This document shows positions 1 through 64,000 of a DNA stretch of 64,000 nucleotides, one piece after another (positions within the stretch are counted from its first letter, which is position 1; every line of letters begins with the position of its first letter). The notes under the pieces were generated by a model, which searched no databases, was not told the origin of the DNA, and saw only the letters and a program-made list of their open reading frames with translations. The position numbers and the translations under genes are program-made. This DNA is from Acidimicrobiia bacterium (GTDB lineage Bacteria; Actinomycetota; Acidimicrobiia; Spongiisociales; ZC4RG35): the NCBI GenBank assembly GCA_965203555.1, contig CBDBCY010000004.1, positions 3,076,936-3,140,935 on the forward strand. Reading direction: 5' to 3'.

Positions 1-531
1 GGACTGGCGGTGGTGGCGGTGCAGCGACGTCGATGGTACGGACCCATTACTTCTGTAACCAACATCCTCTACACAGTTCCTTCCCTGGCGTTGTTTGCCT
101 TCCTGGTTCCCTTCACGGGACTGTCGACCCTGACGTCCGAAATAGGATTGGTCAGCTACACCCTCCTGATAATCGTGCGCAACACGGTGGCGGGTATCGA
201 CGGAGTCTCCCAGGGCGTGAGGGAGGCGGCAGATGGGATGGGGTTCACTCCCCGGCGCCGTTTCTGGAAAGCCGAATTCCCGCTGGCGTTACCGGTGATA
301 ATGGCAGGAATCCGCATCGCCTCCGTCACCACCGTGGGTTTGGTCACCATCACCGCCATTCTGGGGCAGGGAGGCTTGGGATACTTCATTCTGGCAGGTC
401 TGCGCAGCTTCTTTTGGACGCAGATCATCATCGGCACAGTGGGTTCGGTCTTGCTGGCAGTGGTGATCGATGTTGGATTGCTGTGGGTGGAGCGGTTGCT
501 CACTCCGTGGACCGGGCGGGCGGCGGTGTGA
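1..531 (+). CDS. Osmoprotectant (glycine betaine/choline) ABC transporter permease, 5' truncated by window edge
   Basis: ProW/OpuBB-like motifs TVPSLALF and EAA loop EAADGMGFT...EFPLALPVIMAGIR; frame open from base 1. Confidence 0.9.
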   Translation, partial: GLAVVAVQRRRWYGPITSVTNILYTVPSLALFAFLVPFTGLSTLTSEIGLVSYTLLIIVRNTVAGIDGVSQGVREAADGMGFTPRRRFWKAEFPLALPVIMAGIRIASVTTVGLVTITAILGQGGLGYFILAGLRSFFWTQIIIGTVGSVLLAVVIDVGLLWVERLLTPWTGRAAV

Positions 532-1211
532 CGGACCGCCCCCTGGTGGAGGAACTATGGCTGTTCCTGGGTGATCCCCAAACCTGGTGGGGACCGGCCA
601 GCATACCCTTGCGGCTGGCTGAGCACCTTTTGCTCTCGGCGGTGGCGGTGATCATCGCCGCGGCGCTGGTGATCCCTCCCGCCCTGTGGGCCGCTCATCG
701 GCGCCGGGGGGTGGTAGCCGCGGCAGCGGTAGTCAACATCGGCCGGGCGGTCCCCACCTTCGGGATCCTGGTCATCGTCGTCGTGTGGCTGGGATTGGGC
801 CCATGGCCCGCGCTGGTGGCGCTGGTTGCTTTGAGTGGGCCTCCCATGTTCACCAATACGGTGGCCGGAGTCCTGGCTGTCGATCCGGCCGTGCTGGAGT
901 CGGCCTGGGGGATGGGGATGACCGGCCGGACAGTCCTGATGAAGGTGGAGGCGCCGTTGGCTCTTCCGGTGATCGCTGAAGGGGTCAGGATCGCCATTTC
1001 CCAGGTTATCGCCACCGCCACCCTGGCCGCCTTGGCGGCGGGCGGTGGATTGGGCCGGTTCATAGTGGACGGTTTCGCCAAACGGGACCAGGGGGAATTG
1101 CTGATCGGGGCGGTGTTGGTGGCTTCGGTGGCGGTGGTGGCGGAGATGATCTTCACCCGCGGGCAGCGTCGCCTGGTTCCAAGTCTGACTTCAACTGAGG
1201 GAAGCCGGTAG
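528..1211 (+). CDS. Osmoprotectant ABC transporter permease (second subunit)
   Basis: GTG overlaps the upstream TGA; NIGRAVPTFG and ESAWGMGMT...EAPLALPVI motifs. Confidence 0.9.
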   Translation: MTDRPLVEELWLFLGDPQTWWGPASIPLRLAEHLLLSAVAVIIAAALVIPPALWAAHRRRGVVAAAAVVNIGRAVPTFGILVIVVVWLGLGPWPALVALVALSGPPMFTNTVAGVLAVDPAVLESAWGMGMTGRTVLMKVEAPLALPVIAEGVRIAISQVIATATLAALAAGGGLGRFIVDGFAKRDQGELLIGAVLVASVAVVAEMIFTRGQRRLVPSLTSTEGSR

Positions 1212-1327
1212 CTCGGATCGGCCGGTGGTTTGGGTGGTTGTGCGGCGCGGTAACATCATGTTGGGAGGCGGGCATCCCAACGGATGTTTCTGCTATCGAT
1301 TAACTCATTCACAGGAGATAGATACCC

Positions 1328-2239
1328 ATGTGGCAGTACTTGCGCAAGGGCGTCGTCGGGGCGACCCTCCTGGCTGTGGCTCTCGGAGTGGCGGCCTGCG
1401 GGTCGGGTGACGACGCTGACGGCCCCACCATCGTGGTGGCCACGTTCAATTTCGGAGAGAGCCTGATTCTCGGTGAGATCTATGCACAGGTGTTGGAGGC
1501 GGAGGGCTATGCAGTGGAGAAGAACCTCGGTTTGGGCTCGCGGGAGGTGGTTAAACCTGCCCTCGAATCCGGTGAGATCGGATTGGTACCCGAGTACACC
1601 GGAAGTCTGGGCAACTTCCTGGGCGTGACCCCGACCGCAGACGAGCAGTCCACCTGGCAAGCCGTAAAAGACGCCTTCGAGGCCAACGGCGTGACTTTGC
1701 TCGCCTACGCCCCCGCCCAGGACAAGAACGGCTTCGTGGTCACCGGAGACACGGCTGCCTCGCTGGGGCTTTCCAAGGTCAGCGATCTGGCCCCGGTCGC
1801 CGCCGATCTGGTGTTCGGGGGTCCGCCCGAATGCCCCGAGCGGCTCAATTGCCTGCCCGGTCTGGAAAGCGTGTACGGCTTGGTTTTCGCCGAATTCAAG
1901 CCATTGGACGTTGGAGGTCCGCTGACGGTGGCGGCATTGGAGGCAGGTGACGTGGATGTCGGAGTGCTCTTCACCACCGACGGGGTGATCGCCGCCAAGG
2001 GTTTTGTCCTCTTGGATGATGACCAGGGTCTCAATCCGGCCGAGAACATCGTCCCGGCGGTCCGGATGGACATCGTGGATGCCTATGGGGATGACTTCGT
2101 TGATCTGTTGAACAGCGTCTCCGCCGAGATCAACACCCCTGAACTGACCGAGATGAACCGGCGGGCAGGGATCGATCAGGACGATCCGGCGGACATCGCC
2201 GCGCAGTGGCTGGCCGACAAGGGATTCGTCTCCGGCTGA
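1328..2239 (+). CDS. Osmoprotectant ABC transporter substrate-binding lipoprotein (OpuAC/OsmF-like)
   Basis: Lipobox VAAC; FGESLILGEIYAQ, PEYTGS, ECPERLNCLPGL motifs. Confidence 0.9.
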   Translation: MWQYLRKGVVGATLLAVALGVAACGSGDDADGPTIVVATFNFGESLILGEIYAQVLEAEGYAVEKNLGLGSREVVKPALESGEIGLVPEYTGSLGNFLGVTPTADEQSTWQAVKDAFEANGVTLLAYAPAQDKNGFVVTGDTAASLGLSKVSDLAPVAADLVFGGPPECPERLNCLPGLESVYGLVFAEFKPLDVGGPLTVAALEAGDVDVGVLFTTDGVIAAKGFVLLDDDQGLNPAENIVPAVRMDIVDAYGDDFVDLLNSVSAEINTPELTEMNRRAGIDQDDPADIAAQWLADKGFVSG

Positions 2240-2269
2240 GTTCTGGATCGCGTATAAAGCTCAAGTGAT

Positions 2270-2530
2270 TCAGGAGCGGGGGTCTTCGGGCCTCCGCTCC
2301 TGGTACTCTCGCCACTCGGCGATGGAGCGTGATACCAACACCATGATCACCGCCATCCCCACCAACCCCAGCATGAAACCCAGCCCACCCCAGAAAAGCG
2401 ATCTCGCTGCACATCCCGATCCCAGGTCGGAGCGGCATGCCACGTCGTTGACCACCCATCCCAAGCCACCCCCGAACAGCCCGGCGATCACCGCCGGTAT
2501 CAGAATCCAGGGGTTGGGTCGACGTTTCAC
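2270..2530 (-). CDS. Small two-TM hypothetical membrane protein
   Basis: GTG start overlapping the upstream gene stop; two hydrophobic helices flanking a Cys pair. Confidence 0.6.
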   Translation of the reverse strand: MKRRPNPWILIPAVIAGLFGGGLGWVVNDVACRSDLGSGCAARSLFWGGLGFMLGLVGMAVIMVLVSRSIAEWREYQERRPEDPRS

Positions 2531-3297
2531 TCTGGCTCCTGTGGAGATCGGCTGCCGGAGCGGCGTCTTGCGGCCGTCTCCCGCGCCGGCCTGATCCGAA
2601 GGGGAGTCGGACCGGGCGTCGGCGGGGGAGTTGTATCGACCAGGGGTTGCACTGCCAGCCGCGCCTCCTCCGACCAGGCGACCCAGGCTGCAAGGCAGCC
2701 TCCTGCCGCCGCTACCGGCCACCCCGGCCACGGGGTGGTGAAGGATGCAGCCACAGCCGAGGCGGGAACCAGGAATCGAGCGGCGAACAGTGAACCCGGC
2801 CATGCTTTTGCGTAGACCAGGACGGTGGCGGCCGACAGGGTCGCCAGTAACCACCCTCCCCCCATTCCGTTGAGGCCGGCGCCGGCCAGGGCAACCGGCA
2901 GGGAACCCAGCACGCACAGGAGCAACACGGCCCGGGCGGGAGGGCCCAATTGGGCCGCCCGGCGTCGTTCGGCGGTGGCCAGCCAGGGTCCACCGACCAC
3001 GGCCACGGTGGCGGCGGCCACTGCCACTGCCATCCACCACCAGGCGGAGATGGGGGTCATCACGGCCAGGCCCAATTCTCCCACCCCCAGTCCCGCGGCC
3101 ATCCTGCGGCCCCAGCGGGAACCTTTCACCACCATCCCCACCAGGGCGGCGGTGGCGAGAATCAAGAGTCCGCCGGCCACAACCACCACCTGCAGCGGTG
3201 GCCAGGGTCCCGAAGAGGTGGAGACAGCCCCTGCCCACAGCAGTGCGCTCACCAGGCACATGGCGGCGGCGGTTGCCACGCCTGCTGAGGTTCTCAC
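2527..3297 (-). CDS. Hypothetical multi-pass membrane protein
   Basis: Highly hydrophobic Ala/Trp-rich ORF directly downstream of topA; start uncertain. Confidence 0.65.
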   Translation of the reverse strand: MRTSAGVATAAAMCLVSALLWAGAVSTSSGPWPPLQVVVVAGGLLILATAALVGMVVKGSRWGRRMAAGLGVGELGLAVMTPISAWWWMAVAVAAATVAVVGGPWLATAERRRAAQLGPPARAVLLLCVLGSLPVALAGAGLNGMGGGWLLATLSAATVLVYAKAWPGSLFAARFLVPASAVAASFTTPWPGWPVAAAGGCLAAWVAWSEEARLAVQPLVDTTPPPTPGPTPLRIRPARETAARRRSGSRSPQEPE

Positions 3298-3307
3298 GGC
3301 GTTTCCG

Positions 3308-5863
3308 CTATTTGCGGCGGCGGGAGCGCTTCCCGCGTCCGGGCGCTGCCTGCTTCTTGCGCCGGGTTTCCAGCAGATCGCTGGCCCGCTCGACGGTGAC
3401 ACTGTCCACGGTGTCCGCTGGGCTCAACGAGGCGTTGACGCCGTCGGCGCTCACGTAGGGCCCGTATCGACCGTCCCGCAGTTCCACGGTCTTGCCGGTG
3501 CGGGGATCCTCTCCCAGCACCCGCAGGACGGAGCGGCGGCCCCGGGCGGGGGTGGTGGCCAGGATCTGGAGGGCCTCATCGATGGTGATGGTGAAGAGTT
3601 GGTCGATCTCCGCAAGATTGCGGTTGGTCCTGCCGCGGGAGAGGTAAGGTCCGTAACGGCCGTATCGAGCGTATACCTTCTCCCCGCTGTTGGGATCGAC
3701 CCCCACCTGGCGGGGAAGTTCCAACCACCGCAGTGCGTCATCCAGGCTCACCCCGCCCAACTCGGTGTCCTTGGGCAGGGAGACCCGCTTGGGCTTCGTC
3801 TTTCCGCGGACGGTTTCTCCCAACTGCAGGTAGGGCCCGTACCGACCCTTCAGGGCCAGCACCTCCAGGCCGGTGCGGGGGTCGCTTCCCAGTATCTTGC
3901 GGTCCTGCGAGGAACGACCCTCGGCCAGCAATTCCAGGGCCTTTTCCACGGTCAACTCGTCGGGAGGCAGCCGGTCGGGTATGGAAACAGTCGCCTCCTT
4001 CCACAGCAGGAAGGGTCCATATCTGCCGATCCGGGCAGTTACCTCTTCTCCGTCGGCGTCCTCGCCTATCAGGATTCTTCGGGAAAGTCGGGTGTCGACG
4101 TTCTCCAAGCTGTTGTCGACCAGGGATTTGAGGCCCTCCTCCCCGAAGTAGAAACGTTGCAGCCATGGTTTGGTTTGCTCCTGCCGGTCGGCGATCCGGT
4201 CCAGGTCGCCCTCCATCTTGGCGGTGAACTGGTAATCGACCAGTTTGGGAAAACTCTCTTCCAGCAGGCTGACCACCGCGAAGGCTGTGAAGCTGGGTAT
4301 CAGGGCCCGTCCCTGGTTCCACACATACCCCCGATCCTGGATGGTGCTCATGATCGAGGCGTAGGTGGAAGGCCGACCGACGCCCAGTTTCTCGAGGGTG
4401 CTGATCAAAGAGGCTTCCGTGTACCAGGCGGGCGGTCTGGTCCGGTGGTCCTTCGCCGTCAATTCGGCCGTGTCCAGCGCCTGCCCCGCAGCTAAGGGCG
4501 GAAGGGTCTTCTGTTTGCCCTTCCTGCCGTCTGCGCCCCGATCGGACGGGGTTCCGAGGGCTCGGAGGAAGCCCGCGAAGGTGATGGTCCTTCCCTGGGC
4601 ATGGAACTCCACGTTCACCCCTGCCGAAGAGGTCCCGCCCAGCGTGGCGGATACCGTTTCCCCGATGGCGTCTTTCATCTGAGAGGCGACCGTGTGGCGC
4701 CAGATCATCTGGTAGAGCCGGGAGGGATCTCCCTCTCCGAGCGCGGCGGTCACCTCCTGGGGAGTCTTCCACACGCTGCCGGCCGGTCGAATGGCTTCGT
4801 GCGCCTCCTGTGCCGCCTTGACCTTGGTCCGGTAGGACCTCGGCTTCTGCGGCAGATAGGCGTCGCCAAAACTCTGTCGGATCACCTTCCGGGCGGTGGC
4901 GACGGCTTCGGGCGAGATGGAGACCGAGTCCGTGCGCATGTAGGTGATGTGTCCGTTTTCGTACAGTCGTTGGGCGGCGCGCATGGCTCGGGCAGACTGC
5001 ATTCCCAACCGGCGCGAGGCGTCCTGCTGGAGAGTGGAAGTGCGGTACGGGGGTGAGGGCGAGCGTTTGTAGGGCCGCTGCTTCAGTTCGGTCACCGCAA
5101 AGGAGGCGCCGGTCAGATCGGCGGTGAGCCGCTCGGCCTCCGCCTTCCCCATCTGCAGTGTCTCGGGGTTTTTCAATTGCCCCTGGGAAGTGAAGTCCCG
5201 GCCCGTCGCCACCCGCTGTTTCCCCACCCTGACGAGGGCCGCCTCGAAGCGCTGCTCCGGTTCGTCCACCGGGTGGAATACTCCCAGGATGTCCCAGTAC
5301 TCGGCCCTCACGAACCGGATCCGCTCCCGGGCCCTCTCCACGGCCAGTCGCACCGCCACGCTCTGCACCCGTCCGGCCGAGAGTCCGGTCTTGACCTTTC
5401 TCCACAGCACCGGTGAGACCTCGTATCCGTACAGGCGGTCCAGGATGCGTCTGGCTTCCTGGGATTCGACCAGCGCCGTGTCGAGCTCTCGAGGATTGTC
5501 GAAGGCCTGGCGAATGGCCTGGCGAGTGATCTCCTGGAAGACCATTCTCCGCACCGGCACCTTGGGCTTCAGCAGTTCCGTGAGATGCCAGGCGATGGCT
5601 TCGCCCTCCCGGTCGCGGTCGGTGGCCAGATACAGGGACTCCGCCGAGGCCAGGGCCGCTCTGAGCTTTTTGACCTGATTGCTCTTTCCCGGGGAGGTGA
5701 CGTACCTGGGTTGGAATCCCTTTTCGACGTCCACCCCCATCTCCTTTTTGGGCAGATCGCGGACGTGTCCCATGGATGACTCGACCACCACATCCGGTCC
5801 CAGGTAGGAGGAGATGCTGCGAGCCTTGGTGGGGGATTCGACAACTACCAGCGCCTTGCTCAT
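3308..5863 (-). CDS. topA: DNA topoisomerase I
   Basis: TOPRIM VVVESPTKA...LATDRDREGEAI, SAGRVQS, catalytic ITYMRTDS, actinobacterial C-terminal GRYGPY repeats. Confidence 0.98.
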   Translation of the reverse strand: MSKALVVVESPTKARSISSYLGPDVVVESSMGHVRDLPKKEMGVDVEKGFQPRYVTSPGKSNQVKKLRAALASAESLYLATDRDREGEAIAWHLTELLKPKVPVRRMVFQEITRQAIRQAFDNPRELDTALVESQEARRILDRLYGYEVSPVLWRKVKTGLSAGRVQSVAVRLAVERARERIRFVRAEYWDILGVFHPVDEPEQRFEAALVRVGKQRVATGRDFTSQGQLKNPETLQMGKAEAERLTADLTGASFAVTELKQRPYKRSPSPPYRTSTLQQDASRRLGMQSARAMRAAQRLYENGHITYMRTDSVSISPEAVATARKVIRQSFGDAYLPQKPRSYRTKVKAAQEAHEAIRPAGSVWKTPQEVTAALGEGDPSRLYQMIWRHTVASQMKDAIGETVSATLGGTSSAGVNVEFHAQGRTITFAGFLRALGTPSDRGADGRKGKQKTLPPLAAGQALDTAELTAKDHRTRPPAWYTEASLISTLEKLGVGRPSTYASIMSTIQDRGYVWNQGRALIPSFTAFAVVSLLEESFPKLVDYQFTAKMEGDLDRIADRQEQTKPWLQRFYFGEEGLKSLVDNSLENVDTRLSRRILIGEDADGEEVTARIGRYGPFLLWKEATVSIPDRLPPDELTVEKALELLAEGRSSQDRKILGSDPRTGLEVLALKGRYGPYLQLGETVRGKTKPKRVSLPKDTELGGVSLDDALRWLELPRQVGVDPNSGEKVYARYGRYGPYLSRGRTNRNLAEIDQLFTITIDEALQILATTPARGRRSVLRVLGEDPRTGKTVELRDGRYGPYVSADGVNASLSPADTVDSVTVERASDLLETRRKKQAAPGRGKRSRRRK

Positions 5864-5942
5864 CGGACTAACAAGTTACCTGCCAAACGCGCCTTATGCC
5901 TAACCGATTCCCCTTTTTCTGGCCTCAAGTAGTGTTGGGCGG

Positions 5943-7337
5943 GTGAATTCCGTGGAAGAAATCCGTGGTCGGGATCTGATCCGCCGCGGTCCCTTCGCCA
6001 AGCTGTGGTGGGCCAACAGCGTCTCCAGCCTGGGAGACTGGGTGAATATCTTCGCCACCCTGGCCCTGGCCGCCAGGATCGGGGGTGGCGGGGAAGGCTC
6101 CACGGTGGCGATAATCATCTCCCTGGTGGCGCGGTTTCTGCCCGGAATGCTGGCCGGAATGGTGGGAGGGGTGGTTGCGGATCGCTGGAACCGAAAGATC
6201 ACCATGGTGGTCTCCGACTTCGGACGGGCGGCGCTGGTTGGAACCTTGCTGTTCGTCTCCAATCTTTCCCAGTTGTTCGTAGTGATTGTTCTGGTGGAGC
6301 TCCTCGGGTTGTTTCGCCAGCCCGCCCGGGAGGCGGTGGTTCCCACGCTGATCGCACCCAAGCACCTTGCCGCCGCCAACGGACTCAATCTGGTCTCGAT
6401 GTACGGCACGGCGCCGGTGGGCTCGGCGATTTTCGCGCTGCTCACCGAATTCAGCGAAATGCTGCCCGAGGTCGGGCAATTCGGCGCCTGGGTGCTCCCC
6501 GCCTTCATGTTCGACATGGCCACCTTCCTGTTCTCGGGTCTCATCACCCTCGCCATCCCGATAAAGGCCACCACTCTGCCCGAGAAGCGCCGGATGAGAC
6601 TTGAGCGGCGATCGCTGGCCGCTCCGGTACGGGATCTGGTGGAGGGATGGGCGCAGGTGGGTCGGCGGGGTCCGGTTCGCCGGCTGGTGTGGGGGATGGC
6701 GATCGCTCTGCTGGGGGGAGGAGGGTTGTTCGTTATGGGCCAACCCTTCACGCAGCAGGTGCTAGAGGCCACCGAGAGCGGCTACGGGGCATTGCTCACC
6801 TCTTTGGGCATGGGGGTGGCGATCGGGATGGTGCTGCTGGCCGGACTCGGCAAGAACCTGATCCACCGGGAGCCCATCTTCGCCCTCGGTTTGTGGGCGG
6901 CGGGCGGCGGCATCATATTCACCAGTTTCTCTCGCTCGGTGTTCGCGGCGGTGGGCTGGGTGTTGCTTTTGGGTCTGGGCACGGGAATGGCCTACGTGGC
7001 CGGATTTACCCAACTCCACTCGGTGGTTACCGATGAGATAAGGGGCAGGACCTTCGGAGCGCTCTACACGCTGGGCCGTCTGGCGTTGCTGGTCTCTTTG
7101 GCGGTGGCTGGAATAGGCGCCGTCGCTCTGGAGGGCTTGCTGCCCGGGATCCTGGGTAACGGGATCCGGGCGGTGCTGTTCGTAAGCGGATTGGCGGTGC
7201 TTCTGACCGGTGTGGCCACCTTGTGGGCGGCCCGCTCCCAACTGCGAATGGTGTTCGACAAAGAAGCAATGGCAGCGATGCGATACACCAGCCAGGTGTT
7301 GGGGATACTCCGGCATCGCCGCTCCCACAAGTCGTGA
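5943..7337 (+). CDS. MFS transporter (type associated with thymidylate kinase in Actinobacteria)
   Basis: About 12 TM helices; GVVADRWNRK and DEIRGRTFG MFS motifs; overlaps tmk. Confidence 0.9.
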   Translation: MNSVEEIRGRDLIRRGPFAKLWWANSVSSLGDWVNIFATLALAARIGGGGEGSTVAIIISLVARFLPGMLAGMVGGVVADRWNRKITMVVSDFGRAALVGTLLFVSNLSQLFVVIVLVELLGLFRQPAREAVVPTLIAPKHLAAANGLNLVSMYGTAPVGSAIFALLTEFSEMLPEVGQFGAWVLPAFMFDMATFLFSGLITLAIPIKATTLPEKRRMRLERRSLAAPVRDLVEGWAQVGRRGPVRRLVWGMAIALLGGGGLFVMGQPFTQQVLEATESGYGALLTSLGMGVAIGMVLLAGLGKNLIHREPIFALGLWAAGGGIIFTSFSRSVFAAVGWVLLLGLGTGMAYVAGFTQLHSVVTDEIRGRTFGALYTLGRLALLVSLAVAGIGAVALEGLLPGILGNGIRAVLFVSGLAVLLTGVATLWAARSQLRMVFDKEAMAAMRYTSQVLGILRHRRSHKS

Positions 7338-7954
7338 AACGGGGACGCTACCTTGCTTTGGAGGGCACCGAGGGGGTGGGAAAGACTACCCTGAATCGAC
7401 TGCTGACCGACCGCCTGACGGAGCGGGGCGTCGATGTGGTGGCAGTGAGGGAACCGGGAGGGACCCCGCTTGGAGAGCAGATCCGCTCCATGTTGCTGCA
7501 TGGCGATGACATGGCCGACTGGACGGAGGCCTTGTTGTTTGCCGCTCAGAGGTCCGAACTCGTGGCCCAGGTGGTACGCCCCGCTCTCTCGCAGGGTAGG
7601 TGGGTGCTTTCTGATCGGTGCTTCTATTCTTCCCTGGCTTATCAGGGCTATGCGAGGGGTCTGGGTGTGAGCAAGGTGTGGTCGGTCAACGAAGCGGCTT
7701 TGGACGGGACTCTGCCCGATCTTGTCGTGTGGCTGGAAACCGATCATCGGGCTGCTCTCTTCCGGCAGGAGGAGCTTGACCGGATCGGATCGCAGGACAT
7801 GATTCTCCATCTGCAAGTGTGGAAGGGGTACCGACATCTGTGGACCTCGGGGGCGAGCCGAACGCTGCGGCTGGACGGCGGACGCTCTTCCGAGCACAGC
7901 GTTGAGGCGCTGGTCGGTGTATTGGAGGAGCGAGGGTGGCTGGATCCCTGGTGA
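7334..7954 (+). CDS. tmk: Thymidylate kinase
   Basis: ALEGTEGVGKTT, VREPGGTPLGE, SDRCFYSSLAYQG. Confidence 0.95.
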   Translation: MKRGRYLALEGTEGVGKTTLNRLLTDRLTERGVDVVAVREPGGTPLGEQIRSMLLHGDDMADWTEALLFAAQRSELVAQVVRPALSQGRWVLSDRCFYSSLAYQGYARGLGVSKVWSVNEAALDGTLPDLVVWLETDHRAALFRQEELDRIGSQDMILHLQVWKGYRHLWTSGASRTLRLDGGRSSEHSVEALVGVLEERGWLDPW

Positions 7955-9009
7955 GCATGCCGCAGCCGGCCACCGGCATAATCGGGCACCGGGCGATCTG
8001 GGAAAGGCTGGCCGCCGATGTCGACTCCCCGGCCGGGGCGTATCTTCTGGTCGGTCCCCAGGGGGTGGGAAAGAGCCTGGTGGCGCGCCGCTTCGCCGAA
8101 CGGTTGGTTTGTCCCACCTCCGGCGCGGACCTCGGTGAATGCTCGGCATGTCGAAGGGCACGATCCGGTGCACATCCGGACATCGTGGTGGTCAGCCCCA
8201 CCGAACGACAGCGGGTAGGGGTGGGTGATGCCCGCCAGGTGGTCTCCCGGGCTGCTCGAACCCCGGTGGAAGCCTCTCATAAGGTGTTCATCATCGACCG
8301 GGAAATAACCGTGGCGGCGGCAAACGTATTGCTCAAGACCTTGGAGGAGACCTCCGACTCCACAGTCTTCGTTCTGGTCGCCACCTCCACGGAGGATCTC
8401 CCCGACACGGTGGCCAGTCGGTGCCGCACCTTCCATCTGGGGAAGGTGGAGGCGGCCGAACTGGTGGAGGGGCTGGTGGGAAGAGGGATGGAACGCTCCG
8501 AAGCAGAGGCTATTTCCGAAGTTGCGGGCGGGAGGCCTGGCATGGCGCTTCGACTGAAGGGGCACAAATCAGCGGCCCGATTCCGCTCGGCCTGGCTGGA
8601 CACCGCCGCCCAGTTGGCCGAACGGGACCATCTTGGCGCCGGCGAGGCGGTGACCATGGTGGATGAGGTCCTGATCTATGGAGAGCGAATGCTGGACGGG
8701 GTCCGTCCGGATAGGAAGGCGGTCAAGCGTCTGAGGGAGCAGGCGCAAAGAGAGACTCGCAGGCAGCGCCGTCTGCTGTGGGTCTCGGGATTGGAGATCA
8801 TGGCTGCCTGGTATGTGGACGCCGCCGCCCGCAAGCTGGGTGGGCCGGCCCGAACCTTGGGCGAGGGGGTGCGGCCGGCGGCGGTGGACCCTGCCCGGGC
8901 GCTTCGCTCGGCCGATCTCATCCTGGGAGCGGGGGCCGAGTTGGCGGTCATCAATCTGCGCCCCCGGGCTCGGCTGGCGGAACTGTTCTGTGACCTGGTG
9001 GAACTGTGA
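7951..9009 (+). CDS. holB: DNA polymerase III subunit delta'
   Basis: GPQGVGKS, zinc motif C..CSAC, HPD, AANVLLKTLEE, TVASRC; follows tmk. Confidence 0.9.
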   Translation: MSMPQPATGIIGHRAIWERLAADVDSPAGAYLLVGPQGVGKSLVARRFAERLVCPTSGADLGECSACRRARSGAHPDIVVVSPTERQRVGVGDARQVVSRAARTPVEASHKVFIIDREITVAAANVLLKTLEETSDSTVFVLVATSTEDLPDTVASRCRTFHLGKVEAAELVEGLVGRGMERSEAEAISEVAGGRPGMALRLKGHKSAARFRSAWLDTAAQLAERDHLGAGEAVTMVDEVLIYGERMLDGVRPDRKAVKRLREQAQRETRRQRRLLWVSGLEIMAAWYVDAAARKLGGPARTLGEGVRPAAVDPARALRSADLILGAGAELAVINLRPRARLAELFCDLVEL

Positions 9010-9602
9010 TACCTGCCTTCTCCGACAGGTCGCAGGTGCTGACTATTCCCAATCTGGTTTCCGCGCTCCGGATCCTCCTTGTGGGCGGGTTGTGGTGGTT
9101 GCTGGCCGCCGATCAGGCGGCCTGGGCGGCGTGGTTGATTATCTTGATGGCAACCACCGACTGGCTTGACGGCTGGCTGGCCCGAAAACTGGACCAGGTA
9201 ACAGACCTGGGGGCTGTTCTCGATCCGGTCGGAGACGCGTTGATGATGGCGTCGGCGGTGCTGGGGGGAATGATCAGGACCTGGGTGCCGCTGGAGGTTG
9301 GGGTGTTGATTCTGGTCAGATCGGCGATGGTGACGGGATGGTCGGCCTGGGTGACCGTCCGAATCAAGAGGACCATCGAGGTGCGCCGCAGCGGTAAGGT
9401 CGCCATCACCTTCCTGTTCATCGCGGTTCCCGGCTTTTACTTCGCTTCGGCATCGACAGGAGCGATCCGGGCCTGGCTGCTGGTGGTGGCGTGGATCGCT
9501 GCTTCCGTGGGGTTGCTTGTCTATTGGTGGTCGGGGATCATGTACACCCGAGACGGGTTTGATCTGGTTCGTCGGCGCGGAACAGATTCTCCGGCCGCCT
9601 GA
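9006..9602 (+). CDS. CDP-alcohol phosphatidyltransferase (PgsA-like)
   Basis: TIPNLVSALR and TDWLDGWLARKLDQVTDLGAVLDPVGD signature. Confidence 0.93.
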   Translation: MIPAFSDRSQVLTIPNLVSALRILLVGGLWWLLAADQAAWAAWLIILMATTDWLDGWLARKLDQVTDLGAVLDPVGDALMMASAVLGGMIRTWVPLEVGVLILVRSAMVTGWSAWVTVRIKRTIEVRRSGKVAITFLFIAVPGFYFASASTGAIRAWLLVVAWIAASVGLLVYWWSGIMYTRDGFDLVRRRGTDSPAA

Positions 9603-9672
9603 GTGTTCCAACTGCAAGCGGTGGGGCCCGCCGACCCAGCGATGGTTTTCGTTTCTGATAAGGTATGTTCCT

Positions 9673-10062
9673 ATGACAGAAACCCAGACTGAGATTCCCG
9701 AGCACCTGTCCTACACCACCGAACATGAGTGGATTCTGACCGGCGACAAAAGTGCCCGGCTGGGCATTACAGACTATGCCCAGGACGCCCTGGGCGATGT
9801 GGTGTACGCCCAATTGCCTCGGGAGGGAGACGAGGTGTTGGAGGGTGAGATCTTCGCTGAACTGGAATCGACCAAGTCGGTCGGAGAGGTTTACGCTCCA
9901 TTTGACGGAGTGGTGTTGGCGGTGAACGAAGAGTTGGAGACAAGGCCCGAATTGGTCAACGAGGATCCTTACGGAGAGGGTTGGATCGTGGACCTTTCCC
10001 TTAACGGTCCTCTACCTGCTACGCTCTTGGCCGCGGCGGAGTATCGGGACCTCATTTCCTAG
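9673..10062 (+). CDS. gcvH: Glycine cleavage system H protein
   Basis: YTTEHEW, GITDYAQDALGDVVY, lipoyl-Lys in ESTKSV, VNEDPYGEGW. Confidence 0.97.
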   Translation: MTETQTEIPEHLSYTTEHEWILTGDKSARLGITDYAQDALGDVVYAQLPREGDEVLEGEIFAELESTKSVGEVYAPFDGVVLAVNEELETRPELVNEDPYGEGWIVDLSLNGPLPATLLAAAEYRDLIS

Positions 10063-10118
10063 AGCAGGCCCTACTTCTATTCCCTTCCCCACTGGGAGGG
10101 GCAGTTTACAATAAGAGT

Positions 10119-10562
10119 GTGTATGTACCCATGCTGTCTGGCGAGCCACCGGCCGGCGCCGGGATGACGCCGAAGGTTCGTGGCGCCGACCCTACGGCTA
10201 TCTTCCGACCCGCGGATCTCTACTCGGCTCTTCGAACAGATGCGCTGTCGCATCTGGAAGGGTTCTCGGGATGGGGGCTGATCGTAGAAAGAGGCGCACA
10301 AGCAGGTAGGACATACTCTTTGATGGAAGGAGTCACCAGGGTAGGGCGGCATCTGCGAAGCAGGATCCTCCTGGATGACATCACGGTTTCCCGGCGCCAT
10401 TGCCGGTTGACAGTGGAAGGAGGCCGGGTTACGGTCGAGGATGAAGGTTCCACCAACGGAACCTATGTGAACGGCGCCCGGATGGAGTCATCCCGTTTAC
10501 ATCCGGGAGACCGGTTGATGGTGGGACGATTTCACCTGGTTGTCGTTCGGGGCAATGACTGA
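10119..10562 (+). CDS. garA: FHA-domain protein, GarA/OdhI-like
   Basis: FHA motifs GRH...DDITVSRRH...STNGTYVNG; N-terminal DPTAIFRP resembles the GarA phospho-Thr segment; synteny with gcvH. Confidence 0.75.
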   Translation: MYVPMLSGEPPAGAGMTPKVRGADPTAIFRPADLYSALRTDALSHLEGFSGWGLIVERGAQAGRTYSLMEGVTRVGRHLRSRILLDDITVSRRHCRLTVEGGRVTVEDEGSTNGTYVNGARMESSRLHPGDRLMVGRFHLVVVRGND

Positions 10563-11238
10563 GAGTCAGAGCCTCTCGATCGGAGAGACGGTAAAGGCCC
10601 TAAGAAAAGAGTTTCCGGAGATAACAGTCTCCAAGATCCGCTTCCTGGAGTCCAAGGGCATGGTGATGCCTCGTCGTACCCAGGGGGGATATCGCCGCTT
10701 CGACCGGATGGATCTGGCCCGTATCCAGTACATCCTCCGGCAGCAACGAGATCACTTCCTTCCTCTCAAAGTGATTAAATCAAAGCTGTCGGCCTGGGAG
10801 CGGGGCGACGATCCCCAGGATCCCCAGGGATTGGGAGCTTCCCTGCTGGAGGAGGCAGGCGAACCTATAACCCGCACGGACTTGATCAGACGCAGCGGTC
10901 TGACTGATGCTCAACTGGACGATCTCATCGCCAACCGGCTGGTTTCTCCTTTACCGGGAGACGAGCAGGTCTTCCCGCCCGAAGCCGGCTTGGTTGCCAC
11001 CGAGGCGAAAGTCCTGATGGATCGCGGCCTGGGCGGCCGCCACCTGCGCTCTATTCGTCTGGCCGTCGACTCGGAGGTAGCCCTGTTTCGTTCCGTGGCG
11101 GGGCCATTGATGAGAGTCCAATGGGTGGGTGAGGGAGGAGAGCACGTCCGAGAGTTGCTGATGGGTTTGGCCGACGCGTTGGTGAGCATGCATCGCGCCC
11201 TACTGCTGGCTTCTCTTCGAACGGAGTTGCGCCGCTGA
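10555..11238 (+). CDS. MerR-family regulator (Rv1828/FtsR-like)
   Basis: SIGE...EFPEITVSKIRFLE...RTQGGYRRF...QRDHFLPLKVIK. Confidence 0.9.
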   Translation: MTESQSLSIGETVKALRKEFPEITVSKIRFLESKGMVMPRRTQGGYRRFDRMDLARIQYILRQQRDHFLPLKVIKSKLSAWERGDDPQDPQGLGASLLEEAGEPITRTDLIRRSGLTDAQLDDLIANRLVSPLPGDEQVFPPEAGLVATEAKVLMDRGLGGRHLRSIRLAVDSEVALFRSVAGPLMRVQWVGEGGEHVRELLMGLADALVSMHRALLLASLRTELRR

Positions 11239-11267
11239 GGTCCTCGGTTCGCATTGCTGTAAGCGCC

Positions 11268-12359
11268 GTGTGCATGGCGGCGCTGATGGTCGTCCTGGTG
11301 GGCGCCGCGGCTGCGGCCAGTCCCCTGTGGATCGAGCCGCCTCCGGTGCCGGTGATGTCGGCGGCGGACCCCCCCGCCATCGAAGCAGAGTCGTGGCTGT
11401 TGTTTGATGAAAGCAATGAGGTGGTGTTGGCGGAACGCAACGCTGACACCCGGCTCCCCATGGCCTCCACCACGAAATTGATGACCGCTCTACTGGCAGT
11501 GGAGATCGGCGACCTTTCTTCTCCCGTGCAGGTGAGCCGCCGGGCGGCGGGAGTGGGAGGCGCCGGGGTGAATTTGATCGAGGGAGAGGTGTTCCTGTTG
11601 CGCACCCTGGTCAGGGCGTTGCTCATCCGTTCCGGCAACGACGCCGCCACTGCCGTGGCCGAACGGGTAGGGGGTAGCGTGGAGGACTTCGTGGATCTCA
11701 TGAACCGGCGCGCCGAGGAATTGGGTCTGCATGACACCTCCTACGCCAATCCGCACGGCCTCGATCATCCCGATCAGTACTCGACAGCCCGGGACCTGTT
11801 GACCCTCACCCGGGAGGTGCTCAAGCACCCCGAGTTGGCCGAAGCGGTGGCAACCGGGCAGATAGCTCTGAGAGACGCTCCGACCGGAGAAACGAGGATC
11901 TATCCGAACACCAACAAGCTGCTGGCCGACTATGAGGGAATGTTCGGAGTGAAGACCGGATACACCGAGGATGCCGGCAGGGTGCTGGCGGCGGGAGCGG
12001 AGCGACAGGGTAGGAGACTCATTTCGGTGGTGATGAAAACAGGAGACCACTTCGGCGCCACTGCCGAATTGCTGGACTACGGCTTCAATTCCTTCGGTTC
12101 TATTCCGGGACTGGTCTCCGCGCAATTGCGGCTCAGCCGAGACCAGGTGTTGTCCTCATATGTTTCGTCCACCACCACGACCACCACCGCGCCGGCAGCG
12201 GAGACCCCGATGGATACCGGGACGGACACAGAGACAGTGGAATTGGAGGGGACCAGGGAGGAGGTGGCGGTCCGGGTGGGCAGAACTCCGCAGGGGGTCT
12301 TGGATCTGCTGGGCTGGATTCTTCGCCTGTTCTCCTCCCCGAGCGGCGAAAGCCCCTAA
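11268..12359 (+). CDS. D-alanyl-D-alanine carboxypeptidase (peptidase S11)
   Basis: SxxK (MASTTKLMT), SGN and KTG motifs, signal peptide, Thr-rich linker. Confidence 0.93.
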   Translation: MCMAALMVVLVGAAAAASPLWIEPPPVPVMSAADPPAIEAESWLLFDESNEVVLAERNADTRLPMASTTKLMTALLAVEIGDLSSPVQVSRRAAGVGGAGVNLIEGEVFLLRTLVRALLIRSGNDAATAVAERVGGSVEDFVDLMNRRAEELGLHDTSYANPHGLDHPDQYSTARDLLTLTREVLKHPELAEAVATGQIALRDAPTGETRIYPNTNKLLADYEGMFGVKTGYTEDAGRVLAAGAERQGRRLISVVMKTGDHFGATAELLDYGFNSFGSIPGLVSAQLRLSRDQVLSSYVSSTTTTTTAPAAETPMDTGTDTETVELEGTREEVAVRVGRTPQGVLDLLGWILRLFSSPSGESP

Positions 12360-13063
12360 CGCCCGCACTTTCTGAGCAGCAGCAGGGTGTCGGTGGTGAT
12401 GGTGCTCCAGTTGAGTTTGGACTCCCCGGCCAGCCGGTCCCGGATCACGGTGTGCACCCCGGTGACCCGCAGCGGCCTGTACATCAGGAGGGCGATCAGC
12501 ACTTTGAAGCCGTGCGGCGCCAATCCCCGTAAGGCGTCCGCCAGGATTGTCCGGCGGGTCCCGAAGAATCCGGATTGTGGAAAGCGGAGCCCCCTGGTCC
12601 TGCGGGGCATGCGGAGCCGGGTGAGCAGGATAGCGGTCCGGGTCAACGCCATCCGGTACCACTGCTTCCCCTGCTGTTCCAGTTCCCCGACGCACACGTC
12701 GTAGCCATTCGCCAAGGCGGATACCATCTGCGCAACAACCGCCGGATCGTGTTGCCCGTCGGCGTCCATCACCACCACCAGATCATGCCGAGCGGCCAGG
12801 GCGGCATTGCGAACAGCCTCGGTCAATCCTCCGCCGTCGCAGACTCTCACCCTCCGATCCTTTACTCCCAGGGCTTTCTGCCCGGTGGGGCTTGTCTCAC
12901 CCCTGATCAGTTTGTCTGCGTTCCGGTCGGCGGCGGCCACGACCACTTCGGCGTTATCCGGCAGATAGGCCAGAAGTTCGGTAAGGGTGGGTTCGATCGC
13001 CGCCGTTTCGTTGTAGGCGGGCATCAGGACGGAGAAAGGGACGTCGGTCCCCAGGGATGTCAT
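12356..13063 (-). CDS. GT2 glycosyltransferase, polyprenol-monophosphomannose synthase-like
   Basis: SVLMPAYNE, VMDADGQHDP, SGFF, GFKVLI, DRLAGESKL. Confidence 0.85.
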   Translation of the reverse strand: MTSLGTDVPFSVLMPAYNETAAIEPTLTELLAYLPDNAEVVVAAADRNADKLIRGETSPTGQKALGVKDRRVRVCDGGGLTEAVRNAALAARHDLVVVMDADGQHDPAVVAQMVSALANGYDVCVGELEQQGKQWYRMALTRTAILLTRLRMPRRTRGLRFPQSGFFGTRRTILADALRGLAPHGFKVLIALLMYRPLRVTGVHTVIRDRLAGESKLNWSTITTDTLLLLRKCGR

Positions 13064-13107
13064 TATGGTTCCGCTCTTCTCACATGGGAAAGCAGGTATT
13101 CGACGTC

Positions 13108-13153
13108 ATGTAGTTGTGATGGTAGACCTGATGTGGTTGTGATGCCAGACCTG
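13108..13153. repeat. Tandem 23-bp imperfect direct repeat in divergent intergenic region
   Basis: ATGTAGTTGTGATGGTAGACCTG then ATGTGGTTGTGATGCCAGACCTG (3 mismatches). Confidence 0.75.
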
Positions 13154-13236
13154 CCGTCGGGGATTGCAATCACGGTCTTTGGGTCGAATTGAAATCGCGC
13201 CAACCATGAGATTGAAGGTCATAAGATGGGGGAGCA

Positions 13237-13827
13237 ATGAGCGAAGTTGGGAGACTCTTCGGTCCGGGGGTTGTATCGGAATTGTTTTCCGCCGACCAGA
13301 TAGCGGAACGGGTGGCCGAATTGGGCAGAACCTTGACCGCCGAATACCGGGATCGGTCACCGGTCGTGGTGGGGATTATGTACGGGTCGGCCATCTTCTT
13401 GGCGGACCTGGTCCGGCACATCGATCTGGACTTGGAGATCGAGTTCCTGATGATCCACCGCTACGGGGAGGGATCCAATATCAGCATCGCCATGGATCTT
13501 TTCTCCGACATCGGGGGTCGGGACGTGATAGTCGTTATGGGATTGGTCGATGCCGGCTTCGCGTTGAACGCCATCCGCAACCTCCTGGTCGGTAGGGCGC
13601 CTGCATCGCTGGTCACAGTGACCCTGTTGGACCGCCGGACCCGTCGACTGGTTGACGCGCCCCTGGAGTATCGTGGCTTTGAAGTGGGAGATGATTTCTT
13701 GGTGGGCTACGGCCTGGATTGGGAGGAGCGTTATCGGGGTATCCCGTCGATATGGACGGTGCACGATCCGGCGGCCCTGCAAAGCGATCCCCACATTCTC
13801 GACCGTTCCGTCTATAGCCAGGAGTAG
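13237..13827 (+). CDS. Hypoxanthine phosphoribosyltransferase-like protein with degenerate active-site motifs
   Basis: HPRT-like features (IAERVAELG, FLADLVR, FLVGYGLD..ERYR) but the PRPP loop reads VVMGLVDAG instead of VEDIIDTG. Confidence 0.85.
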   Translation: MSEVGRLFGPGVVSELFSADQIAERVAELGRTLTAEYRDRSPVVVGIMYGSAIFLADLVRHIDLDLEIEFLMIHRYGEGSNISIAMDLFSDIGGRDVIVVMGLVDAGFALNAIRNLLVGRAPASLVTVTLLDRRTRRLVDAPLEYRGFEVGDDFLVGYGLDWEERYRGIPSIWTVHDPAALQSDPHILDRSVYSQE

Positions 13828-13838
13828 TATCGCAGACA

Positions 13839-14342
13839 ATGCCGGAGAACATCCCCATGTCCATCGATGGCGTTCAGGTAGGTTATTCCTCGGCCGCCCC
13901 GGTGGTCTTGCTGAGGGAGGCCGAGGGTGATCGATACCTTCCCATCTGGATTGGGGCGGTTGAGGCCACCGCCATCGTGGCGGCGCTGGAGGACATGGTC
14001 CCACCCCGCCCGCTTACCCACGATCTGTTGAGGATGGCAGTGGAGTCCCTGGGAGCGGAGGTTGATCGAGCGGTGGTCACCGAAGTCCGTGACAACGTTT
14101 TCTACGCCGAATTGGTGCTGCTGACCAACGGGGGTGAAGTGACGGTCTCGTGTCGACCTTCGGATGCCATCGCCTTGGCGGTAAGGACCGAGGCTCGGCT
14201 CTTCGCCTATCCCGAGGTGCTTGACGAGGCCGGGGTGATTATCAAATCTGTGGAGGAGCCGGAGCAGGAGATCGAGGAGTTCCGCCGGTTCCTGGAAGGG
14301 GTGAGCCCCGAGGACTTTTCCTCCGGCGAGAGCGCCGACTAG
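13839..14342 (+). CDS. Bifunctional nuclease family protein (DUF151)
   Basis: LPIWIGAVEATAI, PRPLTHDLL, RPSDAIALA. Confidence 0.95.
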   Translation: MPENIPMSIDGVQVGYSSAAPVVLLREAEGDRYLPIWIGAVEATAIVAALEDMVPPRPLTHDLLRMAVESLGAEVDRAVVTEVRDNVFYAELVLLTNGGEVTVSCRPSDAIALAVRTEARLFAYPEVLDEAGVIIKSVEEPEQEIEEFRRFLEGVSPEDFSSGESAD

Positions 14343-14385
14343 CCCTGATCGGGCAGTGTCCGGCAATTCGCAGTAGATGGTTGGA

Positions 14386-14444
14386 TTTGTGAGCGGGCAA
14401 CGGTAATGTTTCCCTAGGCGGAGTTACCGTTATGTAATCACAAA
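14386..14444. promoter_or_regulatory. Extended inverted repeat abutting the RBS of the MerR gene
   Basis: TTTGTGA(14386)..AACGGTAA(14399)..TTACCGTT(14424)..TCACAAA(14438), running into AAAGGAG. Confidence 0.5.
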
Positions 14445-14455
14445 GGAGTAACCCC

Positions 14456-14941
14456 GTGAACAGAAGAGAAGAGGGATACCGGGCCCCGCAGGTATGCGCC
14501 ATTGTCGGTATCACCTACCGTCAGTTGGACTATTGGGCTCGAACGGAATTCATGGTGCCCTCCCTGCAGCAGGCCAGGGGGTCGGGCACTCAAAGACTGT
14601 ATTCCTTTGCCGATTTGGTACAACTCAAGGTGGTCAAGCGGTTGATCGATGCAGGTATGGACGTCAAAAGGATCAGGAGGGCGTTCTCGGAGTTGTCCCG
14701 CCAGGGCAGTACTTGGAATTGGGAAGACGGTCGAGTCACTCTGATCTCCGACGGCGCTTCGATCTACGCCTTGAAGAGCCCCGAGGAAATCATCGACATC
14801 TTCAAGAAGGGACAGGCCGTTATGGGGATGACGCTGGGTCCACTGGTGGATGAGATCTCTGGAGAGGTTCGCGAATTGGCCAAGACCGCCACCATCGAGG
14901 AGGGCTATCGGCCCGCCGGCAGCCAGGCCGAGGTAATCTGA
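14456..14941 (+). CDS. MerR-family regulator (Rv1830-like)
   Basis: GYRAPQVCAIVGITYRQLDYWART...GSGTQRLYSF. Confidence 0.93.
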   Translation: MNRREEGYRAPQVCAIVGITYRQLDYWARTEFMVPSLQQARGSGTQRLYSFADLVQLKVVKRLIDAGMDVKRIRRAFSELSRQGSTWNWEDGRVTLISDGASIYALKSPEEIIDIFKKGQAVMGMTLGPLVDEISGEVRELAKTATIEEGYRPAGSQAEVI

Positions 14942-15017
14942 GCGTCAGTGCCACCCGGGTCGTCTCCGACCCGCCGCTCGGCCGCTCGAACCGGAAACGA
15001 CCCTGAGACTTGGAGCC

Positions 15018-16067
15018 ATGCCCAGATCGCCTTTGCACCAATACCATCAGGAACTGGGTGCCCGGTTCGTGGATTTCGGGGGCTGGGAGATGCCGGTTCT
15101 CTATACGTCGGTTTTGAAAGAGCATCGTGCGGTCCGGGAATCAACGGGATGGTTCGACGTCTCTCATCTGGGCCGGTTTTCGTGGAGTGGGCAGGGTTCG
15201 GGGTCGGCTCTCTCCTCGCTGCTGTGCAACGATCATGAGCTGATCGGAGCGGGACGCGCCCAGTACACCCTGATACTCAATGCCGGCGGCGGGGTCATCG
15301 ACGATCTGATCATCTGGAAACGGACTCCCGAAGAGGTGATGGTCATGCCCAACGGGGTGAACCATCTGCGGGTCATGGACGAGTTCAGGGCAGCCGCCCC
15401 CAACGCCGAGTTGGTGGACCTGCGTCCCCGCACCGCCGGTCTGGCGGTGCAGGGCCCCGATTCCCGCCAAAGGGTGAAAGCTGTCCTGGGTGAGGTTCCG
15501 GGGCGCTTTCGGGTGATAAGAGCCGGTTACCGGGGTGGGGAAGTGTGGGTGGCCGGTACCGGATACACCGGTGAGGAGGGGGTGGAGTTGGTCACCGATC
15601 CGTCCACCGGCGAGGCGCTGGCTCGTGAACTCACTGGCGGTGGCGCCCTGCCGTGCGGCTTGGGATCTCGGGATCTTCTCAGGCTGGAGGCGGGTTTTCC
15701 CCTGTGGGGTCATGATCTGAACGAGGACATCACCCCCTTGGAGGCAGGTCTGAAGTGGGCGGTCAGGTTCAATCGTGATTTTGTGGGCCGGGATGCCCTG
15801 CAACAGTCTCAGGAACAGGGTCTGGCGCGAACCCGCGTCTGCATCCGGATGGAGGATCGACGCATCCCCCGGGAGGGTTGCGCACTCCGGTCCGGCAATT
15901 CGGTGGGAACGGTCACCAGCGGCAACTTCAGCCCCATGCTGGGAGTGGGGATAGGGATGGGGTATCTATCCACCCCCTGGGACGCCGCCCAGTCGGTGGA
16001 GGTCAAGATCCGCGGCCGGTGGATCGCCGCCGAACAGGTGAGGGGACCGTTTTACCGGCCGGATTGA
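15018..16067 (+). CDS. gcvT: Glycine cleavage aminomethyltransferase
   Basis: FGGWEMP, FDVSHLG, TGYTGEEG, GLGSRDLLRLEAG, VTSGNFSP. Confidence 0.95.
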   Translation: MPRSPLHQYHQELGARFVDFGGWEMPVLYTSVLKEHRAVRESTGWFDVSHLGRFSWSGQGSGSALSSLLCNDHELIGAGRAQYTLILNAGGGVIDDLIIWKRTPEEVMVMPNGVNHLRVMDEFRAAAPNAELVDLRPRTAGLAVQGPDSRQRVKAVLGEVPGRFRVIRAGYRGGEVWVAGTGYTGEEGVELVTDPSTGEALARELTGGGALPCGLGSRDLLRLEAGFPLWGHDLNEDITPLEAGLKWAVRFNRDFVGRDALQQSQEQGLARTRVCIRMEDRRIPREGCALRSGNSVGTVTSGNFSPMLGVGIGMGYLSTPWDAAQSVEVKIRGRWIAAEQVRGPFYRPD

Positions 16068-16744
16068 GCCGGGCGGCGTCATTGTCCCGTACCGCCCAGG
16101 TGTGGATCTCCGATGGGCTTCCAGCCAGGGCACTGCAAGAGTTTCTGGCTGCCGAGGCGCCCGAGTCGTGGCAGCGGTTGCCCTTGTTGGGCGGTGTGAC
16201 GGTGTGGCCGCCGTCCACGGAGAAGGTGAAGGTGGCGATCGCCTGTCCCAACCGGCTGGGCGCCTACGAATCCCCTCCTCCCCGGAGGCGGTGGGAGAAG
16301 GTGTGGTGGTGGTCTGATCCGTTGGACGCCGGTCAATCGTCGTACGGTTCCGTCGCCGGGGTGCGCCGGGTGGTCGCTCCGGTGTCGCTTCCTGAGGGAC
16401 GGTCTCTGTCCGAGGCGGGCCAACGGTCCCGTCGCGCCGCCGACTACCTGGCCCGGCGGATCCGGCAGATCGGAGGCGTGAGGATTCCTCGCATTCCCCA
16501 CGGGCGACGGTTTCCGGTGCTGCTTCCCGTCGCGCCGGCGCCTGTGTTGGAGGGAGTAGCGGAGGAGATTCTGTTTACCCGACCGGTGGATGGATGGCCG
16601 GGACTGGTGATCTGCGAGGGAAACTGGTGGCAGTCCGCCGCCCGCCTGGAGGCGGTTGTGGAAGCTGTGGCTCGGGCGTCGCGGGGGGAGAGGCCCCCGT
16701 CCCTGGCCGGGGCCGAACGGATGTGGTCTTCCACGGGTCCGTAA
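16064..16744 (+). CDS. Hypothetical protein, possibly a strongly reduced GcvPA (glycine decarboxylase subunit 1) homolog
   Basis: TTG overlaps the gcvT stop; ACPNRLG and LSEAGQRSRRAADYLARRIRQIGGV...RFPVLLP resemble GcvPA segments. Confidence 0.55.
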   Translation: MSRAASLSRTAQVWISDGLPARALQEFLAAEAPESWQRLPLLGGVTVWPPSTEKVKVAIACPNRLGAYESPPPRRRWEKVWWWSDPLDAGQSSYGSVAGVRRVVAPVSLPEGRSLSEAGQRSRRAADYLARRIRQIGGVRIPRIPHGRRFPVLLPVAPAPVLEGVAEEILFTRPVDGWPGLVICEGNWWQSAARLEAVVEAVARASRGERPPSLAGAERMWSSTGP

Positions 16745-16752
16745 ATTCGCCG

Positions 16753-17808
16753 TTAACCCCACCCCGGCAAAGCGACCCCGGCTTCCCGATAGGCGGGGGC
16801 GATCCGCTCTTCCCACAGTTCGCCCTTCAGGCGCTCGAGGCAAAAGGCGGCTTCCAGGGCCCGGCGGGTGACTCGGGCAAGATCGTCGATTCCAAAGCCC
16901 TGCCGCTCCGCCGCCAAGGTGAATTCGTGGGTTGGGGTGGTGCTGCTCATCAATCGATTGTCGGTGTTGAGGGTCACCGCGAAACCGGCTCTGTGCAGCA
17001 TTCCGATCGGGTGGCGGTCTGGTTCCCACCCCTTGGTGTCCAGGTTGGACTTGATGCACATCTCCAGCGGGACCTGCTTTTGCAGCACCTCGGTTGCGAT
17101 GGGCCCGGTTGCCAGGATCTCTCCCGAACCGATTTCACAGTCTTCGATCACCTCCACTCCATGGCCGATCCGCTCCGCTCCGCACACCATGGCATCCTGG
17201 ATGCTGTGCGGTCCGGCGGCTTCCCCGGCATGGAGGGTCACCCGGATTCCTCCGTCGAGGGCCGCCTCGATGGCCGAGAGATGCTCCACGGCCGGATACC
17301 CCGCCTCGGGGCCGGCCAGATCGAAACCCACCACTCCCGCAGATGCGGTTCGGACTGCCAGGCGGGCGGTCTCCAGGGCAGTAGGGGTGTGCCGCAGGGC
17401 GGAGAGGATCAGAGACCAGCCCATGCCCGTGGTCCGGGACCCGGCCTGCAGGCCTTCGGCGACTGCCTCCACCACTTGCACGAGGCTCAGGTCCCTGCGG
17501 GTGTGAAGATGGGGAGCGAAACGGATTTCGGCGTAGACCACTCCGTGGGCCGAGAGGTCCTCCATCGCCTCTGCGGCCACCCTGAACAGGGCTTGGCGGG
17601 TCTGCAACACCGCCACGGTGTGGGAGAATGCCTGCAGGTACCGTTCCAGGCTGTGGGCGCCGGATTGATTGAACCACTGGCCCAGACGGTCGGGATCGGT
17701 TACCGGCAACCCGTATCCGGCTTGCTCGGCCAACTGCCGGAGGGTACGGGGACGCAGGCTTCCATCAAGATGCTCGTGGAGGATGACTTTGGGAAGATGG
17801 CGCAGCAT
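16753..17808 (-). CDS. add: Adenosine deaminase
   Basis: LHEHLDGS, YAEIRFAP, GFDLAGPE, HAGEA, RIGHG, NTDNRLMS. Confidence 0.95.
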   Translation of the reverse strand: MLRHLPKVILHEHLDGSLRPRTLRQLAEQAGYGLPVTDPDRLGQWFNQSGAHSLERYLQAFSHTVAVLQTRQALFRVAAEAMEDLSAHGVVYAEIRFAPHLHTRRDLSLVQVVEAVAEGLQAGSRTTGMGWSLILSALRHTPTALETARLAVRTASAGVVGFDLAGPEAGYPAVEHLSAIEAALDGGIRVTLHAGEAAGPHSIQDAMVCGAERIGHGVEVIEDCEIGSGEILATGPIATEVLQKQVPLEMCIKSNLDTKGWEPDRHPIGMLHRAGFAVTLNTDNRLMSSTTPTHEFTLAAERQGFGIDDLARVTRRALEAAFCLERLKGELWEERIAPAYREAGVALPGWG

Positions 17809-17849
17809 TCGGCTTTGGTCGTTCCGCCTTTCTTGCCAACATTAGGGTC

Positions 17850-18385
17850 ATGAGTTATATGGCGGGAAGTCTCCTGGTGGCCTCACCCCGGCTGGTGGAC
17901 CCCAACTTTGTCCGCACTGTTGTGGCCCTTCTGAACCATGATGAGAACGGGGCGATGGGACTGGTGGTCAATCGGCCCACCGATATGCCGGTGGCCGATC
18001 ATCTTCCGGAGTGGGAAGACAGCTTGGTCTCTCCGCCGGTTGTCTTCTACGGCGGCCCGGTGGAGCAGGCCGTCGCAATCGGACTGCGTCGAAGCTATGA
18101 CGCCGGGAGGGCGCCACGCCCATTTCGGGCGTGGGAATGGTCAATTTCATTGAGGAGGAGGCGGATGAGCGCCAAGGCGGAGTCAGGGTGTTCGCCGGTT
18201 ATTCGGGATGGGGGCCCGGCCAGTTGGAAGACGAGATAGAGGAGGAGTCGTGGATCATCGTGCCGGGCCTTGCCTCGGACGTGTTCTCTGCTTCTCCCGA
18301 AAGTCTGTGGGCCGAGGTGCTGGGCCGCCAGGGCGGCCACATCGCCCTGCTGGCCTCCATGCCCCTCGATCCCCAACTCAACTGA
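17850..18385 (+). CDS. YqgE/AlgH (DUF179) protein, split by a single missing base near 18105-18107
   Basis: LLVASPRLVDPNFVRTVV..GGPV in one frame, FAGYSGWGPGQLEDEI..DPQLN in another; one extra G in GGG rejoins them. Confidence 0.85.
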
Positions 18386-18585
18386 GGTCGCCGGGTTCGG
18401 CTCCCGGATCTGCCGCTGCCGTTTCTCCATTGTCGGGGTCTTCGTTCACGTACCTTTCTGATGCTTGGGTTCCAACCCTTCGGCCCGCCGGCATCCCGGG
18501 GTTCGCCTGGGATCGTTTTTCACACCTTGGACCTTCTTGATTTGGAGGGGTTCGGCAAGGATGCTGTTTGGGGATTCGAGGGCCT

Positions 18586-19332
18586 ATGCTGAGTTGGGTG
18601 GTGACCACCGTACCCCGGTTGCGGAAATCTCTGGTATCCCGTCCTCCCGGGTTGAAGAACGAACGGGACATGTGGCGCGGCGGGCTGCAGATGGTGGCCG
18701 GCATGGACGAGGTGGGAAGGGGGGCTTGGGCGGGTCCGCTCACGGTGGGAGCAGCGGTGGTTCCCCAAGACCGTCGGGTCTACAAAATCAGGGACTCCAA
18801 GCTTTTGCGTCCGGCAGAGAGGGAGGCGCTCTTTGACCGGATCGCCGGATGGTGCGTGGCCTGGGGGGTGGGGCATGCCAGCGCCGGTGAGTGCGACGAA
18901 TTGGGAATGTCCGAAGCGCAGCGCCTGGCCGCCCGCCGCGCCCTGGCCGGACTGGGGACACCGGTGGATGCCGTGTTGTTGGACGGCAGGTGGGACTTCG
19001 TGGGGCATCCCCGGACCCGGCGCCTGGTAGGGGGAGATCGTTTATCGGTGTCGATCGCAGCCGCCTCGATACTTGCCAAAGTGATCCGGGATCGAATCAT
19101 GGTAAGGGAATCTCCCAGATACCCCGCCTACAATTTCGACGCCAACAAGGGTTATCCGTGCCCGGTGCACCGTGCGGCGCTCCATGCCTGCGGGCCGAGT
19201 GTCATCCATCGCCGGTCCTGGGTGTTCATGGATGGTCTGGTTTGGAGCGGTATTCCCCGCTACCGGCGTCCCGACCCTCAAGGTTCCCTCCCCTTCCAGC
19301 CTGCATCGGCTGAAACCCCTGTCCCTTCGTAG
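18586..19332 (+). CDS. rnhB: Ribonuclease HII
   Basis: AGMDEVGRGAWAGP, DSKLL, SIAAASILAKVIRD, NKGYP. Confidence 0.95.
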   Translation: MLSWVVTTVPRLRKSLVSRPPGLKNERDMWRGGLQMVAGMDEVGRGAWAGPLTVGAAVVPQDRRVYKIRDSKLLRPAEREALFDRIAGWCVAWGVGHASAGECDELGMSEAQRLAARRALAGLGTPVDAVLLDGRWDFVGHPRTRRLVGGDRLSVSIAAASILAKVIRDRIMVRESPRYPAYNFDANKGYPCPVHRAALHACGPSVIHRRSWVFMDGLVWSGIPRYRRPDPQGSLPFQPASAETPVPS

Positions 19333-19354
19333 CAGGCAGTCTTTCTGCAAATCA

Positions 19355-19391
19355 TTGACAGGGCAGCGGTCAGGGGATAGTATTCCCTGAC
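19355..19391 (+). promoter_or_regulatory. SigA-type promoter for ftsK with inverted repeat over the -10 box
   Basis: TTGACA (19355-60), 17-bp spacer, TAGTAT (19378-83); GTCAGGGGA/TTCCCTGAC dyad at 19369-19391. Confidence 0.65.
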
Positions 19392-19395
19392 AGAA

Positions 19396-21955
19396 GTGGC
19401 TACACGGACCCCTACCCGTCGTAAGGCAAGCGGGCGGCGGCGGGAGTCCCCACAGAAGACCAAGCAGCCGGTCAACGGGAAATCGGCCCCCAAACGATCG
19501 GCGAAATCCACCAAGTCGGAGGCGCCTTGGCGCTATCGGCTGTGGTTGGCCGTGCAGTCTCGCATGGGCAACCTGTCATCCGAAGTGTGGGGTGGCGCGT
19601 TGCTGCTGCTCTCGCTGTTTTCCACCCTGTTCCTGGTAGGTACGGGGGGGCAGGTCGGAGAGGTGGTAAGGTCCGCCTTCTCCTATGTGCTGGGTCAATG
19701 GACGCCCTTGGGCCCGCTCGCCTTGCTGGGCATGGGTCTGGTGCTGGTACTGGGGAAACCCGCCTTGACCAAGCGGAGGCTGTTCTCCAGTGTGTTGTTG
19801 TTCTTCGTGTCGACTCTGGGACTGTTTCACCTTTTGACCGGCGCTCAGCCTCTTGCCAGCGGTGCAGAGGTCGTGAGCGAACGTGGCGGGGCGCTGGGTG
19901 CTCTGACTGCCTTTCCCCTCCATCGGGCAATGGGCGCCGCTCCCACTTTCACACTCCTGGTCCTGGGGGTTATGACCAGCGTTCTGTTGGTGACCAGGAC
20001 CTCCCTCAAAGATTTTTTGCTTGCCCTGGGGGATATGGTGAAGTGGGTCAAGGAGGTGTCTGATCGTCGGGCCAAGGCGTATGCGTTGCAGAACGGGGCG
20101 CTGCACGGTGCAGGCGCCAAGGTCCTTTCGGTACCGGCGTCCCGAAGACATGGTCGCCGGCGGCGCAGGACGGGCCGCCGGCCCTGGAGTTCCGGGGACG
20201 AAGGACCCTGGCCGATAGCCACGGTCATACAGGTCCCTGGCCCGGACTCCGAACCCGGACCGGCGCCGACGGTCGGCGAGGGTCCCCCCCGACGGCGAGG
20301 GTCCCCCCGACAGGATGGCGCCCGCCCCAGAGCCGGCCTTTTCGGAGGTGGCGGTCCACCACGAAGACCTCACGGTGGAGATGGAGAGTCTGGCCCCGGA
20401 GCGCCCTCGCCTCGAGTTGGTGGAGTCTCGCATTCCAAACGTTGCCGATACCTCCGTCCGCAGTAGCCCGACTGCGGTGGAAGCAGCGCCGCCCCGAGAG
20501 GAGGAGGACACTCCTGCCGCCCCCTACCGGCTTCCTCCTTTGGAACTGTTGAGCAGGGGTGGAAGAGTCAGGGACGACGACGAGAACCTGAAAGGAACTG
20601 CGGGAGCGCTGCGGCAGGCTCTGGCCGATCACGGGGTGGATGCCCGCATCACCGGGGTGGTCTCCGGTCCTTCAGTTACCAGGTTCGAGATAAAGCTGGC
20701 ACCGGGAGTGAAAGTGCAGAAGTTGTCGGCCCTGTCGAACGACATCGCTTACGCACTGGCCACCCCGGATGTACGGTTGCTGGTTCCCATCCCCGGTCGC
20801 TCGGCAATCGGGGTGGAAGTGCCCAATACCAAGCGGCAATTGGTGAAGCTGGGAGACATCCTGTCCAGCCGGGAATTGAAAGCCGACCGGCATCCGCTGG
20901 CGGTTGGCCTGGGTATGGACATCGGCGGCCGACCCTTCCTGCTCAACCTGGCGGAACTTCCTCACGTGTTGATCGCCGGCGCCACCGGCGCCGGCAAGTC
21001 GTCTTGCATCAACTCGATCATCACCTCCCTTCTGATCAGAACCCGGCCCGAGGATCTAAAATTGATCCTGGTGGATCCCAAGCGGGTCGAATTGGGGCAA
21101 TACGGGGGGGTGCCCCACCTTCTCACCCGGGTGATCACCGATCCCAAGAAGGCTGCCGAAGCTCTCAAGTGGGTTGTGGCCGAGATGGACCGGCGCTACG
21201 ACCTGTTGGCGGAGGTCGGCGTAAGGGACATCGGAGGATATGCCGACAAGTGGGAGAAGGGTCTGCTGGACGGATCCAAGTTTGATCGCTTCCCGTATCT
21301 GGTGGTGGTGGTGGATGAACTCAACGACCTGATGATGGTGTCCGGTCGGGAGGTGGAGATGGCCATCGTTCGTATCGCCCAAATGGCACGGGCGGTCGGC
21401 ATCCATCTGGTCCTGGCGACTCAGCGTCCCTCGGTAAACGTGATAACGGGAGTGATCAAGGCCAACGTTCCCTCGCGGCTGGCGTTCAGCGTGGCGTCCC
21501 AGACCGACAGCCGGGTCATAATCGATTCGGTGGGGGCGGAGAAGCTGGTGGGTCGGGGGGACATGCTGGTGGTGACCGCCCGGCAGCCTCGGCCGCAGAG
21601 GGTACAGGGCGCCTGGGTGGAGGAATCGGAGATCGCCCGGGTGGTGGCCTGGATCAATGGGCAGAGCAAACCGGACGAACGACTCGACAGGTCGCTCGAC
21701 CAGGCCCTGACTGCGCCGGCATCCCACCCCGATCCTGGGGATGATGAAGACGAAGACCTGTTGAGACGGGCCACGGAGTTGGTGGTTCGCTCCCAGCTCG
21801 GCTCGACCTCGATGCTCCAGAGAAAGCTTCGGGTGGGGTTTGCCAGGGCGGGCCGTCTGATGGACATCCTGGAGCGGCGTGGAGTTGTGGGACCCTCGCA
21901 GGGTTCCAAGGCCAGGGAAGTCCTGATCACACCTGAGGAGTTGGGACTCGGCTGA
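19396..21955 (+). CDS. ftsK: DNA translocase FtsK, split by one extra C in a C7 run at 20284-20290
   Basis: N-terminal 4TM domain, then motor HVLIAGATGAGKS, VDPKRVEL, VVDELNDLMM, ATQRPS, gamma domain SMLQRKLRVGFARAGR. Confidence 0.93.
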
Positions 21956-22148
21956 ACGATCCGAACCCTCGGGATCTGCGACCTTCCCCGGGTTTTTCGC
22001 TAGCGAGTATGCTTCGCTAATGTAAAAGATATTGGCGCATTCCAAACCAGGGCCGGCGGTTTTGGCGGTCCGGTAGTAGGTGGGTTTATAATGCCAGCCA
22101 CATCGTGAAATCCAAAGGGTAAAGGACAGGCAAGGTAAGGAGAAGCAC

Positions 22149-23261
22149 ATGGAACGCAGAGAATTCCTAAAACTCTCGGCTATGGGCGCGCTGGGGGCAG
22201 CCGCAATGGCGGCTTGCGCCACCGGCGACGAAGACTTGGACGAGGCTCTTCAGGACGAGTCCCTCCCCACTCTTGAATGGGAGATCGCAACCAGTTGGCC
22301 GACGGCGTTGGACACTATCTTCGGCGGCGCTCAGACCTTTGCTGCAAGGGTCACGGCGATGACCGGCGGCAAGTTCTCGGTCGTTGCCCGGGCGGCCGGT
22401 GAACTGGCGCCCGGGTTGGAGATTCTCCAATCCGTGCAGTCCAAGGGTGTCCAGATGGGTCACACCGCCTCTTATTACTACGTGGGGCTGGACCCGATCA
22501 CTGCCTTCGGGACCGCTTTGCCCTTCGGGTTGACCCAGCGTCAGCAGAACGGGTGGCTGTACCGCGGCGGCGGAATGGAACTGTTGCAAGAGGGATATGC
22601 CGAGCGGTTCAATGTAATCCAGTTCCCCGCCGGCAACACCGGGGTGCAGATGGGTGGCTGGTTCAACCGCGAGATCAGGTCGCTGTCGGACCTCGAGGGT
22701 CTGAAGATGAGGATCCCCGGGCTGGGTGGCCAGGTGATGGAACGCTTGGGGGTTACCGTCCAGGTGCTGCCCGGAGGCGAGATCTTCCAGGCCCTGCAGA
22801 CCGGCGCCATCGATGCCACCGAATGGGTGGGTCCCTACGACGACCAGAAGCTCGACTTCCAGTCGGTCACCCAGTACTACTACTTCCCGGGATGGTGGGA
22901 GCCGGGTCCGTCGCTCGAGGTGCAGATCCATCTCGACGAGTGGAATGCTCTTCCCGAGGAGTACCAGCAGGTGATCCAGTCGGCGGCCGTGCATGCCAAT
23001 GCTGACATGATGGCGGATTACGACGCCAAGAACCCTCCGGCTCTTCAGAACCTGCTGCAGTCGGACATCATCCTGCAGCCCTTCCCCGATGACGTCATGG
23101 AGGCGGCGGAGGAGACGGCGTTCGAGTTGTTCGACGAGTTCGCTGCGGCTGATACGTTGTTCAGCGATATCCTCGATCACTGGAAGGGTTACCGCTCCGG
23201 GATCCGCCAATGGCACAATCTCGCCGAGCGCTCCTACCTCCAGTACGAGTCCCGGTTCTAA
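22149..23261 (+). CDS. TRAP transporter substrate-binding protein (DctP, TakP-like), Tat lipoprotein
   Basis: ERREFLK Tat motif plus lipobox; GNTGVQMGGWF, KMRIPGLGG, DATEWVGPYDD, PGWWEP. Confidence 0.93.
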   Translation: MERREFLKLSAMGALGAAAMAACATGDEDLDEALQDESLPTLEWEIATSWPTALDTIFGGAQTFAARVTAMTGGKFSVVARAAGELAPGLEILQSVQSKGVQMGHTASYYYVGLDPITAFGTALPFGLTQRQQNGWLYRGGGMELLQEGYAERFNVIQFPAGNTGVQMGGWFNREIRSLSDLEGLKMRIPGLGGQVMERLGVTVQVLPGGEIFQALQTGAIDATEWVGPYDDQKLDFQSVTQYYYFPGWWEPGPSLEVQIHLDEWNALPEEYQQVIQSAAVHANADMMADYDAKNPPALQNLLQSDIILQPFPDDVMEAAEETAFELFDEFAAADTLFSDILDHWKGYRSGIRQWHNLAERSYLQYESRF

Positions 23262-23284
23262 GAAGAAACCAACAACAACTGTCG

Positions 23285-23320
23285 AGAAGCTCCGGGCCTC
23301 AAGCCCGGAGCTTCTTTTTT
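23285..23320 (+). terminator. Intrinsic terminator after dctP
   Basis: 13-bp stem AGAAGCTCCGGGC / GCCCGGAGCTTCT, 5-nt loop, followed by a T run. Confidence 0.9.
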
Positions 23321-23525
23321 GGCCGGTCCCGGTACAGGGATTCGATTTCGTTTTAGGAGGGGATCTGCTTGGTGATTTGCCTGGACCCGGGCATGTGACG
23401 CCGGCGGTTTGCCTTGCTGTATTCCCCATCCCCGTTCCAATCGAAAGAGGCGTTTTCGAATCCGAAGAGCTGTGCGCGTGTTGGAAGGAGTTGTTCGGTT
23501 CCTGGGCAGGTGGTTGCGATGTGGC

Positions 23526-24884
23526 TCAGGCCAACTGGGAGAGTCCCATCGCCTGCACCAGCCAGGTGACGGTGGCGGGGAAGACGGCGACCAGCACCAG
23601 ACCCAGGCCCTGCAGGGCCATGAAGGGAAGGGCGCCCTTGTGGATGTCGGCGGTCTTGACCTCCGGGGGGGCCACCGATTGCAGGTAGAACAGGGAAAAC
23701 CCCACCGGTGGCGAGATGAATGCCATGTTGAGGTTGATCGCCATCATGATTGCGAACCAGACCAGTTCCGGCCCGCCCAGTCCCAACGCAAGGGCGGCCG
23801 GGACGAAGAGCGGCATGACGATAAAAGAGATCTCCAGGAATTCGAGGTTGATTCCCAGCAGGAAGACGACGATGTTGGCGACGATGACGAAAGTCCACTT
23901 CCCGCCGGGAAGTCCCACCAGCCAGCCCGTCACCAGGTTCTGTCCGCCCAACTGCTGGAAGATGAGAGCGAAGAAAGTGGATGCGAACAGGATCTGCAGC
24001 ACCAGGCCGGTGATGTTGGCGGTGGACCGGGACGCCTCCAGGATCATCTTCCAGGAGTAGTTGCGATACCCCACCGCCAGCAGGACCGAGCCGAGGGCGC
24101 CGACTGCTCCCGCTTCGGAGGCCGTCGCTATACCGAAGAAAATGGATCCCAGCACCGCGAAGATCAGCACGATGGGAGGGGCGATCGAGATGAGCGACTC
24201 TTTGGCGAGCGCCACTCCCTGCAGGGTGCGCTCCTCTTTGGGGATGGGAGGGGCTGCGTCGGGCTTGAAGAAAGCCAGCACCAATGTGTAGACGGCGTAG
24301 ATCACCGCCAGCATCACTCCCGGTATGAGCGCTCCTGCAAAGAGGGCGCCCACCGACACGGGAATAAACTGGGCCAGCACGATCAACACCAGGCTGGGAG
24401 GGATCAACTGGGCCAGGGTGCCCGACGAGATGATCACGCCGGTGGCCAGTTTGTGGTCGTAGCCGTATTTGACCATGACCGGGAGGGAGAGGATTCCCAT
24501 CACGATGACGGTGGCGGCCACCACTCCCGTGGCGGCGGCCAGCAGGGTGCCCACGAAAATAACCGCCACTCCCATCCCTCCCCGCAACGGTCCCATCAGC
24601 ATCCCGATGCTGGTGAGAAGCCGTTGGGCCAAGCCTGATTTTTCAAACACCGCTCCCATGAACACGAAGAACGGGATGGCCAGGAAAGTGAAGTTGGCGA
24701 CGGTGTCGGCGAACCATTTGTTGAACAGCAGGTTTATCGCCTCCGGACGGAGATCGCCGGTCAGCAGGCCGAGGGCGAAGAAGACGATGGCAGTGCCGGC
24801 AAAGGAAAATGCCACCGGGTACCCCACCAGCAACAGCGCCAGGAAGAGGACAAACATAATAATGGCGAGCCATTCACCGAGCAT
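23526..24884 (-). CDS. TRAP transporter large permease DctM
   Basis: [38 protein letters not shown]. Confidence 0.95.
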
Positions 24885-24940
24885 GTTCTTCTATTCCTTT
24901 CCTCGGCTGTCTTCGGTTCGATCCAACTTTGCCGGCGTGA

Positions 24941-25555
24941 TCACTCAAGCCGCAGGGGCGCCTCGACCTGCTCTCCGTATTCGACGTCCTCGGGGTGATC
25001 CCTGACGATCGCCCACAGTTTTACCAGTTCCGCGGCAGTTTGCATCAACAGAAGGGCGAAGGCCACCGGGATCATCGTCTTGATGGGCGCCCGGGGCAGG
25101 CCGCTCGGATCGGGTGACTGTTCATTCAACTGCCAGGAGGTTATGACCTGGGGAATGGAGAGCCACAACCCCAGGATGGCGAAGGGGAGAAGACCGAGGT
25201 GGTGTCCGATGAAGTCGATCCACGCCCTCTTCTTCTTGGGCTGTTCGGCAAACCAGAAGTCAACCCGCACATTTATCTGGTTTTTCAGCACATAGGCGAA
25301 TCCGAACAAAAAGATCAGCGAATACAGGTACCACTGTGCTTCGATCAAGCCATTGTTGGTCAGCCGAACGCCGACGAACTGGCCGGTGTATCGTAGGATG
25401 ACGTTCCCTACTCCCAGGACAAGCGTGGGTATCACCACCCACTTGGCGAACGTGCCGGTCTTTTCCGAAATCAGATCCGCCTTCCGCTGGTAGGCGAACA
25501 GCAGTTTCCAATGGAGACTGTGCTGTACCGACTCCTGGTTGTTCTCGGCTGCCAA
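24941..25555 (-). CDS. TRAP transporter small permease DctQ
   Basis: 4 TM; EAQWYLYS, VRVDFWF, EQSPDPSGLP. Confidence 0.9.
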   Translation of the reverse strand: MAAENNQESVQHSLHWKLLFAYQRKADLISEKTGTFAKWVVIPTLVLGVGNVILRYTGQFVGVRLTNNGLIEAQWYLYSLIFLFGFAYVLKNQINVRVDFWFAEQPKKKRAWIDFIGHHLGLLPFAILGLWLSIPQVITSWQLNEQSPDPSGLPRAPIKTMIPVAFALLLMQTAAELVKLWAIVRDHPEDVEYGEQVEAPLRLE

Positions 25556-25675
25556 GATTGGCTCCTTGGGCGGGTTTCCTCAGGGTACTTTAGTCCGTAC
25601 TCTTCTCCTGACGGCGGTTTTGGGCATCATATTTCACTGGAGTAAAAGGCAATTTCTCTTTATATTGGAGAGTGC

Positions 25676-26494
25676 GTGACGGGTACGGGCAGTATGGCTG
25701 CTATGGCCAAGGCACTCCTGCTTGCCTGGCTGGGTCTGGGTATGGCTTGGTCTTCTCTGCTTGCCCCACCGGATTTCAAGCCACCTTCCCTCCATATGGA
25801 GAGCCTGCCCGCACCCACCGGGCCGACGCCCGATCCCGACCCGGTGGTTTACCTGACCTTTGACGACGGTCCACACCCCGTGAACACCCCCCAGGTACTG
25901 GATCTGCTGGCCCAATACGACGTCAAGGCTACCTTTTTCGTGGTGGGGAGGATGGTCTACAACTTCCCCGACCTCGCCCGCCGGATCGCTGCCGAAGGGC
26001 ACTCTGTCCAACTCCACTCTTGGCGTCACGACAACCTCACCAAGTTCAGCCGCCCACAGTTCATGGCAGACACCGCCAAGACTCAGGCCGTTCTGGGGGA
26101 AACGCTCCACATAAGAGCCACCTGTCTGAGACCTCCCTACGGTGAGGTCGACTCAAGAGTCAGAGAGTGGGCGTCGGACCTCAACCTGGATGTCTCGCTG
26201 TGGGACGTGAGCGGGGCGGACTGGACCGAAATATCGGCGGAGGGAATCGCCCGCAGAGTGCTGACCTGGGTGAGGCCCGGATCGGTCGTGCTCCTGCACG
26301 ACGGGGGTGGGCCTCGCCATCGCACCGTCTCCGCCCTGGAGATGATCCTTGCCGAACTCACCGAGGCCGGCTACCGGTTCGAGACGATGTGCTCTACTCT
26401 GTATCTCCCCGAGCCGAGTCCTCCCTGCTGGGAGTACTACGCGTGGCCGGTACCCTGCGCCCGCTCCGAACCTTCCCAGGCCGAGGCCCGGTAG
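25676..26494 (+). CDS. Secreted polysaccharide deacetylase (CE4/NodB)
   Basis: LTFDDGP, HSWRH, RPPYG, DW, LLHDGGG. Confidence 0.93.
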   Translation: MTGTGSMAAMAKALLLAWLGLGMAWSSLLAPPDFKPPSLHMESLPAPTGPTPDPDPVVYLTFDDGPHPVNTPQVLDLLAQYDVKATFFVVGRMVYNFPDLARRIAAEGHSVQLHSWRHDNLTKFSRPQFMADTAKTQAVLGETLHIRATCLRPPYGEVDSRVREWASDLNLDVSLWDVSGADWTEISAEGIARRVLTWVRPGSVVLLHDGGGPRHRTVSALEMILAELTEAGYRFETMCSTLYLPEPSPPCWEYYAWPVPCARSEPSQAEAR

Positions 26495-29400
26495 CGGCCG
26501 GGGTTGGGTGGAAATGCCAGGCCCCTGGGGCTGGTGACGAATCCCCGTTGCGCCAGGGGTCCGGCGAGGGGGTGGTCGGAGGCCGGCGTTTCATCGATGC
26601 GATCTATGCGAAACCGGCTCCTCCGGTCGGCGAGGTCGGCGAGTCCCTCCGCCAAGTCTTCCGGACGGCAATCGCCCTCGTCGAAGATGGTCAGGCGGCG
26701 GTGATCCAGAAAGGCGGCCAACCTCCCGTTCCACAGCGCAACATGACACCCCGCCGCCCGGGCAAGTCGGACCTGCGCGGCCCTGGGCCACGGAAGGGCG
26801 GCCCCGTACGGGTTGGCCGGATCGCAGGCGCCCAGGATCACCAGCCCGGGATCGGATTCTTCTCTGAGGCGGTCGACCGCTCCCGGCAATGCGAACTGGG
26901 CGCCTCCCAAACCTTCTATGAAGTAGCCGCGCCGGGTCTTGCCCGTCTCCTCCATGCGGGCCAGCACCGGGTAGATGGCGGTGAATCCCCCGGGTATGCC
27001 TTCGTGGGCCACCACCGAGCGGGTCACGATGCCGTAGCGGTCCAACAGTTGGGCGCCCCGGGAAGCGTACTGCTCGGTGGGGGATATCGGGCTTTCCTCC
27101 TCATGTGAAACCAGTGACCATCGACCGGCGGTGTCGGGCGGGAACACCACGTTCCTGCCTCGTCCCCGCCGGCGGCGCCGGACGCGCATGTGTGCCCGGA
27201 GGGGATGGAGGCTGTCGTTGGTGATTAGTCCTGCCCATACCAGGTCCCACAGCGCGTCGATCACTTCCTCAAGATCCTCTCCTCCGGCGGCGCGGTGGAT
27301 GTCGGCGAAAAAGGAGGCCCCCCGCCGTTCCAGGTGATTCCGGATGGCTCGATGGGCCGGCAGATCCGGAATGTCGGTCTCCGGACCGGGATCCAACCGG
27401 GAGAACCGGTCCCGAAGGTACAGGGCCACTTTCCCGTCACGCCGGTTCAGGGCGCCCTTTCCCACCCAGATCACACGACCCTCGGCCAGGAGTTGGTCGA
27501 GTCTGGGGGAGGGTCTTGGGTGGCGGATGGCCAGAACGTCGCTTTCCAGCATGGAGGCAGGGATGGGATAGCCCTGAATCTGTGAGATGGTCTCCACCAG
27601 CGAGCCCACCCCGGGGGAAGGTTTATCCTCTATCCGGTGCCAGGCGACCAGCATCCTGGCCAGCGCAGTGGAATCGACCGGCTCCACCTGGCGACGGAGG
27701 GTGGCCAGGGAGCGGCGTTTGAGACGACGAAGCACCTCCGTGTCCACCCATTCGGGTGCACTCCCCGCCCGAAAGGTCCCCTTTACCACTCTCTCTTCCC
27801 GCGCCAGGCGTGACAGCACCTCCTCCACCACGGAGGTGGGTAGTCCCAGGGCGGAGGCGGCCTGGGACGCCGGGAACGGGGCGTGGGTGCGGGCGTATCG
27901 TCCCACCACGTCTCCCAGCGGGTCCTCCACCGGCTCGGAAAAGACCGCCGGGACTCCCGGCGGGAGTTGGCATCCCAGTGCGTCCCGCAGGCGGGCTGCG
28001 TCCTCCACCGCCGCCCAGGCCGGCAGGCCTCCTACCCGGACTTCGATGACCCGCCGGGCGTTCTTCAGATCGCGCAGACAGGTGCGGGGATCAGCTGCGC
28101 GCAACTCCAGGTCCAGCAGCGTCAGGGGACCGAGGTTTCGCAGCAGATCATGGACCCCGTCCGCTCCTCGCGCCTGTCGGCGGGCGGTCAGGTATTGCAA
28201 CTCCAACTCCACGGAGGCGGCTACTTCCGCAGAGATGAGTTCTCCGATCTCTCCTTCTCCCAGCAACTGGGAGAGAAGCCGGCGATCCAGGGTGATGGCC
28301 ATGGCTTTTCGTTCGGCGGCGGGACCGTCGGTCTCGTACAGGAATCCGGCTAAGAATGCCTGCATAAGCGAAGAGGCGAAGGGGGAGGGATGCACCAGAT
28401 CGACTTCCACCATGCGCAGTTTCCGGCTACGAAGGTCGGCCAGCAGCGTTCGAAGGTACGGAAGGTCGAAGTCGTCTTGTAGCACTTCCCGGTAGGTCTC
28501 CAGGATGATGGGGAAGGAGTCGAAACGGCGAGCCACCGACAACAGGTCGGCAGAGCGGCGTCTCTGCAGCCATAACGGCGTGCGATGTCCGGGGCGCCGG
28601 CGAGGGAGAAGAAGCGCCCTCCCGGCCGCTTCCCGGAAACGGGAAGCGAAAAGGGCGGTGCCCGACAGGTGCTTCATCAACAGATCGGATACTTGGTCGG
28701 GGCTGAGCAGGATGTCGTGGGCGGAGGGTGGTTGGTCGGCGTCGGGGAAGCGGAAGATTATCCCGTCGTCCGACCAGGCGGCGTCGATCCCCGTTCCCTT
28801 ACGGGAGCGCAGATGGTCCATTACCGCCATAGCCCAGGGTGCATGCACCCGCGCTCCCAGCGGAGAAAGCACCACCAACCTCCAGTCTCCGATCTCGTCC
28901 CGGAAACGCTCCACCACCAGGGTTCGGTCGTCGGGCGCCATGCTTCCCGAGGATCGCTGTTCCTTCAGGTAGGCGACCAGGTTCTGCGCAGCCCATTCAT
29001 CCAATCCCTCGCGGTCGACCAGCAGACGGGCTGCGTCTTGAGGGGCCATGGCGGCCATTTCTCGCAGGAACCGGCCGATGGCCAGTCCGGTATCCGCCGA
29101 GCGCCCGATGGTGTCTCCCCTCCAAAAGGGCATCTGCGCCGGCACTCCCGGTGCCGGAAGCACTTCGATCCGATCGTGGGTGATCTCGTTGATCCGCCAC
29201 GAAGAGGCGCCCAGCAGGAAGACGTCACCGGGTCGGGACTCGTAGACCATTTCCTCGTCCAGTTCCCCGACGCGGCTTCCGTCGGGGAGCTGGACCCGGT
29301 AGAGCCCCCGATCGGGGATCACTCCCGCGTTGGTAACAGCCAGTTGTCTGGCGCCTGACCGGGCGGTGACAGTGTCTTCGACCCTGTCCCACACCACCCT

Positions 29401-30855
29401 GGGCCGCAGTTCGGCGAACAAATCCGACGGATAGCGTCCGGCCAGCATGTCCAGGGTGGCGATGAACACGTCCCGGGGAAGATCGGCAAAAGGCGCCGCC
29501 CGCCGCAGCATCAGATAAAGTTCGTCAACAGTCCGCCCGGCGGTGACCACCGCCGCCACTATCTGCTGAGCAGCCACGTCGATCGGATTACGGGGGATCA
29601 CGGTGTTTTCCACCTCCCCGGCCCGCATTCTCTGCGCAACCACGGTGGAGGTGAGGAGATCGCCGCGGTACTTGGGAAACAGTTTGGCGCGACTGGTTCC
29701 GCCCACCTGATGGCCGGATCTTCCCACCCGCTGGAGACCGGACGCCACCCCGGGAGGCGACTCGATCTGCACGACCAGATCCACCGCCCCCATGTCAATG
29801 CCCAACTCCAGGGAAGAAGTGGCGACCACCGCCCGCAGCTCACCGCTTTTGAGGCCGTCCTCGATTTCCAACCGGCGGTGGCGGGCCACCGATCCGTGGT
29901 GAGCGCGGGCGATCTCGGCGTCAGCCAGGTTGTTAAGTTCGGCGCACACCCGTTCCGCCAGCCGCCGGCTGTTGGTGAATACGATGGTGGAATTGTGCCG
30001 TTTCACCAACTCCAGCAGTCGCTGGTAAATGGACGGCCAGATGGATCTGGCCTGGGTCTCGCCGTCGGTGTCCATCTCGGGACGGGTCATGTCCTGGCTG
30101 GGGACCACCAGTTCCAGATCGAGGGCACGGGGTTGAGCGGCATCGATGATGGTAACCGGGCGGGGTTCCCACGATGCGTCCGGATGGGTAACTTTGCCCC
30201 CACCCAGGAATCGGGCGATGGTCTCCAGGGGACGCTGAGTGGCGGACAGGCCGATCCGCTGAGGCGAGATGGACGCCATCTCTTCCAGCCGCTCCAGTGA
30301 TATGGCGAGGTGGGCGCCCCGCTTGTTGCCCGCCACCGCGTGCACTTCATCGACAATCACCCACTGCACGGACGTGAGCCGTTGCCGGGCGGCGGAGGTG
30401 AGCATCAGGTACAGTGACTCCGGGGTGGTTATAAGGATGTCGGGTGGTCTGCGAATCATCTTCTGCCGGTCTGAGGCCGTAGTGTCACCGGTGCGCATGA
30501 AAGTGGTGAGGGTGGGCAGAGGTTCCAATCCCAGCCGCAGAGCAGTGTGGCGGATCCCGGCCAGCGGCGCCCGGAGGTTGCGCTCGATGTCGTAGGCCAG
30601 GGCTTTCAGAGGTGAGACGTAGAGCAGTCGACAGCGTTGAGCGGTGGGCGGGAGTGGTTGGTGGCAGAGTCGGTCGAGTGTCCACAGGAAAGCAGCCAGG
30701 GTCTTGCCGGACCCGGTGGGGGCCTGGATCAAGGTGTGCTGACCGGAGGCTATGGCGGGCCAACCTTGGGTCTGTGCAGGCGTGGGCGCTTCGAAAGACG
30801 CCTCGAACCAGGCTCGAGTGGCGGAGGTGAACTGCTGCAGGACCGCATTTTCCAT
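26437..30855 (-). CDS. lhr: Lhr ATP-dependent helicase (long form)
   Basis: APTGSGKT, DEVH, GLSAT, AHHGS, LELGIDMG, QRVGRSGH; C-terminal RGYFIEGLGGAQFA and DPANPYGAALPWP. Confidence 0.95.
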   Translation of the reverse strand: MENAVLQQFTSATRAWFEASFEAPTPAQTQGWPAIASGQHTLIQAPTGSGKTLAAFLWTLDRLCHQPLPPTAQRCRLLYVSPLKALAYDIERNLRAPLAGIRHTALRLGLEPLPTLTTFMRTGDTTASDRQKMIRRPPDILITTPESLYLMLTSAARQRLTSVQWVIVDEVHAVAGNKRGAHLAISLERLEEMASISPQRIGLSATQRPLETIARFLGGGKVTHPDASWEPRPVTIIDAAQPRALDLELVVPSQDMTRPEMDTDGETQARSIWPSIYQRLLELVKRHNSTIVFTNSRRLAERVCAELNNLADAEIARAHHGSVARHRRLEIEDGLKSGELRAVVATSSLELGIDMGAVDLVVQIESPPGVASGLQRVGRSGHQVGGTSRAKLFPKYRGDLLTSTVVAQRMRAGEVENTVIPRNPIDVAAQQIVAAVVTAGRTVDELYLMLRRAAPFADLPRDVFIATLDMLAGRYPSDLFAELRPRVVWDRVEDTVTARSGARQLAVTNAGVIPDRGLYRVQLPDGSRVGELDEEMVYESRPGDVFLLGASSWRINEITHDRIEVLPAPGVPAQMPFWRGDTIGRSADTGLAIGRFLREMAAMAPQDAARLLVDREGLDEWAAQNLVAYLKEQRSSGSMAPDDRTLVVERFRDEIGDWRLVVLSPLGARVHAPWAMAVMDHLRSRKGTGIDAAWSDDGIIFRFPDADQPPSAHDILLSPDQVSDLLMKHLSGTALFASRFREAAGRALLLPRRRPGHRTPLWLQRRRSADLLSVARRFDSFPIILETYREVLQDDFDLPYLRTLLADLRSRKLRMVEVDLVHPSPFASSLMQAFLAGFLYETDGPAAERKAMAITLDRRLLSQLLGEGEIGELISAEVAASVELELQYLTARRQARGADGVHDLLRNLGPLTLLDLELRAADPRTCLRDLKNARRVIEVRVGGLPAWAAVEDAARLRDALGCQLPPGVPAVFSEPVEDPLGDVVGRYARTHAPFPASQAASALGLPTSVVEEVLSRLAREERVVKGTFRAGSAPEWVDTEVLRRLKRRSLATLRRQVEPVDSTALARMLVAWHRIEDKPSPGVGSLVETISQIQGYPIPASMLESDVLAIRHPRPSPRLDQLLAEGRVIWVGKGALNRRDGKVALYLRDRFSRLDPGPETDIPDLPAHRAIRNHLERRGASFFADIHRAAGGEDLEEVIDALWDLVWAGLITNDSLHPLRAHMRVRRRRRGRGRNVVFPPDTAGRWSLVSHEEESPISPTEQYASRGAQLLDRYGIVTRSVVAHEGIPGGFTAIYPVLARMEETGKTRRGYFIEGLGGAQFALPGAVDRLREESDPGLVILGACDPANPYGAALPWPRAAQVRLARAAGCHVALWNGRLAAFLDHRRLTIFDEGDCRPEDLAEGLADLADRRSRFRIDRIDETPASDHPLAGPLAQRGFVTSPRGLAFPPNPGRYRASAWEGSERAQGTGHA

Positions 30856-30967
30856 GGTCAAGGGTGAGGGTAGAGCCCCTTGGTGACAAATGCCGCCCGA
30901 GGAGGGCCACGGCAACCTTGGTCGGGTTGGCTGGCAGTGGACGGCCCGGCGGTGCCGGGGGACCGGG

Positions 30968-31699
30968 TTAGTAGATGGAGACCAACTCCAAGGCATGCTC
31001 CGCCGTCTCGGTGGAGCATGCCAGGCCGGTCTCCGATGGCCCCAGCCGGTGAACGGCCAGCCGCGCCCAATCGGAGGCGCTTCCCTTGATGATGTGGGGA
31101 GAGTCCTCCTCCCCGTACACCCACTTGTAGTACTGTGGCCCGATCACCTCCACCCGGATGGGGTGGTACGGCTCTCCATGTTCTTCGAATTGAGATGCAA
31201 GCGTGGCCCATCCCAGTTTGCAGATGTGTCGGATGCGGGTAGTGTCCTCGTACTCGTCACCTACCGCCTCGTAAATGTCGAGACCGTAGGCCCAAGTCTC
31301 GGTAAGTCGGTGAGCAGCCACGGTTTGTGCCGACACCGAACCGTTGAACCAGGGAGTGAGCTGGGAGGCGGTCATCTCCGAGAGGGGCTCGATCAGCTTG
31401 GCGCGACCCTTGCGCCACCATTCGATCACGTCCTGGGGTCGGATCTCCCTGCCTCTTTGGATACCTTCCCAGACCAATTCGGTAAATGCGTCGCCTTCGG
31501 CATCCGGGGGAGGCTCCCCGCTCACAGTCAGGGCGGCCAGTTCCTCGAAGTGTGCCAGATGACTGACCGTGTCCCGGATGTCCCAGCCCCGCACCGCAGT
31601 GGGAATACTCCAGTCGTGCACGGGGATTTTCTGCAGATATTGATCGAGTGACTGCTGCTCGGCTACCAAATCGGAGAGGATGGTCCGCACCAGCACCAT
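30968..31699 (-). CDS. Mycothiol-dependent maleylpyruvate isomerase-family (DinB superfamily) metal-binding protein
   Basis: DLVAEQQSL...W..PT...GWDIRDTVSHLA, RLTETWAYGLDI, RIRHI. Confidence 0.85.
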   Translation of the reverse strand: MVLVRTILSDLVAEQQSLDQYLQKIPVHDWSIPTAVRGWDIRDTVSHLAHFEELAALTVSGEPPPDAEGDAFTELVWEGIQRGREIRPQDVIEWWRKGRAKLIEPLSEMTASQLTPWFNGSVSAQTVAAHRLTETWAYGLDIYEAVGDEYEDTTRIRHICKLGWATLASQFEEHGEPYHPIRVEVIGPQYYKWVYGEEDSPHIIKGSASDWARLAVHRLGPSETGLACSTETAEHALELVSIY

Positions 31700-31703
31700 T
31701 CTA

Positions 31704-32717
31704 TCAGATTTGTAACCGGCCTTCTCCAAATGGCGGTCCGCCGGGGCCCTGCCGTACCACCGCTCTCCACACCGTCTCGTAGTGATCCCGGTCATGGGCG
31801 TCCACCCTGGGTAGGACCAGTTCCTCCCATGCCCGACGCAGTGGATCGGGGTTTTGATGGAACATTCGCAAGCCCGTGGGCAGTCGATCCAGCGCTCCTC
31901 GCAGCGACATGGGGGTTCCCACCCTGGTGTCGGCGTCGGAAGCCTCGAAGGAGGCATTCACGTCCACAGTGAGACGGGCGATAGCTTCCACGAAGGGCTG
32001 TGCCATGGTCGGGTAACGCAGTTCGAGCATCGATCTCACCTGGGAAGCGGTGGGGAAACTCTTTTCCCAGATCACCCATCGATCGGCAAAGGCTTTGTTC
32101 AAACTCTGGGTACCGGCGTAGTCACGCAGGTCGGTGGGGTTCATCGTCCCGAAGATTCGCACGTCGTCCCGCAGCCGGATGGTCTCCCCGGTGGGCAGAT
32201 CCAAGGCCGCATAGCGGTCCAGGAGTCCGTGAAGCGCGAAGAGGGTTTCGGCCCCGGCCGCATTCAATTCGGACAGGTTGATGAGAGCAGGACCTCGAAG
32301 GGCGCGGGTTATGTCGCCGTCTTCCCAGCGGCTTTCCGTGCCCCCCTTGCCATCCCCGTGCAGACGAGTGGATCCGATCAGGGTGAGGTCCCTGACCTCA
32401 CCGGTCATGGGAATCCGGTAGTAGGGCAGTCTCAGGCGGGCTGCGAACTGCTCGATGTCGTGATCCTTTCCGGTACCCATGTGACCCCGCACTGCGATGT
32501 GCAGGGGAACGTAGCCCGGTGGCCGCAGCCGGTGCACCTGCTCGAGGGCGGCAAACCGGTACAGCATTCCCAGATCCACGTAGTAAGGGTCGGGATCGGG
32601 GATCTTCCCCAAACGCTGGCGGTGATCGGGCAAGTCGGTGGACAACTCGAAGGGGGCCAGAGTGATCTGCCGTTCCGGCGCTCCGGAAGGATGGGCGAAT
32701 GAGGCAGATCGGCTCAT
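31704..32717 (-). CDS. MoxR/CbbQ-type AAA+ ATPase with atypical Walker motifs
   Basis: GHMGTGKD, WEDGDITRA, LINLSELN, GTMNP..YAGT..LNKAFADRW, SLRG. Confidence 0.85.
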   Translation of the reverse strand: MSRSASFAHPSGAPERQITLAPFELSTDLPDHRQRLGKIPDPDPYYVDLGMLYRFAALEQVHRLRPPGYVPLHIAVRGHMGTGKDHDIEQFAARLRLPYYRIPMTGEVRDLTLIGSTRLHGDGKGGTESRWEDGDITRALRGPALINLSELNAAGAETLFALHGLLDRYAALDLPTGETIRLRDDVRIFGTMNPTDLRDYAGTQSLNKAFADRWVIWEKSFPTASQVRSMLELRYPTMAQPFVEAIARLTVDVNASFEASDADTRVGTPMSLRGALDRLPTGLRMFHQNPDPLRRAWEELVLPRVDAHDRDHYETVWRAVVRQGPGGPPFGEGRLQI

Positions 32718-34771
32718 GCCGCAGGCGCCTTCAGTCTGACCAGGCTCTTTCTCAGCAGGTCCTTGGTGCCCTCCACCATTGCCCGGGTCAGATCTTCGGG
32801 GTGATGGACGATTTGGTGGCGGGGATAGGCGGCCGCCACGGTATCGTCCCCGATCCCGATTCCCAACACGGTTGTGCCTCCCCTCTCTACCGTGGCGACC
32901 GCGTTGGCCAGGTTCCGGACCGAGCCTCGGGTCATTCCATCGGCCAGCACCATCAGCAGCCGGGTCTCCGCGCCCTGGGCGCCCAGCCGCTCGGCAGCGT
33001 GGACCACATTCAGTTCGTCCACGTTGGCGGCCTTGTCGAACATGGAGACCGGCGGGGCGGTCCGGGGGTCCCTGCCGGCCTGCCGCGCAGCCTCCTTGGG
33101 AGCGAATGCGGTCCATAGCATTCCCGCCAGGAGTCCCTCGGAGTCGGACCAGCGTTTGTCGAAAGGTTTGATGAGATAGTGGTTTACGGTAGTCGCGAGC
33201 CGATCGGCTGAAGTGCCGTGACTGGCCCGCAGCCCGGCGGTGGATTGGCTCAGTGACCGGGTGTAGGACCACTCCGTGTCCTGCTCCCGGGCGGCAAAGG
33301 AGCGGTTGAAGATGCCCACTTCGAAGTCGATCTGCAATTCGTGGCAAAGCCTCGCCACCGTCCAGGCGCCCAGCAGGGCGGCAGCCATTCCCCATCCGGT
33401 CCGCAGCCGGCTGCCGGTCCGGGATTGAAGCATGGAGGCCGACCCGTCCACCAGCAGGCTCACTGCGTAGCGGCGGCGGGTGGGAAAGTGCCGTCGTTCG
33501 TAGACCCGTTGATACAGGCCGGCGCCGATAAAGAGAGCCGCATACGGGGAGATGTCCCCTTGGTCGAATCCCGAACGCAAGCCTCGTCGCTGGTTGGCGG
33601 CAAACAGGTGGAACAACTCTCCCGACACGCGGCGGTGGGTAACGCCCCACTGCTTGGCTGCTTGGCGATAGGCCTGCAGTCCCGCATCGGCGAAACGGGA
33701 GAACGCGATCGGGGCCGTAGAGACCACAAGCCGTCCACTTTGGCCGTTGGGTAGATGGATGACCGGCGCCGAGCCGATGCGGAGCAACTGATCGGTGGTT
33801 GATCGGTCTGTCTCGCGCGCCAGTCGAGTCTCCTGCGCCGTGCCGCGGTGGGCGCCGATCACTTGCCGGTAAGAATCGGCGGCGGCAACCGCCGGGCTCG
33901 GCAGGCGAATCATGTCCAGGGTGTGGGCCACCTTGTCGGCGACCGCTTTCGATGCAGCCTGCTCCCGGGGGGTGCCGGGGGGAACCAATTTGTGGTTGAT
34001 GGCGATCCGAAGCAGGGTCACAGCGGCTTCTCCTACCTCCCAGGGATCTTCCAGTTGGGGGATCTGCGCCAGCAGTGTCGCAGCATGGCGCACAGCCGCT
34101 TGGACATCGCCTTCCAGGAATTCGGGAGGCTGGTCGGCGGGGTAGGCGCCGGCCGCGGCCAGGAATGCGGCGGTTGCGAACTGGGAGATGGGAGGTTCGG
34201 ACTGAAGGGACGGCGCTGCCGCCCGGTAGAGATCATCCAGAATGGACCGCGCTCCGGGATAATTGGCCAGACCCCGTTGTTCCTGCCGGGCGTCTTCCAA
34301 GGCGAAGAACAGCATTACCGCCAACTCTCCACCGATCTTCTCCACCGCCGCCAGCAGATCGACCGGATGATCGGGGTTTAGGCGAGGACGGGTGGATCCC
34401 CCGCCCAGCAGGAGGGGCCAGTGGGAGGGAATGGGTCTTTCGTCTTCAAATCGGCTGGACACGAGATGGACCACTTCGTGAAGCGCCGACGCCACCGCCA
34501 CTTCCTCCGGGGTGACAGGCGCCCGTCGCTGGTATGCGGCTTGGAACAGGCGGGGATCGCACACCACCTCTCCCTCGGTTACATGGGAAAAGGCGCCCAG
34601 CCGCAGGCTCAGGTCCGGATTTCCCGACAGAGAACGGGCAAAGCGGGTGATGGCGGGCGCCACCCGCTGGTAGCGGCTCACCACCTCTTCGATACCGGTC
34701 TCCTGCGGGGAGAGGAGGCGCTGCAGAACCGTCTTGGAACGAGAGGGCATAACCTCTTCATTATGCCTCAT
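32714..34771 (-). CDS. CobT/NorD-like VWA-domain protein with N-terminal HExxH
   Basis: LHEVVH...LEDARQE; MIDAS LLVDGSASM; VLADG; VLGIGIG. Confidence 0.85.
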   Translation of the reverse strand: MRHNEEVMPSRSKTVLQRLLSPQETGIEEVVSRYQRVAPAITRFARSLSGNPDLSLRLGAFSHVTEGEVVCDPRLFQAAYQRRAPVTPEEVAVASALHEVVHLVSSRFEDERPIPSHWPLLLGGGSTRPRLNPDHPVDLLAAVEKIGGELAVMLFFALEDARQEQRGLANYPGARSILDDLYRAAAPSLQSEPPISQFATAAFLAAAGAYPADQPPEFLEGDVQAAVRHAATLLAQIPQLEDPWEVGEAAVTLLRIAINHKLVPPGTPREQAASKAVADKVAHTLDMIRLPSPAVAAADSYRQVIGAHRGTAQETRLARETDRSTTDQLLRIGSAPVIHLPNGQSGRLVVSTAPIAFSRFADAGLQAYRQAAKQWGVTHRRVSGELFHLFAANQRRGLRSGFDQGDISPYAALFIGAGLYQRVYERRHFPTRRRYAVSLLVDGSASMLQSRTGSRLRTGWGMAAALLGAWTVARLCHELQIDFEVGIFNRSFAAREQDTEWSYTRSLSQSTAGLRASHGTSADRLATTVNHYLIKPFDKRWSDSEGLLAGMLWTAFAPKEAARQAGRDPRTAPPVSMFDKAANVDELNVVHAAERLGAQGAETRLLMVLADGMTRGSVRNLANAVATVERGGTTVLGIGIGDDTVAAAYPRHQIVHHPEDLTRAMVEGTKDLLRKSLVRLKAPAA

Positions 34772-34797
34772 CAGCTCCTCTACACTTTTCGGTTGGC

Positions 34798-36051
34798 ATG
34801 ACTCATTTTCAACTAACTACTTTGCCCAACGGTCTTCGGGTAATAACCGAACCTATGCCCGCCCTTCGTTCGGTGGCGGTCGGGTGCTGGGTGGACACTG
34901 GGGCCCGTGACGAATGGGCCAACGAAGCCGGCGCCTCTCACTTTCTTGAGCACCTGCTGTTCAAGGGAACCGAAGAGCTTTCGGCTCGCCAGATTTCGGA
35001 GACGTTCGACGGGATGGGAGCAGAGTCCAATGCTTTCACCTCCAAGGAGCAGACTTGCTATTGGGCGCGGCTGGTGGACGACGACCTTCCGGTGGGCATG
35101 CGACTCCTCTCCGAGATGTTGCAACGCCCGGCCTTCAGACAGAATGAGATCGACTCTGAGCGCCAGGTTGTGATCGAAGAGATCAACATGCACGAGGACG
35201 ATCCGCAGGACTCGGCTTTCGAGGCTTTCACACGGGCGTTTTTCGACGGACACGCCTTGGGCAAGCCGGTGCTGGGCAGCAGGGACTCGATCGGCGGAAT
35301 GACCCGTGACGACCTCCGTGGCTACTGGGGTCGCCGTTACGGTCCCGGCTCGTCGGTGGTGGCCCTGGCCGGAGCGGTCCAGCATTCTCAAGCGGTGGAA
35401 TTGGTCGGGGACCTGTTCGGTGAGTGGTCGGGAGACGGGGTGGGTCACCAATACCGTCCCCCCGCTCCGTCCGCCTCGGTGGGCCTGGTGGAAAGGCAGA
35501 CCGAACAGGCCCATCTGGTGCTGGGCGGGGAGGGCATGGGTCGTGATGACCCCAGGCGCTGGGCGTTCGGGATTCTCAACCTGGTGCTGGGGGTGGGGAT
35601 GTCGTCGCGGCTGTTCACCACCATCCGGGAGGAACGGGGGCTGGCTTACGCCGTTTTCAGTTTCAACCGGGCCTTTGCCGACACGGGCATGTGGGGTGTT
35701 TATGTGGGGACCACCCCCGGACAGACCGGCCAGGTGCTGGAACTCGTCGAGGACCAACTGTCCCGGCTGATGGAGGAGGGGATCACCGAGGCGGAGTTGG
35801 AGAAGGCCAGGGGAGCGGCCCGGGGGTCGCTGGCGCTGGCCATGGAGGATTCGCAGAGCCGGATGGTAAACCTGGGCCGTGAGGAGATCTGCGGACTGGA
35901 GCACTACTCGATGGACGAGCGGCTGGAGCGACTCCTCTCGGTGGAGCGCGACCAGGTGATCGAGGTGGCTCGCCAGATGTATTCGGGACCGAGAACCCTG
36001 GGTGCGGTCGGCCCTTTCCGGGAGTCGGACCTGGCCGGTTACGTGGCATGA
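34798..36051 (+). CDS. M16 family zinc peptidase
   Basis: HFLEHLLFKGT, NAFTSKE, SSRLF..IREERGLAY. Confidence 0.95.
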   Translation: MTHFQLTTLPNGLRVITEPMPALRSVAVGCWVDTGARDEWANEAGASHFLEHLLFKGTEELSARQISETFDGMGAESNAFTSKEQTCYWARLVDDDLPVGMRLLSEMLQRPAFRQNEIDSERQVVIEEINMHEDDPQDSAFEAFTRAFFDGHALGKPVLGSRDSIGGMTRDDLRGYWGRRYGPGSSVVALAGAVQHSQAVELVGDLFGEWSGDGVGHQYRPPAPSASVGLVERQTEQAHLVLGGEGMGRDDPRRWAFGILNLVLGVGMSSRLFTTIREERGLAYAVFSFNRAFADTGMWGVYVGTTPGQTGQVLELVEDQLSRLMEEGITEAELEKARGAARGSLALAMEDSQSRMVNLGREEICGLEHYSMDERLERLLSVERDQVIEVARQMYSGPRTLGAVGPFRESDLAGYVA

Positions 36052-36809
36052 CCATCCGCGTGGGGGTGGCCGGAGCATTGGGTCGGATGGGCTCGCTGAT
36101 CGCCGAGACGGTGGCGGCTGCCTCCGACCTGGAGTTGGTGGCGGGCTTCGACTTACAGCAGGGAGAGGTGGCCGGAGTTCCGGTGCAGGCCGATGTCGGC
36201 TGCCTGGTTTCGGCGGAGGTGGTGGTGGACTTCACCCATCCGCAGGTAGTGATGGACAATCTGGTCCGATATCGGCAGATGGGATGTCATACGGTGGTGG
36301 GGACGTCGGGGTTCACCTCCGATCGGATGGAGGCAGTTCGGCGGATGTGGCCGCCCGGTAGCCGTTCCAAATGCCTGATCGTTCCCAATTTCTCGATCGG
36401 CGCGGTGCTGATGATGCGCTTCGCCCGAGAGGCGGCAAGGTTTTTCCAGGCATCCGAAGTGATCGAACTGCACCACGATCAAAAAGCCGACGCTCCCTCG
36501 GGAACGGCAGTCTCCACGGCAGCCTCCATGGCCGAGACCGGACGTCAGGTTCGCCAGGTGGAATCGGAGGAACTCGCGGGTGGCGCCCTCGGGGCCAGAG
36601 TCGAGGGAGTGCCGGTCCACTCCGTGCGGTTGCCGGGCCTGGTTGCGCACCAGGAGGTGCTGTTGGGCAACCCGGGGGAGATTCTCACCATCCGCCACGA
36701 TTCCACCGACCGGGTCTCTTTCCTCCCGGGGGTGATGCTGGCGGTGCGGGGAGTGGCGGGACTGGAGTCCGAGGTGTCGGTGGGGCTGGGAATACTGCTG
36801 GGTGAGTAG
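36048..36809 (+). CDS. dapB: 4-hydroxy-tetrahydrodipicolinate reductase
   Basis: GALGRMG, VDFT, GTSG, IELHHDQKADAPSGTA. Confidence 0.97.
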   Translation: MTIRVGVAGALGRMGSLIAETVAAASDLELVAGFDLQQGEVAGVPVQADVGCLVSAEVVVDFTHPQVVMDNLVRYRQMGCHTVVGTSGFTSDRMEAVRRMWPPGSRSKCLIVPNFSIGAVLMMRFAREAARFFQASEVIELHHDQKADAPSGTAVSTAASMAETGRQVRQVESEELAGGALGARVEGVPVHSVRLPGLVAHQEVLLGNPGEILTIRHDSTDRVSFLPGVMLAVRGVAGLESEVSVGLGILLGE

Positions 36810-36839
36810 GTCTCCAATTCGGTGGCTATCCTCCCCATT

Positions 36840-37730
36840 GTGAATTCTGACAGTCCGCCGTTCGGCCGGGTGCTTACCGCAATGGTGACCCCGTTCGACG
36901 CCGACGGATCGTTGGATGTGAGCCAAGCCCGTCGACTGGCGCGTCACCTGGTGGAAAACGGCTCGGACGGGCTGGTCATTACCGGTACCACCGGCGAATC
37001 GCCCACCCTCACCACCGACGAGAAGGTGAGCCTGTACGAAGCGGTGTCGGAAGCGGTGGGGGAGAGGGCAATGGTTGTGGCCGGCGCCGGCACCTATGAC
37101 ACTGCCGGTTCGGTGAAGCTCAGCCGTCTGGCCGCCCGGGCCGGTTGCGGTGGGGTGATGGCGGTGACCCCTTACTACAACAAGCCCACCCAAGATGGGC
37201 TGGTGGCACACTTCGAGGCGATTGCCGACGCCACGGAACTTCCATTGCTGGTCTACAACATTCCTTCCCGCACCTCCCGACTGATTGAGATAGAGACCCT
37301 GGTTCGCCTCGCCGGGCACCCCAACATCGTCGCCACCAAGGATGCGGTGATGGATCTTGATTTCACTTCGCTGACGGTGGGGGCGGCGCCTGACCTCACC
37401 GTTTACTCAGGGCAGGACTCATACACCCTGCCGATGATGTCGGTGGGCGCGGTGGGGGTGGTTTCGGTGATCTCCCATCTGGCCGGCCCGACCGTGGCGG
37501 AGATGGTGGCGGCTGCGGCGGACGGAGACTACGTAAGGGCCGCCTCGCTGCATCACGCTTTGATGCCCTTGGGCGTTGCGTGTTTCATGGAAACCAATCC
37601 CGGCCCGGTGAAGGCGGCGCTGGCTGAGAAATGGGAACCGGTGGGAGGGCCCAGGCTGCCCCTGGTGGCCCCTTCCCAAAAGACCCTGCAGGCTGTCAGG
37701 GAGGCTTTGGCGGGTCTGAGCGGAGGGTGA
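36840..37730 (+). CDS. dapA: 4-hydroxy-tetrahydrodipicolinate synthase (start may be 36822)
   Basis: TAMVTPF, GTTGESPTL, VTPYYNKP, YNIPSRT, KDA. Confidence 0.97.
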   Translation: MNSDSPPFGRVLTAMVTPFDADGSLDVSQARRLARHLVENGSDGLVITGTTGESPTLTTDEKVSLYEAVSEAVGERAMVVAGAGTYDTAGSVKLSRLAARAGCGGVMAVTPYYNKPTQDGLVAHFEAIADATELPLLVYNIPSRTSRLIEIETLVRLAGHPNIVATKDAVMDLDFTSLTVGAAPDLTVYSGQDSYTLPMMSVGAVGVVSVISHLAGPTVAEMVAAAADGDYVRAASLHHALMPLGVACFMETNPGPVKAALAEKWEPVGGPRLPLVAPSQKTLQAVREALAGLSGG

Positions 37731-39364
37731 GCACACAGATCACCTTCCTGGGGGGACTGGGGGAAGTGGGTCGCAACTGCGCAGCCTTGGAGGTGAAGGG
37801 GAAGATCTGCCTGATCGACTGCGGTCTGATGTTTCCCGAGGCGGATATGCTGGGCGTGGATCTGGTCTTTCCTGATTGGTCGTGGGTGGTGGAAAGAGCG
37901 GCCGATGTCGAGTGCGTGGTGCTGACCCACGGCCACGAGGACCATGTGGGAGCGTTGGGTTACTTTTTGGAACAGGTCAACGTACCGGTCTACGGAACCG
38001 AACTCTCCCTGCGGATAGCCGGTGAGCGAATCAAGGAACTGGGAGTGGTGGCGGATCTTCGTCCGGTACCCACCGGCGAAGAGATTGCGCATGGACCCTT
38101 CCATTTCACTCTGATCCCCGTCTGTCACTCCATTCCCGATGCGGCGGCGGTGGCCTTCGACACTCCCGAAGGAGTCATCCTGCATTCGGGAGATTTCAAG
38201 CTGGATCCCACCCCGATCGATGAACGGGCCACCGACTTGGGGGCGCTGGCGGAACTCGGCGACCGGGGAGTCAGGCTCTACCTGGGCGACAGCACCAATG
38301 CCGAGCGGGACGGGTTCGTTCCTTCCGAAGGGTCTTTGTCGGGGCCCATCGCTGACATCGTTCGCTCCGCAGAGGGACGGGTGATCGCCGCCTGTTTCTC
38401 TTCGCACATCCACCGGGTGCAGCAGATCGTGAACGCCGGCGTGCAGTCAGGACGCAAGATCGCCCTGGCCGGTCGTTCAATGCTGCGAAACAGCCGGATC
38501 GCATCCGAGTTGGGAGTGTTGGAACTGCCCGAGGAAAATGTTGTGACAGTCGCCGAACTGCTGAGACTGCCCGCCGCCCGGCAAATGCTGATCGCCACCG
38601 GAAGCCAGGGCGAGCCGTTCTCGGCGCTGTCGCGGATGTCGAACGGCACCCACCGCCAGTTTGTCCTGGAAGAGGGGGACATGGTGCTGATCTCCGCCAC
38701 CCCGGTCCCGGGAAACGAGAAGGCGGTCTCCAAACTGGTGTCAGGCATGCTCCGGCTGGGCGCCAGGGTGTATCACGGCCTCAATTCGCCGGTTCATGTT
38801 TCGGGGCATGCCGCCCGCGACGAGTTGGCCGTCATGTTGGGCCTGGTGCGGCCGGAGGCTTTCGTGCCGGTCCACGGCGAATACCGTCACCTGCACGCTC
38901 ATGCCCGTTTGGCCCGGCAGGTGGGTGTGAAGCGGATCGAAGTTCTGGAGGATGGCGACCGGGTGGTGATGGAGGAAGACGAGTTGTGGGTGGAGCGAGG
39001 GGTGGTGGATGCCGACTATGTCTTCTTGGACGGGTCTTCTGTGGGAGAGGTGCAGTCCAGGGTGCTGCGGGATCGAAGCCGTCTGTCGGAGGCCGGAGTG
39101 GTGACCGTGACGCTGGTGGTGGACGTCGAGACCGGTGAGTTGCTTGGCGATCCCCTGCTGGAAAGCCGGGGCCTGGTGGACGATCCGGTGGCGGTGCTGG
39201 ATGTGGCCACCGACGAACTGGTGGAGTTGGTTTCGGCGCGGGTGGCCGACGATCTGATTGATCCGAGTCATTTGCGGGCAGTGGCCAGAAGAAACGTGGC
39301 GCGGGTGGTGAGGAAGCAGACCCGTCAACGACCCGTGGTTCTGGTGGAGATCGTGGAGGTCTAG
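37727..39364 (+). CDS. rnj: Ribonuclease J
   Basis: LGGLGEVGRN, THGHEDHVG, HSIPD, TGSQGEP, HVSGHA, PVHGEYRH. Confidence 0.97.
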   Translation: MSTQITFLGGLGEVGRNCAALEVKGKICLIDCGLMFPEADMLGVDLVFPDWSWVVERAADVECVVLTHGHEDHVGALGYFLEQVNVPVYGTELSLRIAGERIKELGVVADLRPVPTGEEIAHGPFHFTLIPVCHSIPDAAAVAFDTPEGVILHSGDFKLDPTPIDERATDLGALAELGDRGVRLYLGDSTNAERDGFVPSEGSLSGPIADIVRSAEGRVIAACFSSHIHRVQQIVNAGVQSGRKIALAGRSMLRNSRIASELGVLELPEENVVTVAELLRLPAARQMLIATGSQGEPFSALSRMSNGTHRQFVLEEGDMVLISATPVPGNEKAVSKLVSGMLRLGARVYHGLNSPVHVSGHAARDELAVMLGLVRPEAFVPVHGEYRHLHAHARLARQVGVKRIEVLEDGDRVVMEEDELWVERGVVDADYVFLDGSSVGEVQSRVLRDRSRLSEAGVVTVTLVVDVETGELLGDPLLESRGLVDDPVAVLDVATDELVELVSARVADDLIDPSHLRAVARRNVARVVRKQTRQRPVVLVEIVEV

Positions 39365-39765
39365 TGGTGTATCTGTCACATAATCGGGTGGGTTCCTTCT
39401 TGACGTAGACCCCTTGCCCGGAGTGGATTCCCGCCTGTATCAAACCACCCCGGCCCTTTGGCAGACAGCACTTGTACCTTGGCCGGGGTTCGCCAACTAT
39501 TGGGTTGCCAGTCGTTTTCACTCGGGCGCCGGCGGATGGGGTTTTCGTCGAGCGCAATGGTGTAGTGGCCGTTCAACTGTTGTTGCGTAGAGAGCAAACC
39601 GTGGATGTGATCAGGGGAATACGGAGGCCAAGGATGTCGCCTTGACTCTTGCAGGCAGGACACTGGCTATTCGCCACAATCGCTGTGGCGAAGGGTGTAC
39701 CACTCCCGCCCGTCTGCATGCGCCCTCCTCCATTTTTGTCACAGGGGCCGCTCATCTTGGAATAG

Positions 39766-40320
39766 ATGGTTTGGTGTCTTCTGTGTGGGATTCGCAGCGC
39801 CTCCCCGGTGTGCGGCTCGTGCGCGTCGACTATGGTCTCCGCCGGTGCCCGCAGGCTCGACTCGGGAATCACGGTCACCTCTGCTCTGGTGCACCGGGGC
39901 GCGGCCCGGCGGCTGGTGTGGCGAGTCAAATACCAGGGATGCCGGGAATCTGCCGAAGTGCTGGCGGCCTGGATGGCCCCTCTGCTACCTGCCGACTCCC
40001 GGGCGCTGGCGCCCATTCCTCGCATCTACCTGCGCCGGATCAAATACCGGTCGGACCCCGCCCTGCTGCTGGCCGCCGCCCTATCCCGCCGGTGCGGGCT
40101 GCCGGTGATGCGGATTCTCGGCCCGCGGCTGTGGGGCGGCGCCAATGCCGGGCGGCGCCGTTCGGCCCGTACCGTTGCATTCCGGCGCAGATGGAGTCCG
40201 CCGCAAGGACTGGTCCTGGTGGACGACGTCATCACCACCGGCACCACCTTGGAGACCGCCGCTTCGACGCTGGGCAGTTCCCGGATCCAGGCTGCGGTCA
40301 CTGCAACTGCTTCCATCTAA
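39766..40320 (+). CDS. ComF-family phosphoribosyltransferase-like protein
   Basis: N-terminal CxxC..CxxC, LVDDVITTGTTL; conserved position upstream of hpf-secA. Confidence 0.85.
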   Translation: MVWCLLCGIRSASPVCGSCASTMVSAGARRLDSGITVTSALVHRGAARRLVWRVKYQGCRESAEVLAAWMAPLLPADSRALAPIPRIYLRRIKYRSDPALLLAAALSRRCGLPVMRILGPRLWGGANAGRRRSARTVAFRRRWSPPQGLVLVDDVITTGTTLETAASTLGSSRIQAAVTATASI

Positions 40321-40402
40321 GGTTTAGAGCAGGCTACGCTTTAGGCCACCAAGCAAGCGGACGGGTTCTGTGTTGCAGGGGAACCCAGAAAGGGATCTTG
40401 AA

Positions 40403-40933
40403 GTGGAGGTAAGGATCAGCGCCCGCAATGCCGAGATCACCGACGGATTGCGCCGCACCGTGGTAGCCAAGTTGAACCGGGCGGCTCGGGTGTTCTCCGA
40501 CTTGAGTGGGGTGGATGTGGAGATCACCGGTGAGACGAATCCCCGGTTGGCCGACGAGCGTTTTCGCATAGAGGTGACCGGTCAGGCGCTGGGCAGGATC
40601 ATCCGGGTGGAAGCGGCGGCGCCCACCCCCGAAACCGCGCTCGACACTGTCACCGACCGGTTCACCCGTCGCCTGCGGCGACTCAAGCAAAGGCTGATCG
40701 ACCGCAATCGTCAGGCTGGACCTGTTTTCCCGGTGGCGTCGGATTCGGAAGCCGACGAGATCGTGAGAGTCAAGAGATTCATCATCAAACCTATGAGCAT
40801 CACCGAGGCCCAGTTGCAGATGGAGATGCTGGGCCACGATTTCTTCTTTTTTCTCAATGGCGCCAACAACCGGCACAGCGTGCTCTACCGTCGACGCGAC
40901 GGGCGACTGGGGCTGATCGAGTCTCACAGTTGA
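40403..40933 (+). CDS. hpf: Ribosome hibernation promoting factor (long HPF)
   Basis: IVRVKRF..KPMSITEAQLQMEMLGHDFFFF...VLYRRRDGRLGLIE. Confidence 0.93.
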   Translation: MEVRISARNAEITDGLRRTVVAKLNRAARVFSDLSGVDVEITGETNPRLADERFRIEVTGQALGRIIRVEAAAPTPETALDTVTDRFTRRLRRLKQRLIDRNRQAGPVFPVASDSEADEIVRVKRFIIKPMSITEAQLQMEMLGHDFFFFLNGANNRHSVLYRRRDGRLGLIESHS

Positions 40934-40992
40934 TTGTCGGGCCACGGGTTCTGGTTGCATAACCGCGGCGTTCAGATAGGATTGATAGGCGG

Positions 40993-43599
<2,607 letters not shown>

Positions 43600-43673
43600 A
43601 AAGGGGATCGGACAGTTCCTGTCGCGGTTAATCTTGGTGATCTGTCCCCAACCTCCCATCTGGAACCTGATCC

Positions 43674-44856
<1,183 letters not shown>

Positions 44857-44904
44857 CATGATTTTTTGGCTGGTTTACCTGCCTTTCACTGATCCGTCGG
44901 AGAG

Positions 44905-45693
44905 TTGCTTTTGATCAGACTCGAATCGGTAACCAAGATTTACAAGGGTGGAACGGTGGCTGCCCGCGATGTGTCCCTCAACATACGGCGGGGAGAATTC
45001 GTCTTCTTGGTGGGACCTTCGGGGTCCGGTAAATCGACCCTGGTCCGGCTCCTGCTGCGCCAGGAGAAGGTCACCCGCGGAACGATCTGGGTGGCAGGCA
45101 AAGACATCACCCGCCTTCCCGGGTGGAAGGTCCCGTTTCTGCGCCGGTCGATGGGCACTGTCTTCCAGGACTTCAAATTGCTGTCCACCAAGACCGTTGC
45201 CGAGAATGTCGCATTCGCCTTGGAAGTCATAGGCCGTCCGCGTTCGGTGATCCGCTCGCAGGTGGACCAGGTCCTGGAGTTGGTGGGCCTCGACGACCTC
45301 GGCGGCCGGTATCCCGATCAGCTTTCCGGAGGGGAACAGCAGCGAGTCTCCATAGCGCGGGCGTTTGTCAACCGGCCGCTGATCCTTTTGGCCGACGAGC
45401 CGACCGGGAACCTCGATCCCGCCACCTCGGTGGGGATCATGAGGATCCTGGACCGGATCAACCGGTCGGGGACCACCGTGGTGATGGCGACCCACGACCA
45501 CGCCATCGTCAATGCCATGAGACGCCGGGTGGTGGCGATCGACGCCGGCGAGATAGTGCGGGACGAACAGGTGGGAGGATTCGAGGAGTCCCAGGAAGCC
45601 GACAGGCCGCCGGCGCTCTCGGAAGACCCGGACATTCCGCTCCCGCCCGACACTGACGGGTACGGGTTGGGTCCGTCAGAGTTCTTGGAGTAG
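44905..45693 (+). CDS. ftsE: Cell division ATP-binding protein FtsE
   Basis: [36 protein letters not shown]. Confidence 0.95.
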
Positions 45694-45699
45694 CTGTTC

Positions 45700-46596
45700 A
45701 TGGGCAGGTTGATTTTCCTGGTAGGGGAATCACTGATAAACCTCCGCCGCAATGCCCTGGTGGCCACCGGGGCGGTCCTGGCGGTCTTTATCTCCCTGAC
45801 GCTGGCCTTCGGCGCCTTGGTGGTAAACGAATTGCTGCGGCTCAACACGATCGGATGGCAGCAGGGCACCCACATCATCGTCTTTCTGAAAGATCCCGAC
45901 CAGGGCGGACTGGATGCCGGCGGGCAGTTGGCCTACCGGGATGACGTAGCCGCATGGGAGGAGGTGGCGGCGGTCAATTACGTGGACAAAGCCGGTGCCT
46001 ATGAAGAGTTCAAGGAGATATTCGCCTCCCGGCCGGAGTTGATCGAGGTGACCGATCCACTGAAACTGCCGGCCTCCCTTCGGATCGAGTTGCAGACCAT
46101 CGATCTGTACCGCGACGTGCAGTTCCGCCTGGCCGCCAACCCGGTGGTTTGGGAGGTGAGATCATTCGGGGAGCAGATCGACCAACTCTCCACCATTTCC
46201 CGGGTGCTCAACGTTCTGGGATGGGGACTTTCGCTGGTGCTGGGTTTGTCGGCGGTGATCCTTATTTCCAACACCATCAGCCTGGCCATCTACGCCCGGC
46301 GCAACGAGGTGTCGGTGATGAAGCTGGTGGGCGCTTCCAATTGGTTTATCCGGGTGCCCTTCGTCTTGGAGGGGTTGATCGAGGGTGTGGTGGGAGCGCT
46401 GCTGGCGGTGCTCACCGTCTGGGTGGCGTCGCGCAATCTTCACAGTCTGGGAGACACCATTCAATTGATCACTCTCAGCATTCCCGGCAGGTTCTTTCTC
46501 CGGTGGGGAGTGGTGCTGTTGCTGTTCGGCGCCACGGTGGGTGTGGTGGGGTCGCTTTTGGGACTGAGTCGACATCTCAGGGAAGTGGATTCGTAG
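45700..46596 (+). CDS. ftsX: Cell division permease FtsX
   Basis: ISNTISLAIYARRNEVSVMKLVGASNWFIRVPFVLEG. Confidence 0.95.
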   Translation: MGRLIFLVGESLINLRRNALVATGAVLAVFISLTLAFGALVVNELLRLNTIGWQQGTHIIVFLKDPDQGGLDAGGQLAYRDDVAAWEEVAAVNYVDKAGAYEEFKEIFASRPELIEVTDPLKLPASLRIELQTIDLYRDVQFRLAANPVVWEVRSFGEQIDQLSTISRVLNVLGWGLSLVLGLSAVILISNTISLAIYARRNEVSVMKLVGASNWFIRVPFVLEGLIEGVVGALLAVLTVWVASRNLHSLGDTIQLITLSIPGRFFLRWGVVLLLFGATVGVVGSLLGLSRHLREVDS

Positions 46597-46609
46597 TGGA
46601 TGGTTACAG

Positions 46610-47860
46610 GTGAAACGGGGATGGGGAGGTTGGGCGGCGGTTGCTCTAGGACTGGGACTGGCAGTGATGGTGTTGTCGCCCGGCTCGCCGGTTGAGGCGG
46701 ACACGGCTGAGGAGATCGCCCGGCATATCGCCCAATTGGAAGCTGAGTTGGAGGGGGTCCAGGAGGGAATAGCGGAGATCGAAGGATCGGTGGAGGCGAA
46801 CATGGAGGTCTTGATCGCCACGGAGGTGGAGGTCGATATCGCCCGTCATCGCCTGACCCAGGTGAGGGTGGAACTGGAGGCGGCCCGGGTCCGCTTGGTT
46901 CTGGCGGACGAAGAGGTGGCTACCGGGGAGCGACGAATCTCGGCAGTGGAGAACCGGATAGGAGTCCTGGAATCGCAGTTGGCCGCGATTCGGTCCCGGA
47001 TAGTGGAGAAGACTCATTCCATCGAGCGAAGGGCGGTGAATCTGTACATGGACTTCTTTTCGGCGGGTCGATGGGCGGTCCTTCAGCAGGATGACGTAAT
47101 AGATTTGACCCTGGGACGGGTCTATGGAGGAGATCTGCTGGCCGAGGCCGATCAGGAGCTCCGGGACCTGCATGCACTGGACCAGGATCGTGAGTCCAAG
47201 GAGATACTCTTGGAGAGAGAGCAGTCGGCTGCTTTGGACCAGTTGGCCCTTTTGGACGAGCAAAGGGAATTGCGGGTGGCTGAGTTGTGGGAGGTCGAGA
47301 GACTTCGCTTGGAAGCATCCTCGCAGTTGTTGGCGGTGGAGGAGCTCGTGGCAGGTGTGCAGGTGCAGATCCAGGCCTATCGACAAGAGAAGGAAGGCCT
47401 GCAGGAGGACGCGGCGGCTCTGGGCAGGGAGATCGCCTACCGGAAGGTGCTTTTGCAACGGGCGTTGCGGCCTGGGCGGTTGTCCTGGCCGGCGGACGGG
47501 CTGGTGACCTCGGGTTTCGGATGGAGGATCCACCCGATACTCAACCGTCGGATTTTTCACAACGGTCTCGATCTCGGATCGCCGACCGGTACGCCGGTTC
47601 GGGCCGCCGCCGCGGGCAGAGTCATCCTGGCCCAGTCGTGGAGTGGTTTCGGGAACACGGTGGTGATCCAGCACGGGGGAGATGTGACCACTACCTACGG
47701 CCACCTGTCCCGGTTCGCTACGTCGGTTGGTCGCAGTGTCGACGAGGGGCAGGTGGTCGCTTACGTGGGCTGCACGGGACTGTGCACCGGGCCGCACTTG
47801 CATTTTGAAGTTCGCGAGAGCGGTGTTGCGGTGGATCCTCTCAGGTACCTTCAGGGATGA
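46610..47860 (+). CDS. EnvC-like coiled-coil M23 peptidase
   Basis: Signal peptide, long coiled coil, HNGLD, YGHLS, TGPHLHFEVR; follows ftsEX. Confidence 0.9.
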   Translation: MKRGWGGWAAVALGLGLAVMVLSPGSPVEADTAEEIARHIAQLEAELEGVQEGIAEIEGSVEANMEVLIATEVEVDIARHRLTQVRVELEAARVRLVLADEEVATGERRISAVENRIGVLESQLAAIRSRIVEKTHSIERRAVNLYMDFFSAGRWAVLQQDDVIDLTLGRVYGGDLLAEADQELRDLHALDQDRESKEILLEREQSAALDQLALLDEQRELRVAELWEVERLRLEASSQLLAVEELVAGVQVQIQAYRQEKEGLQEDAAALGREIAYRKVLLQRALRPGRLSWPADGLVTSGFGWRIHPILNRRIFHNGLDLGSPTGTPVRAAAAGRVILAQSWSGFGNTVVIQHGGDVTTTYGHLSRFATSVGRSVDEGQVVAYVGCTGLCTGPHLHFEVRESGVAVDPLRYLQG

Positions 47861-47867
47861 GAACGTT

Positions 47868-48338
47868 ATGGGCGTGAAATTGATTGCCACCAACCGCCGG
47901 GCCCGGTTTGATTATGAAGTCCGGGAGACCTTCGAAGCCGGTCTGGTGCTGCTCGGCTCCGAGGTGAAGAGCCTTCGAAACCACGGCGCCTCGATCGGCG
48001 AGTCGTTCGCCACGGTCAAGGCGGGCGAAGCCTGGGTGATGGGCATGCGGATCGCTCCCTATTCGTTCGCCCGGGACGGAGGGCACGATCCTCTCCGCCC
48101 CAGAAAGCTCCTATTGCATCGCCGCGAGATCGACCGGATCTCCTCCCGGGTGGCGGAGCGAGGTCTGACGCTGGTGCCGTTGCGCTTGTATTTCAAGAAC
48201 GGAAAGGCGAAGATGGAACTGGCGCTGGCGAAGGGACGCACCAAGGGCGACAAGCGACAGGTGATCAGGGAGCGGGAGCAGCGCCGGGAGATGGAAAGAG
48301 GAATCCGCAGGGTGGGCCGCAGCCTGAGAGGCTTCTGA
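47868..48338 (+). CDS. smpB: SsrA-binding protein
   Basis: NRRARFDY, EAGLVLLGSEVKSLR, RKLLLHRREI, DKR. Confidence 0.98.
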   Translation: MGVKLIATNRRARFDYEVRETFEAGLVLLGSEVKSLRNHGASIGESFATVKAGEAWVMGMRIAPYSFARDGGHDPLRPRKLLLHRREIDRISSRVAERGLTLVPLRLYFKNGKAKMELALAKGRTKGDKRQVIREREQRREMERGIRRVGRSLRGF

Positions 48339-48409
48339 CCGGTCCGAAGAAAAGGGGGGTGCCTTTGTCACCCCGGCTTTGTATAGTGGGTTGGACCGAT
48401 ACTGGACAT

Positions 48410-48768
48410 GGGGGTGACTTGGATTCGACGTTGAGTGATCGTCGTGTCGGAAGCGAGCCGAGGTTTCCGGTCCCTCGTAAAACAACTGGGTAAACACAAT
48501 AAGTGCCAAACCACAAATGGCGCTGGCTGCCTGATAGATAGGTAGCCCGTCCTGTCCGCTGGGTTCCCGCCCCGCCGGGCCAGGGCGTCGCTAAAGCGGG
48601 ATGCCCCCGGCGGGTTTCCGGGACCGCCGGGCCAAGCCAATTCCGGATGGGCTCGGAAGGAAACGGCTGCCGTGATCCTTCGAGCCGACAACCAACCGGC
48701 AGCTGCGCTCGGAGAATTCGACACGAAGAACTCGGCGGACCGGGGTTCGACTCCCCGCACCTCCACCA
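48410..48768 (+). ncRNA. ssrA: tmRNA; tag peptide (A)AKPQMALAA
   Basis: 5' GGGGGTGA..GGATTCGAC; 3' GGGGTTCGACTCCCCGCACCTCCACCA; ATAAGT-GCC resume site at 48505, tandem stops TGA TAG. Confidence 0.96.
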
Positions 48769-48813
48769 AGAAAGCACTGTTACCCCAGGTCAACAGGCAT
48801 ATAACAATTCTAG

Positions 48814-50613
48814 GAGGCTGCTGAGTATTGGTGTTGGGGTGGTGGTGGGTCACTGGGCTTGATCTCGAAAGCGGCGCGGTGGGCGCGCCGGTTCTTGGGG
48901 GTGGTGGCCGGTGTGCTCCGGTGTTTGTTTGTTCTCTGTTGGGGGTCCCCGGTGTTAGATCGGGTTGGTGGCCCATCCGGTGTTGGTGGGGTGCAGTCCG
49001 AGGTTGATGAGCCTGCGCAGGTTGATCGCCGCTGCGCGGGTGTGTAGTTGTTGCCGGTTTCGGGTGGTGCCCCGGTAGCGGAGTTTGCGGTGGCCGTTGG
49101 CAACCAAGTGAGCGATCAGCCGCTCGACCGTCGGCCGGTACTTGTTGTACCGGTGTTTGGTGGGGGGATCTTTCCATTTTCGGCGGGCTTGGACCAGTAA
49201 CCGGTCATGGGGATGGATCCGCATCTGGCGACCCCGTCGGTTGGTGGTGCAACGACTCCGAAAACCACAACCGGTGCAGTGTTTTGCGAACCGGGCCCAG
49301 CCTTTGGGGCTGATGTTCACCGTTACCCCGGCCGGGCAGGTGATCTGTTTTCGGTCGTGATCCACCTCGAAATCGTCCCGGGTGAACTGGTCACTGCCCA
49401 ACCGATAGTTACCACGCAACGGTATCGGTTTCACAGTGGTGGTATACCCGGCCTTCTTCAACTTGGCGCGAACCTCGCCCGACCCGTACGCCGAATCAGC
49501 GATGACCTCCACACCAGCCGGATCGTCCACACCAGCCGGATCATCCATGCCAGCCGGATCGCCCTGACCAGCCGTTGCGTCTTTTTGCAGCATTCTCGCG
49601 CCGGTCTCCCCGTCGGGGGTATTGGCGGCGGTGACCTCAACGACGGTGATGATCTCCGTCTCCGGCTCGGCCGCTATGTGAGCCTTGTAACCGTCGCGAC
49701 GCTGCGACGATGTTTTGCGTCCGTGACGAGCCTGCGGGTCGACCACCGAGATCGTACGGTCACGGGCCACCCGCCGAGCGATACGCCATCTGCCCTCCCG
49801 GTCGGGGTCCGGTTCCACGTCCTGGCCGACCACCACCCCCAACAACCCCACCGCCTCCGACTGCCCAGCGTCCAAACGGGTGTTTTCCACCGCGTCCAGC
49901 ACCGCCTGCCCATCGGTGACCAACCTGTCGATCAACCCCGAACGACTCTGCGGATCCGACCAATCACACGACGGCTTACCGGCCTGTTCATAATCGCGGG
50001 ACAACCTCACCTGCCGCGCTCGGGATATCAAACGGCGAACCTTGCGTATCTGGAAACAGATCATCGTCACCGTGTCCTGCGTGACCACCGCATCATCCAA
50101 AATCGTAGAGTCCAACACCCGCCTGCGACGACCTCTCAAAATCCCGGTCTCGTCCACCACCTTCCTAACCGCGTCGAAAATCCGCTCCGGTGTCTCACTT
50201 TTGCGTAGTCTCGCCCGCCACAACGTCAACACCGTCGGATGAAACCCCCCATCCACAAGAGACAAACCCGCCGCGGCCTTCCACCGAATATCACACCGCA
50301 ACCGACCCATTCGCCTCCCGATCGGACAGGCCCTCCAAAGCCTGTAACACCATCACCGTCGCCACCACCGACCCCGGCACCGACGGACGGCCCCGAGGGC
50401 CGAACAAATCCTCGAACAACCCATCCGGGAACACCCCAGTCCGATGCTCGGCCAAAAACCGGTAAACCGACCCCTCCGGCACCAGATCACCGCACACCGC
50501 CATCGCGTCCAACAACTCCCGATCAAAACGTTCAACACCCAACATACCCCAAAATTATCCCACAACCCACCCCCCAAACCAAGCATCACCAACCCGAATA
50601 AATCAGCAGCCTC
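48814..50613 (-). mobile_element. IS1182-family insertion sequence
   Basis: Terminal IR GAGGCTGCTGA/TCAGCAGCCTC flanked by CTAG at 48810-13 and 50614-17; encloses the transposase. Confidence 0.85.
48955..50545 (-). pseudogene. IS1182-family transposase, frameshifted at ~50310
   Basis: GRPSVP..LQALEGLSDREA / RLRCDIRWKAA, LDST, DGYKAH, ADSAYG, TCPAG..C..C...C, RPTVER; one extra base separates the two ORFs. Confidence 0.85.
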
Positions 50614-50616
50614 CTA

Positions 50617-51429
50617 GGGCGTGTTCACGCTTTTAGGGTGTCGTGGATGAGGGCGAAGGTGATGAACGTTAGGTAGATGATGTCGAGTTTGTCGAAGCGG
50701 GAGAAGATACGCCGGTAGCCTTTCAGTCGGCGGAAGAGTCGTTCGATTTCGTTGCGTCGTTTGTATATCTTTTGGTTGTATGTCCAGGGGTGTTTGCGGT
50801 TGGTCTTGGGAGGGATGACCGGTTGGTATCCCAGTTGGTGGGCCAACTGTTTGGTTTCGTTACCCTCATACGCTCGGTCGGCGACGAGGAACAGCTGCAA
50901 CTGTTGGTGGCCGATCTTCTGTAGCAGTTTACGACCTGCCGGGGCGTCATGGGCTTGACCTGGGGAAAGAGCGAACGCTATAGCCGTTCGAGCATCCGCG
51001 GCAACCATATGAATCTTGGTGGTCCATCCCCCGCGGGATTTCCCGATCGATTGAGATCCCCCTTTTTTAGGGCGCCGGTCCCGTCGGGATGCACCTTCAC
51101 TATGGTGCTGTCCAGGGAGACTGTTTCCAGTTTGACGCGGATCAACTGTTCTTTTTGCAGCCGTTCGAACACTCGGTCCAGAACCCCGCTTTTGGCCCAG
51201 CGGTTCATGCGCATGTAGATGGTGTGCCATCTCCCGAACCGTTTCGGTAGCCCGCGCCATTTGCAGCCGTGTTCCGCCACGTACAGGATGGCGTTGAGGA
51301 CCTGCAGGTTCGATATCTTGACGTTGCCTCACTGGGTGGGGAAACAGTCCGATATCGGATCATATTGTTCTTGAGTTATCTTCATACGTTAATGATACCA
51401 CACCCCACCCCCACAGTGTGAACAGGCCC
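50617..51429 (-). mobile_element. IS5-family (IS427-like) insertion sequence
   Basis: IRs GGGCGTGTTCAC / GTGAACAGGCCC, each flanked by TA; about 810 bp. Confidence 0.85.
50625..51385 (-). pseudogene. IS5-family transposase: two frames joined at an AAAAAAG site, nonsense codon at 51329-31
   Basis: GCKWRGLPKRFGRWHTIY, SLDSTIVKVH, SRGGWTTKIH, ADRAY, YKRRNEIERLF; PTQ*GNV near the N-terminus. Confidence 0.85.
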
Positions 51430-51705
51430 TAATAGAACAGCACAACCCCGACCACAAACAAGAAGGGTCATGATTTCGCCGGTTGGATGGGGGCAGCCGA
51501 ACTCGGCCTCGACCCAGGGGTATCTGAGCGGGTGGTATGAACTCCCCTTTTCTAGCGGAGGCGACCATCCGCCATATCGGATGTATGATGGCGAGCCACA
51601 TAGTACCCATGGTGACCATCACAGCTTTTGGTAATCCCGCGTCGGCTCAGTAGGCAGCCAACCAAGGGGGGTTGCCCCTCGTTCGGATCTCCTACTATCT
51701 TTGGG

Positions 51706-51999
51706 ATGGTGCCCTTCACAGAAAAGGAAATCCAGCACATATCGAAGGCTGCCTCACCAGATGCTCTGGTGCCGGCCCCTCCAGAGGCCTCGGAGGTGGC
51801 GCATCGCATCGCGGATGCCGCCCTTGACGCCTACACCAAAGAGGACTGGCACTACGTGTTGAATGCCCTTCGCCCGGATCGCGCGGCGACATACATCTCC
51901 AGTCGGCTTCCCGAGGATCGCCCGGCACTCCTCTTGCTGATCGAGTCGCCAAGCCACCGAGCAGCAGTGGAGCGCCACTTAGTTGTCACCGCCGCTTAA
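51706..51999 (+). CDS. Small hypothetical protein, candidate antitoxin
   Basis: 97-aa ORF 12 bp upstream of a toxin-like ORF inside the islet. Confidence 0.5.
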   Translation: MVPFTEKEIQHISKAASPDALVPAPPEASEVAHRIADAALDAYTKEDWHYVLNALRPDRAATYISSRLPEDRPALLLLIESPSHRAAVERHLVVTAA

Positions 52000-52011
52000 C
52001 GGGGCGATCCT

Positions 52012-52284
52012 TTGCCCTTGGGCGTAGCACCCTCTGCCTGCAAACGCGGGGTCGCGTACCATGACGTAATCGCCGTGCTGCATCATCCAGAGTGGGCAAT
52101 GAGCATGCCTGATTTGGCGGAAATCGGCCTCGGTGAGAAAGGCAGACCCAACGTGGATGTTTACGGAGGGTACGACATCAACGATGTGCCACTGGTTGTG
52201 TTCGTAGACAGATTCGAGGAGATGGCTTTTCACTCTGAACCCGGCATACCGAAGTATGAGGAGCTTTATCCCGGCGGGCTATAA
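52012..52284 (+). CDS. Small BrnT/RelE-like toxin candidate
   Basis: SACKRGV..DVIAVLHHP...YGGYD..DVPLVVFV...FHS...KY resembles actinobacterial SARKHGI...GPDRAGNLLEV...IHAM...KY proteins. Confidence 0.55.
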   Translation: MPLGVAPSACKRGVAYHDVIAVLHHPEWAMSMPDLAEIGLGEKGRPNVDVYGGYDINDVPLVVFVDRFEEMAFHSEPGIPKYEELYPGGL

Positions 52285-52558
52285 AGGCACGGGAGATCCG
52301 ATGCCGCCTTAGGCGTCCCCCCAGAAGTGGGTTGCCAGTGTGTGGGCACCCCGTCTTGTGTTGTGGGACACTGTGTGGGATAAGTGGCAGAATATGGCTA
52401 TCTAGCTGGGTGTTCTGTATCCCCGCACCTCCACCATTCTCAGGCTATTTGCCCGGGAGGACAAATTAGGGCAGAGCAAAGTGGCGGAAACTGTCTGGCT
52501 GGGTCTTCTATAATCCCGCGTCCACTCAAAACCACTGGGGAACATGAGGTGAGTTGAA

Positions 52559-53353
52559 TTGGGTGACGTCAGCTTCGATGGGATCGCTGAGGAGTTTGAG
52601 TCCGATATCTACGGTTCCACCAAGGGCGCGGTCCGACTCGCGGTCCTCTGGAGCGTGCTGAACGACAATGTGCCGGCATTGGCTGATCGGCCGATGCGCA
52701 TCCTTGATGCCGGAGGTGGGTCCGGGCATATGGCGGTACGGCTGGCCGGCCTGGGCCATTCAGTGGTCCTGTGTGATATCTCCGAAGAGATGCTCGCCAG
52801 GGCCGCTATAAGAGCCGCGGAGGCCGGAGTCACCGATGCAATCGAGATCCGCCATCTGTCGATTCAGGGGTACGCGAACATCGCAGACTGCAAGTTCGAT
52901 CTCGTTCTGTGTCATGCAGTCCTTGAGTGGCTCGACAATCCGAAGTCTGCCGTTAGAGACCTGGCGCGGTTGGTGAAGCAGGGAGGTCAGGTATCTGTGA
53001 TGTTCTACAACCGTTTCGCTTCGCTCCTCAAGCGGACCCTGGCCGGTGACTTCGAAGCCGCCCTCGGAGACTATCAGACCGGCCCGATCAGGCGGGGGTG
53101 GGGGGAAGGTGCGACCGCCCTGGACAACGAGGTGGTGGTTTCGTGGCTCGAAGAGCAGGGTCTGGAAGTGAGTGCGAAGGCGGGCATCCGGATCTTTCAC
53201 GATCACGTGGTCGACAAACTAGGCGGACCGCGCAGGCTCACTCAGCTCATAGACCTGGAGAAGGCGGTTTGTCGGTCCGAGCCCTTCGCATCCCTCGGTC
53301 AACACACCTACCTCACCTGTCGGCGGGTTGGACTACCTGCAGAGGACGCGTGA
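52559..53353 (+). CDS. Class I SAM-dependent methyltransferase, CmoM/SmtA-like
   Basis: FDGIAEEFESDIYGSTKGAVR, ILDAGGGSG, FDLVLCHAVLEW, SVMFYN, GIRIFHD. Confidence 0.85.
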   Translation: MGDVSFDGIAEEFESDIYGSTKGAVRLAVLWSVLNDNVPALADRPMRILDAGGGSGHMAVRLAGLGHSVVLCDISEEMLARAAIRAAEAGVTDAIEIRHLSIQGYANIADCKFDLVLCHAVLEWLDNPKSAVRDLARLVKQGGQVSVMFYNRFASLLKRTLAGDFEAALGDYQTGPIRRGWGEGATALDNEVVVSWLEEQGLEVSAKAGIRIFHDHVVDKLGGPRRLTQLIDLEKAVCRSEPFASLGQHTYLTCRRVGLPAEDA

Positions 53354-53403
53354 ATCAGTCAGAGACATCAGAGCACAAAACACGACGGATGGAGGACACC
53401 ATT

Positions 53404-53830
53404 ATGCGTGTAGTTGTCGGCTGGATCGTCTTGGGAACGCTGCTCGCCGTCAGCGTGTTGGGTGCAATATCGGCCCAAAACAACCGAGTCGCGATTTGGA
53501 TGGTGCTCGCCGCCGCGGTTGCAGCAGGGCTGGGCGGGATGATCACGGAGGTCGAGTCGGTGCCGAGGAGTGACGGAGAGAGGGTGCTGCTTTCGGTCTT
53601 GAGACCCAATGTTGTCCGTCGCAGCGGGCGTGGCCACCCTCCTGAGCACCATGGTTGCCGGCTGCGATGACGAGGCCGGGGTTCCGAGCTGGGAGCGCTG
53701 CCACACATGGTTGGACACCCCGACCGTCGACTGGCCAGGAGCATCTCTATTCGCACTTGCGCTCGCCCTGGGCGTCGGCTACCTGGTCTGGTGGCTCTTT
53801 GGGAGGGTGTTCCCGGACCGTGTGGAATAG
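53404..53830 (+). pseudogene. Four-TM membrane protein, copy 1, frameshifted at ~53608
   Basis: Aligns with the intact copy at 58120-58548; one extra base in AGACCCAATG. Confidence 0.75.
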
Positions 53831-54072
53831 CGGTTCGGGCTCGTTTCACACCAAGGCCAGCGGCGATGTGGAATTGAATCGCCCTGGATAACCATCGCAA
53901 CGAAATGGCCCGACGCCTTGTGGTCTTGCACCGGGTACCCGACACCCTCGGAGTGCTACCGTTCCGAATGTCGCTGTCCTTGCCGCTTCGTGAGGGCGAG
54001 ACAACCCGATTCTGGGCCGGTTGGAACGGTTGACGGCGCTGACACGCCCACTGCCGATCTTGTGAGAAAGGG

Positions 54073-55092
54073 ATGCTTATGGCCGCTGATGGCAGGGACT
54101 CTTTGTTGGCTCATCTCGCCTGGAAGTTCCCCGGGCAGACAGAGACTCTCGCCATCGAGGCGCTCGGCTACATACTCTCCCGGTCGGTTGCTGCTCGAGC
54201 GGCTCTGCGGGAGATGCTCCGAACCGGCGGCGCGGACGTAGCGCCCCTTTGCGGGGTGGCAACTGAGGTCATCGGAGACCAGGACGAGCGTGTGGACCTT
54301 GTCGCTGTTGATGAACGGGGCTCGGAGCGGGTGCTGATAGAGGTGAAATTCTGGGCCGGGCTTACCGACAATCAACCTGAAACGTATTTGTGTCGCCTTC
54401 CAAGAGACGGAGATCCCGCCGTTCTGCTTTTCGTGGCGCCGGAGCAGCGCTTGGTGACACTTTGGGATGAGATCCGCCGTAGGGCAGAAGCGAAGTGGGA
54501 TTTGCGGCCCGACCGGGGCACGGAGGGTCTGAGGAGTGTCACGGTCGATGAGAGCCCACGCCGTTTGATGCTCACGAGTTGGCGGACGTTGCTCGGTGCG
54601 ATGTCGTCGCGCGCCAGCGTAGATGGCGATTCGTCCGCCGAGCGGGACATCCTGCAGTTGGGTGCTCTGTGCGAACGTCAGGACTCGGAGGCTTTCCTGC
54701 CGTTACGTTCGGAGGAGTTCTCGCCGGCGTTCCCGAGACGGATGCTTGACATGTACAGGCTTGTCAATGACGCTACGACACAGGCGAGTCAATGTGAATT
54801 CGTGGATACCACGGGACTCGTATTCGCTGCCAATGCTTTCGGGTTCGGTAGATGGCTTCGGATCGGGAAGGATGGCGCTTGGTTCGTCGCATGGTTCGGC
54901 GTCGACCATAGGCTGTGGAGCCGGGAGAAAGAAACCCCTTTGTGGCTTGTGTTCTCTGATCGGGATGCGGTGAAGGAGAAGCTAGTCAACCCAGATTACG
55001 GATTCACGCTGCCGATCGGCGTGGAATACGATGCAGTACTTGATTCGGTAGTAGGGGGACTGCACGAGATCGCGGAGGCTCTCAGCGCCTGA
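54073..55092 (+). CDS. Hypothetical protein with N-terminal PD-(D/E)xK nuclease-like motif
   Basis: E...RVDLV...VLIEVKFWAGLTDNQPETY (D-ExK-Q-Y pattern). Confidence 0.7.
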   Translation: MLMAADGRDSLLAHLAWKFPGQTETLAIEALGYILSRSVAARAALREMLRTGGADVAPLCGVATEVIGDQDERVDLVAVDERGSERVLIEVKFWAGLTDNQPETYLCRLPRDGDPAVLLFVAPEQRLVTLWDEIRRRAEAKWDLRPDRGTEGLRSVTVDESPRRLMLTSWRTLLGAMSSRASVDGDSSAERDILQLGALCERQDSEAFLPLRSEEFSPAFPRRMLDMYRLVNDATTQASQCEFVDTTGLVFAANAFGFGRWLRIGKDGAWFVAWFGVDHRLWSREKETPLWLVFSDRDAVKEKLVNPDYGFTLPIGVEYDAVLDSVVGGLHEIAEALSA

Positions 55093-55433
55093 GATGTCCC
55101 CAACGAACCTGTGTTTGGGGCGATTTCGAAATGGGCGTGGTTCCAAGCTGCCGGTCAATTGCGATCACGAACCCTCCTGGGTGTCGGTCAGCCTTCCGAA
55201 AGCTCCGATGGCGTCGCCGTACCGGCTGGTTCGGGTTTTCCCGGGGCGCGCCAATATCCCCGCAAAACTTCTATATCCGTTATCAACGCGGTGAAAATTG
55301 CGAAGGCCCCTCATTGAAAATGTGCAGACCCCACCCCGCGATCAGGACAGACTGGACACCCGTTGACGTGCTGGTCAGGGATGGTCGCCGATACACCACT
55401 CAGGCCCAGGCATCCTTATGATCTCTCCGCTGT

Positions 55434-56129
55434 TCAAGGCGCGGGGTTGTTCGTCTTGGACAATGCTGAGGCGAAGAGGCCTGAAGGTACCGCCACGATG
55501 CCCAAACCTATGAGGACCAATAGCATCGCCAGGATTTTGCCTGCCACCGTGTCAGGTGCGATCCCTTCCGCACCCATTGTCAGGGAGGCCACCGACCAAT
55601 AGACACATTCGAAGAGGTTCCCGTAAGCATCGTTCGTTTCGTGCTCAAACTCCCAGATCCCGTACGCAGCAATGAAGGTCATCACCGCCGTCACCCCTGA
55701 GAAGAGCGCCAGTTCGTCTTTTATGTCGTCAAAGGCTTCGGAGAAACGGTCAACCGCTGAACTGTATCGGGCCAGTTTCAACACCCGCAGGGCTCGCAGC
55801 AGACGCAACGGTTTAGCGGCTCCCAACATTTCTATTGACGAAAGACCGGCCACCACAGCCAGCAGATCGACGATCCCATAGAATGATCGAAGGTATCTGA
55901 GAGGGTGAGCGGACGCGAAAATGCGCATCGCATATTCCACGGTGAACAGTACCCAGAAGGTGATCTCGGCACGGTCCAGCCAAACATCGGCCGTGCTCCC
56001 TTCTGTCACGACCGTGTGTAACACCAAAGTGGCCAGAGCCAAGATGACAGTGATTCCCGACGCAGCCTCCGTTAGGCGTCCCACCCGCGTGTCCACATTG
56101 AAGAGTCGCGATCGGAGATTGCCTGACAT
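55434..56129 (-). CDS. 6-TM voltage-gated-type ion channel with non-canonical selectivity filter
   Basis: S2 FTVEYAMR, S3 GIVDLLA, S4 LRLLRALRVLKLARY, pore YWSVASLTMGAEGIAP, S6 GIVAVPSGLFAS. Confidence 0.88.
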   Translation of the reverse strand: MSGNLRSRLFNVDTRVGRLTEAASGITVILALATLVLHTVVTEGSTADVWLDRAEITFWVLFTVEYAMRIFASAHPLRYLRSFYGIVDLLAVVAGLSSIEMLGAAKPLRLLRALRVLKLARYSSAVDRFSEAFDDIKDELALFSGVTAVMTFIAAYGIWEFEHETNDAYGNLFECVYWSVASLTMGAEGIAPDTVAGKILAMLLVLIGLGIVAVPSGLFASALSKTNNPAP

Positions 56130-57310
56130 CAAGTTGATCCCCCTTTGGCTATGAGTTTCATGAAGTGAGTTGCGTCGATTATCGGCAGTCCCCGGTCGCG
56201 GGCCTTGCGGGCCTTGCCGGAGCGGGAACGGACGTCACCTGCTACTACGAGACCGCAGCGCTTGGTTACCGAGTTGACGGGGTGAAGGCCTGCTTGTCGT
56301 GCCAGTTGTTGTAGAGTTGGCCGTCCGATCGGGTCACCGTCCACAGTGGCTTGACCAGTAAAGCAAACGGCCATTCCAGGCGTCAACTCGACAGCCTTCT
56401 CCTCACCGGTCTCGGCCTCTCCGACGAGCCGTTCATCGCCGCCGATTTCCAGTGCGGCAGCTACCTTGTCGTGAAGAACTCGCTCCTCCTCGGTGACCAC
56501 CCCGTCGGCCAGGATTTGTCTAACCAGTCGGTCATAGTACCTCCGGTGTAAATCCACCCGATGCGCTTTGCTCAATTGCAGCGCCCGGGCAGTGGAGGCC
56601 ATCCAGACTTGTTCCTCGTGACTCAGTTCACCGTCGTCTAGGCAACGGTCGAGGGTGTCCAGATACAACACCTCTGCCTCGTTGGTCGTGCGGGGCCAAG
56701 CCGTACGGAGCGCCAGCATGCTCAGCGCGCCTCTCCGGGGTGGAGCGCCGGGTCGTCTAACGGTAAAACCCGTGGAGTCACTGCCCGAGCGGCAAGTTGC
56801 GGGAGCAAAGTTCCCATCCGTCCATTGGCTTGCTCGAGCAAGCAACAGCTGTGCCGAAACCCGGGCGTCGCCCAGAGCAGTGTGATCTGGTTGGACAATA
56901 CCCGCCTGCTGTGCTGCCACTGAGAGCTTTTGCTTCGTTAAGCGATAAGTGCAGATTCCCATCCCCGGATCGAAGGTCATGGTCGGAACCCGCCCAATCT
57001 CTTGACCCAGCATCCTCAGGTCAAAACTGATATTGTGCGCCACCAATACCGCCCCATCCAGGCGCGCGGCGATGTCTCCGGCCACCGATTCGAACTCCGG
57101 CGCCACCTCCAGTATGGAGGGTGTAATGCCGTGAATATGCACCGGACCAGGATCCCGGTTGGGCTGAAGCAGAGTCTCGTACTCCTCCACAATCTCACCG
57201 TCCAAGATTGTCACACACGCGAATTCCACAATCCGATCAGTAGAGAACAGGCCGGTGGTTTCAGTGTCGACTACCGCGATCCTGGGTTGGTTGGCAGGGG
57301 GGCTAAACAT
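56129..57310 (-). CDS. DEDDh 3'-5' exonuclease fused to TerB-like and BRCT domains
   Basis: VDTETTG, AHNISFD, HTALGDA; DDGELSHEE / ADGVVTEEE; VCFTG...SVTKRCGLVVAG...SGKARKARDRG; start may be 57370. Confidence 0.88.
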   Translation of the reverse strand: MFSPPANQPRIAVVDTETTGLFSTDRIVEFACVTILDGEIVEEYETLLQPNRDPGPVHIHGITPSILEVAPEFESVAGDIAARLDGAVLVAHNISFDLRMLGQEIGRVPTMTFDPGMGICTYRLTKQKLSVAAQQAGIVQPDHTALGDARVSAQLLLARASQWTDGNFAPATCRSGSDSTGFTVRRPGAPPRRGALSMLALRTAWPRTTNEAEVLYLDTLDRCLDDGELSHEEQVWMASTARALQLSKAHRVDLHRRYYDRLVRQILADGVVTEEERVLHDKVAAALEIGGDERLVGEAETGEEKAVELTPGMAVCFTGQATVDGDPIGRPTLQQLARQAGLHPVNSVTKRCGLVVAGDVRSRSGKARKARDRGLPIIDATHFMKLIAKGGST

Positions 57311-57688
57311 GTGGTCGAAAGAGTAGTCACTGACTGTGACAGAACATTCCGCATCCCAAATTCCCATCACTGGAGGAACTCAATCCCACCACGGACCACC
57401 GGGTGACTGACCAGTTCACCGAGGACCGGTTCTGTTGGTGGACGATATCCTTGGTTCCAAGTGGACTCTGACGATGTCGGGCGAGAACTTCTGAGTGCAG
57501 GCTCAGTCCGGTCCCGCGCGCCTTAGCCGATGCGGCTGAGATGTCGGTCAAGAGAAGAACGAAACCCCGCTTCGGATTGACGAGGGCCCGGCGAGTGGCC
57601 TTTCACTCTGGGCGGTCCGCTAAGGAAGGGCCTTCCAGGCATCTGCTTGTAACTGGGAGTTGCCTGCTTCGCAATTTGTCGTGAGCGG

Positions 57689-57845
57689 GAACACCGTAGG
57701 AAACAGGTTGCTACCTACCGCGCCGCCATTGTTGAAGCGGCCAAGCGCAGGGGTTTTCGTGGCATCGCTTTGGTCGGTTCCGTGGCACGATGGGAAAACG
57801 AAGCGGACAGCGATGTCGACTTTGTGGTTGGGTGCGAATCGGAAG
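57689..57845 (+). pseudogene. Minimal nucleotidyltransferase (MNT antitoxin) fragment
   Basis: Frame not in the ORF track reads YRAAIVEAAKRRGFRGIALVGSVARWENEADSDVDFVV (GS..DxD); truncated by an IS end. Confidence 0.7.
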
Positions 57846-57900
57846 TGAATCGCCCCGGGTTTCCCGGAGACTTTCTATCTTGAGAGGATATGGAGAATTA
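57846..57900 (+). mobile_element. Orphan left end of an IS3-family element
   Basis: TGAATCGCCCCGGGTTTCCCGGAGACT resembles the IS6110-type IR TGAACCGCCCCGG..CCGGAGACT; no transposase follows. Confidence 0.7.
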
Positions 57901-57901
57901 T

Positions 57902-58710
57902 GGGCATCCGGATTCTCCACGATCACGTGGTAGACAAACTGGGTGGACCGCGGAGGCTCACTCAACTCATAGAGCTGGAGAAGGCGGTTTGTCGGTCCGA
58001 ACTTTTCGCGTCACTCGGTCAACACACCCACCTGATCTGCCGGCGGGTTGGACGCCCTGCAGAGGACGCGTGAATCACTCAGAGTTATCGGAGCGCAAAC
58101 ACGACGGATGGGGACCACTATGCGTGTAATCATCGGCTGGATCATCATGGGCACGCTGCTCGCCGTCAGCCTGCTGGGTGCAATATCGGCTCCAAACAGG
58201 CGAGGGGTCGCGATCTGGGTGGTGATCGGCCTCGCAGTTGCAGCCGGGCTGGGCGGGATGGTCGCGGCGGTCGAGTCGGTGTCCAGGTGTGACGGAAGGG
58301 GACTACTTCTTTCAATCTTGAGACCTCTGTTGTCTGTGGCAGCAGGCGTGGCCACCTTTCTGGGCACGTTCAGAACCGACTGCGATCATGTGGCTGGAGT
58401 TCCGAGTTGGGAGCGCTGCGAAACGTGGTTGGGCACCCCGACCGTCGACTGGCCAGGAGCACCTCTATTGACGCTTGTGCTTGCTCTGGGCGTCGGCTAC
58501 CTGGTCTGGTGGCTCTTTGGGAGGGTGTTCCTAGACCGTTTGGAATAGAGGTCCGGTATAGGTTGTGGAGTTGGCAGAAAGAGACCCCTTTGTGGATTAT
58601 TTTCTCTGATCGGGATGCGGTGAAGGAGAAGCTTGTCGATCCAGATTACGGATTCACGCTGCCGACCGGCGTGGAATACGGTGCGGTATTTTGATTCGGT
58701 GGTAGCGGAA
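57902..58710 (+). repeat. Diverged partial duplicate of 53182-53830 plus ~54908-55060
   Basis: Methyltransferase 3' end, membrane gene and PD-(D/E)xK gene tail recur in the same order with many substitutions. Confidence 0.9.
58120..58548 (+). CDS. Four-TM membrane protein, copy 2 (intact)
   Basis: 142 aa, hydrophobic, with a C..GVPSWERC.TWL loop conserved in both copies. Confidence 0.75.
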   Translation: MRVIIGWIIMGTLLAVSLLGAISAPNRRGVAIWVVIGLAVAAGLGGMVAAVESVSRCDGRGLLLSILRPLLSVAAGVATFLGTFRTDCDHVAGVPSWERCETWLGTPTVDWPGAPLLTLVLALGVGYLVWWLFGRVFLDRLE

Positions 58711-58905
58711 CGGTGAGACCTGCGGAGTCGGTGCTCGACCGGCAAGTTGCGGGAGAAACCCCGTCTACCGATTTGAGGGCGCATCGCCCCATACCAACGC
58801 CGGTGTCGCAACCGAGCCCTCTACCAATGACATTTTGTGGAATATCCGTCTCAGGAGGCTAATGGCACCCGAACTTCACTCCCCGCAACACAACTCCTCC
58901 ATGGC

Positions 58906-60749
58906 TCAGGGAAGGTAGGCGGCGGTCACCGAAGGGCAAACTCCCGGGTCGGAGCAGGCCACCATCACCAGCCCGGCCGGGATGGGGGCAACCAGAACAT
59001 AGTCGTCGGCAGAGGCCTGGAAGCCCAACTTCCCCTGAGGTTGTGGGTCGCCCACGTTCATCCCCTCCGCCGCATATTGGGCCAGCAGGCGGGCCAACTC
59101 TTCGACTTCTTTCTGGTCGTCTCCGGCATACTCCCAGACCAGCACCACCTCACCATCCGCGGTATACCCCACCAGGCTGCGACCCCCGCCCCAGCCCGTG
59201 GCGGCGTCGACCGCCAGTTCGGGACCCAGGATCTGTTCGAACATGGTGAGTATGTCCAGGAAACCCCAGGTGTAGTCGTAGATCTCCTCGTACCCGTCGG
59301 GAAGAGCACCGGCGGGCCTTTCCATGCTGATCGGTTCCGTGGAAGGAGAAGGGGCTCCCTCGTATATCTCTTCGGTGGACCGGGGCGGGTTCAGGTACAG
59401 ATCGTTGACCGCTTTCCACCCTCCTTCTCTCCACCGGTCCAACACGTATTCGAAGCCGCTTTCATAGGGGAAGTAGAGCGCTCTTTCCATGAACAGTGGA
59501 ATGTCAGGTCCGGTGGCTCGGGAGGCGGCAGACTCAGCCATCAGGCGATTTCGGGCGGCCACGTCGAGGGTGTTCACATAAATGGCCTGTGCAAGGGTGG
59601 CGTCTCCCTCCACCAGGGAAAGCAGGCTGGAGGCTGGATCGAAGAGTTGGCTGTCCACCAACTTCTCCATCCTCGAACCGAAACCGAAATGCTGATCGGT
59701 GAGGGCGTGAATCAACTCGTGCACCAGCGTCACGGTCTCAAGAACCGTGAACTCTTCCCCGGCCGCCGGTATCACCATTTCCTTGTCTTCGCTGGAGTAG
59801 AACCCCGCCGCGCTCTCGCCGTACAACTCCCCGTACAGTGCTCTCAGATCATCATCCGGCTCCAGCAGACCGAGCAGTTTGTACAGGGCCTCGTCAACCT
59901 CGATACCTTCCAGTGCGGCGTCCACGTCCATCCGCACCCGGGCCTCGAAGTCTTCCGGGGACAGGACCGTGACATCTGGAAGCTCCACAAACTCCAAACG
60001 TCTGATGCCTTCGGTGGTCTCCACGGCCTCCCAAACCTGAGCGGAGATTTCGGGGCTGAGACCCTCGATGGATGCGACACTTGACGCAAGCGGATCCTGG
60101 GACGTTTGGCAAGTGTCGGGAGCCAGTGCTCTGCACAAGAACAGCACCATTTCTTCCCGTGACACGTTGGTACCGAACCCGAAAGTCCCGGCGGCTACAC
60201 CGCCGGTGATGCCCTGATCGAACGCCCACCCAATAGGCAAATCGGCCCACCGGCTCCGGTCGGAAGGCACATCCCAAAAGATGTCGCTTCCCCTGGACCC
60301 CCCACTCGGAGAACCTCTAGCCCGATAAAGGAACGTCATCATCTGCTCACGGACAAGAGTGCGAGACCCTCCGAACTCTGTAGCGCTTACCCCGGTTGTG
60401 ATGAGCTGATCTACAGCCCACCCAATCGAAAAGTCAGCCCAGTGACCAGCCGGCACGTCAACAAATCTGTCACTTCCCCCCCCCCCCCGCTTTTACCGCA
60501 ACTGCTCGGGTCGAACGCTCGACACAAGAAAGTGACCATCTCATAACGAGTGAGCGTCTGTCCCATACCAAAACGGTTGTTACCCACCCCCACGGTGATC
60601 CCCTTCTCAGCAGCCCAGTCGATCGCAGTTTCCGCGACATGACCCTCGGGGACATCCTTGAACTCGGGAGCCGTCTGCGCAACAACCGTTTGAACACCAA
60701 CCAGCAGACCGGCCACAACCGCAGCCACCACCACACCCCGTTTCAACAC
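58906..60749 (-). CDS. Secreted protein with three SLH-like repeats and a C-terminal HExxH metallopeptidase-like domain; frameshifted at a G13 tract
   Basis: Signal peptide; FxDVP...AIDWA...GIT.G...TR.EM.TFL.R x3; LVHELIHALTDQHF...LVEGDA; C13 at 60476-60488. Confidence 0.85.
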
Positions 60750-60922
60750 CCGTTACATCGCCTTTCTGCTCTCCAGCCGCCACAACGATAGCAAAACTGA
60801 ACCGCTTCGGTTTCCCCGGTGACGGAGGTGCTGTCCCAAAACCGGCTGGGTCTCCTGCAGGGTGAACCCCGCTTCGGAGTGACAAGAGCCCGGCGGGTGG
60901 TTCTTCACTCCGGCGCGGATCG

Positions 60923-61816
60923 CTACAGGAGGGTCATGCGGACGTCTACTTCCAACTGCGAGGCGCCTCCTCCTTCGATCACTCCTCGGGTCGGGGGGAC
61001 GTCTCGGTAGTCGCGCCCTACCGCTATCCGCACGTATTTGCGGTCGGCGAGAGCCCGGTTGGTGGGGTCGAGGCCGATCCATCCCAGGCGGGGCAGGCGG
61101 GTCTCTGCCCAGGCGTGCGTGGCGGCCCCGGAGGCCGATCCGGGCTGTTCCGACCCTTCCCCGGTTATGTACAGGTATCCCGACACGTAGCGGGTCGGCA
61201 CGCCCCAGGAGCGGGCGATGGCGACCATTACGTGGGTGTAGTCCTGGCATACGCCCTTTTTCGATGCGAGGAAGTCGTCGATGGTGGAGTCCACCGATGT
61301 GACGCCGGGCGTGTATTCGAAAGCGTCGTTGAGCGCCGAGGAGAGCGCCAGAAGATCGATGAGGGGATCGTCTCCCGGTTCGACTCCCAGTTGCGTGACG
61401 AACTCGGCGAGGGCAGGGGAGGAGGGTGCAAGCGGGCTTGGCCCGGTGAAGTCCCACCACTTCGGATCGGCGCCCATGGTTCGGACCTCGTCCCAGGCAC
61501 TCGCCCCCAGGCGTCCAGGTAGGGCGGGAGGCGGCGCCACCTCCACTTCCGAGGTCGAAACGACCTCCAAGGTGTCGTGATCCCGGTGGAGGGTCAGGAC
61601 GTGCCGGGTGTTGCCGAACGGGTCGGTCTCGGTCGTCAACCTGGCGGGAGGCGTGGTCTTGACGGAAAAGTCCACAAGCCTCTGGCCGGGAGCCTGGAGG
61701 GGTTGAAGGCAAAGGGACATGGTGCATCGCCGGACCGGGTGGCTGTATACGAAGCGCGAGAGGTGTTCGATGCGGTAGCGCGACGAATCCCCCGCGGCGC
61801 CGGCGGGTGGGGTCAT
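60923..61816 (-). CDS. Transglutaminase family protein
   Basis: YRIEH.SRF.Y, DPFGN, GVCQDYTH, RYVSGYL, THAWAE, LDPTN, GRDYRDVPP. Confidence 0.95.
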   Translation of the reverse strand: MTPPAGAAGDSSRYRIEHLSRFVYSHPVRRCTMSLCLQPLQAPGQRLVDFSVKTTPPARLTTETDPFGNTRHVLTLHRDHDTLEVVSTSEVEVAPPPALPGRLGASAWDEVRTMGADPKWWDFTGPSPLAPSSPALAEFVTQLGVEPGDDPLIDLLALSSALNDAFEYTPGVTSVDSTIDDFLASKKGVCQDYTHVMVAIARSWGVPTRYVSGYLYITGEGSEQPGSASGAATHAWAETRLPRLGWIGLDPTNRALADRKYVRIAVGRDYRDVPPTRGVIEGGGASQLEVDVRMTLL

Positions 61817-62802
61817 TGGTCGTGCCTGCCGGGCATCCCGTTGCCAGGCGCGAGGACCGGGTAGTCGAAGTAGGTCTTCGTTACCAGCTCGTGGAGTTGT
61901 CGGCACCCGTCGCGGACTCTCCTTAACAGGGTGTGGCCGCCGGTCCCGCCTGGCCATTCGATCCCGACCAACTGGCGGAGGTACTCGGCCTGGCTGCGGG
62001 TCCGGGCGGTGGCCTCGGCGTCGGGTCCCGGTCCCACCGCGGTCAACTCCTCGCACAACACGGACACGGACAGGCTCAACGAGTCGGGGAGTTGGGGGTT
62101 GGTGACGAGCAATCCCAACACGCGGTCGGGTTCGATGGCGGCGCTGGAAGCGCGATTGTAGGCCTCGAACGCGTAGTAGTGGCGGAGAAGGCTCGTCCAG
62201 TAGGCGTCCGCGGGCACCTCGAACAGCCGGACCGCGGCGATCTGGGCCATCAGGAGGGAAGCGGAGAGCTGCAGCCTCTCGATGTGGTTTCCCAACTGGA
62301 CGAAGTGCCAGGCGTCGTCGCGGTACAGGGTGGAGGAGGTCACCCCGCGGAAGGTGTCGATCTGCGCCGCCGTCTCGGCGTAGAAGTTCTCCGGGGATCT
62401 GAGCCAGATGTCGTGTGTCTCCATGTTCTGCAGGCGAAGGTACGACTGGTTCAGGCAGGTCCACATCTCGGCGGAGATGTGGTGGCGCATCTGGCGAGCG
62501 TTCTCCCGTCCCTGGGCGAAGCAACTGCGGATCGAGTCGGGGTTGGTGGGTTCGAAGGTCAGGTCGTCGGTCAGCGCGAACGAGTCGACCAGCGTGAACA
62601 GGTCGTCGCTGCTGAGTTCGAGCGCGCCGCTGAGCGGTTCCCGTTCCAGTGCCCCGTATATGCGATGCCAGCCGAAGTAGACATCCCGGGGCGGGCTGTC
62701 GACCAGCGACTCGGTCTGCTGGCGGAGCAGCCGGGACAGGTGGCCGGCTCTCTCCAGGTAGCGGCCCATCCAATACAGCCCGGCGGCGCTTCTCGACAGC
62801 AT
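61813..62802 (-). CDS. Alpha-E domain protein (DUF403)
   Basis: MLSRSAAGLYWMGRYLERA, RENARQMR..IS.EMW, LGNHIER. Confidence 0.93.
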   Translation of the reverse strand: MLSRSAAGLYWMGRYLERAGHLSRLLRQQTESLVDSPPRDVYFGWHRIYGALEREPLSGALELSSDDLFTLVDSFALTDDLTFEPTNPDSIRSCFAQGRENARQMRHHISAEMWTCLNQSYLRLQNMETHDIWLRSPENFYAETAAQIDTFRGVTSSTLYRDDAWHFVQLGNHIERLQLSASLLMAQIAAVRLFEVPADAYWTSLLRHYYAFEAYNRASSAAIEPDRVLGLLVTNPQLPDSLSLSVSVLCEELTAVGPGPDAEATARTRSQAEYLRQLVGIEWPGGTGGHTLLRRVRDGCRQLHELVTKTYFDYPVLAPGNGMPGRHDQ

Positions 62803-62809
62803 CTTTCGA

Positions 62810-64000
62810 TCAGTCGTCCAGTACCCAGAAGTCCTTGCCGCCCCCGCCCTGGCTGGAGTTGACCACCAGGCTCCCGCGACGCAGGGCGATGCGGCAGAAC
62901 GCCCCGGGCACGATCCGGGTCTCGGCCCCGGACAGGATGAAGGGCCGCAGATCCACATGTCGCGGCTCCAGGCGTCCCTCTATGAGGCACGGCGCACGTG
63001 ACAGCGCCAGCGTGGGCTGGGATATGTAGCCGGCGGGGTCGGCCCTCAGCAGCGCGGCGAAGTCGTTGCGCTCGGTGGAGGTGGAGTGGGGACCGATCAG
63101 CATCCCGTACCCGCCCGACTCGCCGACCCGCTTGACCACCAGGTGCTCCAGGTTGTCGAGGGTGTACTCCAGGTCGTCGGGACGTCTGCACAGGTAGGTC
63201 TCGACGTTGTGGAGCAGCGGCTCGGCGCCCAGGTAGTAGCGGATCATGTCGGGGACGAAGGCATAGACGCTCTTGTCATCGGCCACGCCGGTTCCGGGAG
63301 CGTTGACGACCGACACGTTCCCGAGGCGGGCGGCGTGCAACAAGCCCGGGACCCCGAGCAACGAGTCGGGGCGGAAGACCAGGGGATCCAGGTAGTCGTC
63401 GTCGACGCGCCGGTAGATCACGTCGATTCGTTTCAGCCCGAACGTGGTGCGCATGTACACGTGGCCGTCCTCGACCACCAGGTCGCGGCCCTCCACCAGA
63501 TCGGCGCCGATCTGGCGTGCCAGGAACATGTGCTCGTAGAACGCCGAGTTGTAGATTCCGGGGGTGAGCAGCGCCATGGTCGGATCCCAGCGCCCCTCGG
63601 GCGCCAGTTCGCGCAGGGTCCGGGCGAGGACGAGCCCGTAGTTCTCGATGTCGCGCACCCCCGAAAGCCGGTACAGGAGCCGGTGGGCGGACTTGGTCGC
63701 CTTCCTGATGGCGAGCATGTACGACACGCCCGAAGGGACCCGCAGGTTGTCCTCGAGGACGCGAAAACCGTCGTTGGTACGGACCAGATCGGTTCCGCAG
63801 ACCGCCACCCAAACCCCGAGGGGCGCCCTGAATCCCCTCATCTCCAGGCGGTACTGGGGACAGTCCCGCACCATGTCCGCCGGTATCACTCCATCGGCGA
63901 TGATGCGGGCCTCGCCGTAGATGTCATCCAGAAAGCGATTGAGGGCGGCGAGTCGCTGCACCAGACCGGCGGTGAGCTCGCCCCATTCGGCGGCGGACAT
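62810..64000 (-). CDS. Circularly permuted type 2 ATP-grasp protein (DUF404/407), 5' truncated by window edge
   Basis: LEDNLRVPSGVSY, LTPGIYNSAFYEH, DVIYRRVDD, GVADDK, SGGYG, HVDLRP, VVNSSQGGGGKD. Confidence 0.96.
   Translation of the reverse strand: MSAAEWGELTAGLVQRLAALNRFLDDIYGEARIIADGVIPADMVRDCPQYRLEMRGFRAPLGVWVAVCGTDLVRTNDGFRVLEDNLRVPSGVSYMLAIRKATKSAHRLLYRLSGVRDIENYGLVLARTLRELAPEGRWDPTMALLTPGIYNSAFYEHMFLARQIGADLVEGRDLVVEDGHVYMRTTFGLKRIDVIYRRVDDDYLDPLVFRPDSLLGVPGLLHAARLGNVSVVNAPGTGVADDKSVYAFVPDMIRYYLGAEPLLHNVETYLCRRPDDLEYTLDNLEHLVVKRVGESGGYGMLIGPHSTSTERNDFAALLRADPAGYISQPTLALSRAPCLIEGRLEPRHVDLRPFILSGAETRIVPGAFCRIALRRGSLVVNSSQGGGGKDFWVLDD

Follow-up and report, generated by a model that had tools for sequence, protein, structure and literature searches.

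A mobile two-gene unit of Acidimicrobiia encoding a predicted DEDDh exonuclease and a Kv-like channel with a remodelled filter behind a putative DNA-damage promoter

Described systems and the organization of the locus

The described systems closest to the locus analysed here are Hailong and TisB. Hailong, as summarized in a review, joins a nucleic-acid enzyme and a tetrameric channel in one operon; HalB is a nucleotidyltransferase making oligo-dA, and HalA depolarises the cell via Na+ inflow (PMC13434031). TisB of E. coli is a small peptide that is controlled by SOS/LexA and has an RNA antitoxin. It is reported to be a membrane protein that is induced by DNA damage, lowers the proton motive force and leads to dormancy (PMC2826370). 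The activator PafBC is reported to be activated by ssDNA (PMC11804915), PafB reads the GTC triplet of the promoter consensus tGTCgg(N10)tA(N3)T (PMC8635444), and background on RecA-NDp promoters is provided by PMC8223512. DdaA of Moraxellaceae is reported to be a WYL activator that jointly controls damage and defence genes (PMC12392091). Payne et al. list 145 phage defence candidates (PDCs), which are untested and were predicted from their embedding in defence systems (10.1101/2024.01.29.577857). Mycobacterial DnaQ is reported to be a second proofreader that combines a DEDDh domain with a C-terminal BRCT domain and carries a clamp motif that is dispensable for its antimutator function (PMC11348249).

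The DNA examined here, termed the window, is the whole stretch of 64,000 nucleotides analysed from an Acidimicrobiia bacterium. The following features were annotated.

56129..57310, minus strand: exonuclease gene (DEDDh, TerB-like, BRCT), an ORF of 393 aa of the PADLOC PDC-S48 family
55434..56129, minus strand: channel gene, 6-TM and Kv-like, 'GAEG' subfamily, an ORF of 231 aa
56127..56131, minus strand: TGATG stop/start overlap (TGA 56131-56129, ATG 56129-56127), suggesting translational coupling
56816..57283, minus strand: DEDDh nuclease domain, residues ~10-165
56426..56698, minus strand: TerB-like helical domain, residues ~205-295, with two acidic motifs of the D-G-x5-E type
56132..56386, minus strand: BRCT domain, residues 309-393
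55767..55814, minus strand: S4 voltage sensor of the channel (R109, R112, R115, K118, R121)
55563..55580, minus strand: remodelled selectivity filter T-M-G-A-E-G (T-T-V-G-Y-G-D in canonical relatives)
57320..57341, minus strand: putative PafBC/RecA-NDp-type promoter motif TGTCAC-N10-TACTCT, 22 nt, ending 9 nt ahead of the exonuclease ATG
48410-48768: tmRNA
57653-57880, plus strand: MNT remnant (NTP_transf_2, E 4e-4)

Both open reading frames and the TGATG overlap reported in the preliminary description were found at these coordinates, and the pair does lie opposite to its neighbours, with plus-strand genes on both sides. Overlapping or abutting exonuclease-channel junctions are also present at most of the inspected loci that share this gene order. 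An assembly artefact was ruled out for the pair by contigs of two studies that span both genes: a contig of run X1 covers them with 0 differences (54954-57995), and a second contig, from run X3 of a different study, extends over 54556-57577. Short contigs of RNA run X5 also lie over both genes but were rejected as a sign of transcription, as the flanking DNA is covered likewise. The small-share runs X4-X6 were left out when habitat was considered.

Like Hailong, the locus couples a nucleic-acid enzyme to a channel of the tetrameric kind in an operon of two genes. It differs from Hailong in having a DEDDh exonuclease in place of the nucleotidyltransferase, and in a channel that is predicted to have six transmembrane helices with a voltage sensor and no cytoplasmic ligand crown, and that survives as a lone gene in some genomes. 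HalA is not among the PDB matches listed for the channel, the model of which has no large cytoplasmic part. In contrast to the TisB peptide, the pair consists of a P-loop channel and a nuclease behind a PafBC-type promoter. Chp1 is a CARF pore and is unrelated (10.64898/2026.08.05.743128). The S1-S6 fold, the S4 arginines, the pore helix and S6 are shared with prokaryotic 6-TM Kv channels of the KvAP and MVP type and with NaK and NirBac, from all of which the channel is set apart by a T[MA]GAEG filter that is one residue shorter and without GYG. The exonuclease resembles mycobacterial DnaQ in its DEDDh and C-terminal BRCT domains but contains a TerB-like insert, lacks the clamp motif and is patchy and mobile. 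It matches the PADLOC profile PDC-S48 over its full length (E 5.5e-89, 297 bits, residues 9-388 on profile positions 4-406 of 411); judging by the 'S' of the name, the PADLOC model describes a single gene. No PADLOC model matches the channel. The module would work like Hailong or TisB and is a member of neither, being of the kind that combines a nucleic-acid enzyme with an ion channel; it also recalls the way DdaA governs defence genes. Neither the exonuclease-channel pair nor the GAEG filter, nor any ion channel in a PafBC regulon, was found in a search of mostly openly available literature, and the module has apparently not been described before.

Conserved features of the exonuclease and the channel

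The DEDDh/TerB-like/BRCT architecture that had been proposed for the first protein is borne out by Pfam and structure matches. Its N-terminal domain matches Pfam RNase_T (E 1.8e-20), the modelled structure superimposes on E. coli epsilon (Z 19.9, rmsd 1.5, 152 aligned residues), and DnaQ, DinG and TREX1 are found among the fold matches. In the alignment of homologues, E17, H143 and D148 are invariant and D15 and D97 nearly so. With both the D-E-D-H-D catalytic set and the DnaQ fold present, the protein is predicted to be a DEDDh 3'-5' exonuclease. The middle region is matched by Pfam TerB at E<=0.05 in 33 of 36 aligned mid-domains, these matches being of partial length and under Pfam's cut-off, as is that of the window's own protein. 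Its best PDB match is the TerB-family protein 2OU3 (E 3.5e-6), and the ESM Atlas returned no match for this domain. The C-terminal domain resembles TOPBP1 in the model comparison (Z 10.7, rmsd 2.1, 78 aligned), and Pfam BRCT is matched at E<=0.1 by 57 of 72 homologues.

The second gene had been described as an atypical 6-TM ion channel, which agrees with a match to Pfam Ion_trans (E 9e-24), Kv4.2 as the best fold match and the unusual filter. A search yielded 978 homologues, of which the best 120 were compared; they fall into 59 clusters with E<=9e-63 and a remainder that begins at 9e-42. The filter T[M/A]GAEG is carried by 54 of these 59, the five exceptions having GGAEG, GAEN (two clusters), LGAD or no pore (one cluster), whereas all of the next-best 61 clusters have GYGD. 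The TxGYG(D) signature is replaced, within a 6-TM fold with S4 arginines, by a filter that is one residue shorter and has lost the tyrosine and the aspartate of the K+ signature and gained a glutamate. The conservation of this filter, together with the independent contigs, rules out an assembly or frameshift artefact. None of the 57 aligned sequences deviates at the S4 charges R109, R112, R115, K118 and R121. In the predicted model, which is of modest quality (pTM 0.54), only ~14 and ~8 residues lie outside the membrane helices.

GAEG is rare in wider collections, being carried by two of the best 150 representatives of a library clustered at 50% identity and by no solved structure among the matches listed. 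The ESM Atlas matched the channel only to generic Ion_trans clusters; GAEG channels were absent from viral contigs (one 36% match) and from plasmids (two 34% matches). The window's genome additionally encodes two GYGD channels. Judged by their sequences, the GAEG channels are a discrete, small Kv-like subfamily with an intact voltage sensor and a lost K+ signature. We infer from the filter, and by analogy, that the channel is no longer K+-selective, its ion selectivity and even conduction being predictions. Loss of K+ selectivity has precedents in NaK and CNG channels. Bacterial channels with altered P-loops, the NirBac type, are non-selective according to PMC4607889.

Linkage, mobility and promoter of the pair

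The GAEG channel was found in 22 distinct genomes of Acidimicrobiia. The expectation that the two genes stay adjacent across genomes holds from the side of the channel, as an intact exonuclease gene adjoins it in 16 of the 22 genomes, upstream in 13 and downstream in three (G914, G928 and G932). In one further genome (G086) both genes are cut off at contig edges, and in another (G879) the nuclease domain is lost and the TerB-BRCT half still lies beside the channel. The channel has no adjacent exonuclease in four genomes: in G867 the exonuclease is located on a separate contig, in G918 only its first codons are left, and a full-length match is lacking in G775 and G855. The converse relation does not hold, and 17 of the 22 genomes with an exonuclease in the class sample lack the channel. 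Exonucleases without a channel are also found in close relatives (G920, G892, G845 and G863) and in all six genomes of family f7. The channel itself occurs in 6 of 401 genomes of the class sample and in 1 of 401 of the phylum sample, the latter being the window's own, and the exonuclease is patchily spread (6/101, 9/29 and 12/81). Among 64 metagenome loci, many of them short, 14 are of the GAEG type, and seven of these 14 have an adjacent exonuclease, four in reversed order, compared with none of the 50 others; the remaining seven GAEG loci comprise two loci in three copies each and a truncated one. As an indirect measure, the longest contig equals in size that of an exonuclease cluster for 20 of 59 GAEG clusters and for 0 of 61 canonical clusters. 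At E<=1e-30 no exonuclease was detected in plasmids. A 403-aa protein (P0405) was considered as a fusion of the two and rejected as a frame-broken read-through from channel into exonuclease.

In the channel tree all GAEG sequences group in one clade (FastTree support 0.86), the deepest split of which parts the two gene orders. The branching of the channel tree mirrors that of the exonuclease tree (Spearman 0.92 over 20 pairs), a congruence that in part reflects host descent because related genomes are not independent. Exonuclease trees were quick trees of 46 rows, reduced to 31 rows for the AU test after removal of 15 long or redundant ones; the test did not reject that the linked exonucleases arose once (AU p 0.38), which is compatible with, and does not demonstrate, one clade of linked exonucleases. 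The tree places the filter change at the base of the linked clade. The reversed-order clade is only ~43% identical to the window's proteins. Family f82 holds both gene orders, ~44% identical to each other, and its exonuclease-first proteins are 67-74% identical to those of the window, a pattern at odds with host families. In G867 each of the separated genes is sister to its counterpart in G621, and the pair was hence split with both genes retained. In 12 channel pairs dN/dS ranges over 0.10-0.22 and in 8 exonuclease pairs over 0.12-0.27, so that both genes evolve under purifying selection.

DNA similarity to congeners begins at 57343, or up to ~60 nt further inside, and ends at ~55445, and the promoter motif forms the left edge of this common block. 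The two insertion sites used in congeners are empty in the window's genome, with gaps of ~45 and ~90 bp. The mobile unit consists of the promoter and the two genes, and the exonuclease plus channel represent a conserved, mobile two-gene unit of Acidimicrobiia. The position of the window's copy in an ssrA-adjacent island, to which weight had been given, is incidental: integration at ssrA was rejected as a property of the module, as in congeners the block is located elsewhere, surrounded by housekeeping genes. The suggested defence context stands in part. It is favoured by the PDC-S48 match and by the surroundings of many loci, inspected by eye and without a background control, as defence genes flank G621, G775, G867, G917, L027, L028, L030 and L077, and about half of the loci have neighbours such as type I, IIG and III RM, ietAS, GmrSD-like, type I-G Cas, SoFic, an SspE remnant or TA genes. 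It does not extend to the window's genus, where the loci lie amid housekeeping genes and not in defence islands.

The motif at 57341-57320 fits the PafBC consensus including its GTC triplet, with the local form TGTCACA instead of TGTCGG, and the short distance to the ATG suggests that the exonuclease transcript is probably leaderless. The likeness to the PafBC/RecA-NDp regulon extends from this 22-nt tGTC-N-tA(N3)T motif to the pafABC locus and to recA as a regulon member: pafA-pafB-pafC are present in the window's genome, the PafC HTH was found in 5/5 partner genomes, and the motif precedes recA in the window's genome and in 5/5 partner genomes. TGTCACA, a form that was derived from these loci after inspection, occurs with TAnnnT at a spacing of N9 at 20 sites of the genome, of N10 at 6 and of N11 at 17, compared with 0-1 sites at spacings of 6, 7, 8, 12 and 13 and 0 sites for the reversed-motif control. 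The looser TGTCR-N11-TAnnnT showed no enrichment (67 sites vs 62 in the control). Most N11 sites precede one repeated gene family, and the motif also stands ahead of many selfish DUF222-HNH genes. From 30 sites listed, 18 regions were picked and 19 motif-headed genes annotated. They encode RecA, DnaB, a UvrD-nuclease, TnpB, DUF222-HNH, two SNF2 helicases, Cas3, two DNA methylases, an SMC-like ATPase, DUF5131, DUF4007, DUF6361 and one AMP-binding enzyme, with four genes lacking a match. A PWM was built on 48 sites of the window's own genome and applied to the loci, leaving out L018 and L020, which have no upstream DNA. At p<=0.013 it detects the motif in 15 of 19 intact pairs, ahead of whichever gene is first (12/14 exonuclease-first, 3/5 channel-first), four having no significant motif, and ahead of 2/5 lone channels and 2/21 lone exonucleases. 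A sigma-70 scan found no promoter, and no SOS-box-like site exists within 3 mismatches in 57200-57700. These data point to a PafBC/RecA-NDp-type DNA-damage promoter that heads the operon in either gene order. The preliminary description had not noticed this promoter; the DNA-damage link that it suggested is retained for the promoter and not for the nuclease as sensor.

Proposed mechanism and competing explanations

The reading preferred here, to which a probability of about 45% is assigned, is that of a mobile PafBC-controlled operon that combines trimming of DNA ends by the exonuclease with depolarisation through a channel not selective for K+, resulting in arrest or abortive infection. ssDNA, whether its source is DNA damage or an invading phage or element, would activate PafBC, and both genes would be transcribed together, their coupling serving mainly co-expression. 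The exonuclease would then trim 3' DNA ends, its BRCT domain engaging ends or partners and its TerB-like domain perhaps metal or membrane. A channel tetramer with the glutamate-bearing non-K+ filter would pass Na+ or other cations or divalents, and voltage, not the nuclease, would gate it. The lowered membrane potential would arrest growth, either as dormancy during repair or as abortive infection. A role against phages or mobile elements is somewhat more likely than one in damage dormancy alone. A bolder version is tentative and the less probable of the two: a Kv-fold channel would have been recruited to the DNA-damage and anti-phage response, its new glutamate filter making a depolarising Na+/Ca2+-permeable pore that, with the TerB-BRCT exonuclease, is triggered by ssDNA through PafBC.

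Few bacterial voltage-gated channels have a known physiological role. Here, a bacterial voltage-sensor channel gains a conserved partner, a predicted trigger (ssDNA via PafBC) and a selected rewrite of the K+ signature. Whether such a channel depolarises the cell upon DNA damage or infection thereby becomes a directly testable question. Channel biophysics is offered a new natural filter, and the PDC-S48 candidate a concrete two-gene form. If the bolder version is true, the GAEG filter would be a new class in the P-loop superfamily, and through the module the DNA-damage response would have an electrical branch.

The strongest competitor, unlikely as it is, is a non-lethal repair aid, that is, a PafBC-induced trimming or proofreading enzyme of the DnaQ-BRCT type with a channel that tunes ion flux or voltage, involving neither defence nor arrest. 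The proofreading role of the DEDDh-BRCT DnaQ of mycobacteria (PMC11348249), the best NCBIfam match of the exonuclease (PRK06063, 163 bits against a cut-off of 389), the presence of recA and dnaB behind the same promoter type and the lone exonucleases throughout f7 would all fit such an enzyme. The clamp motif Q[Y/L]ALF, however, is absent from 46 exonucleases (sequences trimmed to the profile envelope), and the TerB-like insert, the patchy spread, the shifting insertion sites and the PDC-S48 match over the full length are not what a replisome factor would show.

Less probable again is a Zorya-like arrangement with the channel as sensor and the nuclease as effector. Depolarisation, for example during phage DNA entry, would move S4 or admit divalents through the glutamate ring; acting on the acidic TerB-like motifs, these would activate the exonuclease or recruit it. 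The invariance of the S4 charges while the K+ filter was remodelled and the conservation of the TerB motifs speak for this idea, but the same motifs are kept by lone exonucleases, only 6 positions distinguish linked from unlinked exonucleases, the genes are separated in G867, and a trigger is already provided by the promoter.

Direct gating, which the preliminary description had put forward, appears improbable. Here the nuclease-BRCT protein, as a binder of DNA ends or of a nucleic-acid ligand, would directly open the channel, or hold it shut as a guard in the manner of Hailong, and the cell would be killed. Translational coupling and co-descent of the genes would suit it, as would the TerB-BRCT remainder beside the channel in G879, and Hailong provides a precedent for a nucleic-acid enzyme that guards an ion channel (PMC13434031). 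Gating by the nuclease is nonetheless not supported, because the channel has a full voltage sensor and almost no cytoplasmic part, each gene is also found alone and the exonuclease is usually without a channel. Lone channels persist with low dN/dS (0.12-0.14 in G918), which argues that the channel is not a toxin dependent on its partner. A weak search of longer proteins likewise yielded no genuine fusion, returning only one unrelated-looking match of 1165 aa. As two lone channels retain the promoter, sensing is better assigned to PafBC-dependent transcription, as in the preferred reading.

The least probable explanation, a passenger linkage of two unrelated functions co-inherited on one promoter-bearing mobile cassette, would accommodate the occurrence of each gene alone and the confinement to few families of one class, but is at odds with an adjacency that outlasts ~55% divergence and a swap of gene order with the motif ahead of whichever gene comes first, with the filter change at the base of the linked clade and with purifying selection on both genes.

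Further genes near the pair in the window had been listed as accessory neighbours. The MNT remnant stands as described and does not recur beside the pair in the clustered loci, the PD-(D/E)xK neighbour is a weak profile match only (E 0.0028), and the reading of 51628-52284 as a TA-like pair was rejected as no TA match was obtained in Pfam, NCBIfam or PADLOC. The source names of the relatives read Acidimicrobiia or Acidimicrobiaceae, and for one good holder of the channel the source is given as coral metagenome.

Decayed duplication around the pair

The exonuclease-channel pair is bordered on both sides by a decayed duplication (82-88% identity), in which the end of a methyltransferase gene, a membrane gene, the end of a PD-(D/E)xK gene and 50 nt from within the exonuclease gene are duplicated. 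The matching segments of the window are:

53182-53838 and 57902-58556, first segment pair
54908-55060 and 58558-58711, second segment pair
56759-56808 and 58709-58758, third segment pair

The pattern resembles what would be left of a second, related cassette after its collapse by deletion. A frameshift splits the small membrane gene in its left copy (53389-53830), and the contigs of two sequencing runs covering this DNA (X3 and X4) are one base shorter there.

Repeat and transposable elements next to ssrA

A 15-nt stretch from the 3' end of the tmRNA is repeated 3.7 kb downstream (48750-48766 and 52418-52434). This repeat resembles an att site and may delimit an ssrA-integrated element; the exonuclease-channel pair falls outside the stretch that it bounds. 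Two transposable elements follow ssrA:

48810-50621, multicopy DDE transposase element, several copies in the genome (92-97%)
50625-51332, IS5-like element

Damage-type promoter motif at other genes

Family f7 (loci L096-L101) carries the exonuclease without the channel in all six sampled genomes, at one site. The PafBC-type promoter motif was located 240-300 nt upstream of this lone exonuclease in both tested loci (n=2). Within the window's own genome, the motif also precedes cas3, DUF4007, DUF6361, TnpB and methylase genes (example sites: contig C4, 2466729, 1789864 and 2990022; contig C2, 86582), which suggests that defence and mobile genes are broadly under damage control.

Recurring neighbours and other pore loops

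CmoM-like methyltransferases of one family lie near the pair in the window (52559-53353) and at the reverse-order locus of genome G914 (L139:2808-3602). In genome G855 (L009:6927-8693), a lone GAEG channel gene shares bases with the stop codon of a Hypoth_Ymh / PD-Lambda-3_B-like gene. That gene may be an alternative partner, and a 23-nt promoter-like motif is present inside it. At L077:1-1935, the pore-coding 3' end of the channel gene occurs twice, once on each side of an AAA_14-DUF4143 (PDC-S01) gene. Non-canonical pore loops were also observed in several other single Kv-like representatives (P0296, P0305, P0316, P0339, P0354 and P0381), every one of which differs from GAEG.
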